The translations under genes were made by a program, and so were the position numbers. The notes beneath the pieces were generated by a model, which saw nothing but the letters and a program-made list of their open reading frames with translations, ran no database searches and had not been told where the DNA came from. Of a stretch of 64,000 nt of DNA, positions 1-64,000 are shown piece by piece. Source of the DNA: Parasitella parasitica NRRL 2501 (taxonomy: Eukaryota; Fungi; Mucoromycota); assembly GCA_025201805.1 (NCBI GenBank), contig MU619288.1, positions 132,068 through 196,067 on the forward strand. Direction: 5' to 3'. Every line of letters starts with the position of its first letter. Within the stretch, counting starts at the first letter, position 1.

Positions 1-646
1 AATACACCTAATCACTAGTCATTAGAACTGATGATAAATGTGAAAAAAAATAGCACTGAAGTTAGCCATGGTGGTAATTGAAAACCAGTATGCGTAATCT
101 CAAAAGAAAAATCCAGTATGAAGCATAATTCCATATATATATCTAAGATGAGACGTTCCCGGAATTCAACATCAGGTTCAGGAACGTAGCTTCAATTGGC
201 TCAGACTCTGATCACGTGCGGGTAATCAATTAGCACCACCAAAAACAATTTACATCTGAAACAAAATGTCAGATGTAGAATTCAATAGTAGGTAACCAGC
301 AAGTATAATATGGAGGAAAAACACGTGATATACACTATGCAATGTTTGGGCAAATGTTAGATAAGAGAGAATATAATAGGTTTTGATTAACAGAATAAAG
401 ATGATGTTTATTTAATAAATTTTATGTTATATTTATACTAATGGTAAACTATTTCCAGAAGTTACCATGGTTTTGTATTTGTCTATCTTGGTTTCTAGAA
501 ATTGCTATCTATTTATAATATAAGTAAGCTTATGTTTCTTGAACTTTCTGGAAAGAGGTACTCTTGGCTTGAACTTGCGTTTGCCCGGCTTGGCCATTGC
601 TACCTTTGGAATACGTGTCAAATTAGTGCTGACAAAAGGAAAAGAC

Positions 647-718
647 TCCTTGATGGTCTAGTGGCTAGGATTCGACGCTCTCACCGTCGCGGCCGGGGTT
701 CAATTCCCCGTCAGGGAA
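647..718 (+). tRNA. tRNA-Glu(CTC)
   Basis: Cloverleaf: acceptor TCCTTGA/TCAGGGA, anticodon arm CGACG-CTCTCAC-CGTCG, T-loop GTTCAAT, T-run terminator immediately downstream. Confidence 0.95.
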
Positions 719-856
719 ATTTTTACAATTCCAAAAAAAAGATGGTGTGTGTAGTATCGATTTCAGTTGTATCTTTTAGTACTCACTACCTTTTTGATAT
801 GAATATCAACATGCCTATCAGATTAATAAAGGTAATCTTTTAAATCATATGTATAT

Positions 857-981
857 TGTTGTACATTAGTTTTGACAATCAACTTCAAAACAATATAATT
901 AGCATATCGTATGTCGAATTGAATAAACCTTATCTTTGAACTGATACATTTATTTGCCTCATTGAATTAACAATTATCACG
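857..981. repeat. ~125-bp dispersed repeat downstream of tRNA-Glu (inverted copy at 33446-33564)
   Basis: Reverse complement aligns by eye with 33446-33564 (shared blocks cgtgataattgt, aggcaaata, atgtatcagtt, attgttttgaa, tgtcaaaactaatgtac). Confidence 0.8.
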
Positions 982-3894
982 GTAATATCTTGTTCTTATA
1001 ATCTTATATAATTCACAACAGTGCTCGGAAGACGGTTACCATACCTTAATGCATAGTAAAGTGAAGTTTTTGCTTTATTAGGGAAGCATACTCTGTTTAA
1101 TTTTCATTCAAACTGACATACAAACTAAATTGGGCTATAAATAAGAATGAATTACAGGACCTAAGGGTTCTTGGCTTCCTTTTTATACTGAATAACAAAG
1201 ACTCTACGTCTCCGTAACTCAATTCAACGTAGTCTCTTTATTCATACAAACAACTCCCAGTAAGTTCATCGCTTCTTTTGATGGATATACTCAATGGCTT
1301 CAATCAGGTTTATAGTGAGTGCATATTGCTCATTATGATTTAGAGTTTTAGCGCTTTGGGATGAATGATGTAATGCACATGATTTTTCGAAATATAGTAC
1401 GACTTGGAGTTATTTCTTTATGACCTAACGTTTATTTCCAAAAATTATTATCAAAGATAATAAACAAAAAGACTACTAGCAATTATATCGCAGAGAATGT
1501 AGACTATCCATTAATAATTAAAAAGAGAATCCAGGATTGCTATGGTCCTAATTTCTAAAGATCTCAATACAATATTTTTGAAATTATTTCCATTTAATCA
1601 GTAAAAACGGAAATTGTTGTATTTATATAAAGGTTACATATATTAAACCTAACATAGTTACATGTACGGATCATGTTATTCATTATAAGGAATGAGCTAC
1701 AAGTTTTAATTGAACCTCTTGCAAGGTTTTAGGCGTTTTCAAAAATTATATCAAGATTAGGGTGCTGGATGTTGGATGTTGGTGGAAATTTTGTGAAGTA
1801 ATAATTTTCGGCACTTCCTGTCAAAAATCAAATTTTATGTGTACAAACATTGATTAAGATATAGTTTATAAATAGAGAGATCTTATCTTATGTGTCGATA
1901 AAAGTCTTCAGGCTTCTATCTGGTTTTATTCAGAAGTATTCTTATCATTTTTTAATTAACGTTTCCCTGCGCCCTTCACACTGGCACAGCAGACAAGTCC
2001 AATTTTACGGGGCCTTACTTCGTCTACTGCTGGACTTTGCCTTTCTGTAAGCCTTTCAAGTTTTCAACTTGAATAGGAACATCTTTAGTTTTTTGTTTAA
2101 TATCATGCTTACCAATTTCCCAATAATAGCGTTTGTAATCATATCCAACTTTTGTAAATACATAGAAATAGTTGGTAAGTTTCTATATTTAGGGGCAGTG
2201 TGAATCAATTTTGACACTTCTATCAAAGTTTATAAATTCCTCTAAAGTACATCCTTTCGTTCGATAAACTATTGGCAAAATTAAGGAATGCTAAACTTTC
2301 CATATGCCACTTCTGTATAGTAAGAAACTTGATTAAGATCATTTTATGCCGCGCAGAAGTTTCTCTATCTCTCAAATAGGGTTTTTTATTAAAAATCAAA
2401 GTCTAATCGAAACTAAACAGAGTCTCGGTCCCATAATTTCTTTACTCTCTGAAATGTTGTTTCAGGCCTTGAAAATAAGTACATTATATGATTGTATATG
2501 ATAAAGGAGATAAGAAAGTATTAAAGGCTTAATTTACCAGATAAAAAATTATTGATTTTATAGATTAATAAAGAGTTGTCTATTTATATAGAATAAATCG
2601 ATATGAATCAATATATAAATTCAATCAGATCAGGTTAGATATTTAATGGCCAAACAAGATTATAACACAGTAATAGTCAGAACAAGACTTTCAAACCCCA
2701 ATGGCCGCTTATTATTGCCAAACGATTTCATAAAAATGAAACCATAGGCATCAGCAACGCCATTACATTCTACCTAACTCGCTTTTAATAAAGCATCTAC
2801 CAAAGTTGATAACACCACTATTCAAAATAATCTAAAAAAATAACGTGGTGACACTTTTTAATATAAAAGCTTATTAAATTTGAGGTTATGGAATGAATAA
2901 AATGGTTTAATATAGTAAGATGTTACTCGTCTATCTACGATATAAGTTAGATAAAGATTGTAGAAGAATACTTAATGGTTTTTCAGATGCCTTACTATTG
3001 CAATTTTAAGGAGCTCCAGTAGTAAGAAAGTCAGCAGCTTTAAAAGCAAGTTGATCAACAGGAGGCTCTTGACCAGGAGTTTACTGTATCACTAGCGTCC
3101 AGCAACTTATCGAATCAAGAATTCGAAGATATTTCTGGGTTTCAGGGGCAGTATTATTTCATAGCAGCAACCTTTGCATTAAAAGCTATTTCATATACCA
3201 ACACCAGCACGTTATTGCTTGGTCATGATAATCTTTTTTACTAGACTAACAGAGTTCGAGTAAAGAAGATGATCAAGAAATAATAGATAGCACTATGTTT
3301 ATGTGTTTTTTTTTTTAAATGCAAAAATGCATGATATTGATATCTATTACACAAATATTATAGTAAAACTAGTTTCGTTCTTATACCATATACTGATATT
3401 TCAAATAAGCTATTTTAACAACACAAATTTCTTTTATTTGAAACATTTGCTTATAAAATTGTAAGATATAACCGTACAAGCACAAATGCAACTATTTTTG
3501 AAGTAGGTGACAAAAATATAATATGTTATCTCACGTATTAGCTATAGCACATCATGTGTTATTGACGCGATTTGGTTCTAATGCTATGCATGCAGATCCA
3601 CATTCTATCAAATCCTAATTCGCGATATTCATTTTAATTCAATAGATTTCAATAGTATTCACTTCCCTGTTCATCAGTACTATTCAAGACAGAGATATTT
3701 TTTTTTTTTTTGAAATTTAACAATCATACGTTTGCAATGAAACAAATCTTAGAGTTATAGTGGGTTTATTAATAATAAAAGAAAAAAGAGAGATAGCAGG
3801 TATCACACAAAATAAGTAAAATGAGTTAATACAAACTTAAATAATAGGTATAGCTTCTCATTTTTTTATCATCGTGAACTTGTGGAGAAGGAGC

Positions 3895-4200
3895 TTAAGC
3901 AGCGGGATCAACAGCGGAATCAACAGCATCTCCAGCAGCACCTTCGACACCAGCAGTAGCATCTTTAGCAGCGCCATCAACAGCATTATCGGCACCAGTA
4001 GCACCATTAACAGAACCATCGGCACCGTTAGTAGCACCATCAGCAACGCCATCGGTACCAGTAGTAACAGTACCATTAGTGGCGGCAGTATCGGGAATGG
4101 GAGCGGGAGTGTTGTCACTAGCATCAGCATTAGGAGGTGCAGCAGAGGCTGCAGCAACGAGGAAGGCCAAAGAAGCAATAGACAAGAGTTTGATTTGCAT
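3895..4200 (-). CDS. Small secreted Ala/Gly/Asp/Thr-rich protein (101 aa)
   Basis: Signal peptide MQIKLLSIASLAFLVAAASA-AP; strong GCT/GGT/GAT codon bias; GC-rich relative to flanks; A at -3 of the ATG. Confidence 0.75.
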   Translation of the reverse strand: MQIKLLSIASLAFLVAAASAAPPNADASDNTPAPIPDTAATNGTVTTGTDGVADGATNGADGSVNGATGADNAVDGAAKDATAGVEGAAGDAVDSAVDPAA

Positions 4201-4972
4201 GTTGTATAATAATTTAAAAGTTGGTAATAAATGTCTTCAACAATATTATTTGCTATTTTTATACTTTTTCTTTTTTTTTTTCGAAATGTAAAATATTCAA
4301 TGTTGATCGACAAATACAAAACACACTAGTGTAGGCTGATTTGTTTTTGTACATTAGTGCCATTTTGCAGAACAATCAAATTCAATCACCTAAACATCCT
4401 TAAATATCCCTTAACATCTCCAAGCTATTATCATTTGTAAAAATATGGAAACATTTGTCTGTTAGAATACTTATGTAAGAGGTGTAAAGTTTCACAAATG
4501 CATCTGACAAGTATAGATTTTGATATTATATCAAAATATACAAAGACAACAGTATTGATTAGTGAGATTATACATAAAATATCCCTGAAAATTTAGATCA
4601 TATTATAATCTTTGGCGTAATCAAGTTCTGATGCCCCACATCATATTATAACCATGCATACAGATCTTCATTTGACTAGATACATCTAAGATGAAAGTTT
4701 TCGTTGAAAGAAAGGTCTTTAAATAATAATTAATAGCACAGTATATATCCTATTAATTCAAGAACATGTCCAAGAGATGAATAGAAGCCATGACATCAGA
4801 TAGAATTCATTGTCTGGACAAAGAAGAGTTACATGTACATGATTTAAACCAGTATGGGATAATTCAAGTTAAGCTAAACTTGACGATCTATAAACTAACG
4901 TCTAATAGCTTTTCTATTTATTATTAACTGTAACAGATGATTTTAGTTACTTTTTAAAAACAATTCATAAAT

Positions 4973-6420
4973 CGAGTTATCCCCACTTTTTTTTTATTTG
5001 TTTACTTACCTTCAAAGAGTATTGCCTTCATCGAAAGGCGAGCCCAGTATCTGTTTTCTGTACAAAAATATAGGGCTAAATTGTTGAATTGCTTGGCAGT
5101 GGTAGGGTTTGGGTCGAAGCAGGGGAAAGTTATTTCAAACAAAAGGCAACCAAGACCAGCAAGACCAATTGCAAATGCTGAGACTTGGTCGCGGCACATT
5201 GTCTTGAAAGCATTGGAGGCATTCGGGATTTAAGCAAAGGAATGAACCGGTTGTTCCCTATATTTTGCCATTGAGGGCAGCCACAGAATGAGAGAGCTTG
5301 TGAAAGCAGAAAATACACGTTTGCGACGTATTATGTTCATTTGTTATCAGTGTTGGTGTATAGCCGCCATGTTGCTGCTGTTTCCAGAACCCACCAAATC
5401 GTCCGTGTCTCTTGATGCGAGAGCCGAATCCGTGTCCACGATCACCGACAAACATAATCAGCCTCTTTGCACCAGAACTCTTTTTCTCGTAAGCTGCTAG
5501 TCTGTGAAAGCCTTTTCTGCAAGAGAGTTCCAGCCGTCTTCTTCTTTTTATCATGGATTGGTTGTAATAGAATGAGCGCAACGATGCGCGCGAATTAGTG
5601 TGATACGAAATAGGCTTGCTCCAAACCATCAGCTGTTGAGCATTGATAAAAACTATTTTTTCCAAGATCCTTTTCCATCTCCAAAACTCTGTACCTTTCT
5701 CGTTGGTCTTCTTTTTCCGAGTCAACGAATTTGTAAACTAGCCAAACCGATATCTTGATTGATTTGCTTGGAGCCTAAAGTGAAAGCGCGAGGTATAGTC
5801 AAGTGTTCAAAAGCATCAGCTTCCACAAATTCTGTCCAGTATTCATAATCCTTCTTTGGACTTGTAGCCTTTTGCAGTACACCTTTGGGTATTCTAGTAC
5901 TTTTCAATAAAGAGATGTACTGCTCATTATATTCTCCATTTTTCTTTCGGCAATGTACAATTGAGCGTAGAATACAGATTCGAAATTGCAACTGCAAGGC
6001 ATTCCAGTAATCCGTTTTTTCTTTGGATGTCTGGATTTTGCTTTGAAGCCCACTGGGATGGCTTCAGAAACAAAGCTGGAGGGTTGATGATGGTTGAGCC
6101 TGCAACATAACATTCTAACTGTCTTTTTTTGAACTTCATGTTTGGCAGGCGTACAATAAAGCTAAGAAAAAAAAACTTCAATCTTGTCTTTTTTTACTAG
6201 TTTTGGATGGGATTTGGTATTTGGAACCATTTTTTACCTGCGTTGGTCCAAATTCTCAATTTATCAATCTACTGTATCCTTATTCTGCCAAAGCAAGCTG
6301 CAGTTGCGATTTCAGAAATTGCTGGCTTGTTGTCGATGTTTGGATTATGTCTTTTTATTGTCTTAATTGTTCATTTTGCTATTGCAACTGAAAGAATATT
6401 GCATTAAACATGGAATTATG
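4973..6420 (-). mobile_element. Degenerate Fanzor (eukaryotic TnpB-like nuclease) element, pseudogenised
   Basis: Minus-strand fragments join as IMFVGDRGHGFGSRIK..GG..TLITNEHNTSQTCIFCFHKL (RuvC-II Glu plus CxxC), TAG at 5258-5260, GSFLCLNPEC, a frameshift, then KTMCRDQVSAFAIGLAG (RuvC-III Asp). Upstream part has many stops and no recognisable RuvC-I Asp. Element ends are uncertain. Confidence 0.8.
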
Positions 6421-7215
6421 ATGAGAGCTATTCCCAACGTCTTTGTTATAATTGTTGTTGATTGTATGCATCACGAAAGTAAATTGGCTGTTCAAGTGCT
6501 GATTAGTTCGCAAGACTGACTGATCTGACATTTTTTCTTCTCAATCATTAATAGCAATAGGGCGTCTTTTACGACCATTAAAAGCGAATGACAAAGCTAT
6601 ACATCATTAGCGAGATTTAATGCAAAAAATAGTGGTTAATCGAATAAATTGAAAATGTGAAGATTCATACATGATTTCTAAATTCAGGGCTTCAATAACG
6701 AACAAGATTTGGTGGCAAGTCAGGACTTAATTTTGTCTCAAATGCAGAGAAATACTCAGTATCTTTCACTCGATTATTTATAGCATTCACTGATTTTACC
6801 CTTTAAATTTGGGAGGTTTTTATTTTTTATTTATATACTGAATAATATATCTTTGGAAAATGTTGATTAGAATCTACGAGAAATTTCACTTCACAAGTCG
6901 AATGTTTGCATTTTCGTCCGAAAAACAATTTTTCACAATTTTAGTAAGGAGGGTGGCATAAATGATTACAAATATTTAGCTTATATGGCTAATTTTTGAA
7001 GTGTAAACTTGTTTAAACATAGAGGAACTTATTTACTCCAAGTATCTTACAATGCTGTCTTGCTGTGGATTTGATATATTTCAAGATAAGTAAAGAGTCA
7101 GGCTTGAATCTGACGTTGAATAATTCTTTGTTGTTCGTCCCAGACAAAAAATCCAACATCAAAAGGAATAGGCAGCAATGCTAGTAATATTTCTTTCTTT
7201 TTCATCTCGCGAATA

Positions 7216-8420
7216 ATGGATACTCTTACCTTGCGCGGTACTCTCGAAGGTAATGATCAATACACCATCAAAAACGAAAAGATTAAGAGATAGATTGATG
7301 GATGGATGGATGAATGTATTTGAACGGATGTACTAATTCTTCCTTCTTTTTCATTATTTTTTGTTAGGTCATGGCAACTGGGGTAAGATTGATATACAAA
7401 TTACAGTAGACGTACATTAGGAAGATTGACAAATGTAACTGCATTATAGTCACTGCCATTGCAACCACCTCTGAAGCTCCTGATATGGTCTTGTCTGCCT
7501 CTCGCGACAAGTCTATCATCGTTTGGAACCTTGTCAGGTAAGAAATAATTGCAAATCATTGGATCTTTTTTGAATTGAGGGATTGATGGGAATTGATGTT
7601 TTGCAGAGATGAGTTGAACTATGGTGTTCCCCGTAAGTCTTTAGTTGGCCACTCTCACTTCGTTGAAGATCTTGCCATCTCATCTGACGGACAATTTGCT
7701 TTGTCTGCCAGTTGGGATCAGACCTTGAGACTTTGGGACCTCAACACCGGTACTACTACCCGTAGCTTCGTTGGCCACACCAATGATGTCCTCTCCGTTT
7801 CTTTCTCTGCCGATAACCGCCAAATTGTCTCTGGTTCTCGTGACAAGTCCATCAAGTTGTGGAATACTCTTGGTGAGTGCAAGTACAACATCACTGAAGA
7901 TGGCCACTCCGAGTGGGTTTCTTGTGTTCGTTTCTCTCCTAACCCTGCTAACCCCCTCATCGTTTCCGGTGGTTGGGACAAGCTCGTCAAGGTCTGGGAC
8001 TTGACCAAGATGAAGTTGAGAACCAACTTTATCGGTCACAACGGCTATGTCAACACTGTCACCATCTCTCCTGATGGTTCTCTCTGTGCCTCTGCTGGCA
8101 AGGACGGTGTTGTCATGCTCTGGGATTTGAACGATGCCAAGCATCTCTACTCTCTCGAAGCTGGATCTCTTGTCCACGCTCTTACCTTCTCTCCTAACCG
8201 CTACTGGCTCTGCGCTGCTACCGCCAACGGTATCAAGATCTGGGATCTCGAGTCCAAGTCCATTGTCGATGAGCTTCGTCCTGAATTCCCTCAATTGGGT
8301 AAGAGAAAGAATCCTGACCCTGAGTGTTTGTCTGTTTGTTGGAGCGCTGATGGTGCCACTCTCTTCTCTGGCTACTCTGATAACATCATCCGTGTCTGGC
8401 AAGTCACCCGTACTCTTTAA
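7216..8420 (+). CDS. RACK1: RACK1/Asc1/Cpc2 WD40 40S-associated protein; exons 7216-7249, 7368-7382, 7450-7537, 7607-8420
   Basis: Spliced start [22 protein letters not shown]; seven WD repeats including [13 protein letters not shown] and [11 protein letters not shown]. Confidence 0.97.
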
Positions 8421-8717
8421 ATTTATGAAATGTTTCTTTTAAAATAAAATAAAATAAAAAGAGTATTATATATAATTGAACTTCAAATCATACACGGAAG
8501 ATTGATATCAGGTTGGTTATTATGTGAATGTTGGAAAACCATGGTCAACGAAAATCAAGGAATCATATCTTTGACAGCTGCAAGGGCTTTTCGAAAACAA
8601 AGAGATTTATATTGAGCACTTGTGGGAATCTTTGTATCTGGTAGTCTGTATTAGAGTATGAACACAGAATTTTATAATGAATGACACAGCCATAATCTAT
8701 GTACATGGCAAGTTTTT

Positions 8718-10749
8718 CTAAGTCTTCTGGAGTGTCTCTAGTAGTGCTTGTTCGCATTGTTGAACACGTTCCTGTGTCGTAATTTGAGATGTCATGAGAT
8801 ATACAATATTACCGAGAGGCCTGGCGAAAAGATTGATACCAGTTTCAACTGTGCCATCAAAACCATTCTTGAATCGTCCAGAGCGCAGGTTTCGAATGAC
8901 AGATTTTGAAACAGATGAACCATAGCCCTTTGCTTGGTCATCCTTTAATTCGACAGCTAACACAGAACCCAATGCCATGACACTTTCAACATTGCTCAGC
9001 TTGGATAACTGGTCTACAGTGTTGGGTGTCCACATGGACCATACATTTCTCTTCCATGCACCACGGAATGGAGCCCAAGCACCCGATTTTTCAGCAGCCA
9101 TTTCATCTAGACTCTCGATTGAAGTTTTCGCAACAGCACAACCCATTGGATGTGCAGTGTAAGAATGGCCATGTAGTAAGCAATCAGGCTTGTTTTCAGA
9201 CAAAAAGATGTCGTAAATCGATTCCTTTGTAACGGTTAAAGCCAAAGGTAATAAACCACCCGTTAAAGTTTTTGCATAAGCAGTAATATCAGGCGTCTAA
9301 TTAAAATCAAGATGGTTGGGGTGAGTCTTTGTTGATAAGATAAAGACAAATGTCTACAACTTACCACTCCCAAGAATTCAGACGCCGATCTCTTGCCCAG
9401 TCTGTACCATCCAGCAAATACTTCATCGAAAACGATGGGTAAACCTTGCCACCCCTTGTGTGAAGTCTCATCCACGCCATACAAAAGCTGAGAACCTTCA
9501 TCTCTAACGATATCAATTAATGTACGTTGGAAAAGGGGATCTACAAAGATCATCCCCCCAGCACCCATCAGAATGGGTTCCATGAGAAGAGATCCAATAC
9601 GACGCTTTTGAGCTTTGAGTGATTTGAGTTCAGAGCGAATGTATTTGGCATAAGAAGCTGCTAGAGATTCATCGCGCAGTTGGCCTTGTTCTTGAATCGA
9701 ATAAATGTCATCCATAGAATCGTAATACACTTTATCAGTCTTGTGGTACTGAGCAATCTCGGTGGGTAAACGGACATGGGCACGACCGTGAGATATGTGA
9801 ACAGATGGAGGTTTGAGCCAGTGGCCCTTTGGTTCATACCATTGTACTTGCTCATTATATACATTGGGCGAACAAGCATCCATTGTACCTATAGTATCAC
9901 CGTGGTAACTGCCGTCAATACCCAAAATCTCAACAGGAGCCTTGATGCTGAAACCGTAACGTTTAGCAGTAGCGCTCATGGCCATCTTTAACGCAACTTC
10001 CATGGCTGTTGAGCCATTGTCAGAAAAAAAGACACGGGAAGCCCAAGTGTCTTTTTCCAGGACCTTTTCAGCTAAAGCAAGAGCAGGCTCATTGGTTGAT
10101 TCAGGAAAGATGACATGGCCGTACCGGCCAGCGGCATAGGCAGCAGCCTTGGTCAATTCGGGATTAGCATGGCCAAGGCCCTGTGTCCACCAACTAGCAC
10201 AAGAATCAAACATTTCTTTGGGAATTCCCTTGTCATATGTAGTGAAATAGTCGTTGTGGGCGGAATCAATGACAGTGACATCTTTAACAAGTTCATGTTG
10301 AGTAAATGGCCACCAAAATGTTTCGCGTGATTTCTGCGCCATCGTTTCCAGTCTATCAAAGCGCTCCATATGCTTTAAATCAAGATGCTGAATGACAGGA
10401 ACAAGGAAGTCATCTACTTGCGTGTAGTATTTCGACATGGACTGTTGCTCCAACACAGGATCTTCTAGTGGAGCAGGTGGAGGCGGTATTGTAGCTACTA
10501 GTGTGTCTCTTACTCGATTTCCAATCAGATCGTGGTTCTTGTAGTTGGGTTGATCAAAGAGTAAAATTGTGGGGATATCATAACCCCTCATGTTGAGCGA
10601 TTCATAGGAGGTTAGCGTGGTAGAGATGCCACCTAAATTACTATCACCGACCAACAAAGTGGGCAATCTCAGGGTTCTATAGAAATCTGCTTGGGGTGTT
10701 CCTAATACGATTGCTATTCAGCAAAGCTGCTGAAAATGCCTTTGTCCCC

Positions 10750-10788
<39 letters not shown>

Positions 10789-10793
10789 AAGGC

Positions 10794-10824
<31 letters not shown>

Positions 10825-11369
10825 TATAAGTTTACCTGACATGACAGGACTATGAACGCCTCCAGCAGTTTCCATGAAAAAGTAGCTGCCATTTTGTTTT
10901 TGTTGTTGCACGTAATCTAGCATTTTTTGCTTTAATCTAGCCAACACTTCCATATCGTGCGGAGGCTAAATTACCGTGTCATTGTTAGTTACTATCATCA
11001 TGGAATCATGGAGATCTGCATACTTTATCAGTTGCAATGTGAGGGCTGACTGGATCAGGATACGCATACAATGTGTCTGATTTGAGGATGGATGAATTAT
11101 GGTAGGTCTTGACATGTCTGCGGTAAAAAGTGGAAGAGTTGAATTATGCATTTTAATAGTCAATTGACTTTTTGTTACCTTTCATCGCTGTCAACTGGAT
11201 ACCCTGTTTGTACAGGTTTGACGTAGAAGACGTCTCGATTGCTCTCCTTTGCCACTATAGCCGCAGCTCTGCAGAGGCCTGTAGCAAAGATAGTCTTTCC
11301 AACATTGGTATTTGCAGCGAATATCTGGTAGGCTTGAAATGCTCGCGTAGGCAAAAATGGAGTCGGCAT
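8718..11369 (-). CDS. bioDA: Bifunctional dethiobiotin synthetase / DAPA aminotransferase (BIO3-BIO1 fusion); exons 11369-11179, 11117-11024, 10965-10836, 10701-9365, 9296-8718
   Basis: BioD motifs ANTNVGKT, KPVQTG, PVSPHIA, ETAGG, then BioA motifs SWWTQGLGH, SDNGSTAMEVALKMA, YHGDT, FDEVF, AKTLTGG (PLP Lys), HGHSYTAHP. GT-AG introns keep the frame. Confidence 0.95.
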
Positions 11370-11673
11370 CACAATGAAAGAAGATGTTGAAATAGCCACG
11401 CCGAATCGGTTTAAATAGCGATTCCAGGATTAGATGATAACAGTAGGCAGGCAGAGACTCGATCCTTACACGGTATGTTAAAAACCCGATATCCCCAACT
11501 CTTTTTTGCTGCAGCATATAGAAAGGACATTGTGAAGAGATTGATCAATTTCATTGGCATACATCCTTGGAAACGCGATTTCATTTAAATACTCTAGACA
11601 TGTCCAATCTTCTTTTCTTTCTTTCTTCTCTTCTTTCTCTTTTTTTTCAATCTCTCCTAACGCTTCCTTGTAA

Positions 11674-13104
11674 ATGTCTGCGTTTCGTATTATCTCAAGA
11701 CCTCTCCAGAATAGCCGCCGCCACCTGAGCACTAGCCTGGCTTCTCATCTTGCTGCCGTTACCCAAAGAACGGCACCCGAAGCATTGTCTGCTGCTGCTC
11801 TTCATGCTGGCGGCCCCATGAGAAATGACTGGAGTCGTGAAGAAATCCAATCCGTCTACGACTCTCCATTGATGGATTTATTGTTTCACGGTGTAAGTTT
11901 CATGAAAGCACATGCCAACAAACGTAATTGGATCATTCATCATCTCTTTTTCTCTAGGCCAAAGTCCACCGTGAGAATTTCAACCCTAGAGAAGTACAGC
12001 AATGTACTTTGCTGTCCATCAAAACAGGCGGCTGTACCGAAGACTGCAAGTACTGCCCTCAGTCTTCTCGTTACAAAACGTCTGTCAAAGCCCAAAAGAT
12101 TCTTGATTCAGAGGAGATTCTTTTTGCTGCTCAAAGAGCTAAAGATGCCGGTAGCACAAGGTAATGTTACAATCAGCTATGGTAATCAGGGAAATTAATT
12201 TGTTTTAGGTTTTGTATGGGTGCGGCGTGGAGAGACTTGGCTGGTCGCAAATCGAACTTCAACAAGATTTTGGATCATGTCAAGGTTATCCGGTAAGATA
12301 AAGCACGACGTATATACCAATGCGCTGGGCCGCTCACTCACTCCTATAAAAAAAAAAGCTCTATGGGAATGGAGGTATGTTGTACGTTGGGAATGTTGGA
12401 TGAAGAGCAAGCCAAGGCTCTGAAAAACGCTGGCTTGACAGCTTACAATCACAATTTGGATACTTCTCGTGAATATTATCCCAAGGTAAGATTGCCAGGT
12501 TCTTACCCAATTACTCTCTGACTCACTCGCTTGGAATACGTAGATTATTACTACACGTACTTATGACGAACGCTTAAAAACAATTGATAATGCTCAAAAT
12601 GCCGGTATCTCTGTCTGCTCTGGAGGCATCATTGGTCTAGGTGAAAAGGGTGAAGACAGAGTCGGATTACTGCACACCTTGTCAACACTGAAGCAACATC
12701 CTGAAAGTGTGCCTGTCAATGCTTTATTGGCTGTTGAGGGCACCCCTTTGGAAAAACAAGAGCCTGTATCGGTTTTTGAGATGGTTCGTATGATTGCTAC
12801 GGCTCGTATCATTATGCCTAAATCCATGGTTCGTCTTTCGGCTGGTCGTGTTCGCTTCTCTGTTCCTGAACAAGCCATGTGCTTTATGGCGGGTGCCAAC
12901 TCTATCTTTACGGGTGACAAGCTGTTGACCACTCCCAACAATGAAATTTCGGACGACAAAAATATGTTTGATTTACTTGGCCTTGTTCCTAAACCACCAA
13001 ACTTTGCTCAAGGCTCTGATAAGAAACAAGTTCCTGTTTATCAATCACAAATGCCTAAATGCTTTAAGCCTAAACAGGAAGAAAATGTATCTGAAGTAGC
13101 ATAG
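11674..13104 (+). CDS. BIO2: Biotin synthase (radical SAM), mitochondrial; multi-exon
   Basis: Arg/Ser-rich presequence; [16 protein letters not shown] (CxxxCxxC); YNHNLDTS; PESVPVN; VRLSAGR; [15 protein letters not shown]. Confidence 0.96.
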
Positions 13105-15262
13105 ATACGTGTGAAAGATTTTTATTCATCAGGAATAAACAATAGATTTCTATAATCAGCGTGCTAGATATCTTTACGTTGTTAACAGATGCATCTATAA
13201 ACAGATGAGCGATCCTCGTTCCAAAATTAGTGGTGGTATCAACTTTATCGTCATTAGCACGCCGTCTCTCATTACCGTCCTGCATGTGGTGCATAGCCAC
13301 TATTTAAAAAGGGGTTGATGAAAAGTTGCACAAAGGAGAGGATGATCTTATTTCATCGATATTCATTTTCTTATTGACTGGAACAGACTGCAGGGTAATT
13401 TATTGAAAAAAACCTTAATTTTAAGAGTTTGTGTGTCTAAATCCGGTTCAAGTCGTCTTCATGAAAATTGGCAATTCAGGACCCAAGTTTTCTTCATATA
13501 AAAATTCTCCACTCATATAGCAAAAAGAAAAAAAAAAGATGCGTGCATAACAATGGTTTTGATATCTACATCTTTAAGTAAAGCTTCTAATTTTTCATAC
13601 AATGATATTTTTCTTTAGTTTTTGACGCATAATAAAATTGGATCATAGGCCGTGTTATCTTTTTTGGGTCGAAAGCAAGTATCACGAACGCACAGCTACC
13701 ACGTCAAATGCATTCATTTTTCCTAGGTACAAGCATAAATGTTTTGATACCTATTTGTCATGCGCAAAATTCCTTCAATATTAATCTACGTACATACGAT
13801 TGCATGTAACAATGTGTATTTTTTCAAAGGTTTCTCAAGCTTTGAAAACGGTGCTTTTTAATGCATTCATGTGTCATTTATTCCTATTTTTAAAGCAACT
13901 CGTTTAACTCCAATAATGCTTACTTTGGTGCAAGATTGCTATTCTGGCTGTATATTTTATTCTTATCGTTTGCTTGCTGCAACAACGTTTTTTTACATGT
14001 GTCCGTCTCCAAATGAATTACGTTGGCCACATATTCAGGTGCTTTCATCGCGATATGTTTCATTTCGTCATGCGTAAATTTGAATATTTTCTCTACGTAA
14101 AGATGTTGTGAAAAACTGATATCAATTAAACATTTCAAGTTTCTTTGCCGCATTAAGTGTAACTTACTCTTCAGCTTGTAATAACACATTAATATATGCG
14201 TGAATTTACAAGGTGCGAGTCTTTCAAGTAATTTTATGTATGATGCTAATTTACTCATAAAACTCGCTTCAAGAATTTGATCTAAAAGACAATTCCTAAA
14301 TAAAGAAGTTTCATGGCTTAAACCCGGGATTAATGACAATTTTAAATAAAACTGGTTTATTCTGCAAATGGTACATATAGATCATGTTACGGTACATGTA
14401 TATACTATCCTAAGCTGCGACTTGTTAAACACATTTCATGTATTTCGTGTTAACATGCGACAAAACAAGATAACTTGGCCAGCAGCGATAGCTTATATGA
14501 CTCAATGTATGCTTGCTGATTGATAAACAGCTAACGATAGATACTTGTTTATGCTCACATTCTCTTCAAAAATAGTAGTTTTCCTTTAAAGGGCTCTTGG
14601 CCGCTTTCTTTCATCCCATGCATGTCATCCTCACTCAAACTTGTCAATGCTGCATGTTAATGAATCTCGAGGTATTTTCCTTTTTGCTCTACTGGCACAA
14701 GCAAGTAAATCCATCATCCTATCTTATATCGTCCAAGATGATCATTGTATTACTGCTCCTTGTTTGAGATGATGAATGACAAAAAGGCGGCAACCTTAAA
14801 ATATAGCGAGTGCAACTTGAGGTTGTGATGAATATTATAAAGAGGAGCAAATGTCACTGCGAATGATGCTTGTACGAGCCAAGTTAGTTGACATGTGATT
14901 GGGCCACATTTCATTTATTTATATCATATCGTCTTTCTATAAATGAGTTTCTCTTTTCTTTCCTTCAATTTTTTTTTAGACTTCGCGCCATTTAACTGAA
15001 CAGCTCAAATCACGCAGCTCCCCCATCCTTTCATTTGAATTCACCCATTACTTTTTTTTTTTGTCATACAAAAAAAGTGGACTATTCGCCTCAAAAAAAA
15101 TTTTCTGTTCTTGCAATCTCAACTTACTACAAGCAAAAAACGTCAATTCCTTTGCTTCAATTCAACTATCATCTATATTAATTAAACGACGTAAGAAACG
15201 ATATGTATAAAAAGCACATTGCCCATAAACTAATCAAAATTGCTTTACAGTAGCAAACAGGA

Positions 15263-16538
15263 ATGGGTCAATTAATCTCTGGTTTAAATCTTCGTCCTGG
15301 AGATACACTTGTACCTGAACTGGGTTTCGATCTTAAAAGTAAGTCGCTTTTTTACTTTTTGTAATTGTAATAGGGTTACTAAACTATAATTTTTAATCCA
15401 GATGCCACACCATCTAGCGACGAGCTTCAGATGTATAATAAGCTCTCATCCTCTCTAGTAGAGCCAGGCCCTGCTTTATTACTTCTTTTGAAGAACTATG
15501 TTCCTGCTTCTGATCAAATCCGTGATGCGATCGCTAAACCAACTCCTGAAAACGAATCTAAAGCTTGGGATGCTGTTACCCCTACAGTCGATTTTTTGCG
15601 TAATATTTATGGCTATTCAGCCGATCTTCGTAAAGTTTAGAATAGCATTCAACTTGATAATTTTACTGAATTCAATTGTTTATAGAGGAAGGATTACCAA
15701 AGCTGTTAGGAGTTTTGTGCCAAGGTGATGTTAGTAAAAACCTGGAAAAAAATCAAGGTTTAGCAAAGCTGTTTGCTGAATTACTAGATTTTGTGTTTGA
15801 ATTTGATAACCTAAAGGTAAGATTTAATCTTTGGTTGCGTTAACAAAACTGGATTATTAACCATCCCATAGATGCATTGCCCAACGCTTCAAAATGATTT
15901 CTCATATTATCGACGCATGCTGCAACGAGGACGTCACAGTGGTCATGATGGACGAGATGGCGATGAGAATCTCGTGTCAGATTTAAGGAGTGCTATGATT
16001 GAAGATGACCAAGCAAACCGTATATCACTTTTTATTGCTTATCCCACTCCTATGCTGAAATGTATAATTGATACTACTACCGTATTTGTAAATAATAATC
16101 AATTACAAAAGAGTGTGGGGGATTGGCTTGCTGCATTATGGTCTACTTGTTTCAATACAGTTAGTAAAAAGAGGTAAACATCGGTTATCAAATGTTGATG
16201 CAAAAGTGCTAATGTCAATTTAGAAAACAAAAACCTGAAACATCTGCATTCTGTATGAAGGTCATGGTGGTTTCAATCATCTTGTACGATCATATTGACC
16301 CAAATGGCGCCTTTTACAAAAATTCACCTATTAATGTAAGTCTTTCACCTCGACAAGCGTATTTATACTAACATTTCCATAGATCAAACATTCTGTCAAA
16401 GTTATCCAAACGATTACAACATTGAAATCAAATGAATACAATGCGACAAACCTATTGTCTGCTTTACGATATAACTCAAAACACCTCAACGACGATACCA
16501 CTCCAAAAGGTGTCAAGAATTTAGTGTTGGCTACATGA
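15263..16538 (+). CDS. FAM49: CYRI/FAM49 (DUF1394) Rac1-interactor homologue; multi-exon, with a 5'UTR intron
   Basis: MG start; [73 protein letters not shown]. Confidence 0.9.
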
Positions 16539-17453
16539 AGAGAGCATCAATAATTTTCGTACAACATTCAATAACTCTATTTTTACCTATTAATATTTGC
16601 TTTTTTTATTTACTAACGACTTAATGTATCTCACGTTTTCTTTTCTCTTTTTCTCTGGATTTATCTGACCCTATTTTTACCATTATTACTTACTTTATTA
16701 CACACCAAATTAACAATAATAACATCTTTTCTTTTTATCTTTTGCATGTAACACATCCATTTCCTTTTGAGTTTTAACAGGTTGGGTTTCAACCTTATTT
16801 GATTCCACTTTACCCTACAAGCGAAGCTGTGGCGATGTATGTTTCTTAATTTGAATCAAATCCGATTTTAATAATTGATCTACAATGATTAATTGAACAC
16901 AAGCCTTTTGTATGATATCTCATAATAACCAGCAAAAAAGGACCACAAGAGTATTTACTATGTTTATTAGATATATAAAAATTCAAGTTATTGTACAAAT
17001 ATAAGAGCTGTCCATTCCGTCGAACTACAGTGAAGAAATACTATCAGCCAAAAACTACTATATTGGCGACGGCATTGTTTTTGAAACGTCTGCTCCATTT
17101 GGTTTGATTGAGACCTCACGAGAAACTACGGATCAAGTAAAGGCTGCAAATGGCTTACTATCAATGTTGCAAGCCATCACTCAACAATTCAAACAAACTG
17201 ATAATCAAGTATTTCAGAAATTTTGAATCTATTTTTTACATGCTTCTCAGGACTGTAATAGACTTTGGACCTTTTAGTTTGGTTGATAAGGAGCTATATG
17301 CTTTGAGTAGAGTAGACTGTTCAACTAGTCTAATATCCTATTCTGATCAGTTCAAGGTAGTGTTTATGCATTTGGCTAATCGTTTCTGGAATTTGAAGGT
17401 TCGTACGACTCGAAAAGCCATTTATTTGAAATAGCAATTCTATTTCCTTTTAA

Positions 17454-18634
17454 CAAGCTGCTACTTGATGTTCCTTCATCTCTCAAAAATTAAGACGGGA
17501 CCTTGACAGGCACAATAATAGACTTAGTACAATTGTCTTTATTTTTGTCATACTATCTTGGGGCTTTTGGAATAATTATCGATTGTACCGAAGTTATATT
17601 AGTAGCAAAAAAAATACTCATCTGATGTTGGCATGCGCTAGAAATATCTGAATCAGCTTATAGATCTATTCTACTATGAGATATGACCGAGAGCTAGCTC
17701 TTAAAAGCCCAAAATATGCTAAAAACGTCGACTTTGAGCTTTGATATAGGCCGCTACAGCTATGCTCTCCGCTTCAGACCAAGTGGGAATCAATGCTGGC
17801 ATATAGGGAATTGTTCCTGGACCCATAGCTCAATTTTTTTTTTTCACTTTGCAAATCGATGAAATTTACCCATTTTTTGCCTATACTACCACATCCAGAT
17901 TTGTCAAAACTGCCTTATCCTCGATTTTGAACGCAAAAACGACATTTTTTACTATGGCAAGTATTAGACGAAAATGACCGTGAAAGGTTACTCTTTGACT
18001 GGAAAGAGTAAAAATGCGCCCCAAATTAGCTTATAATTTAGCTTTCCTGTCAAATCTGCTTTTGAGGTTTTCTGGAGTATGCTTGTTCAAAAATGTTAGG
18101 AGAGTTACAAAACTAACACCATCGTATAGAGCATCCAAAAACACATTAATCATCATAGACTGGCACGGGTGGTATACATAGTATTACAGGGAGATATCTT
18201 ATCCTAAAAGAGTAAAAATATCTTCGATTGATCCAAATCGAGTTCCAGAAAGAAATGTCTTCTTTATCGCAATTTACACTCCGCTTTCAGAAGAAACGGT
18301 TTATATCACTTTTGGGACAAAAGAATCAGTTTTGCAAAGCTATAATGCTTTCAAATCAAATGCAAAACAATTGAAATAAGCTGAAGTAAATTAATGTGTT
18401 TCTTAGCTTTCTAATGATGGCACTTTTATGTCTGTACCTTACCTAACCGTTGCACGCTCCGATTTTGAAATTTTCTTGTTTGAAAGAATAGCTGCCTTCA
18501 TCAGATGCCATTTAGTCAGTGCGAAAATCTGCTCTAAACTGTGCAAATTATGATATCGTATGACACTTCATGGCTTGATGTATTAATTAAAAGTACTGGA
18601 TCTTTTGTTTGAGAGAATTAAATATTGTTTTCTA
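17454..18634. repeat. ~1.2-kb dispersed repeat, copy 1 (copy 2 at 55154-56374)
   Basis: Direct near-identical match to 55154-56374; the core has only scattered substitutions, the left ~130 bp is more diverged. Confidence 0.95.
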
Positions 18635-19442
18635 CTAGTTTATTTCGTTTCTCTGATTACGTCGACCTTTGCTTCAGGCCTGCAGTGAGTTATTCAATTT
18701 GATGCAATGCTAAGAATATTGGATGGCTGTACTAACCAGCTCATTTGGCACATAAAAAGTGCAATTGCCTTTCTTGGTTAAGCATTGGGTCCTAAACAGA
18801 TGAAAATTTATGCATGTAAATCGACATTTAATCATTCTGTTAGTTGGGTTGATTTTCTTGCCAGGTTTATGAGGCAAACTGACTTCTCCTTCTATGTCTC
18901 TTTCTTTTGGAAGATGCATCTACAATTACTTGATTTAATAATAAATTCATCAAGAAATATGATGAATAATAATGCAAAAGTGCACTAGTCCATATTATTT
19001 GATGAGAGAATGTCTTTTATGATATCAGTTGGGGGCATTTGTGAGAGCGATATAGGTGATATTTCAAAGTTGTCTCGAAGATCAGAAGCAGGCTTTTTCC
19101 TAAATCCTTCTAAAGATGTAGCTTTTTTAAGATCTGAGACTACGAACTTGCTACCAATTTTTGTGATTCATTTTTGTGACACATTTCTGTTAAATGTCTA
19201 GCTCAAAGACATGTTCAATGGCGCTAAACATTTGCAAATCCATCAGCGTTTCCAAAATATGTAGTAGCATATCCTCACATTTAACATTGTAATGAATGCA
19301 AATGTTGCTCATATTCTTTTATATGGTTCTATCACTTTCTCTAGCCACTTGAATTCCCTAAATGGCAGCAAAAACAATACTAAAAATACTCGATGTCATG
19401 GTAAACGCATTTATTGTATAGAATATAAGCTAGTTACAAAAT

Positions 19443-20173
19443 TTAAGCACGGCCAAGACGAGCGTTACGGGCCAATTGACGAGCGTTAAGCTTGACAACC
19501 TTCTTATCATCAGCACGAGGAACAACTTCATCCTTTTCAGTGAGAACAACCTCGATGTGAGAGGGAGAAGACATGAAAGGATTAATTCTACCGTGCGCAC
19601 GGTAAGTGCGACGACGGTGCTTGGGAGCTTGATTGACGACGATGCTGGAAATGTAAAGTTCTTCGACGTTTAAACCCTTGGCCTTGATATATTTCAGTTA
19701 ATTTCCCAACATGCCGAATCAAAACATTGCGTATACTTTACCTCGGCATTGCTTTCAGCATTCTTCAAGAGGTCAGTAACAAATTTGACAGACTTGACGG
19801 GCCAGCGACCTTGAGTGGTACCGAATTCTTTGGCTTGGGAAGCACGACCGACACCACCGTTGAATTTACGGAAAGGAATGACCTGCTTGTGTTCGGTGAC
19901 GTTGTTAAGATAAGCATAAGCCTTGGATAACTTCAAGCCCTTGACAGCAACAGCAACTTCGTGGGTGTTTTTGAACTAAATGAATGTATAGATAGTTGGC
20001 AAAATGTGAGTTTAGATCAATCTGATTCGCACAAAATCACTTACATGGACACGGAGGTAAGAACCTCTGGACTTGGAAGCTTCACAAAAAGTTTAGCCAT
20101 TGCTTTATCATTCATATCATGTCAAAATCTTACCCTTAGCGGGGTTGGCTGGAGTAGCAGCGTATCTGACCAT
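19443..20173 (-). CDS. RPL17: 60S ribosomal protein L17 (uL22); exons 20173-20134, 20079-20045, 19975-19742, 19682-19443
   Basis: [32 protein letters not shown]...GRWPVKS...[22 protein letters not shown]; probable 5'UTR intron 20188-20507. Confidence 0.96.
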
Positions 20174-21267
20174 TGTTGCTCAACAGACTATTTGATTTTA
20201 AACGAAAATTAATACAAGTTCTATAATGGATCAGTTGGCATGCAATGAAAAGAGTTGAAATAGATGTTTTGTATAGAAATAATAGAATGGTGAGTATTGT
20301 GCAGGAGAGACTTGGTCATTTTGGTGTTTTTTGGCACTTGAGATTTTTCTTTGCGTACATCCTTGAAACAAATCTTAATTATTGACCATCTAATCCAATT
20401 TTTGCGATGCATCTATCGGATCAATGGCGCATCCTAGTCTTTGTTCTTGTTCATGCTCTCTCAAAACTCTCTATTTCAATCTTCATGCATCCTATCGGTA
20501 TACGTACTGTCGAATAAAAGGAAGGATTGACTATGACATTGTTTGCATCTCATGTAATCTTTGTTCAAATATTTCCGGTCCGGATGCAATTTGTTTCTTT
20601 GGGAAGTAAGAGCAAAATTTTCAACCCGAAGGAGGTTCCTGGCCAATGGCTCTCCGGGTAATTTGTCAAACTCTAAGCAGAAATCAATAATGAAATATGT
20701 ATATTCAATACGTTTTTGACTGATTAAATACAAATTTTGTGGTTCCGTATACTATCAGACACTAATTTTTTTTAGCTTTTATTGATTAAAATAACCTTAT
20801 TATCAAAACTAAAGTAGATTTGAAGTCTGTAAAGTATATCTACATTGTATTTAGGATAGTCTACTGTCGTTGTTGGCAGCAAAATTGCTTTTTTTTTTTG
20901 GCTTTTTTATAAACTCCGGTTTGCACAACCAGGAAGGAGCATTCAGAATTAAAGGTGTTTGATTTTACTGCAAAGATAGCACCTCCTCTTTAATCATATC
21001 TTTTAGGTAAGTTCAATAAGGTTTTTTTTAGAGGGTGAAGAATATGAATATGAATCGATTGATTTGGATCAATTATCAATGTGTCAATGACCAAACGAAT
21101 CAAGGATGGATGGATAAATGAGTGGATGGATCCTCTTGAAATTTCCAATATCTGATATGTTCATATTCTTCATTCCTTATGACAAGAACTCTGCAATATA
21201 TGCAATGTACTAACTTTTATTTTCTGTTTTATATATATTTTTTTATCTCTTTTAAATCATTTCAGTC

Positions 21268-21952
21268 ATGGGTGGTAAGTTTGATGTATAAAATGACACA
21301 TATGCTTACCTAATCAATTCCATTAACTCTTCTGTTTGCAATAGCCTACAAGTATCTCGAGGAACTTGCCAGAAAGAAGCAATCTGATGTCTCCCGTTTC
21401 TTGCTCCGTGTTAGATGTTGGGAATACAGACAACTGAATGTCATTCACCGTGCTTCTCGCCCTTCTCGTCCCGATAAGGCTCGTCGTTTGGGTTACAAGG
21501 CCAAGCAAGGTTTTGTTATCTACCGTATCCGTGTCCGTCGTGGTGGTCGTAAGAGACCCGTCCCCAAGGGTGCTACCTTCGGTAAACCTGTCAATGAGGG
21601 TGTTTCTCAACTCAAGTACCAACGTTCTCTCCGTTCCACCGCTGAGGAGCGTATTGGCCGCAAGTGCGCCAATCTCCGTGTCTTGAACTCCTACTGGGTT
21701 AACCAAGACGCTACTTACAAGTACTATGAAGTTATCCTCGTTGATCCCTCTCACAAGGCTATCCGTCGTGATGCTCACATCAATTGGATCGCTAACCCCG
21801 TTCACAAGCGTCGTGAAGCCCGTGGCCTTACTGCCATCGGTAAGAAATCTCGTGGTCATGGTAAAGGTCATCGTTTCAACAACACCAAGGGATCTGGTCG
21901 TCGTGCTACCTGGAAGCGTCGCAACACCCTTTCTCTCCGTCGTTATCGTTAA
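21268..21952 (+). CDS. RPL15: 60S ribosomal protein L15 (eL15); exons 21268-21274, 21344-21952; 5'UTR intron 21007-21265
   Basis: [52 protein letters not shown]; TACTAAC branch point in the UTR intron. Confidence 0.97.
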
Positions 21953-22308
21953 ATGTCTTGTTGATGGCTTTCAAATGCCTAAAAGAATCAAGTTTTGGTC
22001 GTCAATTGATATTCTAATTAAACAAAAAACTAGTTTCAAGTAGACATTTGTAGTTGATGAACAATTTTGTAATTGATTGATTTTTCGCAGTTGATTTGGA
22101 GTCATTTGATGAGATTGCTGTAGACGATGGCTCAAATGGGATATATTTGTTTATTTCATCAAAAGGATTAATGTCAAAGAAACAATTTGTATTCATTTAT
22201 TAGATGAAAAGGATACTTGAAGATGTTGTAAACTATTTATCGCAAATGCTTTTATTTGATGTTAATCCAGAAAGAAGAAGAAATTAAGTATATGGAACGA
22301 TTCAAAAA

Positions 22309-24383
22309 CTAGACTTCTCTCGTGTCAGGCTTGCTAACAATATGGGGAGAGCCATTATTCTCGCCACCAGTCATAAATGTTTTACTTCCTGAATCTGTCA
22401 ATTTATCGCTATCATAAGTGCCAGCTGTCATGTCCACAGTGCCTGAGTTATGAATGGCGCCTGTCATACCAATCGCAGTGTTATCACTGTACCCTGCAGT
22501 GTAGAACTCTTGGTCTTGATAAGCCTCGCTTCCGATATGATTATTGTCGGCATAAGGATAATAGCCACCAGTAACTGGGTTAACATTACTGTAAAAGTCA
22601 GCATCTTCTTGATTATATACATTGTCATTTACAGGAGCATAATAGTAATTATCAATATTGGTGGCAGTGTGAGGTGTAGTTGGTGGATAGTCATCCCTGT
22701 AAGGTTTCGAGTTTCTGTTGTTGTCAGGTGGTACGAGTGCACGGGCTCCATTAACAACTGGAGCACTTCCTCCCCCTCCTCCTCCACTATCAGATGTGTA
22801 TTCAAACATTTCGTCTGCACTTTTAGTCTGCATTTGATTCTTGTTGCGTCGGGTTCTTCTATATAGCAAGTAAAATAAAGCAACTATAATCAAAATGATT
22901 AGATGAGATGCAAACAGTGCATTTTAAGATACATTACTCAATAATGTAGCGCCACAAAAGCCACCAACAACACCACCAGCAATTGCACCCTTTTTCGATG
23001 AAGATTCGGTATTATTGTCTATGTCGTTTAAATGTTAATATGAATAATAAATATATCTGTAATTATTAGCTTACTTGGGAGTGCAGTAATTGAAGACGAA
23101 GCTTGTGCAACACTGGTAACTGATGTAGTTTGAGTAGAAGAAAAAGTGGTAGATATGTGGCTAGAAATCGAAGGTATAGCCGAAGAAATAGAAGTGCTAC
23201 TAATCATTGTATAGGAAATTACAGGACTACTAACAATGGGTGATGAAACAATTGGACTAGACATCATTGTGGATTCAACAATGACGCCACTGGAAGGAAT
23301 GACATTACTGAAAGGAATTATACTACTGGTTGTAGTAATGGATGTAATTGCAGGCGTGGCTGTGGTCGTTGCTGCAGGTATTAAACTTGGTTTGGATTCA
23401 GCGACTGAACTTGAAGACAAAGTAGGCGCAGCTGAAGATATTGTGGTAGTTGTCGAAGGTTGAGTGGGAGTTATAGGTACTTCTGTAGTGCTGTGTGTTG
23501 TGGGTGTAGTTGAACTAGTATTTGGTATAATAGAGCTAGAACTACTAGTAGATGCAGCTGTTGTAGTAATGGGCTTCACGGAAGATGTTGACCCCAAGAT
23601 GGAAGATATAGTCGAAGTCCTTTCAGTGGAAGATGCAGTAACAGACTCAACTGAGGTTGGCGTTCCCGCAGTAGGCTTACTGAAAGAAGAGGAGCTAACT
23701 GGTTCATTTGCACTAGAAGTTTGCTTCTCCTCAGAAGATGTGGTAGTAGAGTTATCTGTCGTTGTTGCTCGCTTGACTGTGCTTTCAGGGCCATTGTTGA
23801 TTGTACTCGAATAAGCAGATGTCGATGCAGCTTGATTATTAGTAGTTTCGCTAGTAAGACTGCTCTTTGTTCTATCGTCTGTTGTGGATGTGGTTTGGTC
23901 TTCGTTAGCAGTTGTTGCATCAGTACCATCGCGAACAGATGTAGCGGCGACTCTGCTAGTTGTCTGTGTTTATAATAAAAGTAGGAAAGGTTCCCAGTCA
24001 GCGAGATTATTCTGAAAAAAAAAAATTGGCTCTGTTACCTGATCGCCGGCACTTGAGACTCTACCATTATCCATTGCTGGTATTTCTCGCTTACGATCAT
24101 TAGTCGTAGAGGTATTGCTACTATCTGATTTTTTGGGTTGATCATTACTGCTGTTGTCAGATTTTTCAACTATATCATCGTCAGTTCCTGTGGTCGAATC
24201 GCCTCTTTCAAGAATTGCAGCATCAAATGAGCTGGCAGCGACAGTACTCGACGCACCAACTGCAACATTGTTCACAATTCTGGATCTTTTGGCTAAAAAT
24301 TTAAGATATAATTTCTTTGCATTTGTGCTACGATGAAGTCCAGAAATGGAGTAGATCTTTTTTTTTGTTACTTTTGTAACCAT
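22309..24383 (-). CDS. Ser/Thr-rich single-pass membrane protein (Mid2/Wsc/Msb2-like surface mucin or sensor); 4 exons, start uncertain
   Basis: Long S/T-rich ectodomain; spliced TM segment GAIAGGVVGGFCGATLLIALFYLLY followed by RRTRR; Tyr/Asn-rich tail ending KPDTREV. Confidence 0.8.
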
Positions 24384-25225
24384 GTTTAAATGATTGTGGC
24401 GATCGTAAGAATGAAGAGCAGAGAAGAAGAGGAAAGGGGAATACGATTTTTACGATTTTTTTCATTGCTAAATATTGTTCGATGCTGTTTTTAGCTGATT
24501 CAAAAAAAAAAGCGGAGCTATCCAGTATATAAAGAAAGAGACACTTGTCCAATTAATTGAATGACGAAAAGTGGTGATTATTCGACTCAGGTACCAAAGT
24601 ACTGTTGGAGAGCCAATCAAACAAATTTTGCTATCTGTTTTCACGCCTGATTCGTAAATTGTTCTTTGTATTCTTACAATTAATAAGTAATTCATTGTGG
24701 ATCCAAGATTAATTAACTGCTACTGTGCTTCCACTCTCAATTTACCGAATGTTTGAAAACTCTGCCCACTTTTGTGAAAAATTTTGCACACTTTTAAGAA
24801 GCTAAATTTCCCAAAAAATGAAACTAATTTGGTCAAGTATTTGAATTTAATTTGCCCAGATTTTTTTAAAGTAAATTACCCACTTGAAAGAAAAATAATT
24901 TGACCAGACAAATTGATCACAAAGGATCTAATAACTTTCTTATTTTTATATATTTGTGTAGATTCGTCAGATTGGATAATTGAAAGGACGGATCTACAAC
25001 AAAAGCAGGTATAAATAGGGAGAAGTAAGAGGATTATCTTTTATTGTATCGTATAGGGGTGCCTTAAGGTTGACGTTTCTGTCTTTTGTAGCTCATACTA
25101 ATAGAGGGTGATGAGGGTGATAGTGATGAGGATGAGGATGATGAGGTTGGTGTGCTACGTAGCGGTGGTCTTTCCAAACAGCTGTTGACCCAGAAAGTGT
25201 CATTCTGATTTTGTGTTTTGTTGGA

Positions 25226-25757
25226 TATGCAGCAGCAAAATAATAGTGAAACAACCTGCCTCATACATAAAGTTGTATCGGAGAAGCGTAACAAACTCCT
25301 TTACCCTATGCAGAAGGCTCTGTCAAAATGAAGTGGTCAGTTAATGGATTCACCCAAAATAGACCGTTTCAAGCCTGCATTTAATACATCTCGAAAGAGA
25401 TTGTATCCAGGACGCCATGCACTGGAACAGCTGGTTGTTCATTTCGTCATCTAAATTTACATGTTACTAACTAAGGCAAAAAGATAAGTTTAATTATTTT
25501 TATAACTTTATAGCCAACTACCTACGAGCAACTATGCAGCAGCAAAAGAGTAATGAAATAACCTGCCTCATACATAAAGTTGTATCGGAGAAGCGTAACA
25601 AACTCCTTTACCCTATGCAGAAGGCTCTGTCAAAATGAAGTGGTCAGTTAATGGATTCACCCAAAATAGACCGTTTCAAGCCTGCATTTAATACATCTCG
25701 AAAGAGATTGTATCCAGGACGCCATGCACTGGAGCAGCTGGTTGTTCATTTCGTCAT
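25226..25757. repeat. Tandem duplication of a 225-bp unit (25226-25450 and 25533-25757)
   Basis: Near-identical copies from tatgcagcagcaaaa to catttcgtcat, period 307 bp. Confidence 0.95.
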
Positions 25758-27218
25758 TTTGGTTGAGAAAAAATAAATTAGATGAGGTGTGAATTGTTTA
25801 TATAGTCCTTAGAAACTATTGTCATACTTACCCTTGTATTGAGAACAAGAGAGAACAAAATGTGAATACATGTGCCCGCTTTATCGGGTAATCTGTCTTC
25901 AAGGCGATTATTTATTGTCCACTAACAAAACATTTATTCCCGCCGTTTCTAGAGTAACCACATCTGCTTCATTCTATTTTGTCAAGGAATTGGAATAAAA
26001 CGTCTAGAAGAGTATACAATACACACCACTAATTTTGATTAGTTTTAGTGTTGGCAGATATATGAATAATACGCGGATTTAGCGGATTTAACGGATATGA
26101 TGTGAACTTGTATCGTTTGTATCGTTTTTGTATACAATGAAAAATACTTGTCATACACTCCGTTAATTTGATCAATCCATAAATCATTTTTTTGATCACT
26201 GTAGTCATTGCGATGTCAGATATGTCTACTTGTGTATTTATATATAATACGAATATGGTCATACATAGATTATATTTAGTTGTCAATATGATTATCGTTA
26301 AAGAATAAGTATTCTTCGGGTTATTGATTAACAACTAACCAATTGTTCCGTATAAAATTAGGCTTTAACTACCTGGCAGTAGTATTTATGTTATCCAACT
26401 ACTGCACATAACGATTATTATTGTATATTTGATAGTGTGGTATATAGTGAAGCAATCTTTTCAATGCACATTTATTGATGTTTTCATTGTATAGTGGTTA
26501 TAATATATATATTTAAACGCAATAGCAGGAGTAAAGACAAGATCTCAGTATCATGACACTCGACGTCACACGAACATGATCATTTACCGTCAAATTTCGA
26601 AAAAATCTGGGCATGTTTTACAATATGAATACACGCTGATCTTGACTTTTCAAAGTATGCATAGCAATCGATCATTACCAAAAATTGTGTACAAGCGTGA
26701 GATGCGTCGTCGCCGTGTTCAACAGGTGAATTTCAAATCAAGAACAGTTTGGTATTTAATTGATTTTTTCTTCCTCCATCAGTCGATTTTTTTCAAGTAA
26801 ACTCATAATCCTGAACACAATTCAGGAACATATCCCAATGGATCATGTTCCTTATTTATAAGTCAACATGACATGTTCATGGATAGTAGATACAATCTAT
26901 CGTTTCACTCTCTAAATCACACCATGTCTCACACTTGTATATTATCCTCTCTTCAGCCCACTTAGATTCACTAGTCTACAAACCATCATTTTTTCCATGT
27001 AATAAACGAGATCTTTACTTGATTAATTCACAACCGTTTTATTTGAATAATTTCTCATTCTGATAAGTCAGCAAAGTTGAATCTTTAATAAAGTAACCTC
27101 AAGATTTCGCATCTCGTTAATTCGACGTTTTATTTTTATACTTTTCTTATTTTCGATCTTGCAGATCTCAACGCCAGATACAAAACTGAAGGCTTTTATT
27201 GCCATAAGATATGATCTC

Positions 27219-27306
27219 TATTTAATACGAGCTGTGTACCCCCCAATAAGAACGAAGGTCGATTATTTTTACCGTAGTTCGGGGGGTGTATAAAAGCTCG
27301 TTTAAT
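27219..27306 (+). other. Long imperfect hairpin (candidate structured RNA or tiny MITE)
   Basis: ACGAGCT/AGCTCGT, GTGTACCCCCC/GGGGGGTGTAT (three G.U pairs), GAAC/GTTC, GGT/ACC. Confidence 0.5.
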
Positions 27307-27424
27307 ACTAAAAAATATCCCAATCAATGTTTATCCACTGTGAAATTACTAGTAAAAAATATAAAAAATACTTTTTATAACTGTTATTTATTTTTTAGAT
27401 GAAGCTCATCAAAATGTCCTTTAA

Positions 27425-28719
27425 TTTCAGTTTCGTTACCTCAGGGTTCTCCTGCAAGGGAACAATGGCTCGGTCCCTGATTTCACCTACCAATTCCTGA
27501 CCAACTCTCTCTGCCTTGCCCATGACACACCAGATCATGCAGTGCCTCTCCTTTTCAAATCAGCGAGATACAAGAATACACTGAATGGTTTTCACCCATT
27601 TCACTCGATGTTCAATGCCATGGACATTTGCCGCAACGAAGCTCGATGAATATCGACTGGCAACGGAAGCCCAGCGCTCTGACCATCTTGAGCCTCCCGC
27701 TCATTGAGATCTTTAACCTCGATGAAGCTACTACGGAAGGATTGGATTTTTTACACCAGGAAGCAGCTAAAACCAGTAAAGTCCAAGATTTTTTCGAATA
27801 CAACTATGAGCAAGCCAAGTTTCAACTTATCTCAAAATCCAAATGTCAAAAGCGAAATACCTGGATCAAAATTGAAAAGGCACTCCTACAACAAGAACTG
27901 CGTTACCAATCATTCACGCACAACAACAGCAGTGATGATGGTATCGATTTACGACCATTTGCCAATACACTTCGTTTCCAACAATTACCGATCCTCAAAC
28001 TCCCCAACAAAGACGTCCGCTTTATTATGCAATCATTAGACACACTGGATGTTGGCCGTCATTTCAACAGGAGTATCTCGAAAAAAACAGTGGACAGCAT
28101 TCTACAAAAACAACATGCACTACTCGGCCCGTAACCTGTGGTATCGGATGCTTCACAAACAATCATCCAACAAGCTCGCTTTGTTCCAGCGACACCTGCC
28201 CAATATGGAATCTGATCGTTGCGACCTATGCAATGAAGTGGAAGATGCCAAACATCTTTTAATCAGTTGCGCCCACAAGATTGACGTATNNNNNNNNNNN
28301 NNNNNNNNNNNNNNNNNNNNNNNNNNNNNNNNNNNNNNNNNNNNNNNNNNNNNNNNNNNNNNNNNNNNNNNNNNNNNNNNNNNNNNNNNNNNNNNNNNNN
28401 NNNNNNNNNNNNNNNNNNNNNNNNNNNNNNNNNNNNNNNNNNNNNNNNNNNNNNNNNNNNNNNNNNNNNNNNNNNNNNNNNNNNNNNNNNNNNNNNNNNN
28501 NNNNNNNNNNNNNNNNNNNNNNNNNNNNNNNNNNNNNNNNNNNNNNNNNNNNNNNNNNNNNNNNNNNNNNNNNNNNNNNNNNNNNNNNNNNNNNNNNNNN
28601 NNNNNNNNNNNNNNNNNNNNNNNNNNNNNNNNNNNNNNNNNNNNNNNNNNNNNNNNNNNNNNNNNNNNNNNNNNNNNNNNNNNNNNNNNNNNNNNNNNNN
28701 NNNNNNNNNAAAAAAAAAA
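27425..28719 (+). mobile_element. 5'-truncated non-LTR retrotransposon (L1/Tx1-like ORF2 C-terminus, zf-RVT), frameshifted; poly(A) and TSD GTCCTTTAA
   Basis: ARNLWYRMLH..CDLCNEVEDAKHLLISC (CCHC zinc motif); A-run at 28710-28719; GTCCTTTAA at 27416-27424 and 28720-28728. Confidence 0.85.
28290..28709. other. Assembly gap (420 N)
   Basis: Run of N. Confidence 1.
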
Positions 28720-29332
28720 GTCCTTTAAAAACTATCTTTTTATACTAGTTTTCCAAGGGTAAATGATTATGGATATGAACCTAAATTATATTGGATTATT
28801 CATCCAGGACGTCATGGCAACAAGGATTGATAAAGAGATAACCAATAGCGGATTTGACGAGTGTTGGAGTTGCTTCTATTTGTTCTTGATATTGGGTTAT
28901 GTCTTCTTAAATCCATGCTAGCCTGGTCTTGATGATTGTGGTCTTTGTGGAATATTTAGGGGGTAATTTGAAGTTCATATTCATACTATTTACGGAGATT
29001 CTTTTTATGCGATGATCAGTTTATACTGATCTATAACATCCACATAACATCGGATGTTTGACAAGAACTGTCAAGCCTTATTAAATCACAGCATTTCCAG
29101 GACAGAACTATCTTTCTATTTTACATTAAAGAGAAGATTGGGTATAGGGTGTCTTCCCGACATCTCGCGATCTGATCTAGATGTATTCTTTGAATAAGCC
29201 TGATGTTATGCGCAGAGGATATATAAATATGATCTGCTCAAAAAAAATGCATAACTTTATAAAAATAAAATCAGACACAAAAACTAATGACTTTATTGAT
29301 AAGAAAATGCCATCTTTTTATACTAGATTATA

Positions 29333-29495
29333 TCTATTGTAATATTATTTGTCATCATGGTTAAACATTGAACTTGGTATGTAATACCAAGTTTATTACA
29401 TGTTCTACTGTACATTAATAGCTTATTCCTTGTCCTTGTATACAAAGAATTACCAATCTAATAATTGCTTAATCTCATGCCTTTCTGGCACAACA
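29333..29495 (-). pseudogene. Decayed paralogue fragment, inverted copy of 35237-35392
   Basis: Reverse complement shares gttgtgccaga..attaagcaatt..tctttgtatacaa.gacaaggaataa..ttacataccaagttcaatgtt..ccatgat.acaaata with 35237-35392. Confidence 0.6.
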
Positions 29496-30025
29496 CCTGA
29501 AACCTTGCAAGAGGTCCAATTACAACTTGTAGTAGCTTATTCCTTATTTGTAAAGGAATTACCAACAATTAATATCATGATCCGTGCATTATGACTAAGT
29601 TAGATATGACATATGTAGCCTTTATATGGATACAACCATAAGTGAGCAGCAAACCTCTCATATTATCGTATATGTTCAGATACTGGACACAAAAATAAAC
29701 CTGTACCATGCCTAAATAGTAGAAGAGATCTAGCTTTAGTGTATTATTAATAAAGCAAAAGAAGCAAGCCAAAAAGTATTGAATACTACCTTGACATTTA
29801 CACCCAAACGACTTCATGCAAAAAAGTGATTCATACAAAGTATCTGATCTGCCATAATTATAGATAGGAGATCATGGCAATGTACTTCAATTGAAGATTG
29901 AAGATTGTCCAATGATGTGATGTGATACGCTTGTGTAAATTGGAGAATAAAGTCTCTGTTTCAAATCAAGAAGGTTATTCCTGTAAGTAACACAGATCTG
30001 AGCACCAGGATAAAGGTTAAGGCTC

Positions 30026-30257
30026 TGTCAGATCAAAGACGTGTAGCCCTTGCTATATAACCTCATATCGTACCCTGTCAAGTAGATTGTCACTGTGAAT
30101 TAGTCTTGTCAATTAGTAATCTAAATAAGTCACCATAAATTTATGTAGTTGTAAAAAGTATAAATAGCAGATGCAATTTCGATCTTAAATAAAGTACCTT
30201 TAGTTTTCGTAGTACCTCGTTAACCTTTGGTTTTTTTATTATCTTTTTGATCCAACA
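30026..30257 (+). mobile_element. Solo LTR (232 bp)
   Basis: TG...CA ends with 10/12 inverted match (TGTCAGATCAAA / TTTGATCCAACA); internal TATAAATAG then AATAAA; flanks GGCTC/GTATC may be a decayed 5-bp TSD. Confidence 0.65.
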
Positions 30258-33200
30258 GTATCATCTTTAGCTATTGCCTATATTCAGCAGTAAATTAGTC
30301 AGTTATTTAGTTGCTACAAACAATTTAATGCACATAGCAATTGTTGTATCCATAGAATACCATGGTTACCACTATTACAACTCAGTTGTCATGGCAACCG
30401 TTCCTAATCGGATCTAAGGTTAAATGGCATCGATTATTCTATCTAGTAAATAGAAGTGTTCAATAGAATGTCTTGTATAAGAAACCATCTATTTGGGTTC
30501 TACTTATTCTAAATTGCGAAGCTCAACTTATCGATGAATGATTCACATTCATAACGATTAGCTGATTAAATATAGAAATAGGTCTTGCTCTGACTACTAC
30601 TGTGTTATAATCTTGTTTGACAATTAAATGTCAAACATGACCTGATTGTATTTTATAGATTGATTTAGATAGATTTATTCTAATATAAACAGACAGCTTC
30701 TTGTCAATCAATAAATCAATAGTTTTGTATCTGGTAAACTAAGTCTTTATTACATTCTTATATTTTTATATCACATACAATCACCTGCTGTGCTCATTTT
30801 CAAGACCTGGCACAACAGCAATACCATGCTCTCGTATGAGAAAGATTAAACTGAGTAGAGCCTCTATATATTATTGACAAAAGAATTAATAGTTTGTTGG
30901 GATAAACTCGAATACATACCATGATGACAGCAATACACAAAAGATGTTGGGAATGACTTCTTTACACTAAGCTATACTGCAAGCTATTCCTTGATGAAAG
31001 AGAAGAAGCTACAATTTTTTATGATAAAACTGCAGATACGTGAAGATGTTATTACTCTGTATAATGTACTTATTATATTTGGCACAAATGTGCTAATATT
31101 GTGTGTTTTTTAAGTTAAAATATCAGTTTATAAAGTTGTAAAATTAGTGAAAACAAAAGAAAAAGACCAAGGAGAAGCTAACAACAAAGAAGCTAAAATA
31201 TGCATTCGGTCATCACAATATATGCAATGTTTTGGGCTAACCATGCAGGAAGAAGCCAATGGAAAAACACCGTTACAAGAGGTCACCTCAACAATTGAAA
31301 GCAACCATGTACAAAACAAAATATATACTTTATTCAAGAATATTGCTACTGGTGCTAGCATTATTACCACCAGTGTCTTCTTCAACATCTTGAACAACAC
31401 TTTGGTTAGAAATAGGTATTTCTTCGTCACTTTTTGCTTTCAGATGAACATTTGTATAATCGTGCGAGCATAAATAAACTTTTACTCAAAACAGATGCAA
31501 TCTTTGGAATGCAATATCTTAACAAATATTTGGTAACAAATGTTACTACAGCACAAAAAAAACCCGAAATGTTTCAGAAATAATTGATGTATATTTCAGA
31601 TATTTCAATACAATAAAAAAATACTTGTAATAATTCACAGCTTTCAACTGTATCCGAACAATAAAAGAAGTATATCGTTTATTATGATATAAATACAGGG
31701 TATTTATATCTGTTTTAATATACGAAATAGATATACAATTAAAATTGGATATATTTATTCGTATATAAAAAATAAGATGATTCTTCTCTACACAACATTT
31801 GCCTAGACTATTTATACTTTTCGAGTGCTGACATCGGTTGCATGCTTGTGGAATCGAGGCTTAATAAACTTGCAACAGATAGAACCAATTACTAGCCATG
31901 TGCTGCTAGTACAAGTAATAATCGTAAACCAGTTATTATCAGAAGGAGACATGAAGGATTGTGGTCTTGAGAAAGAGTATAATCGCCTTGTGGTATAAAG
32001 GATTTCTAATGAGTGTAACCATGGTATAATACTTTTGCATAATTGTGAGAATACCCAAGTTGGATCTCAGGCACAACATCAACTCAACAACCCACCTCGT
32101 TTAGCCTTTACATCCTAAACAATATCTTCAATTATTTACTACAACTGAGATGGTAGCTGTAATAACCAATAGATTAATGTGATAGTATGTTGTCACTGTT
32201 GATGAACGAATAGAAAATACACCGTGTTATTGTCAATTGGTTTGATATGTTTCATTGTTGAGATTGATCCAAGAATATGAGCGCTGATGTAACATTTCAA
32301 ATAGTTTGTTCGCACCTTGACATTTGAGAGCAAGTCCGCATATCTTGTTAATGTCATGGCAGCCGAGACATTATTGCGATATCCAATGATCGTTGAGAAA
32401 TTATACTGATTCGTATCTGATACAATCATATAATATATTTGCAGTAAATCAGCAAGCGTAGTACTTGTAGGAATTGATATAGTACAGATGTAGCAGTGCG
32501 TATACATCAGAAATAATATTATATAATTAAAAATGAGCTATCTCAACTTTTTTTTTATAAACGCACATTCTGGGGCAAAATCATTTATGTCCTCACAAGC
32601 ACATAAATGCTCCCATGACCCTAATAATATTCCCATTTGAGCACATTTATGTTCACCGAGAGCATCCAGGAGGCCATAGTGTGGAACTCTGACGAGATCC
32701 CGCAGGACGAGTTGCCATTTCAGCATAAGTGGTCTTGCTATTAATTTCGTTGTTGTTGATTTTTAAAGACATTGTTATTAATTTGTTAAAATGTAAAGTG
32801 TAAAAATTTTAAGATGATTTAAAGAAGTGTTATGTCAAAAGTCTGATAAAATAATTCTGTCAAAGAATTATTACACTTGTATTCACAATACATCGAGAGA
32901 TGTATTATATACACATTCATTACACTAGGATTCTACTGTCTAGCTGCATAATGTAAATCATGACTACCCATGATTTACTGTAAGACCCTGGGACTGGTCT
33001 GAGACCTTGCCATGTTATTGATATAACAATGATCTTCTCCTATCTATAATAATTATGGCAGATCAAAATCTAAGCAAGAAATGCCTGAAAACGGCCAAGA
33101 AATTCTCTTTTCCTTGTTATTTATTAATGATTAAAGTAATAATAAACGCGAATTTAATTGTGCAATTAAAATACATCAATCATTTCCTGGTCCAGGAAAT

Positions 33201-33286
33201 GAACAGAGCATTCTAATTTCTTGGCGTGCCACAAAACAAAGTTAAATGGATACATAGATGTTTCAAAACAACAAACAGTATGAAAA

Positions 33287-33368
33287 GCTTCAATGGCCGA
33301 GTGGTCTAAGGCGATACGGTTAGGTCGTATTCTCGAAAGAGGCGCGAGTTCAAATCTCGTTTGGGGCA
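33287..33368 (+). tRNA. tRNA-Leu(TAG)
   Basis: Acceptor GCTTCAA/TTGGGGC; D-arm GCCGAGTGGTCTAAGGC; anticodon arm ATACG-GTTAGGT-CGTAT; long variable arm; GTTCAAAT; T-run downstream. Confidence 0.92.
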
Positions 33369-33445
33369 ACATTTTTTACTTTTGAAAGTGGTGTATGGAG
33401 TGTAACTTTTTTTGGCTCATTAAAGCTAGGCGGCCTTTGTTGTGT

Positions 33446-33564
33446 CGTGATAATTGTAACTTCAGTAAGGCAAATATATGTATCAGTTAAGAGATGATTC
33501 AACTTGACATATGATCTACTATTTACATTGTTTTGAATTTGAGTGTCAAAACTAATGTACGACA
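33446..33564. repeat. ~120-bp dispersed repeat downstream of tRNA-Leu (inverted copy of 857-981)
   Basis: Alignment by eye to the reverse complement of 857-981. Confidence 0.8.
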
Positions 33565-34607
33565 GTTGACTATCTTCAGAAGACTCTTTTGACCATACTA
33601 TGAATGCCTAAAGACTTCGGAGATGTCAGGTTTGTACTGGCTTTGTATGTAACCTTTTAGTCAATATAAATATATTCAAAGTACAAAAAAATAAATGGGA
33701 ACCTTTTATCTCTGAAAATATCTTATACTTATATCATATAATAACCTCATCTCTGCTCGCGACAGATGTCTGAATTTCTTTCGTTAGGGTTTATTTTATG
33801 AGCCAAAATAAAGAATGTTTCATTTAACACTGGATGCCAGAGAAACTACGTAATTAAATTTCCTTTTAGCAAAATTCATTTGTCGTCCCTTTATGAACGT
33901 TAGGAGGCCAATAAATTTTAGGTTGCTCAGTAAAATAGTTTCATAACAATACAAACAAATGTGCACTTTGATTTTAAGTGAGTTGTAAGGTTCTATCATT
34001 ATACACAGAATGTGCCGATTTCTCTACTTCTTATCATTCTCAAACAGAGTTTAATTGAAATTCGTTCATTATGCAAAGCTATTTCATATCGTTTAATTCT
34101 TTACTTCTTTATTTCTAACGACTTCTGCAATCATTTTTTTCAAATCGTATGCACACATTTCGGAAAAAAAAAAGGCACATGCTAAATTTCAAATGGCACA
34201 AAAGATTTGGCACAACTAGTGTGCATAAGACTTGGCAAAAAGGTATATAAATTATTTCTTGAATAGTTATTTTGGCCGAATATCAAGTTTTTTCAGAGCA
34301 TGGTCTCCCCGTTCAAGCTTATTAAAAAGTTTGGCTATACAGGACAAGTTTTTATGTGGAACTTCCGGCTTTAAGGATCAGGGACAAGCTTCATTTCGTG
34401 AATAAAGCACAATAAACACGATTGCATGAATTCATTGCCAAATGAGAATATCAATAGTAAAAAAAACCATAATCCCGCCAAACAAAATGTATACACTTGC
34501 ATATTCAATTCAGCTACTTTAAAGCTTGAATTGACGCATCAAGTTTTTTGCAAACTTGGATCGTTGCCGTAGTTTTTTCTTCTTTTCTTTCTTTTCGTAT
34601 CAACACC

Positions 34608-35392
34608 ATGTTACGACTTCTTGGAAAGTATTATGAAGATAAAGATACCACACTTTTTACCGAATTTCTAATTCATCTTCTGGACGTATTTATATGAATC
34701 AGCATTATGTACTAATGCCTTGATGTACGACTGCATGTGATGTAAATCACGCACATTGGCCGTCGCCGCTCGATCTGGCTACAAGCCCTATAGCATGTTA
34801 TTGATATGATAATTACCTCTTACCTTGCCCAACAACATTAAAGAATGGAAACAAACAGCTAAATATGTTGAGAAGTTGAAGCTCCTAGAGTAAGTGATTT
34901 ATATTGCCCTTTTCGTAGGGTAAATATATCTGAAAGCGCTCATTTTATAGTTTACTGTATTACAACATTCTTGACTTTACAAGTATGAAAGAAGACGATG
35001 GCTCTCGTCTAGTTCTTGGTTCTTATTTCGAAATTAGTTATTCGCCAATCTAAAAAAAATTCACGATTAGCGCGAGACATGTTGATCAGAAATGTAAGCA
35101 TATAGAGCGGTTGTAATTACTTTATTTACTTAAATGATAATAGGGCTTAAATCTGACGACATGGATTTAAATTCGAGATTAGAACCAACAAAAAGGTATA
35201 TGAACTTGTACTCTGATATTTATTTGTTGTTTTTTAGTTGTGCCAGAATGGCTTGAAATTAAGCAATTGCATAATATTGGCAACTCTTTGTATACAATGA
35301 CAAGGAATAAACTATCGACAATGTATAACAAGTAACTTGATTTTACATACCAAGTTCAATGTTCAGCCATGATAACAAATAGTGTTACAATA
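34608..35392 (+). pseudogene. Probable intron-containing orphan pseudogene
   Basis: ATG in CACCATG context; several GT..AG intron-like segments separate short frames (MLRLLGKYYED.., PNNIKEWKQTAKYVEKLKLLE, VVPEWLEIKQL); stops and frameshifts; 3' part duplicated at 29333-29495. Confidence 0.35.
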
Positions 35393-36601
35393 GAAATAGT
35401 TTAGTAAAAATGATGGAATTTCCTTATCAATAAAGTCATTAGTTTCTGTGTCTTATATTTGTGTAATTATACAATTTCTTGAGCAGATTGTATTCTTATG
35501 TCCTCTGTGCATAACGTCTTATCAGTAATGCATCAGCACCAGCAGGGTAAAGTGCGTAAAAGTTGTTTGTTATGAGTTAGTTTATGGCTACAAAGTCAAT
35601 TGACTTTCAGATCAATGTTGGCAAAAAAAAAAAAAAAAAAAAAACTGCTTAACGGCAATCAAGGACAATAGTAAAATAAATATCCCAATCTAAAACTGTT
35701 GTTAAAGAGTATATGGTTTTTTACTCCCTGATTTGCGATTCTCTTAAAAAGAGATTTACAAAAGGCAAGATTATATACCATTCATGGAAAGATAGGGTCG
35801 AGTAAAAAAACTCATTTAGATTGTCTTATTGCGAAAATAATCAAATATTGAAAAAAAGAAAATACTAATAAAAGCTGACAATTTTCCGGACATAAATTTG
35901 GATATTTTATTAATTGACTGAAAAGTTGCTTATAAACTATGTTAACTAAATCTACACGAATCTATGAAAATAATCAGATCATGCTTTAAAGCTTCGAAAA
36001 ACTCAAATTGTACAAGAGAAAATTGAAGAAATTCAAAGGAAAGCGTCAAAGATTAGATAATTGACAGCAAAAATTTCAATGGCACGCCTTAAAAGGGCTT
36101 ATGGCGATAGAGTATCACTCTAACAATGTTTATCTTTTTAGCGCTTAACAAGGGCTTTCGAATTTAAGTCCAAAATATTCATCTTTAAGAAGGCCAGTAT
36201 TTTACACAGAAACATATATGGTAAGCGTTGATAACGAGTTATCAACAACAAAAACCTCAATAGCAATGCTTGTAAAGCAAGGAAAGGTTAGTGTCTTCTG
36301 ATGTGGAGGTAGTCATTCACAGCCATTTACCGTTTTTAACAATTAAAATGAAGGACTTCAACTCTTACATGCGACATTTTGTACTTCAATCATGCGGCGC
36401 TATTTTTCTTTTGAGGGCGATATCTTTTTAAAGCGATATCATTTTGGTAAAGACGGTACACAATGGAAACAATGAACTAGCTTTCATTATTGGGAGTTTT
36501 CTTTTTTGAATAGATTGATGTTTACAAACATGGTTGCAAAAGAGTATAGGGGGATGTATAATTATAATATAGTACAGTTGTAACAAAAAAGGGTCAGTGA
36601 T

Positions 36602-37336
36602 CTAGTGAACATGGTCATCGAGGAGTCCCCCTAAAGCTCTAAAACGGCCAAATACCATTTCACCAAGGAAGACACCAACAACAATAACAACAAAGAAACC
36701 ACCGTTTCCAGTCATGACAACCATCATTAGTAAATAACTGACAAACGAACTGAAAGCAGTTAAGAAACTTCTAACGGTATCAGTTGACCAAGAGAAAGGC
36801 GGGACTATGGGTAATCTGAGTGAAATAGGGTATGCGTTTGGGTTGAATGATTGTGAAGACGAATCGTCTGTCGAGTTTGCTGATTTCTCGACATCGGTTT
36901 TAACAGTCTACAAGCAAAACTGTTAACAAGGGAAATGATGGTGATTGATTATACTTACATTGGGTTGAAGAGCTACCAACTGATTTCCAGCAATTCTATT
37001 GTCCCGAAGTCTTTTCCAGGCAATGAAATAAGCTTCGAGAGCTGGGAGTCCTCTCGAGAGAGTGGCAAAGAACAGCAATCCAAAGCATGCGCCAATATAA
37101 GCACCTTCAGATTTAGGAACCCATGCATCAAACCAAATACCATCACCAGAAGAGCTCCAATGAAAAGTGCCCATTGCCATAGACATGCTCATATCGCTCA
37201 TATCCATACCAGACATGTCATGAGTCGTTGCTGCTGCTTCTGTTGCTGTAGTTGATGCCGTGGAGGTTGCAATAGACATAATTGATGAGCTAGCACTAGC
37301 GCTCATATTTGCCATATTATGCATAGAATGATCCAT
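36602..37336 (-). CDS. Ctr-family copper transporter; exons 37336-36959, 36907-36602
   Basis: Met/His-rich N-terminus (MSGMDMSDMSMSMAM); TM2 YLLMMVVMTGN (MxxxM); TM3 GVFLG (GxxxG); C-terminal DDHVH. Confidence 0.93.
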
Positions 37337-38929
37337 TTTTTTTTTTTCACAAATTTAAAATATGTATTGTAAAGAGAAAAAAGAATCGAGTTTCCTCAAG
37401 ATATGCACATTTGTATTTATAGACATTCCCCTTTCTCTTGACAGCTGGAGAGCGATAATCGCGCACTAGACGATGTCATCAGCACTTTTGAAGATCTCGT
37501 TGTTACAAACGGAGTTCCGTTGGCAAAGCACACCAAAGATGAAATATTTAGTAGAAGGAAGCATAGTTAAACTTCATATTGATGCCAACTTAGACGTCAA
37601 TTCTACCGTATTTTTTTTATTTTTTTATTGCATATTTCAGCTGTAATAAACATTCAAATCTTAAAGTGTAAACATTTTCTTCAAGGTTTCATTTCAACAA
37701 AAAAAAAAAATACGGAAATTATGAGCCGATAATACATTTTGTTTTTTCCCAGCAAATTCTATTACCAATATTTGGTTGTACACATACAATTCTAGGCAAA
37801 AACAAAATAACTCTTACATTCCTGTTGCTAGTGTTTCCATTGTGGCCAAGAATGAAACTAGTGAAATTTATTGCAAAAAAGTGAGTAGTACTTTTACTAG
37901 ATGTATATGCTGTGTAAGACTCCACAATAATGTACATTTTACCTTGCATCTGAGTTTTTCGTAGCAGCGAAAAGCTCTCGATTTAAGCCAATCATCAGTT
38001 TTTCCAGCTTTCGAATGCAGCCTATTATCAAGGTACTCAGATCTTGCGTTTCACTGTCTTTAAAAGCCCATGTTGTACCATACATAAGTGACGAATATAC
38101 TACAGAATATATTATTAACATGCAGTGTCAAGTGTATGAATCAACGCACATTGGTCTCCTATTATGAATTCAAATTTAGGTGTACATTCAGTTCTCTAGC
38201 CAGTCATGATCAATCATTCTTATTGAGAATCAAAGCGTCGACTTCATCAAAATACATCTTTTGGATAGTTAAAGCTGTGAAACCGAAGTACTGCACAGCT
38301 CCAAAGTCGTCTCCAATTTTGGCCAACAAGAGCCTGTTTTCTCTTTATTTGTGCTTTTGTTAGGTCTTATACCACCCTTCATACACGTTGCTATTATCGT
38401 AGTTAATAAAAGTTGCGAAATTCATCATCTAATGCCTTTAAAAAGTAATGGAACTTCTCTACTTGGCTTTACAATTAAAAAAAAGACGACATTTATTCAG
38501 ACGTTGGTTACTATACAGACTTGCCATATTTGGAAATATTTTGACATGTCAACTCCGATAATAAGTGGATATTGAATCAGCTGCAATTTTTGTCTAAGCG
38601 TGCAGTCCTTTAGTGTAAACTATGTCGGATTCTTTTAATAGGAGTTGTTTGTATAATAGCAATATATTATCTGAATTTGGACTTCTTTACCGAAACCTAA
38701 AAAAGTATATGTATACAACGAAAAAAGCTAAGAATAAATGGTTATGATTGGCCAGCACTACAGGAAACCTTGTTTTGGTAAACTTCCAGCTCGTTCGAGC
38801 AACATAACCCTTCGTCGACGTCAGCACAACTACAAAGCCAGTGGCTTATCCAATTCTACATAAGATAATAAACTGCGCGTATACAACATTGTCTCTTTTC
38901 AACATATTCACAAAACTAATCTTACAAAG

Positions 38930-39798
38930 ATGGCTGAATATCTCGCTAGTATTTACGGCACAGAAAAGGACAAGTGAGTTAAATATAGTTGACAATATTG
39001 TTAACAGTTTTACTGACAATCTATATTCCTTCAATAGAGTCAACTGTTCATTTTATTTCAAGGTAAGTAATATTTTCTGTAAGTGTAGAAGGTAATTTAT
39101 TAAAAATGTATTTATCAGATTGGTGCCTGTCGCCATGGTGATCGTTGTTCCAGAAAGCATGTTAAACCCACATTTTCACAAACGCTTTTGATCGCCAACA
39201 TGTATAAAAATCCAGCACACGATCCAAATAACCACATGAACGAAACTCAACTCCAAAATGATTTTGATTTATTCTATGAAGATGTGTTTACGGAGCTTGC
39301 TAATTACGGTGAAATTGAAGAAATGGTTGTATGTGATAATGTGGGGGACCATTTAGTTGGTAATGTTTACTGTCAATTCCGTCTAGAAGAATCTGCTGGT
39401 AACGCAGTAACTAGCTTAAATAATCGATTTTACGCAGGTAATGTATCCGTTTTCTTGTTTACATCTCGTTCTTGTTATCTAATCTTTTCTGTGATAAAGG
39501 TCGACCATTGTATGCAGAATTATCACCAGTGACTGATTTCAGAGAAGCTTGTTGTAGACAGCATGAGATATCCGAATGTAATCGTGGTGGTTTTTGTAAT
39601 TTTATGCATTTGAAACATCCTTCTCGCCAATTACGAAGAGAATTATATGAAGGACAAAGATTGGACATAAGAGAGAAACGCAGAGAGGAAATGCGTCGTG
39701 AGGATGAAGAAAGAAGATCAAGAGATAGGGACTATCAACATGAGAGACCTGATTTCAAGGCTTCGCCTGAGAGATCTGATATCAAACAAGAGTATTAA
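38930..39798 (+). CDS. U2AF1: Splicing factor U2AF small subunit; multi-exon
   Basis: [37 protein letters not shown]; [17 protein letters not shown]; second zinc finger [20 protein letters not shown]. Confidence 0.97.
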
Positions 39799-39870
39799 AA
39801 TTGTAAAGTAGATTTTATTCCGAGTTGGTTTAGAATATATCAAAAAAATAAATAATGCATTTATGCTTTT

Positions 39871-42056
39871 TCAATACGCTTCACCATATTGTTTTCTATT
39901 AATGTCACGAGTATTTTGAAATGGCACGACTGAGTCGGTATGTGATTGTCGATCGTATAGTGAACTGGAGCATGAAGAATCACTTGAAAGTACATGATTA
40001 TGTTGCTTTGGAAGTGGAAGCAATTTAGGTACTCTTCCAATGATATTAGAATTTCTGCTTGTTTGTTGAATAATCTTGAAAAACTGCTTTTCATTGAAAT
40101 ATTTGAGAACTTGCCATGTAGGATTCAAAAAGGATAGCTTTCTTTCAAAGTATGAGAGTTTCTCTGTTTCCTGTTGTTAGAAATGAAATGTTTAATGCCA
40201 TTGTATTAACCCTTACGTTTTCCGATGCCCCCATTTGATCTGATCCCATGAAGGGTCTTGAGTGGAGGAGCTAGTAGTCCTTTTGCTCCTTGAACAATGG
40301 GAGGTTTACCTTTTTCGATTCGACATATATTTCTTGCTATGCAAACGCCTGCTAACGTTGCAGCATAAGCGGTCTTTTCTTCTTTTACATTTGTGGCATC
40401 TCCGCCAGCAAATACATGATTGTACTTCCAATGTTGCAATTGTAGCGTAGGCTTTACTTTGATCAAGCCATTTTTATCTAGAAATTCTTCTAGAGACAAT
40501 TCATTTATGCTCCTTTCAATAAACGCTGTATTGACTCTGACGCCTGTAGCCATAAAAATAGTGTAATCATGGCTGGAATAGATGCTCCCGCTTGATCCCG
40601 TGTAATGATAAACACCTTGTGTGGAATGAGCTTTCATTTTTTCATTCAATATGCTATTCACTCCAAGGCTCTTGAGAAACTTTTCGGCGTTTTTTCTTTG
40701 CTTGTCATCCCCTCTATATATAATTCTATCTCGAGCTTCTACCAAGGTAACCTTCTTTTTTGGAATTGAGGAATCAAATATTTTTTCGGCAATGGAGGCA
40801 GCTAACTCACAGCCTACTAAGCCAGCACCTATATGTAAACTGCATGAGTTTATCTTATTTCATACCTCATTCAATGAGCGTTTTACCTATTATTAGAATC
40901 TGTTTGGCCTTTCTGATTTTGTCAGCTATACTATTTAGCCCTGCTGCTCTGTATATGGTTGATGAATGACTGGATTTTAATTGTCCAGCATAAGAGCTGC
41001 CAGTAGCTATGACTAAATAATCAAAGCGAATCTAAAATCTGATCAATACTACTCGTTATTGTACTCAATCAAAACCTGAAGTACCTTTTCGCCATTCACT
41101 TTGACCCATTTAGAATCTTGGCATATACCTTCAGCCCACCCGATAATGATTTTTCCATTTTTTATATAAGTATCATGAGTAAATCGCAATGATGATGTCG
41201 TTTCAGGGTAGACAATTTTAGTTATGATATGAGGCGTATATTCAAGTGAATCTAGCTAACAGTTAGTGTATTATCTTAGCTATAAGGGGTAAATTTACCT
41301 TTTGTATCGATGAGAGTGACATGAAATAATGGCATAGGGTCCAAAATGGATGCCACTGTGAAGCCCTTTGAAATCATTATTAGCAGTCGATAAAACTTTG
41401 AATGTGTTCGCTTAATTACAGTAAAGCCTCCGCCAATAATGACTACTCGTTTCTGTGCAGAAGTAGCCGAAATACAGCTTAGTTTACTTTGTTTTGAACT
41501 GGCAGTAGCTAGTGGTGATGATAAGAATTCGTTTAACTTGGTCATCTAAGTATATTACGTTAATTAACTGGCATTTATCTTTTAATACAAGCTTACGAGC
41601 ATTGCTAATACTTCTTCTTTAGTTTCTTTCAGTATATCTAGTGCTTGTTCCCGAGTAAATGTCGCCCATTGTATAGTCAAGATCTTTGCTTTGACTAGTT
41701 TTTGTGTCTTGACATTTATTTCTAGTGGTGCATCCACAGCGATAAATGTATGATAGATACTGTGGGTAAATGGATAAATTTAGCTGTGGTTGTGATATGC
41801 TTAGGAGAAATATATACCGTTTAAACATCTCTTCCACATCTTCAGATGTCTTTACTAGATCATGCTGTAGCTGATCTATGGCCTCAATGAACAACAGATT
41901 TTCTTGGGCCCATGATTTTATCAAGTACGACTCGAATGAACTCAACAAAATCGGATCTTTCAATACTTGATGCAAACTGGTATCATTTTTTCCAACTAAT
42001 AGACTTTTCAAAGAATCTTTTGAGAGATTTCCTGTCTTGAGATCCATTTTTATCAT
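39871..42056 (-). CDS. RGS-domain / FSP1(AIFM2/AMID)-like FAD-NAD(P)H oxidoreductase fusion; about 8 exons
   Basis: RGS: VLKDPILLSSFESYLIKSWAQENLLFIEAI..IYHTFIAVDAPLEINV. Phase-0 intron 41546-41596 joins it to KRVVIIGGGFTG, FDYLVIATGSSY, IIGAGLVGCELAA, VFAGGD. Confidence 0.88.
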
Positions 42057-42952
42057 ATATTTGATAATGAATAGTGTAGGAAAAGAAAGAAGAATACCGA
42101 ATAGAAAACGATTTCAAAACTGAAACAGTTGTTAATTTTTTTTTTTTTTTTTTATGTTAAATCAAAGGTAAATTCTAAAGAGACTCATATTTTGGTTTAG
42201 TTTTCCCTTCATTTGTATAATAATAATTATTTTGTCAACAATAAAGAGATTACTGGCTCCAAGGCATTGTTTCTCTATTCAATGTATATACATCAATACA
42301 AAATTTGTTTTAAGGGAACTCAAATTGACAATCGACAATATAACCAGATCTATCAAAAATATATCTTTCCGCCAGCCAGTTTCCTATTTAAAACTACATT
42401 TGGAACCTTTTGCTTCTTTTCCCTTCATTAAAACCCAAACGCTGTGCATCACTGCTAAAACAATCAAAAATTAATTCCGTACAGTTCAAAGCATAATCTA
42501 CTATATTTATTAAGGTACTGAAGCTTATATGTTAAACCATGAAAACTTGCCATTCAACTAATCTACTAAATGGTTCATAATACTTTACGCTGTTCCTCTA
42601 AACCTTTTGGTTTTCAGCAGGCTGTCCCAGAATGGTCTATTTAGAGAAATTGCACGCTGCATTATTGCTATATCAAACTGTTGTGATTCTTTTCACAAGG
42701 CATGTAAAAAATTGAATAGACATATTAATGTTCTCTTCACTTGACTCATATTGACATCAAAGGTGATTAATAGCTACTGGATACACAACCATTGCGAGGT
42801 CCTCCTCTTGCGTTATTTGACCAATCATTCTTTCCAGTACTCTCCATCTTCATTGGTCAAGTGCCTTTCCAAAAGATGCGATTATCGCTTTAAATTCCCA
42901 GATTACATCTCGTTTGGACGTAAACACTTTGTTTTCTCGAGTATCAATTAAT

Positions 42953-44469
42953 ATGGATTACCAAAGATTTATTAGCAAACGTAGTAAAGCTAGAAAGCCC
43001 TCAGCCAGTAAAGTATTAGTAAAGGGTAGTAATTATAAATTGTATTCATTTAAACAATTGTAGTTCGCGCAATCTCTCCTTATCTGCATCAAAAGGATAT
43101 GGTATACAATAGAGAGTTTTATGCCCATCGCTATCAGATATTAATCTTGCCTATAGATTTCTTTGGGCGCCGGCCAACCTAATTCTAGTACATTTCCTTT
43201 TGCCGGCATGAGCATTACTCTCAAGACCGGAGAAACTCTTGAAATCGATGAACAGCTGTTCAATCGTTCGCTATCATATGATTTGACAGTAATTATATAA
43301 TGTTTATTGACATGGAAAGCATTGTTAACATCGGCTAATATAGCCTGGTTTACCACATTTGAATGGCTGGCTTCGAGCATTGCAAGAAATTGAGCATAAA
43401 CCACCCGTAGAGTTTGCTCTATCTATTGGTGTAGGATCCCAAGATTTGTTGACAAAGGTAAAAAATCTCCATCAAAAACTCTGAATATAAATATAAACAT
43501 ATAAACATATATATATATACTCATCATAGATACTTGTAGGCTTTTGACATGTTGATAGATGATGGAGATTCTATCTTGATTGAAAATCCATCGTACACAG
43601 GTTGCCTTTCGTTCCTGAAAACGCTTCGCTGTGATCTCTCTGATGTCCCAACTGATGGCTTTGGCATCGTCCCTGAAGAATTGGAGAAAATGCTCGCCAA
43701 CTGGCCCCAAAGTAATCCTAGCGGCAAAAAAGATCAGCCTAGACCCCGATGTCTATATACAATTCCATGTGGAGGCAATCCAACTGGAAGCACAGCAACA
43801 TTAGAGCGTAAACAAGCTGTGTACAATATATGCTCCAAGTATGATGTATTGATTCTCGAGGATGATGCTTACTATTATCTTCAATTTGAAGGAAAGCGGG
43901 TTCCCTCTTATTTATCTATGGATACAGAGGGCCGTGTACTTCGTTGTGACAGTATGTCCAAAATTTTATCTGCTGGTTTACGCATTGGATGGATTACTGG
44001 GCCCAAACCTCTGCTGGAGCGTATCGATATGCACACCATGGTAACTAATTTGCAACCCTCAGGTTTACCTCAAGTGATGGCTTATCAACTACTTGAACAT
44101 TGGGGCCATTCTGGATTTTTCAAGCATGTGGAGCAAGTAGCTGATTTTTATCGCCAGAAGCGTGATGAGTTTGTCGAGTGCCTAAACCGTCGTATGAAGG
44201 GACGTGCAGAGTGGGTTATCCCTAATGCAGGCATGTTTGTTTGGTTGCGTCTTTTGGGCGGTATAAAGGATTCTCAAGATCTAGTAATGAACAAGGCCCT
44301 CAAGGAGAACGTGCTTGCGATTCCTGGTGTTGCATTCATGCCACATGAAACCAAAACCGAGTATATTCGGGTGTCTTTTAGTAACGTTTCCAAGGTAGAT
44401 ATGGATGAAGCCCTTCGTAGATTAGCTAATGTGGTAGATAAAGAGGCAGCTTTGAACAATTGCGATTGA
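42953..44469 (+). CDS. Class I PLP aminotransferase (2-aminoadipate/kynurenine/aromatic, AADAT/Aro8-like); multi-exon
   Basis: ISLGAGQPN, NPTGST, ILEDDAYYYLQF, DSMSKILSAGLRIGW, GMFVW, IRVSFS. Confidence 0.92.
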
Positions 44470-44735
44470 TCCATATTAGTGTTTGATATTTACTGGAGCT
44501 AGTTTGAATAAATACGCAGTTTTTGTTCTACATACATGGATGATAACTCACCTTTATGTTGGTTTGCTTATGATACTGAGGTTGGTTATTCTATGAGATC
44601 TCCCGCCCGAGTGCCTCTCTTGGCTTTTGCTTACTTGATCTGAACACCAGTATCATGACAGTGACTGTGTAAGCGTGAAATTAGACATTTAAAAGGTTGG
44701 AAAAGCCATTATACCTGGCTGAATATCGTCCCACT

Positions 44736-47417
44736 ATGTCTAAACTGCTACTCGACAATGATGACAACGAACCATCCAGGATTCTCGAGAGAAATATATT
44801 AATAAACGAGAAAAATAATGCGAGAGACTCGTTTGTAAACGAAGTAGAAAAGTCAATTCACGAAGCTACGACAGATTTATCTTTAGGAAAAGCACTTCAC
44901 CTTTTACTTCATGTGCATGGTCAAGTGTTTGACAAAGCTGTTTTATCAATACAAAATTCAACAGCGGAAGAACTTGCGATAAAAGTAACAGAATGTAAGT
45001 ATGGGTATTCAGATATCTGGTATGATCATTGATGTAATACACTAGCTCTTATTGTAAAGGCCATCATATCCATCCAAAATTATATTTCACCAGACATTTC
45101 AGTACTATTCAAGCAAATTTATGATTCACTCAAAAACAAATTTATCAAACAAAAGCCTAACGAGGAAGCTATGCGCATTGTCTGTTTTTTCGCATTGCAC
45201 TCAAACACTTGCCAGGCTCAGGTACAACAGTTCTTGAGAAATGAGTTGAGAAAACCAGACAAAAAGGATCAGCTGGCAGTAGTAATCTTGCTGCAATTTT
45301 TTTTGAAAAACTACGCCAAGTCCATGGACAAGGCACTTTTGGTGCTTTATACCCCTCTAGTAGAATTAGTCGAAATGCGATCAGATCAACCCACACTCTT
45401 GGGATTTTCAGCATGCGAATTAGCGTTGCAGTGTACTCGAAAAGCATTGACGGCAACACCAGTTACAATGTCAAAAGTGGCAACAACAAATAAAATAATG
45501 GAAATCGAAGCATATGAATCAGTTGATAGGCCATCGGAAGTTTGGGATGGGCTTCACAAGATTCTGGATGTATTAGAAAAGGTATAAATTGCAAAAAAAA
45601 AAAAAAAATATTTGCTTAAAAATAGATGAAAATGACAGGCAATTTTGCATTCTATTTAGTGGCAAGCTTTGAAAACAAAATTCGAAATGGCAGCTTATAG
45701 GGAATTGCGTGGTCTGATAGGAAGCAATACTACAGAATGGAATGTTATTTTGAAATATATTACACCTAAAGCCATATTGTCAGAAAAGCCAATATCAACG
45801 AAAAGACAAAAACAAATCTTATCAGACTCTGACGCTAGTAGTAACGCACAACTGTTGCTCTTAACATTGCTTCAAAAAGGCCACTGGATTGATTTGTATG
45901 GAGAAGGGCGAAGCATTACCACCACATCGGTAGAGCAAGATGAAATCAAATCTCTCATTCAACAAACATACATATCATCAATGCAATTGAAACATCTTAT
46001 ACCACAGCTTGCGATAACATTACCTCACCTTTTCCCTTGCTCATTTGTATTAGACAGTGAATTGATGCAGAGTATTATAGACCAGATAGTAAGCCCCTCA
46101 GATGAAATGTTCAAAAATCTAGCAACAATGATAATGAATCGACCAGAACCATCTGTTTGCTATTTAGTAATGCAAACTGTACAACAAACTCACCAACACA
46201 AATTTACGTACAACATGTTATGTCATCTAATAGCTGGAGAACCAGATCAGATTGTACCTATCTTACAAGAAGAATTGCTACTTGTTGTCAAGCATAGCGA
46301 TCAAGCTTGTGAATTGCTGTTGAAATGCATGGATTTTACAGGTATTAAGGGCAATGTGCACCATTTATTGAAATCAGCTGAAACGTAGTATGTCCAGATC
46401 TCCCTAAACTTATTCGAAAATTAATGAAGTTATCGAATGTGGAGGACCAAAGAGAAAAAATGATATACACGGCACTTATAGCCAAAGCCTTGTTAAAAGC
46501 AGATTGGGCTAGTAGTAGCATATTGAACTACGTGGACTTGGTTCGTGAATTCAAGTTTTACAAAGGCTTTGTGACAATTGATGCAAAGATGCATCCTAAA
46601 ACACCTGGAGACATCCCACCACTGTATCCAACAATTGAAGTGACCCAAAAATTTACAGATGACCAAGTAGAGGCTATCAGTAAATCGCTTATGATTCCTT
46701 TGCAACTCTGGAGTGCACAAGTTGGTGAGCAAGATTTCACGTTAGCAGTACGACAACTTGTACAATATAGCTATGGCATCCCAAAAGATGGTACTTGGAT
46801 AGAAGCATGGAAGCAGCTTTCTTTTGCATTCGAGAATAACCATCATCTTGTATGGCCTGTTATAGAGACATGCACGGATATTTTGAAAGAGCAGATCAGG
46901 TTCTATGACACACCACAGCTTGTTGTCACGACCATTAATTTTTCCTTGTAGTATAAATCAAGATGTTGTAAGGCAGACTGCAAATATCAAAGAAAGTGTC
47001 TTATTCTTCAGATTAAGTCCAATGTTAATTTTGCAAGTAAGAAGCCTATATTATCATGTCGTTTATAGATGCACACTAATATTCTCGGCGCTAAGACTAT
47101 ACCCAAAAATGCGTTTGCCCCCGTTTTGCTACCCGAAAGTTACGTGAATTTCATTGCTGACAAGCTGAGAAAAATTGGAATCAGTAAAAGTATGCTTAAA
47201 ATAACCCAACGACAAGATACACACACTCCTACTTGTATCCAATTAATGGAGGAGCTATTACAAAGGTAAAGTACAAGGTCAAGCATCCTAACATCAATTA
47301 TAATAACCAGCCTGTACATATTCATTAAGATCTATTGAAGTGGGTGATCTGGGCCAGGGTATCCAGAATCCAACTGATTTCAGTATTGTTTTACTGGTTA
47401 AATTATTCTGTGTGTAA
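44736..47417 (+). CDS. Uncharacterised alpha-helical (ARM/HEAT-like) protein; multi-exon, 3' end uncertain
   Basis: Chain of long Leu-rich plus-strand ORFs joined by short GT-AG introns; no catalytic motif recognised. Confidence 0.65.
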
Positions 47418-48231
47418 TTAATTTTAATATATGGCTTTTACATTGTAATGCAAATAAAGGATAATCATCACATAGTCGAAGGGAAAAACCAAGCTAATTA
47501 AATTTGCTAGAGGCTAATGTCGTAGCAAAATCTGAAGGCTCGCAGCAGTAATATATTTAAAAATAAATTATCTGGGAGAGTGCTTCTTTGTGAGGGATGA
47601 TACAGTATAACTTGCCTTGATGACATTATGAAATAAATATGCATATCACTCGTTTAGGGCCTTGATAATATCCAAAATGCCATAATAGATTCAAATGTTA
47701 ATAAATCTCAAGCTAATTGGCTTTAGACAGTGTTTACATTTAGTAAATTATATCAGACAGCAATGTTAGCTATTAGGAATCCCAACCGTTGCCATTAGCA
47801 CATTAAACCTTTCTACCAATCACACCTTCCCGCTATAGGTCATTGTCATGTATACATATAATCATAGCATATTATCTCGTATCCTCAAAGCACTGCTGAA
47901 CACCTCTTTTTGTTAAAAATCAAGTTATGCTCAAATAGCCCTGATTGCGCTTGTTTCAGCCAAGGGAAAATTAATCGATACTTTGGCTCTTTATCAAAGT
48001 CTATTGGCAATTTTTGCATCAAAATCTGTGTTAATAGTAAGCTATCCCAAAAACTTTACACAAGCATATCATGCGTGCAAAGGGTGCATTATTGTCCAGG
48101 AAAAGGGCTCAAAGAGCATTACCTCAATTTCTTTGTGTGATTTTACCACTTGATGAATCAATGATTAATACTTTACATACAATTTTATTAAAATCTAACA
48201 GGAATGGATCAATGAAAAAAAAACCAGAAAT

Positions 48232-49088
48232 TTACAGAGTAATCTCGCCTTCAACAGCTCTCGGTTCCAAACCCAAGCCATTCAGACATTTATAATATCT
48301 ATTAGCGTCTTTCGATTTGAGGTATTTCAAAAGCTTTGCACGTTGATGAACCATGTTGCGCAATTGCTTGTAATTGTGCTTGTCTTTACGGTGCTGATGC
48401 AAATGAGAGTTCAAGTTGTGAATACGAACAGTTAAAATAGCAGCTAAATAAAAAAGTAAGTATTCATACATGAAAAAAAAAAAAGAGATCAACCATATTT
48501 CTACCTTGTACTTCAGGGCTGCCCGTATCTCCTTCCTTTCGCTTGAACCAGTCAATAGCTTGGTGAACATTCCAAATTTGAACACTCTTTGCATTACCGT
48601 TTTGAAGACTGACAATCTTTTGCAAAGCTTCTATCTTTTGTTGTTCTGCCTTTAATGCTTCCTCCATGCCATCGACAGCCGCTATATGGTTAGTTTCCAC
48701 CATCTTTTTGGGAGTCTCCTCAAACAAAAATCGTTCATCTTTTTTCGACAAAAAGTGTTGAAATCCGCTGCTTTGATCAGCATAGGCACTGGCAGGTGTA
48801 TGTAAACTGTTGAAAAAAGGCGCAGGCTTTGAGACAATAAATGAGGGCTTTGTGCGTTCAAACTCTGCTACTTTGGCAGCACGTTTAGCGAGATTCTCCT
48901 TTTTGATTTGCTTGGGATGTTTCTTTGCAAAAGCTGCAGCTGACCCATGGAATTCTTGATGCTGAAAAAGACGACTGGGGGTCTTGAGAGCTACATTTGA
49001 TACTTTGAATGAGCAAGATTTAGATGAGAAAATTATTCAATTGAGCCATACCATGACGTCCAGATGAAAAGCTTAAGCGACTCAACAT
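48232..49088 (-). CDS. MRPS15: Mitochondrial ribosomal protein uS15m; 3 exons
   Basis: Presequence [62 protein letters not shown]. Confidence 0.92.
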
Positions 49089-49350
49089 GATGATATTATT
49101 GTCAAAAAGAGAACAGCTTGACCAAACCCTAGAAGATTTTGCTGCTCGTTTTGCCAGGATCGTGACTGGATTGACATTGCAAGCTGCTACAAAACCTCCG
49201 TCAAAGATGCAACTTTAGCATTTGTACCTTTATAAACCATCAATCCCCACAATGTGGTATGATGGTATGCGACCAGAATAAAATAAATTTCCTTGATATG
49301 ATTGTATCTTTATCTCTTTTCCTTGTCGTAAGGAAAAAAAGAAAGTCTTT

Positions 49351-50673
49351 ATGTTGTTATTTAATCAATTTCAAGTCAATGTATTCATTTTGACAGTTCT
49401 GGTGCTGGTAAATATTGAAGTCCGGTGGTGCAAGCAAATAATGATCATATGTCTTTTCTTTTTTCCAGTCATTTTCTTTTGCAAATTGCCTTGGCATTGC
49501 AGCACACAACATGAGTCAACTGGAGGTATATCTTGACCACGTACATCAAGAATTGCAAGTCAATAGCACAGCCAAGAAAGTAATTGTCACAGGCAATGAT
49601 TCTGCAGGTAATTTGAAGTGTGTTCTCAGCGCTAGTCATCCATTCTAAAATCAACTTGAAACCATAAAGATCTCGATTCTATCATTTCTGCACTGTTATT
49701 TGCTTATTTGAGCAGCAAGCAGGATGAAACAACATTGTACATACCGCTTGTCAAGGTGCCCAAAGCAGATTTAGCTCTTCGGCCTGAATTAGCCCATGTA
49801 ATGGGTCTCGTTCATCTTGATCACCAAAAGCTTTTGTGCATTGATGAGCTCACATTGGACGCTGATGCATCAGTAGTGCTGGTTGATCACAATCATCTCA
49901 CGCCTCCACTTGCTCAATACGATGATCGGGTAATTGGTGTTTTGGACCATCATGTGGATGAGCATTTCTATCAATCAGCACCTCTGCGTCGCGTGGAAAT
50001 GGTGGGATCCTGCGTTACTTTAGTATTGGATCACTTTCCAGACTATCTTTGGACTAACAACACAGAGATAGCTCAGCTAGCTCTGGGGCCGCTGTTAATA
50101 GATACGGTCAATTTGAAATGGGAGCTGGGCAGGACGACTGAACTGGATGTCGCGGTCTATCACAAGCTGATTGAAGCATTATACGGTGTTCAGTCGACCT
50201 CAACGACTTTGCTCACAGACGATTATTTTAAATCCATCGAAAAAGTCAAATCTCGGGTAGATACCATGTCGAGCTACGACATTTTGAGAAGGGATTACAA
50301 AGAATTCGTAGTCGATGGATATCGCATTGGAACAAGTGCAGTAACATGGCATTTTAGAGCTTGGGCAGAAAGAGATAGCGCACAGGCAATCAAACAGGCA
50401 GCCATTGACTACGCAGATAAGCGTCAGTTAGACATGGAAGTTATCTTTACTGCTTTTGATCATGATGGCGATTATCGTCGTCAATTGGCTGTTTTCGTCA
50501 TACAGCCCAAATTACAAAGAGTTCAAAACAATTTGGAAAAGAATCTCGATATTCAATTGACGCCTATCAAGGAGTTTGAGGCTACAGGCTTTTACGATCA
50601 AGGCAACATTCGGATGTCGCGAAAGCAAGTATGGCCCTTGTTGAAACAGTTGATTGAACAGCCTCCAGAGTAG
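49351..50673 (+). CDS. PPX1: DHH-family exopolyphosphatase (Ppx1/Prune) with putative signal peptide; exons 49351-49407, 49469-49607, 49670-50673; alternative ATG at 49511
   Basis: GNDSADLDSIISA, LVDHN, LDHH, GSC, LIDTVNL, RRDYKEF, SRKQVWP. Confidence 0.9.
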
Positions 50674-50836
50674 AGGAACGGTTGATTGTAGCCAATCAGA
50701 CAGCAGATCTTGGCAAACGTGATATTTACAGAGAACTCTTTGAGCTCTTCCTCTGTTTCCTTTTAGTAAAACGGAAAGGTTAAAATGAGGGTGACAAGAG
50801 AATAAATTATTGTACAATCTTTTTTCCTTTTTTCTC

Positions 50837-51859
50837 ATGTTGACAAAGCATTTCAAATTTTCGTTTGTTGGCAAAGCCAAAAAACATGGCTCAAAGAGCC
50901 CTGATTTCATGTCACATTTACCGCAGGAATTGTTGCAGTGTATCTATCAACATCTCGACGCTCAAGACATTCACGCTTTCAACCAAACATGCCGCTCTTT
51001 CCATAGAGTAGGAATGCAGCCATCATCCAAAGCGGCTTGGATAGTGACTCAAAACGGCGTAAGATTTGCTCTCTATTATGCATTGCTTGCTGTACCTCAA
51101 CACTGTCATGGCGATTTCCTGCACATGTTGTTTAGTCGAGGGGCTGTTGTACCACGCCATGTGTTGCAGCGCTTAATCCAGGTCTACCTAAAACCTATCG
51201 AAAAACGTCGTCGTCGCTCTAGTTTTGATACATTTGATTTGGACACTTTCTTTGCTCAGCAGGTACAGTCGTTGTCATTTGATGGCTATGCAACTATCCT
51301 TCAAAGGGGCCACCAGCTTTACGGCAATGATTTTGATTTGCAAGCAAACTATCATGACCCCATTTCCATCTCTTTAAATACTACGTGGTATTTCCCTGCC
51401 CCTGCTCCTGCTGACACCAATTTGAGACCATTACTAAAACTGGCTCAAACGGAGCCCACCAAATTTGCTCTGGTGAATCCCGTGTTTACCTTTGATCCAG
51501 TTGCACGCGCATCGCTTTGGGAAGCTACCCTGTTGATCTTATTCGACGAGGCTTTCAGAACTACTCCCCTTACTCCAGACAGACAGGCTCAATTACTCAG
51601 TTTGCCATTGTCCAGTCAAGTGCGCTTGGTTGGCGGCTTGACAGATCAACAGTTATTTTGTCAGGTGTTTGCTAATTTTTTCACCAAATATCCCATTGGC
51701 TACTGTCCATCAAGAACCATGTGCAAACTACTGGAACTTCTCTGGCAATACGTGAAACCCTCCTTCAACATTGACGTTGCGCTAGAACATATGGTTCATG
51801 CAAATCTAGGTCGCTCTGATACTATTGATTCCGTTGACAAATTTTTAAAGCAAAAGTAA
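50837..51859 (+). CDS. F-box protein, single exon (alternative start 50909)
   Basis: LPQELLQCIYQHLDAQDIHAFNQTCRSFH F-box pattern in a long open ORF. Confidence 0.75.
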   Translation: MLTKHFKFSFVGKAKKHGSKSPDFMSHLPQELLQCIYQHLDAQDIHAFNQTCRSFHRVGMQPSSKAAWIVTQNGVRFALYYALLAVPQHCHGDFLHMLFSRGAVVPRHVLQRLIQVYLKPIEKRRRRSSFDTFDLDTFFAQQVQSLSFDGYATILQRGHQLYGNDFDLQANYHDPISISLNTTWYFPAPAPADTNLRPLLKLAQTEPTKFALVNPVFTFDPVARASLWEATLLILFDEAFRTTPLTPDRQAQLLSLPLSSQVRLVGGLTDQQLFCQVFANFFTKYPIGYCPSRTMCKLLELLWQYVKPSFNIDVALEHMVHANLGRSDTIDSVDKFLKQK

Positions 51860-51982
51860 ACAGATTTCGTTATACCCGCCTCTCTCCCTCACTCCCGATT
51901 TGTAATATAGCTATTTTTAAAAAAAAAAAAAAAAAAAAACCACACACACAGATATACACACATACACACACACTTGCTCTTT

Positions 51983-53600
51983 TTATTCCTCGTCTTCTGG
52001 ATCCGCATCATCTTCTACTACAAGTGCAGCGCTTGGCCATAAGCTTTTGATATCAATTAGTTTTTGTTGAGATGGCGGTAATTCCATTCGAGGATATGGA
52101 GTGTGCATTGTGAATTTATAAGCATGCGCATAGTCGCTTGGTGCCTCTACTTTTTCCTCCGCACAAGATCCATGCTCCTTCACCAACGGGTAAACCTCCA
52201 CAAATTGATATAAATCATCCACTGTTGCATTTTGGTCAAACTGACGGATAACTCTATCACCATCAGCCAAACGGAAGTTTAATCTAGCACAGTCTGATGT
52301 TGGTTCCTGTGGTAGATGAGAAAAGAGGTAGCGAATGTACTGTTGGCGCTTTTGTTCTTGTAATTCTGCCAATTGTTGCTGACGTATCTTCTCCTGCTCC
52401 ACTTCTTGCTGGCGTTGCTTTTCTTCTTCCACCAAGCGGGCCTTTTCCCGATCTTGTTTAAGAGATTCATTGAAAGCTGCATCCTGATCCACTATCAATT
52501 GACGCTCCATTTCACGATGTTGACGTTCATTCAAGAGTCGGTTTATGACAGCTCCATGGCGATCCATGGCTATATCAATCTGGCTAATGAGTTCCTCGGG
52601 ATGACATGTGCCTTCAATGCGTTCAATTACTGCCATTCTGGGTGCAGTGGTACCTTGAAGCGCAATCAATGCCATGAAGGGGTATGTAGAGGCGTTCAAT
52701 GTATTGCTGACTTTGTGTGCCTCGGCTTCACGAACGTTGCCAGCCCAAACAATAATCTTTTTGTCGCGGATGAAATTGACAAGACGCTCTGCGGTAAGTG
52801 TGTGTCTAAATTCAACGCAAAAATCAGCCAAAACTATCCACCCTGTTGTGTGATATATTGACAATTTTTTTTTTTTTTTTTTTTTTTTTTATTTTTACCT
52901 GCAGAATGTGTCTGTGTCGTCATGATCATCACTGTGTAAGAATACCATCATGAACCTTAAATCCTTGCGGGCCTTCTCTAACGCTTGAGAATAGCCTCCT
53001 CTAAAGAACTCGACATGATCTGAGCCATAATTCTGTTCAAACGCTTCTATAAACTCTACAGCCAGTACACGAGGGTCACGTTTCCTTTCTTGGATAGCAG
53101 GACGAGCCATTATGATGCGAGCTATGTTGGTATCAGAAAATATGTAAATAAAAGACGGGTGTGGAAACATTGACAATTTGTGTACATTACATGCAAGCGA
53201 CAATATTGACCAAGTGATGTTCCAAGCCATGCCAAAAGGCCATAGCAAGATAGAGAGCAATAATGATGGCCTCTTTCTAGTAGACGAACTTGCAGATGTT
53301 GCTGTCGAGCGTACTCCCGCAGCAGGCACAGTGTTGGCAACCTCCTGCTCCAATTCTTTACGTTTCTTTTCTTGGGAGCTGCTCTCATACACATGCTGGA
53401 TGGCTCTTTCCAAGTTCCAATCGTACTCTATCAGCTGGCCTAGCGCTTCCTCCAAGTCTTGTATTTGAGTGATAGTCTAGATTGGGTCGTTCTATATTAG
53501 TATGAATAGGGCCTTATTGCGGCATTCAGTGCTACAAACATACCTGATACTGGTTCAGTTTGTCTCGCTGTTCAGCGTTCAATGTATCTAGAGATACCAT
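51983..53600 (-). CDS. UBA-UAS-UBX Cdc48/p97 cofactor (Ubx2/FAF2-like); 4 exons
   Basis: LIEYDWNLERAI (UBA-like); hydrophobic hairpin LLSILLWPF; UAS FFRGGYSQAL..YPF; coiled coil QDAAFNESL; UBX FRLADGDRVIRQF..YPR. Confidence 0.9.
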
Positions 53601-53840
53601 AGTGTGTACGTATATGTTTGCTGGACAAAAGGAAGAGGAAGAAAAGGAGAGTTTTGTAATCCGTGTAGATTTATAATGCCACGCATACTCAAGGCCAATT
53701 ACAGATGTGCTACATACCAAGAGAATCTATGAGCAGAAGGAAACGTCATCTCCCAGATTCTTGCAAATTCAAAACTCCCTCTCCCCCTCTTCGCCTGCTA
53801 CTACACTTGAAAATTTTTAATATTCTTGGATAACCTCAAC

Positions 53841-54301
53841 ATGGCCGAAGTAAAAGCTCCATCTGCAAACATTGGCTCTGTTGAAGAACCTCTTGATCTT
53901 GTTCGACTTTCGTTGGATGAACGTGTCTATGTCAAATTAAGAGGTGATCGTGAATTACGCGGAAAATTGAATGTAAGTCGAGCCATGCTTTGTCTCTTAA
54001 TAATGTGAATCCAACCTTTCTCAAGGCTTATGATGGTCATTTGAATATGGTCCTTGGCAACGTGGAAGAAACAATCACCATCGTAGATATCAATGAAGAA
54101 ACGTTGGAGGAAGTGATTAGAGTAGGTGCTTGCATTTCAAAATACCGTCTTTTTAGTTTAACAAATACTAGACTGTCAAGAGAAATTTCGACATGCTTTT
54201 TGTTCGTGGTGATGGTGTCATTTTGGTAAGTTTTGCTATATATCAAATGTTAGGATAGTGCTAATTGATTTACGTAGGTTTCTCCCCCCTCAAGAGCATA
54301 A
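53841..54301 (+). CDS. LSM3: U6 snRNA-associated Sm-like protein LSm3; 4 exons
   Basis: [55 protein letters not shown]. Confidence 0.96.
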
Positions 54302-55153
54302 AAAATCACAATTCTCAATTCTCAATTCCAAACCCACAGCAACATCACATGTATATTTATCAATCTGAATACACATTGAAGAAACAAACCATAACACACT
54401 ACCTACAGCAACCATAATATACGCGTTTTGTATTTTTCCTTCGTACATAAAAAGAAAAAAAAAACAAAACTATATACAGACATACTCAAATACAATCAAA
54501 TTTTGGCTTTCTATTTGAAGAAATGTGATGAAAAATGCCATTTCACATAGAGTTGGGGGAGGGGAAGGGGGCGTATTGGAAGAGAAGAGGATGCCAACAG
54601 AGGAGCATTGGCAGAGAAAATAGGTTTTAGAAGGCTGCACTGCAATAAAATCTGTTTAAATGGAGATTATCCTGCATTAGCATTCTTGCAGCGAATGAAT
54701 CGAGTTCCACTTCTTTGGACTGGAAACTAACAAGTTTTAGAATGTTACATACCTTCATATGGCCACTGATGTGGTCAACGATGGAAAATAGAATGTCAAT
54801 AAACATCAATACCTACAGGCATATTTGAAAAGCTGTTTGATTACATTGTGGAGAACTATCGCTATATGTAGAATTTTTCCATTATTCAATTAAGAGCTTA
54901 CATAATGAGCTCTGTCTATTAATCATCCAGCTACTGCTGAAACTAACATTGAAACTTTGCTCTGCATAGTAATCTCAGATTTATAAAATGCTATATTGAG
55001 TCAACTTTTTGCGCTATATTTTTTCTCATGAAATATGTGAATGTACATTAGTATCAAATAATGTGTACAATGGACTGCAAAATTCTTCGCATCGTCTGTT
55101 ACTAAGAGCCATATCTTGAGTAACTGCTTGGGAGAATTGGCAACAAGTTTTAG

Positions 55154-56374
55154 CAAGCGGCTACTTGATGCTACTTGATGTTCGTTCATCTCTCAAAAAT
55201 TTAGACGAGACCTTGACAGACATAGCAATAAACTTAGTACAATTGCCATTATTGTCATCATATTATCGCGCTGGTAAATGAGATCGACAGAACGCGTTTG
55301 GGGCTTTTTGAGTAATTATCAGTTGTACTGAAGTTATATTAGTAGCAGAAAAATACTCATCTGATGTTGGCATGCGCTAGAAATATCTGGATCAGCTTAT
55401 AGATCTATTCTACTATGAGATATGACCGAGAGCTAGCTCTTAAAATCCCAAAATATGCTAAAAACGTCGACTTTGAGCTTCGATATAGGCCGCTACAGCC
55501 ATGCTCTCCGCTTCAGACCAAGTGGGAATCAATGCTGGCATATAGGGAATTGTCCCTGGACCCATAGCTCAATTTTTTTTTTCACTTTGCAAATCGATGA
55601 AATTTACCCATTTTTTGCCTATACTACCACATCCAGATTTGTCAAAACTGCCTTATCCTCGATTTTGAACGCAAAAACGACATTTTTTACTATGGCAAGT
55701 ATTAGACGAAAATGACCGTGAAAGGTTACTCTTTGACTGGAAAGAGTAAAAATGCGCCCCAAATTAGCTTATAATTTAGCTTTCCTGTCAAATCTGCTTT
55801 TGAGGTTTTCTGTAGTATGCTTGTTCAAAAATGTTAGGAGAGTTACAAAACTAATACCGTCGTATAGAGCATCCAAAAACACATTAATCATAATAGACTG
55901 GCACGGGTGGTATACATAGTATTACAGGGAGATATCTTATCCCAAAAGAGTAAAAATATCTTCGATTGATCCAAATCGAGTTCCAGAAAGAAATGTCTTC
56001 TTTGTCGCAATTTACACTCCGCTTTCAGAAGAAACTTCGTTTATATCACTTTTGGGACAAAAGAATCAGTTTTGCAAAGCTATAATGCTTTCAAATCAAA
56101 TTTAAAACAATTAAAATAAGTTGAAGTAAATTAATGTGTTTCTTAGCTTTCTAATGATGGCACTTTTATGTCTGTACCTTACCTAACCGTTGCACGCTCC
56201 GATTTTGAAATTTTCTTGTTTGAAAGAATAGCTGCCTTCATCAGATGCCATTTAGTCAGTGCGAAAATCTGCTCTAAACTGTGCAAATTATGATATCGTA
56301 TGACACTTCATGGCTTGATGTATTAATTAGAAGTACTGGATCTTTTGTTTGAGAGAATTAAATAGTGTTCTCTA
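55154..56374. repeat. ~1.2-kb dispersed repeat, copy 2
   Basis: Direct match to 17454-18634. Confidence 0.95.
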
Positions 56375-56811
56375 GTGGTTTTTGTCTTTTTTTGACAACA
56401 GCACACCAAAAACCAATTTACCATATTGCATTCATGTTAAATAGGAACAACAGTATCAACTGACACCACTGACTCCATTGACAATTATGCATCATACCAT
56501 ATGAGTTTAGAAGCTCGAGTGCCCTCAAGGTGTGCGCCAAGTATTACTCATCCCAAATAGACAATACATGGTTTAGGCGAATACCCTATCAAAAGCGCCA
56601 ATTGGCATTTAGTAACACTGTTCACACACACACGCATAAGCTTTTTTTATCCATAATTTGCAGTTGAAGTGGTTGACACGTGCTTTTTCTTTTTTTTTTC
56701 TTTTTAGATTTGGGCGTATATATAATTTACCACTTTATTATTACAAGCAAGATCCTCTTTTTTCATTCCTTTTCCGTACATCAACAAATAATTAAAAGAA
56801 AACAAAAAAAA

Positions 56812-58719
56812 ATGGCAGAATTACAATACACGACGTTTGATAGTATACAAGATCACGTCAGCCATGTTCATCAAATCTTCAACACTGGCAAGCCTCGTGA
56901 TATCAAATGGCGCAAGTTTCAATTGCAGCGTTTATACGACATGATCGCTGAAAACGAGGAGAGATTCTATGAAACCTTGGCAAAGGATATGAACAAACCT
57001 CGCAGTGAAGCGATGGGTGGCGACATAGCCCCTGTGCTCGACGAATGTGTCTACTTTCTGGATGTAAGTCAACCATACTATGTCGTATAAAACGCAGTTT
57101 GAATGATTCAACTCGGTTTTTTCTAGAACTTGGATGAATTAATCAAGGATCAAAAGGTCAAGCCTAGATCAGGCATTAATGCCATGGAGAAGGTCATAAT
57201 TCGAAAGGATCCTTTGGGCGTAGTTCTCATCTTGGGCAGCTGGAACTATCCTGTTCAGGTGCGTATCCTTTTTTTTTTCTGATGTGAGCATGCGATAAAC
57301 TGATAGTTTCTCTCTCTTTCTCTCCCTCGTTTTGTGTCAATAGCTTCTTTTAGTACCTTTTGCTGGTGCCATTGCAGCTGGTAACTCTGTTATTCTCAAG
57401 GTAAATTGTAATAAGGCGCCAAATAGTCAATAACGTAACGTCCTCCATGCATAGCTTTCCGAAGTTGCGTCTCATACTGCTGCTCTCATCACCGAGATCT
57501 TCCCTAAATACATGGACACTAGCTGTTATCGCATTGTCAACGGTGGTGTCGAAGAAACCACATTCCTGCTCAAGGAAAAATTCAATCACATCTTTTATAC
57601 GGGTAATGAGAATGTGGCCAAGATTGTCTTGACCGCTGCTGCCAAACATTTGACTCCAGTGACACTGGAGTTGGGTGGTAAATCGTAAGTGTGCTGACTA
57701 CCGTTGCTTGTTGGAATTCTAATAAACTTTTTTTTTGTCAAGTCCGGCTGTCATTGCCCCTGATGCAGACATTCAATTGACCGCCAATCGCATTGCCTTT
57801 GGTAAATTTTTCAACGCTGGTCAGATCTGTATTGCTGTAGACTATGTTTTGTGTCCTAGAAGCAAAGTGAGCGAGTTTGTTAAGGCTCTCAAGCAAACAT
57901 TGCAACAATTCTACGGTGATCGTCCACAAGAATCAAAGGATTACGCTCGCATCGTTAATGATCGCCACGTAGAGCGCATCTCGGCCTTGCTAAACAACCG
58001 TACTAGTGGGGAGGTTGCGATTGGCGGCGAGATTGTCAAGAAGGAACGCTACATTGCTCCTACAGTCGTTGTAAATGTGCAGCCTGACGACGCTACTTTG
58101 ATGAACAGCGAAATTTTTGGCCCCGTTTTGCCTATCGTGGCCTACAACGACATTGAAGAAGCGATTGGCATCATTAATCGACACGAGCCACCTCTTGCTT
58201 TGTACCTATTTTCAAAGGATCAAAAACTTGTTGATAAAGGTAAAATAGTTTTTCCAAGCTCGCATTCAGTGACAACGAGCAGTGGCTAAATTAAGTTTGC
58301 AGTGTTGAGGAATACTCCATCAGGTGGTGTCTGTGTCAATGATTGTTTAATGCACCAAGCTGGTAAATACCCATATTTGTTTGAACGAAGGCTTTGCTTT
58401 TTGACAGTAAAAAATTTCATTTCTATAAATAGAGTATGGTATTCCATTTGGTGGTGTAGGTGCCTCTGGCATGGGTAACTATCATGGGGCTAAATCAATC
58501 GCTACATTCACGCATGAAAGAAGTATGTTGGTCAAGAAGCAAAAGATGGAGGGCGCTATTGCTGTAAGATATCCACCTTACACTGATCGTAAGCACCATC
58601 TTTTGAGATTTATCATGGTGAAGCATCCTCTCATGCTGAAGCTTAAATCATACCGTCAGCCACTCAAGCTATTATTTGCTATTATTGCCTTGCTGGCCTT
58701 TTATTTAAAAAGGAAATAG
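56812..58719 (+). CDS. ALDH3-family (fatty) aldehyde dehydrogenase with C-terminal membrane anchor (Hfd1-like); multi-exon
   Basis: [30 protein letters not shown] (catalytic Cys), EIFGP, PFGGVG; tail [16 protein letters not shown]. Confidence 0.93.
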
Positions 58720-59238
58720 TCTATTTAATTACTATCATTGCACAGTTATAATATTCGGAATGATATTCTAAAAATTTGAACGAGATAATTCGATTGCTTT
58801 TGTTCCTAGTTATTAGGATATGTCACCATCATATAACATGAAGGCTTAATAAATTAATTTGGTTTGAATACGAGACATTCTGCATTTTGGCATTTTGCCT
58901 ACTTCTTCGATTTCAAATATCTTTAAGCCGTCCGTACTTTTATCAAGGATGTGTACATCTAAATTCTCGTGTTTAAAGAATTTTCAAATGTTCTACGATT
59001 TGCTCTGTATGTGCTTTACGAACATTTCATTTAGATGATCGACTCTTATATTTTTGATGTGCATTTAGAAATCGGGCGGGGGGGTGCATCGACGCATGTA
59101 TTTCCTTTTTTTGATCAGCTTGTACGTTATCGCAATGACGTTTTTTCACACGAGTTTAAAGCCCAGTATCAGTTATAAAAAGGACCTGAAATCGAACTAA
59201 TAAAAAAACAGCATTTCTTTCTGGTATCTCTTATTAAA

Positions 59239-60174
59239 ATGACCTCGCAACACAAATTCTTGCAATCTAAATCTGTATCTGTTGTTGGTGTTCCATTTAA
59301 TGGCGGCCAACCTCGCACTGGCGTCGAAGAAGGGCCTATTCGTCTTGTTGAATTTGGTTTGTTGGAGCAATTTAAAGAAATGGGCTATGAAATTGAATAC
59401 GAACCAAATGAAAATATCACTGAACTGCGTCCCGCTGAAGATCCCGATACTCTTAATTTGAAGCAACCTAAATACGTCTCTGCTGTTACTAAAACTGTAT
59501 CAAAGCAAATCCTCAAAAGAGCTCAAGAGGGTAAGTTTGTATTGACGTTGGGTGGAGATCATTCTGTGGCGCTGGCCACGGTGTCTGGTGTTTTCGGCGC
59601 CTATCCTGATGCTTGTCTTATCTGGGTGGATGCACATGCCGATATCAATACGCCTGCTAGCACTGATTCTGGCAACATCCATGGCTGTCCATTGAGTTTC
59701 TTGACAGGCATTGCTGCCCGTCACCCTGATTTTGATTGGGTTCAACCTCTACTCAAGACTAACCGTCTTGTCTACATTGGTTTACGCGATGTTGACGAAG
59801 CCGAAAAGAAGATCGTTAAAGATTCGGGCATCAAAGCTTTTTCCATGCACCATGTAGATAAGTTTGGCATTGGACAAGTTGTTGAAATGGCTTTGAACCA
59901 TGTTAACCCTAATCGTGATTTACCAATTCATTTGTCATTCGATGTCGATGCTTTGGATCCTTCAGTTGCACCTAGCACCGGTACTCCTGTACGTGGCGGC
60001 TTGACTTTCCGTGAGGGCCATTACATTTGCGAAGCTATTGCAGAGACTGGTTTATTGGTGGCTGCAGACATCATGGAAGTAAATCCTGCCTTGGAAGATA
60101 CAGACTCCGTATTTCAAACGGTACAAGTAGGTTGCTCTCTTGCTCGTTGTTGTTTAGGCGAAGCTTTACTGTAA
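59239..60174 (+). CDS. CAR1: Arginase, intronless
   Basis: GGDHS, DAHADINTP, SGNIHGCP, SFDVDALDP, STGTPVRGGL, EVNP. Confidence 0.97.
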   Translation: MTSQHKFLQSKSVSVVGVPFNGGQPRTGVEEGPIRLVEFGLLEQFKEMGYEIEYEPNENITELRPAEDPDTLNLKQPKYVSAVTKTVSKQILKRAQEGKFVLTLGGDHSVALATVSGVFGAYPDACLIWVDAHADINTPASTDSGNIHGCPLSFLTGIAARHPDFDWVQPLLKTNRLVYIGLRDVDEAEKKIVKDSGIKAFSMHHVDKFGIGQVVEMALNHVNPNRDLPIHLSFDVDALDPSVAPSTGTPVRGGLTFREGHYICEAIAETGLLVAADIMEVNPALEDTDSVFQTVQVGCSLARCCLGEALL

Positions 60175-60559
60175 ATAACATAGTTTATCTTGATATCCCC
60201 CCCCCCCTTTTTTTTTCCTATTTGGAAAGAGCCCTTCTCCTCTTTTTTTTTATGATAAAATTGTGCTTCCGCCCCAGTTTTTTTTTGTATGATTATAGAT
60301 CAGAAAAAGGAGACTGACTTGGTCACATGTTTGAAGCTAATTAGAGCATCTCCAACGGAGATGCTAAACAAAAAGTAATTTGTGGGACTATGTTTAAGTC
60401 AAATATGTTTTAAGCTGTTGTAAAATAAAAACCAACTGTTTATTGAAATTAATATAAGAATAGAAAAGTATGATTGTTTAAATATTACCAAAGTCTATTC
60501 TGAGCAATGTTGGTTATAAGTAAAAGTGGTTAGAGATTGGAGGAAAAGGGAAGCCTCTA

Positions 60560-61700
60560 CTCTCAATTTTTTTTATCATTGGATTCAGCTCATAGATATT
60601 GCTGTGATCCATTAAGAGATAAATACCAATAAAACTTTCGTCAATGTCTATGATATCAAAAAGCTCATTCATGAATTTTACGAAATGGGCAGTAGTTGTA
60701 ACCTCTGCTACTGGCTTGTTGTTCCTGATGGCAGTACTCTCCTCAATATCAACGTACTCTATACTGAGCCCTTCAATAATAATGTCGCCTGCTCTTTGCT
60801 CTTTGCCTCCTGCGAGCTTTCTTTTTTTTTTAGGTTTTGGCTGTCTTCGATGTTTGAGTTTTTGGGCCCTTTTGCTTTTTAGGTGGTGGCTTCTTCATAA
60901 CAACATGGATAACATTGGAACATTGTAAAGCGGCAATAATGGTGTGGGATGGAGAACGAGTTTTTTCAGTTTCTACTGGGACAGGCGTTCTTACAACCAA
61001 CCTAGCCTCATTAATAAAGATGCAGTTCTCAGTGTAATCTAGATCCGAGTCTTTCCACTCGTATCTCGTTTGTAAATTATCGTCAGAATTCCTTGCCTTA
61101 GGATCAAAGGTTGGTTCCTTGATAGAAATGAGCATGTTGTTTCGCAAGTGGTGATTCATTTGAGACTTCGATATCTTAAAGTCCTCAAATTGCGATGTCA
61201 GGGAATCAAGAATGTCACCAGCACAAAAGTGGAGTCTTTTTTTACTATTAATTGAATGTGCTGCTCATGCTCAGGAGTAAATGAATTAGGTCGGCCGGGA
61301 TTTCTCTGAAACTTTTTGTAAGCTACCCCCTGGTTTCTTAGTAGTGTTTCCACCAACGCATAGCAGTGCGAGGATTTATTCCAAGATCTTTTATATGCAA
61401 AATCACTTTTCCTCTTTCCATAGGGCCCTCGATCATTCGGTTGATAAATACCTCTCTGTTTTGGTCATTGTAGTCTTTGTAGATGCTGTTGTCTATTGGT
61501 TTGACCACTTCTACAACCCTTTTCATAGTATCTTTTGCTGCAGTTTCTTCCTAGTTTGAAACTCAAGTAGGACTTTTGGCTCGTAATGGTTTCGAGTACT
61601 ACGTTTGGATCACTGATTTCAGTCAACACGCCTTTAATCGGATCGAAAACTCTCTCTCTCTCCTCATTGTAGACATTATCGTGTTCATTTTCATAAAAAA
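60560..61700 (-). mobile_element. Degenerate Tc1/mariner (IS630-Tc1) transposase
   Basis: HTH LGINPRTAMRWWKHY; ARNSDDNLQTRYEW; NCIFINEA (first catalytic Asp changed to Asn); TTTAHFVKFMNEL; YLLMDH; many frameshifts; TIRs not located. Confidence 0.8.
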
Positions 61701-62574
61701 TGTGTTTTTTATCATTTTATTCACACAAGTATTTAATAAGAAACACATTACACTTTTGATCGAATCAAGCCACAAACTAACATCTGATTAACCAGTATCC
61801 AGAGTCTTCTTTCCTACTGCTTGAGAAGCTTGAAGTGTGGCTGATAGGACTTTCTTCGTCATTTCATCACCAGTAATGCAGTTGATAATTCCAGTTAAGT
61901 GACAACTTTAGTTTTTGCGTTTTAGTTTTAATATTATCAAGCAAATCATCTTCTACTTTGTCTTCGCAGAGTTTGAGACAGTTACTCACAAAACAAGGTT
62001 GCTATATGGTATTTGATTCATGGGAGATTAGTTTCTTATTACAAGCCCCCCGAAGAATTATTCTTGTGTACTGTATATACAATCATTAAAGTGTTCTGGC
62101 TTTATTTTAGGCTTTGCAGTTCAAGAGAGAAAGGTCATATTGACGCTGATATCATGATTTAGAAATAATTTAGTTCTATATTCAAATTCGATTGAGTGTT
62201 GATCAGATGTGCATGAGCACAGATGCTTTGTCAGAAAATGCGCTTTTGAAGAGAAATACATAATCATAGAAAATCCAAGGTTACTGTTGCTGATATCCCA
62301 AGGCTCTTATATTGAAGGATCAATGCTAATGAATTGGGTGACACCATTGTCTGAGGTTACCACGATCAAGCCCTTTATATAACAGTCAAAGTTCTCCTTG
62401 CAGGAACTATTAATGAGGGTGTTATGAACAAAGATGATGCTCGCAAGCACATTAAAAAACAATCGTTAGTCCAACCTTATTTGCGTTCTAATCTTAAATA
62501 AGATACACATTACCTGTATGCATTTATCTGAAAGTAAGAGAGAAGCAGAAATCAGTGACAAGAGCAATATTAGT

Positions 62575-64000
62575 ACCCAGAACGGTAGGACCTATAGGCA
62601 GCAAGACTTGTTGGAATTAGTGCGCTCTATAGGCTGTACTGGCTGTCATAGCTCAAGGGATAAGCTATCGAGTCTGGCTTTGCTGTGCTAAGCAGGCGTT
62701 GGCTTTCCAGCCACGCTTTATTTTCAGTATATAACTAAGAATCTTGTCTCATAATCCCCTCTTTCTCCAGATCTTTTCAAGCCACGCATTCGTAGCTAAC
62801 TATGAGTAGTACTGAACAACAAGATGCCCCAGTATTTACTCAAAACCAAATTAACCAACTCTTCGAACTCGTCACCCAACAGGTCAGACAGGAAACAGAG
62901 GAACGTTACCAAGGTCGTCCATTACCTTCCTCCATCGTCGAAGAACTGGATCATTGCGCCCAAATAGACAACTTACATAAGACAGTACAAAAGTTCAGAA
63001 AGAACATTCCCAAGTATGTCAGTGAAGACTGGGTCACAGCAGAAGCCATCAGTCCCTACTTCACAAACGATCTCCGACAGCACAAAGTGGATTCTTCACA
63101 GTTCACGCAAACCATTTACAGGTATGCCGAAATTACTCGAACTCAAGCCAGAGCAGCAACAGCTCTCTGTGAAAGACTACAGTTCCTTACCACAAAATAA
63201 TTCCAACCAGACGATGTCGCAAGCGTCGCAGAAGCAGCCAACGACTTACGACAACTTGCCGTTTACGGTTTCGGATCAGCCAAGTTACAAGAAGCAGATG
63301 CCCGAGAACTCACACTCAAGGCCATCAACCTTCCACCGTCGCTTTAACACTTGGAACAACAACACCAAAGCGCTAGTGAGAAAAAAATTGCCTTCAGTGA
63401 AGAATTCTTGGAACAGTATTATGACGAAACCTTTAAACAAAAAGCTCACCTGTCAAGCAACCAATAAAGGCAAGTTCACAAACAAATCATTACCTTATAA
63501 CTACGGAAATGGAAGTCGAGGCAGAGGATTCCAGACCCACCCTTTTCGCGGCAGAGGTCGGGGAACAGGACCTCCACCACACTACAATCGTTCCTTCCTA
63601 CACAACAACAACAATCAATTAAGCGACACCAACAATCAGTAACGCTGGCGTCAATAACGACCACCACCACCAAGCCTCCACCAACACAACAGAATTATGC
63701 AATACCGGAGGATGGGATTCTTCCAGGCGGGCGCCTGTCTCACTTTGTAGACAGCTGGAAGAAGATTACCACCCATTCTTGGCCACTGTCTGTAATTCGG
63801 GATGGCTATCAACTCCAATTCATCAGCAAACCATCCCCTTGGAAGATCAGGAAGATGCATCACTCATTGTCAGAGCAACTAGCGGTAGATGCAGCGATAG
63901 CCAAGTTTGTAAAAGCGGGCATCATTTACCGTTCTCCAACCCAAGACCGGAGCTGTCTCTCCAATTTCTTCACAATCCGAGAACCCACAAAACGTCGACT
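62575..64000 (+). mobile_element. Left part of a DIRS-like (tyrosine recombinase) retrotransposon: gag-like ORF from 62802 and overlapping RT ORF running off the window
   Basis: RT N-terminus PGGRLSHFVDSWKKIT..WPLSVIRDGYQLQF..AGII..SNFFTI is typical of DIRS. Gag-like frame with RGRGRG tail is broken by TAA at 63198 and 63345 and a frameshift. GC-rich, hairpin-bearing leader; left boundary approximate. Confidence 0.8.

What the first reader, a model, noticed from the sequence alone, without database searches (positions are those of the whole stretch)
39871..42056. RGS domain fused to an FSP1/AIF-like flavoprotein: a possible G-protein/redox coupling enzyme
Seen: the last RGS helix (EEVLAML|MTKLNEFLSSP) straddles a clean 51-nt phase-0 intron (41546-41596) and runs in frame into a two-Rossmann-fold oxidoreductase, so the fusion is unlikely to be two neighbouring genes. 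The Galpha-contact motifs ENLLF and EINV (Asn equivalent to RGS4 Asn128) are kept, but the Asp/Arg of DSxPRF are absent. Established: canonical fungal RGS architectures are DEP-RGS, PXA-RGS-PX, TM-RGS and GPCR-RGS, and FSP1/AMID enzymes are NAD(P)H:quinone reductases. Inference: Galpha may recruit or regulate the enzyme, or redox state may tune GAP activity. I do not know of a characterised example.
Basis: partly seen in the sequence, partly recalled or inferred. Interest (0 to 1): 0.8.

Follow-up and report, generated by a model that had tools for sequence, protein, structure and literature searches.

The report
RGS–FSP1-like reductase fusion gene
This fungal (Parasitella) gene really does encode one protein that joins a G-protein "off-switch" (RGS) domain to an FSP1/AIF-type NAD(P)H flavoenzyme. 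The combination is old, widespread in early-diverging fungi, present in databases and never studied, and the public gene model for this genome leaves the RGS part out.

Summary
An 8-exon minus-strand gene (42056-39871, 603 codons) encodes an N-terminal RGS domain followed by an FSP1/AIF-like two-Rossmann flavoprotein. The 51-nt phase-0 intron (41546-41596) lies inside the last long RGS helix.

The genome is Parasitella parasitica. Its public model for this locus (469 aa) starts at the ATG that opens exon 3 and omits the RGS exons.

The fusion is real:
- Syntenic orthologues in Mucor and Thamnidium (607 and 603 aa) carry both domains with the same exon layout.
- The RGS exons are under purifying selection (dN/dS 0.14).
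- Two further paralogues in this genome have the same domain order.
- Piptocephalis and a Logan contig encode both domains in one uninterrupted ORF.
- An intron-free (spliced RNA) Mucor contig joins exons 1-2-3 in frame.

The family spans Mucorales (three old paralogue clades), Umbelopsis, Endogonales, Zoopagales and Fonticula.

Of the RGS Gα-contact residues, those matching RGS4 E87, N88, E126 and N128 are kept. The α8 motif S-x-x-R-F is replaced by K-x-x-E/D-F. The FAD, NAD(P)H and GD motifs are intact.

I found no paper describing this architecture. Its function, most likely Gα-directed recruitment or regulation of a quinone reductase, is inferred and untested.

The parts
39871..42056 (-). 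Whole coding region of the RGS-flavoprotein gene (8 exons, 603 codons plus TGA)
   Evidence: Own model. Exons 3-8 are identical to public protein P0082. All 8 exons map one-to-one onto the M. circinelloides orthologue locus L027.
41818..42056 (-). Exon 1: start codon, N-terminal tail and first half of the RGS domain (includes QENLLF; E and N at 41903-41898 match RGS4 E87/N88)
   Evidence: Pfam RGS E=0.003, profile positions 1-46. 65% identical to P0077.
41760..41817 (-). Intron 1 (58 nt, GTATAT...CACAG, phase 2) inside the RGS domain
   Evidence: Position conserved in L027. Absent from the spliced Mucor contig L029.
41597..41759 (-). Exon 2: second half of the RGS domain (PLEINV; E and N at 41722-41714 match RGS4 E126/N128), ends ...EEVLAML
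   Evidence: 78% identical to P0077. Family alignment.
41546..41596 (-). Intron 2, the one the finding rests on: 51 nt, phase 0, GTAAGC...TTAG. Its in-frame TAA would end an RGS-only product if the intron were retained.
   Evidence: Same position in L027 and in both paralogues. Removed precisely in the Mucor transcript contig L029.
41420..41545 (-). Exon 3: begins with ATG (start of the public 469-aa model). It encodes the end of the last long RGS helix (TKLNEF), a linker, and the FAD-binding strand and loop RVVIIGGGFT.
   Evidence: In the AF2 model of orthologue P0077, helix 113-139 spans the junction at residues 131|132.
41366..41419 (-). Intron 3 (54 nt, phase 0). A second acceptor 10 nt downstream (AG at 41357-41356) would shift the frame.
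   Evidence: The Mucor transcript contig L029 uses the downstream acceptor, which puts a TAG right after GGGFT.
41299..41365 (-). Exon 4 (GFTVASILDPMPLFHVTLIDTK)
41085..41251 (-). Exon 5
40887..41031 (-). Exon 6 (ends ...QILII-G, first Gly of the second GxGxxG motif)
40217..40828 (-). Exon 7: NAD(P)H-binding AGLVGCELA (the Glu aligns with the Glu of FSP1's GVEMA motif), the GGD motif and the family-specific GVCIARNICR helix
   Evidence: Pfam Pyr_redox_2 2e-14 and Pyr_redox 2e-5. Alignment to FSP1. The motif is specific to the fused clade.
39871..40163 (-). Exon 8: conserved C-terminal segment (LSFLNPTWQVLKYFNEKQF), a low-complexity tail and the stop codon
41513..41975 (-). Approximate span of the RGS domain on the genome (about residues 28-145, interrupted by introns 1 and 2)
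   Evidence: Transferred from the Pfam hit on orthologue P0077, residues 25-142, with a +3 residue offset. RGS fold confirmed by AF2 and Foldseek.

Best explanation
The locus is a single gene. Its main product is a ~603-aa two-module protein: an N-terminal RGS domain of the R4/R12-like type, joined by a ~25-residue linker to an FSP1/AIFM2-type (NDH-2 superfamily) FAD- and NAD(P)H-dependent oxidoreductase with a family-specific C-terminal segment.

Shown:
- the gene structure and both domain identities;
- intact cofactor motifs;
- purifying selection on both modules;
- retention of the fusion in three old Mucorales paralogue lineages and in Umbelopsis, Endogonales, Zoopagales and Fonticula.

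Inferred mechanism: the RGS module docks on a GTP-bound, lipid-anchored Galpha. This genome has at least 12 Galpha loci. The docking places or regulates a membrane quinone (or other lipophilic acceptor) reductase at sites of active G-protein signalling. In this role the RGS would replace the N-myristoyl anchor that targets animal FSP1, and it probably also speeds up GTP hydrolysis.

The protein would then behave like an RGS-containing effector enzyme, in the manner of RGS-RhoGEFs or GRK2, but with a redox output. I put about 0.9 on 'one gene, real fusion' and about 0.4 on the Galpha-coupled reductase mechanism.
For: Gene and fusion:
- Exons 3-8 equal public protein P0082.
- Orthologues P0077 (M. 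circinelloides) and P0083 (Thamnidium) have the same convergent zf-CCCH neighbour and carry RGS plus Pyr_redox_2.
- All 8 exons map one-to-one onto the orthologue locus.
- dN/dS is 0.136 for the RGS exons and 0.068 for the enzyme core.
- Paralogues on contigs C81 and C142 have the same domain order and the same phase-0 intron.
- Piptocephalis (L026:2501-4045) and Logan (L025) have intronless single ORFs with both domains.
- Several members, including this genome's own paralogue P0001, have no Met between the RGS domain and the GGGF motif.
- The intron-free Mucor contig L029 joins exons 1-2-3 in frame.

Domains:
- Pfam RGS scores 37-46 bits in full-length members.
- The family profile hits RGS10 at 1.4e-15 and RGS4 at 8e-7.
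- The AF2 model of the RGS part has pLDDT 85, and its Foldseek top hits are all RGS domains, TM up to 0.83.
- FSP1 is the best match both by sequence (1e-18) and by fold (5.6e-21, TMt 0.73), followed by NDH-2 enzymes.

Mechanism hints:
- Residues matching RGS4 E87, N88, E126 and N128 are kept in 20-22 of 25 members.
- There is no N-terminal Gly for myristoylation.
- The full-length AF2 model has pTM 0.78.
- One variant has also acquired a DEP domain, another G-protein-signalling module.
- The genome has at least 12 Galpha and at least 16 RGS loci.
Against: - Its public annotation starts at the exon-3 ATG.
- The M. circinelloides annotation lists shorter isoforms. The one transcript contig I found uses an alternative intron-3 acceptor that stops right after GGGFT. 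RGS-only and enzyme-only products may therefore coexist with the fusion.
- The alpha8 Galpha-contact motif is systematically changed: S164 to K in 18 of 25 members, R167 to E/D in 23 of 25, and D163 not kept. This could abolish or retarget Galpha binding.
- A minority of members have lost the N88 or N128 equivalent.
- Nothing here shows Galpha binding, GAP activity, membrane location or the enzyme's substrate.
- I could not inspect the inter-domain geometry of the AF2 model.
Confidence: 0.55

Rival explanations
1. The RGS module is a degenerate RGS-homology domain that no longer acts on Galpha. It would serve instead as an intramolecular regulatory or dimerisation domain, or as a scaffold for another partner, as in axin, AKAPs, GRKs and some sorting nexins. 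The protein would then simply be an FSP1/AIF-type reductase with an unusual N-terminal helical domain.
For: - The alpha8 contact motif is replaced across the family by K-x-x-E/D-F, a charge reversal at the RGS4 R167 position in 23 of 25 members.
- Some members have lost the N128 or N88 equivalent.
- pTM of 0.78 for the full-length model hints at a fixed packing of the RGS domain against the enzyme.
- SNX25 and PDZ-RhoGEF RGS-like domains are also among the hits.
Against: - The switch-contacting residues matching E87, N88, E126 and N128 are kept in 80-88% of members over a very long divergence.
- The best sequence and fold matches are bona fide GAP-type RGS domains (RGS10, 17, 2, 4, 16, 8), not RH domains.
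- One variant adds a DEP domain.
Confidence: 0.3
2. At this locus the two modules are made mainly as separate proteins. An RGS-only product would arise from retention of intron 2 or from the alternative intron-3 acceptor. A 469-aa enzyme would start at the exon-3 ATG, as in the public annotation. The fused form would be minor.
For: - Exon 3 begins exactly with ATG, and the public model P0082 starts there.
- Intron 2 carries an in-frame stop.
- The M. circinelloides locus PS15m_007341 is annotated with 478-, 520- and 513-aa isoforms besides the 612-aa fusion.
- Mucor transcript contig L029 has a stop right after GGGFT because of the downstream acceptor.
Against: - Only 37 nt separate the read-through stop from the ATG, which leaves no room for a terminator and a promoter.
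- The last long RGS helix is split by the intron, so an RGS-only product from intron-2 retention would lack its end.
- Thamnidium, Pilaira and Helicostylum orthologues have R, not M, at that position. Other members have no Met at all before the FAD motif.
- Intronless fused ORFs exist.
- The 478-aa isoform still contains the last two codons of exon 2, so it comes from a transcript spliced across intron 2.
Confidence: 0.12
3. The RGS exons are a decaying remnant or a chance ORF upstream of an ordinary AIF-like gene.
For: Exon 1 alone scores below the Pfam gathering threshold. The public annotation omits these exons.
Against: - Both exons are open and 65-78% identical to the Mucor orthologue, with dN/dS 0.136.
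- Canonical splice sites lie at conserved positions.
- The family profile hits RGS10 at 1e-15.
Confidence: 0.02

Closest known systems
FSP1 / AIFM2 (AMID), animal ferroptosis suppressor protein 1, an NAD(P)H:quinone oxidoreductase
   Same: Best match among solved structures by sequence (E 1e-18 to 3e-16) and by fold (Foldseek 5.6e-21, TMt 0.73). Same Pyr_redox_2 two-Rossmann core, with the FAD GGGFxG motif, the NAD(P)H GxGxxG-E motif and the GD motif.
   Different: - Only 22-25% identical.
- No N-terminal myristoylation signal; an ~145-residue RGS domain sits there instead.
- Family-specific GVCIARNICR helix.
- A different, longer C-terminal region with a disordered tail.
- The fused proteins form their own clade.
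Unfused 'AIF homologue' proteins of dictyostelids, Acanthamoeba and plants, and ~345-aa prokaryotic relatives; type II NADH dehydrogenases (Ndi1, bacterial NDH-2)
   Same: Nearest unfused sequence relatives of the enzyme module (34-46% identity over the core). NDH-2 enzymes are the next-best structural matches.
   Different: All lack the RGS domain and start about 8 residues before the FAD motif. A well-supported branch (SH-aLRT 99) separates them from the fused clade.
R4/R12/RZ-type RGS domains (RGS10, RGS17, RGS2, RGS4, RGS16, RGS8)
   Same: Same profile family and same helical fold. The Galpha switch-contact residues matching RGS4 E87, N88, E126 and N128 are conserved.
   Different: The Trp of the ENxxFW motif is replaced (ENLLFIE). 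The alpha8 motif D-S-x-x-R-F becomes x-K-x-x-E/D-F. The domain is fused to a redox enzyme.
RGS-domain effector enzymes: RGS-RhoGEFs (p115, PDZ-RhoGEF, LARG; Entamoeba RGS-RhoGEF) and GRK2
   Same: Functional analogy only: an RGS or RH domain tethers a catalytic domain to activated Galpha, so that the enzyme becomes a G-protein effector. Such RGS-like domains appear among the weaker hits.
   Different: The output domain here is a flavin oxidoreductase, not a GEF or a kinase. The RGS domain resembles GAP-type RGS domains more than RH domains.
Canonical fungal RGS architectures (DEP-DEP-RGS Sst2/FlbA, PXA-RGS-PX, TM-RGS, GPCR-RGS class VI)
   Same: All are RGS-containing regulators in fungi with expanded G-protein signalling. 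One family variant (P0167) also carries a DEP domain.
   Different: None of the canonical types carries an oxidoreductase. I saw no fused form in Dikarya in two word-based searches.

Membership tests
RGS domain (Pfam PF00615) | Profile match above the curated gathering score | tested here: met
   Orthologue P0077 scores 37.3 bits against a cut-off of 23.9 (residues 25-142). This genome's paralogue P0001 scores 38.8 bits. Window exon 1 alone scores 18.5 bits, E=0.003, because introns split the domain. Family profile versus PDB: RGS10 at 1.4e-15.
RGS domain (Pfam PF00615) | All-helical RGS bundle fold | tested here: met
   AF2 model of P0077 residues 1-162: pLDDT 84.7, nine helices. The Foldseek top hits (all of those listed) are RGS or RGS-homology domains, led by RGS4, RGS16, RGS9, RGS2 and RGS8, with TMt up to 0.83 and rmsd 2-3 A. 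Tested on the orthologue, which is 65-78% identical to the window's RGS exons.
RGS domain (Pfam PF00615) | Galpha switch-contact residues matching RGS4 E87/N88 (alpha3-alpha4 loop) and E126/N128 (alpha5-alpha6 loop) | tested here: met
   The window has QENLLF and PLEINV. Across the family: E 22/25, N 20/25, E 22/25, N 20/25.
RGS domain (Pfam PF00615) | Alpha7/alpha8 contact residues matching RGS4 D163, S164 and R167 | tested here: not met
   The window reads T-K-L-N-E-F. Across the family: D in 3/25, K at the S164 position in 18/25, E/D at the R167 position in 23/25.
RGS domain (Pfam PF00615) | Binds transition-state Galpha and accelerates GTP hydrolysis | not testable with these tools
   Needs a biochemical assay.
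FSP1/AIFM2-type NAD(P)H:quinone oxidoreductase (Pyr_redox_2, NDH-2 superfamily) | Two dinucleotide-binding Rossmann domains (Pyr_redox_2 with nested Pyr_redox) | tested here: met
   Exon 7: Pyr_redox_2 2e-14 and Pyr_redox 2e-5. Full-length orthologue: 8.5e-30 over profile positions 2-287 of 291. Fold match to FSP1 with TMt 0.73.
FSP1/AIFM2-type NAD(P)H:quinone oxidoreductase (Pyr_redox_2, NDH-2 superfamily) | FAD GxGxxG motif, NAD(P)H GxGxxG followed by Glu, and the GD motif | tested here: met
   IIGGGFTGF, IIGAGLVGCELA and FAGGDAT are present in the window product. They align with the corresponding FSP1 motifs and are nearly invariant in the family.
FSP1/AIFM2-type NAD(P)H:quinone oxidoreductase (Pyr_redox_2, NDH-2 superfamily) | N-terminal myristoylation signal that targets FSP1 to membranes | tested here: not met
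   The protein starts MIKMDLK... (no Gly2), and the N-terminus is the RGS domain. The role of FSP1's signal is from my own knowledge.
FSP1/AIFM2-type NAD(P)H:quinone oxidoreductase (Pyr_redox_2, NDH-2 superfamily) | Orthology with animal FSP1 | tested here: inconclusive
   FSP1 is the best solved relative, at 22-25% identity. The fused proteins form their own clade, separated from the unfused ~345-390-aa relatives (prokaryotic/metagenomic sequences and one lycophyte) used as outgroup in the tree; by sequence search the nearest unfused relatives also include amoebozoan and plant AIF homologues. Animal FSP1 was not included in the tree.
FSP1/AIFM2-type NAD(P)H:quinone oxidoreductase (Pyr_redox_2, NDH-2 superfamily) | NAD(P)H-dependent reduction of ubiquinone or other quinones | not testable with these tools
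   Needs an enzyme assay.

The most novel reading that the evidence does not exclude
The family is a previously unrecognised class of heterotrimeric G-protein effector. On this reading it is a Galpha-GTP-docked membrane quinone reductase that couples receptor signalling directly to the redox state of membrane quinones and to lipid-peroxidation defence (an FSP1-like, ferroptosis-type protection) in early-diverging fungi, including the agents of mucormycosis. It arose once before Fonticula and Fungi diverged, was later lost in Dikarya, and alternative splicing at introns 2 and 3 sets the ratio of fused to uncoupled modules.
Probability: 0.2. Interest if true: 0.85.

Novelty: new variant of a known kind. 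Interest (0 to 1): 0.6.

Why it matters
RGS proteins and FSP1/AIF-type reductases are both heavily studied. As far as I could find, no link between them has been described.

A fusion kept through three paralogue lineages of Mucorales, and also in Zoopagales, Endogonales and Fonticula, is strong evidence from gene fusion for a functional connection between Galpha signalling and a membrane NAD(P)H oxidoreductase.

It gives a directly testable hypothesis for what part of the unusually large Galpha and RGS repertoire of Mucorales is for. It also suggests how an FSP1-like enzyme can be targeted without myristoylation.

Practically, the public gene model at this locus is truncated and lacks the RGS exons. 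Several other public models in the family also look truncated.

Tried and rejected
- The search of earlier findings by place returned nothing.
- The look-up of encoding contigs for the public model P0082 found nothing, because records of the window's own genome are left out.
- Fonticula as proof of an uninterrupted ORF: rejected. Its gene has an intron in the linker between the two domains. Piptocephalis and the Logan contig served instead.
- Literature: six full-text searches and a reading of de Mendoza et al. 2014 (PMC3971589) found no description of an RGS-oxidoreductase architecture. Anantharaman et al. 2011 (Gene 475:63) is the likeliest place for an earlier mention, but it is not held, and the supplements of PMC3971589 are not held.
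- A first-pass 64-nt version of intron 3 was rejected because it shifts the frame. The 54-nt version matches P0082.
- The big representative-protein search was not used, because the word search and family scans settled the question.
- Joining the window's exons into one protein for searches or folding was left out. Exons were searched singly by reference, and full-length work used database proteins.
Full report
**What is in the sequence.**

The window is AT-rich (37% GC) eukaryotic DNA with ~50-nt introns. On the minus strand between 42056 and 39871 I built an 8-exon model:
- exon 1: 42056-41818
- exon 2: 41759-41597
- exon 3: 41545-41420
- exon 4: 41365-41299
- exon 5: 41251-41085
- exon 6: 41031-40887
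- exon 7: 40828-40217
- exon 8: 40163-39871

The model is 1812 nt, or 603 codons plus TGA, and every intron is GT...AG and 47-58 nt long.

It runs from 41596 to 41546 and is 51 nt, phase 0, GTAAGC...TTAG. It sits between ...EEVLAML and MTKLNEFLSSP. The motifs ENLLF (41903-41889) and EINV (41722-41711) are present. The segment that matches RGS4 D-S-Y-R-R-F reads T-K-L-N-E-F.

Each exon was used singly by reference, and full-length analyses used database proteins.

**Identity of the genome and of the public model.**

Exon-wise Pfam scans gave RGS for exon 1 (E=0.003, 18.5 bits, below the 23.9 cut-off) and Pyr_redox_2 for exon 7 (E=2e-14).

A word search with a long exon of a paralogue identified the genome as Parasitella parasitica, through a 100% match on a contig of identical length.

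The same search returned P0082, a 469-aa P. parasitica protein. It is letter for letter the translation of my exons 3-8. The public model of this locus therefore begins at the ATG that opens exon 3 and leaves out the 134 RGS-encoding codons.

**Is the fusion real?** Seven independent lines say yes.

1. Positional orthologues in Mucor circinelloides (P0077, 607 aa) and Thamnidium elegans (P0083, 603 aa) have the same convergent zf-CCCH neighbour as the window. Both are annotated with RGS plus Pyr_redox_2.
2. All eight window exons map end to end onto the M. circinelloides locus, so all seven intron positions are conserved.
3. The RGS exons evolve under purifying selection. dN/dS is 0.136, against 0.068 for the enzyme core, with dS near 1.2-1.6. 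They are not a decayed remnant.
4. The genome holds two further paralogues, on contigs C81 and C142, about 50% identical. Both have the same RGS-then-reductase order and the same phase-0 intron after the ...ML/FL codons, followed by K-[LI]-x-E-F. JGI's own model of the C81 copy (P0001, 686 aa) is fused.
5. In Piptocephalis tieghemiana the whole protein is one uninterrupted ORF (L026:2501-4045). Translated directly, it scores RGS 4e-10 and Pyr_redox_2 3e-32. A Logan contig (L025) likewise carries a 577-aa single ORF with both domains.
6. Many members have no Met between the RGS domain and the FAD motif. These include P0001, and the Thamnidium, Pilaira and Helicostylum orthologues have R where this gene has M. 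In those members the enzyme cannot be translated on its own.
7. Logan contig L029 is 2601 nt and comes from a Mucor lusitanicus-like organism. It lacks every intron of both this gene and the convergent neighbour, so it derives from spliced RNA. It reads exons 1-2-3 in one frame...EEVLAML-MTKLSDF...GGGFT.

**Isoform complexity.**

That same transcript contig splices intron 3 at an acceptor 10 nt downstream of the productive one. This creates a TAG immediately after GGGFT. The window has both acceptors, with the productive exon starting at 41365 and the shifted one at 41355.

The M. circinelloides locus PS15m_007341 is annotated with four products:
- the 612-aa fusion;
- a 478-aa form starting ML-MTKL, which still contains the last two codons of exon 2;
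- a 520-aa form whose N-terminus reads as exon 2 in another frame followed by a retained intron 2;
- a 513-aa form with intron 7 retained.

My reading of the last three is inferred from their sequences.

Uncoupled RGS-only or enzyme-only products may therefore exist alongside the fusion. That would also explain why a gene caller chose the exon-3 ATG here.

**The two modules.**

- *RGS sequence.* Full-length family members pass the Pfam threshold at 30-46 bits. In P0077 the match covers residues 25-142, so it runs across the exon 2/3 junction at residues 131|132.
- *RGS profile.* A profile of 25 N-terminal regions hits RGS10 (1.4e-15), RGS17, RGS2, RGS5, RGS8, GAIP, RGS7/9/16 and RGS4 (8e-7).
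- *RGS fold.* An AF2 model of the N-terminal 162 residues has pLDDT 85.
- *Enzyme.* By sequence and by fold, the best solved relatives are chicken, human and ancestral FSP1/AIFM2 (E 1e-18; Foldseek 5.6e-21, TMt 0.73). NDH-2, sulfide:quinone reductase and AIF follow.
- *Cofactor motifs.* The FAD motif (IIGGGFTGF), the NAD(P)H motif with its Glu (IIGAGLVGCELA) and the GD motif are intact and nearly invariant in the family.
- *Signature motif.* A GVCIARNICR helix is specific to the fused clade and absent from unfused relatives.

**Galpha-contact residues.**

| RGS4 position | State in 25 family members |
|---|---|
| E87 | kept in 22 |
| N88 | kept in 20 |
| E126 | kept in 22 |
| N128 | kept in 20 |
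| D163 | kept in 3 |
| S164 | Lys in 18 |
| R167 | Glu or Asp in 23 |

The alpha3-alpha4 and alpha5-alpha6 contact loops therefore look like those of a working GAP. The alpha8 surface has a different but conserved chemistry. Two explanations fit: altered Galpha specificity, or use of that face to pack against the enzyme. The full-length model's pTM of 0.78 hints at a fixed arrangement, but I could not inspect it.

**Distribution and age.**

A maximum-likelihood tree of the enzyme part separates the fused proteins from unfused ~345-aa relatives with SH-aLRT 99.

Within Mucorales it resolves three paralogue clades: this gene's clade, the C81 clade and the C142 clade. Each spans several families, and each retains the RGS domain. 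Umbelopsis, Jimgerdemannia (Endogonales), Piptocephalis and Fonticula branch outside them.

A second search added more fused members:
- a second Fonticula paralogue (1120 aa);
- Syncephalis (1080 aa);
- two environmental proteins (593 and 643 aa);
- a 1146-aa variant with a DEP domain inserted after the NAD(P)H domain.

I saw no fused member from Dikarya, chytrids, Mortierellomycotina or Glomeromycotina. These were word-limited searches, so this is not proof of absence.

The few apparently RGS-less full-length entries in the clade start right at the FAD motif and look like truncated models.

The ESM Atlas holds a 59-member Mucoromycota cluster in which 98% carry the RGS domain.

**How it most likely works.**

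Shown: one gene, two intact modules, and long-term co-retention.

Inferred: the RGS module docks on GTP-bound, lipid-anchored Galpha. The genome has at least 12 Galpha loci and at least 16 RGS loci. The docking brings or regulates an FSP1/NDH-2-type NAD(P)H:quinone reductase at the membrane. In this it replaces the myristoyl anchor of animal FSP1 (that anchor's role is from my own knowledge), and it probably acts as a GAP at the same time.

The closest functional analogies are RGS-RhoGEFs and GRK2, where an RGS-type domain turns an enzyme into a G-protein effector.

The main rival is that the RGS domain has become a Galpha-independent scaffold or regulatory domain, given the changed alpha8 motif. 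A second possibility is that splicing mostly uncouples the modules at this locus.

**Novelty.**

Databases already list these proteins, mostly as 'RGS domain-containing protein'. One Phycomyces entry is called 'alternative NADP(H) dehydrogenase' and one Mucor entry 'apoptosis inducing factor'.

I found no paper that describes or tests the architecture. One relevant comparative-genomics paper, Anantharaman et al. 2011, could not be read.

I rate this a new variant of known kinds: real, ancient, uncharacterised and directly testable. It is not a new fold or principle.

Noticed in passing
window 41545 (ATG) versus 42056 (ATG): The public Parasitella parasitica protein for this locus (P0082, 469 aa) starts at the exon-3 ATG and omits the two RGS exons. 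Several other public models in the family (for example P0014, P0038, P0099, and partial-RGS models such as P0057 and P0062) also look truncated at the 5' end.
   Followed up: yes
window 41356-41419 (intron 3 and its two acceptors); L029:495-520: Intron 3 has two AG acceptors 10 nt apart. A spliced Mucor transcript contig uses the downstream one, which puts a stop codon right after GGGFT. This may be regulated unproductive splicing, or a way to make an RGS-only product.
   Followed up: partly
window about 39188-39798 (+ strand): A convergent neighbour gene ends at 39798. It contains a CCCH zinc-finger-like stretch (...[11 protein letters not shown]...) and looks like a U2AF small-subunit type protein. 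The same zf-CCCH neighbour sits next to the orthologues in Mucor and Thamnidium, which confirms synteny. In the Mucor RNA contig the two transcripts overlap at their 3' ends.
   Followed up: partly
G000 contigs C81:64570-66414 (L023) and C142:76151-77923 (L022): Two paralogous RGS-reductase genes in the same genome. The C81 copy has exons 6-8 merged into one 431-codon exon. The C142 copy encodes the whole RGS domain up to ...DML in a single exon. In all three copies a phase-0 intron follows the ML/FL codons.
   Followed up: yes
P0167 (Logan contig, 1146 aa): A family variant with a DEP domain inserted after the NAD(P)H-binding domain (residues 462-526). The source organism is unknown.
   Followed up: partly
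G000 genome-wide: At least 16 loci match the RGS profile and at least 12 distinct loci match the G-alpha profile above the cut-off, so the heterotrimeric G-protein toolkit is strongly expanded.
   Followed up: partly
window 42134-42150 (minus strand, 5' of the start codon): A run of about 17 A residues lies roughly 80-95 nt upstream of the ATG at 42056, in the presumed 5' UTR or promoter region.
   Followed up: no
P0001 versus P0004: Two database entries, both labelled Parasitella parasitica, are only 86% identical over this conserved protein. The two sequenced 'P. parasitica' strains are therefore quite divergent, or one is mislabelled.
   Followed up: no
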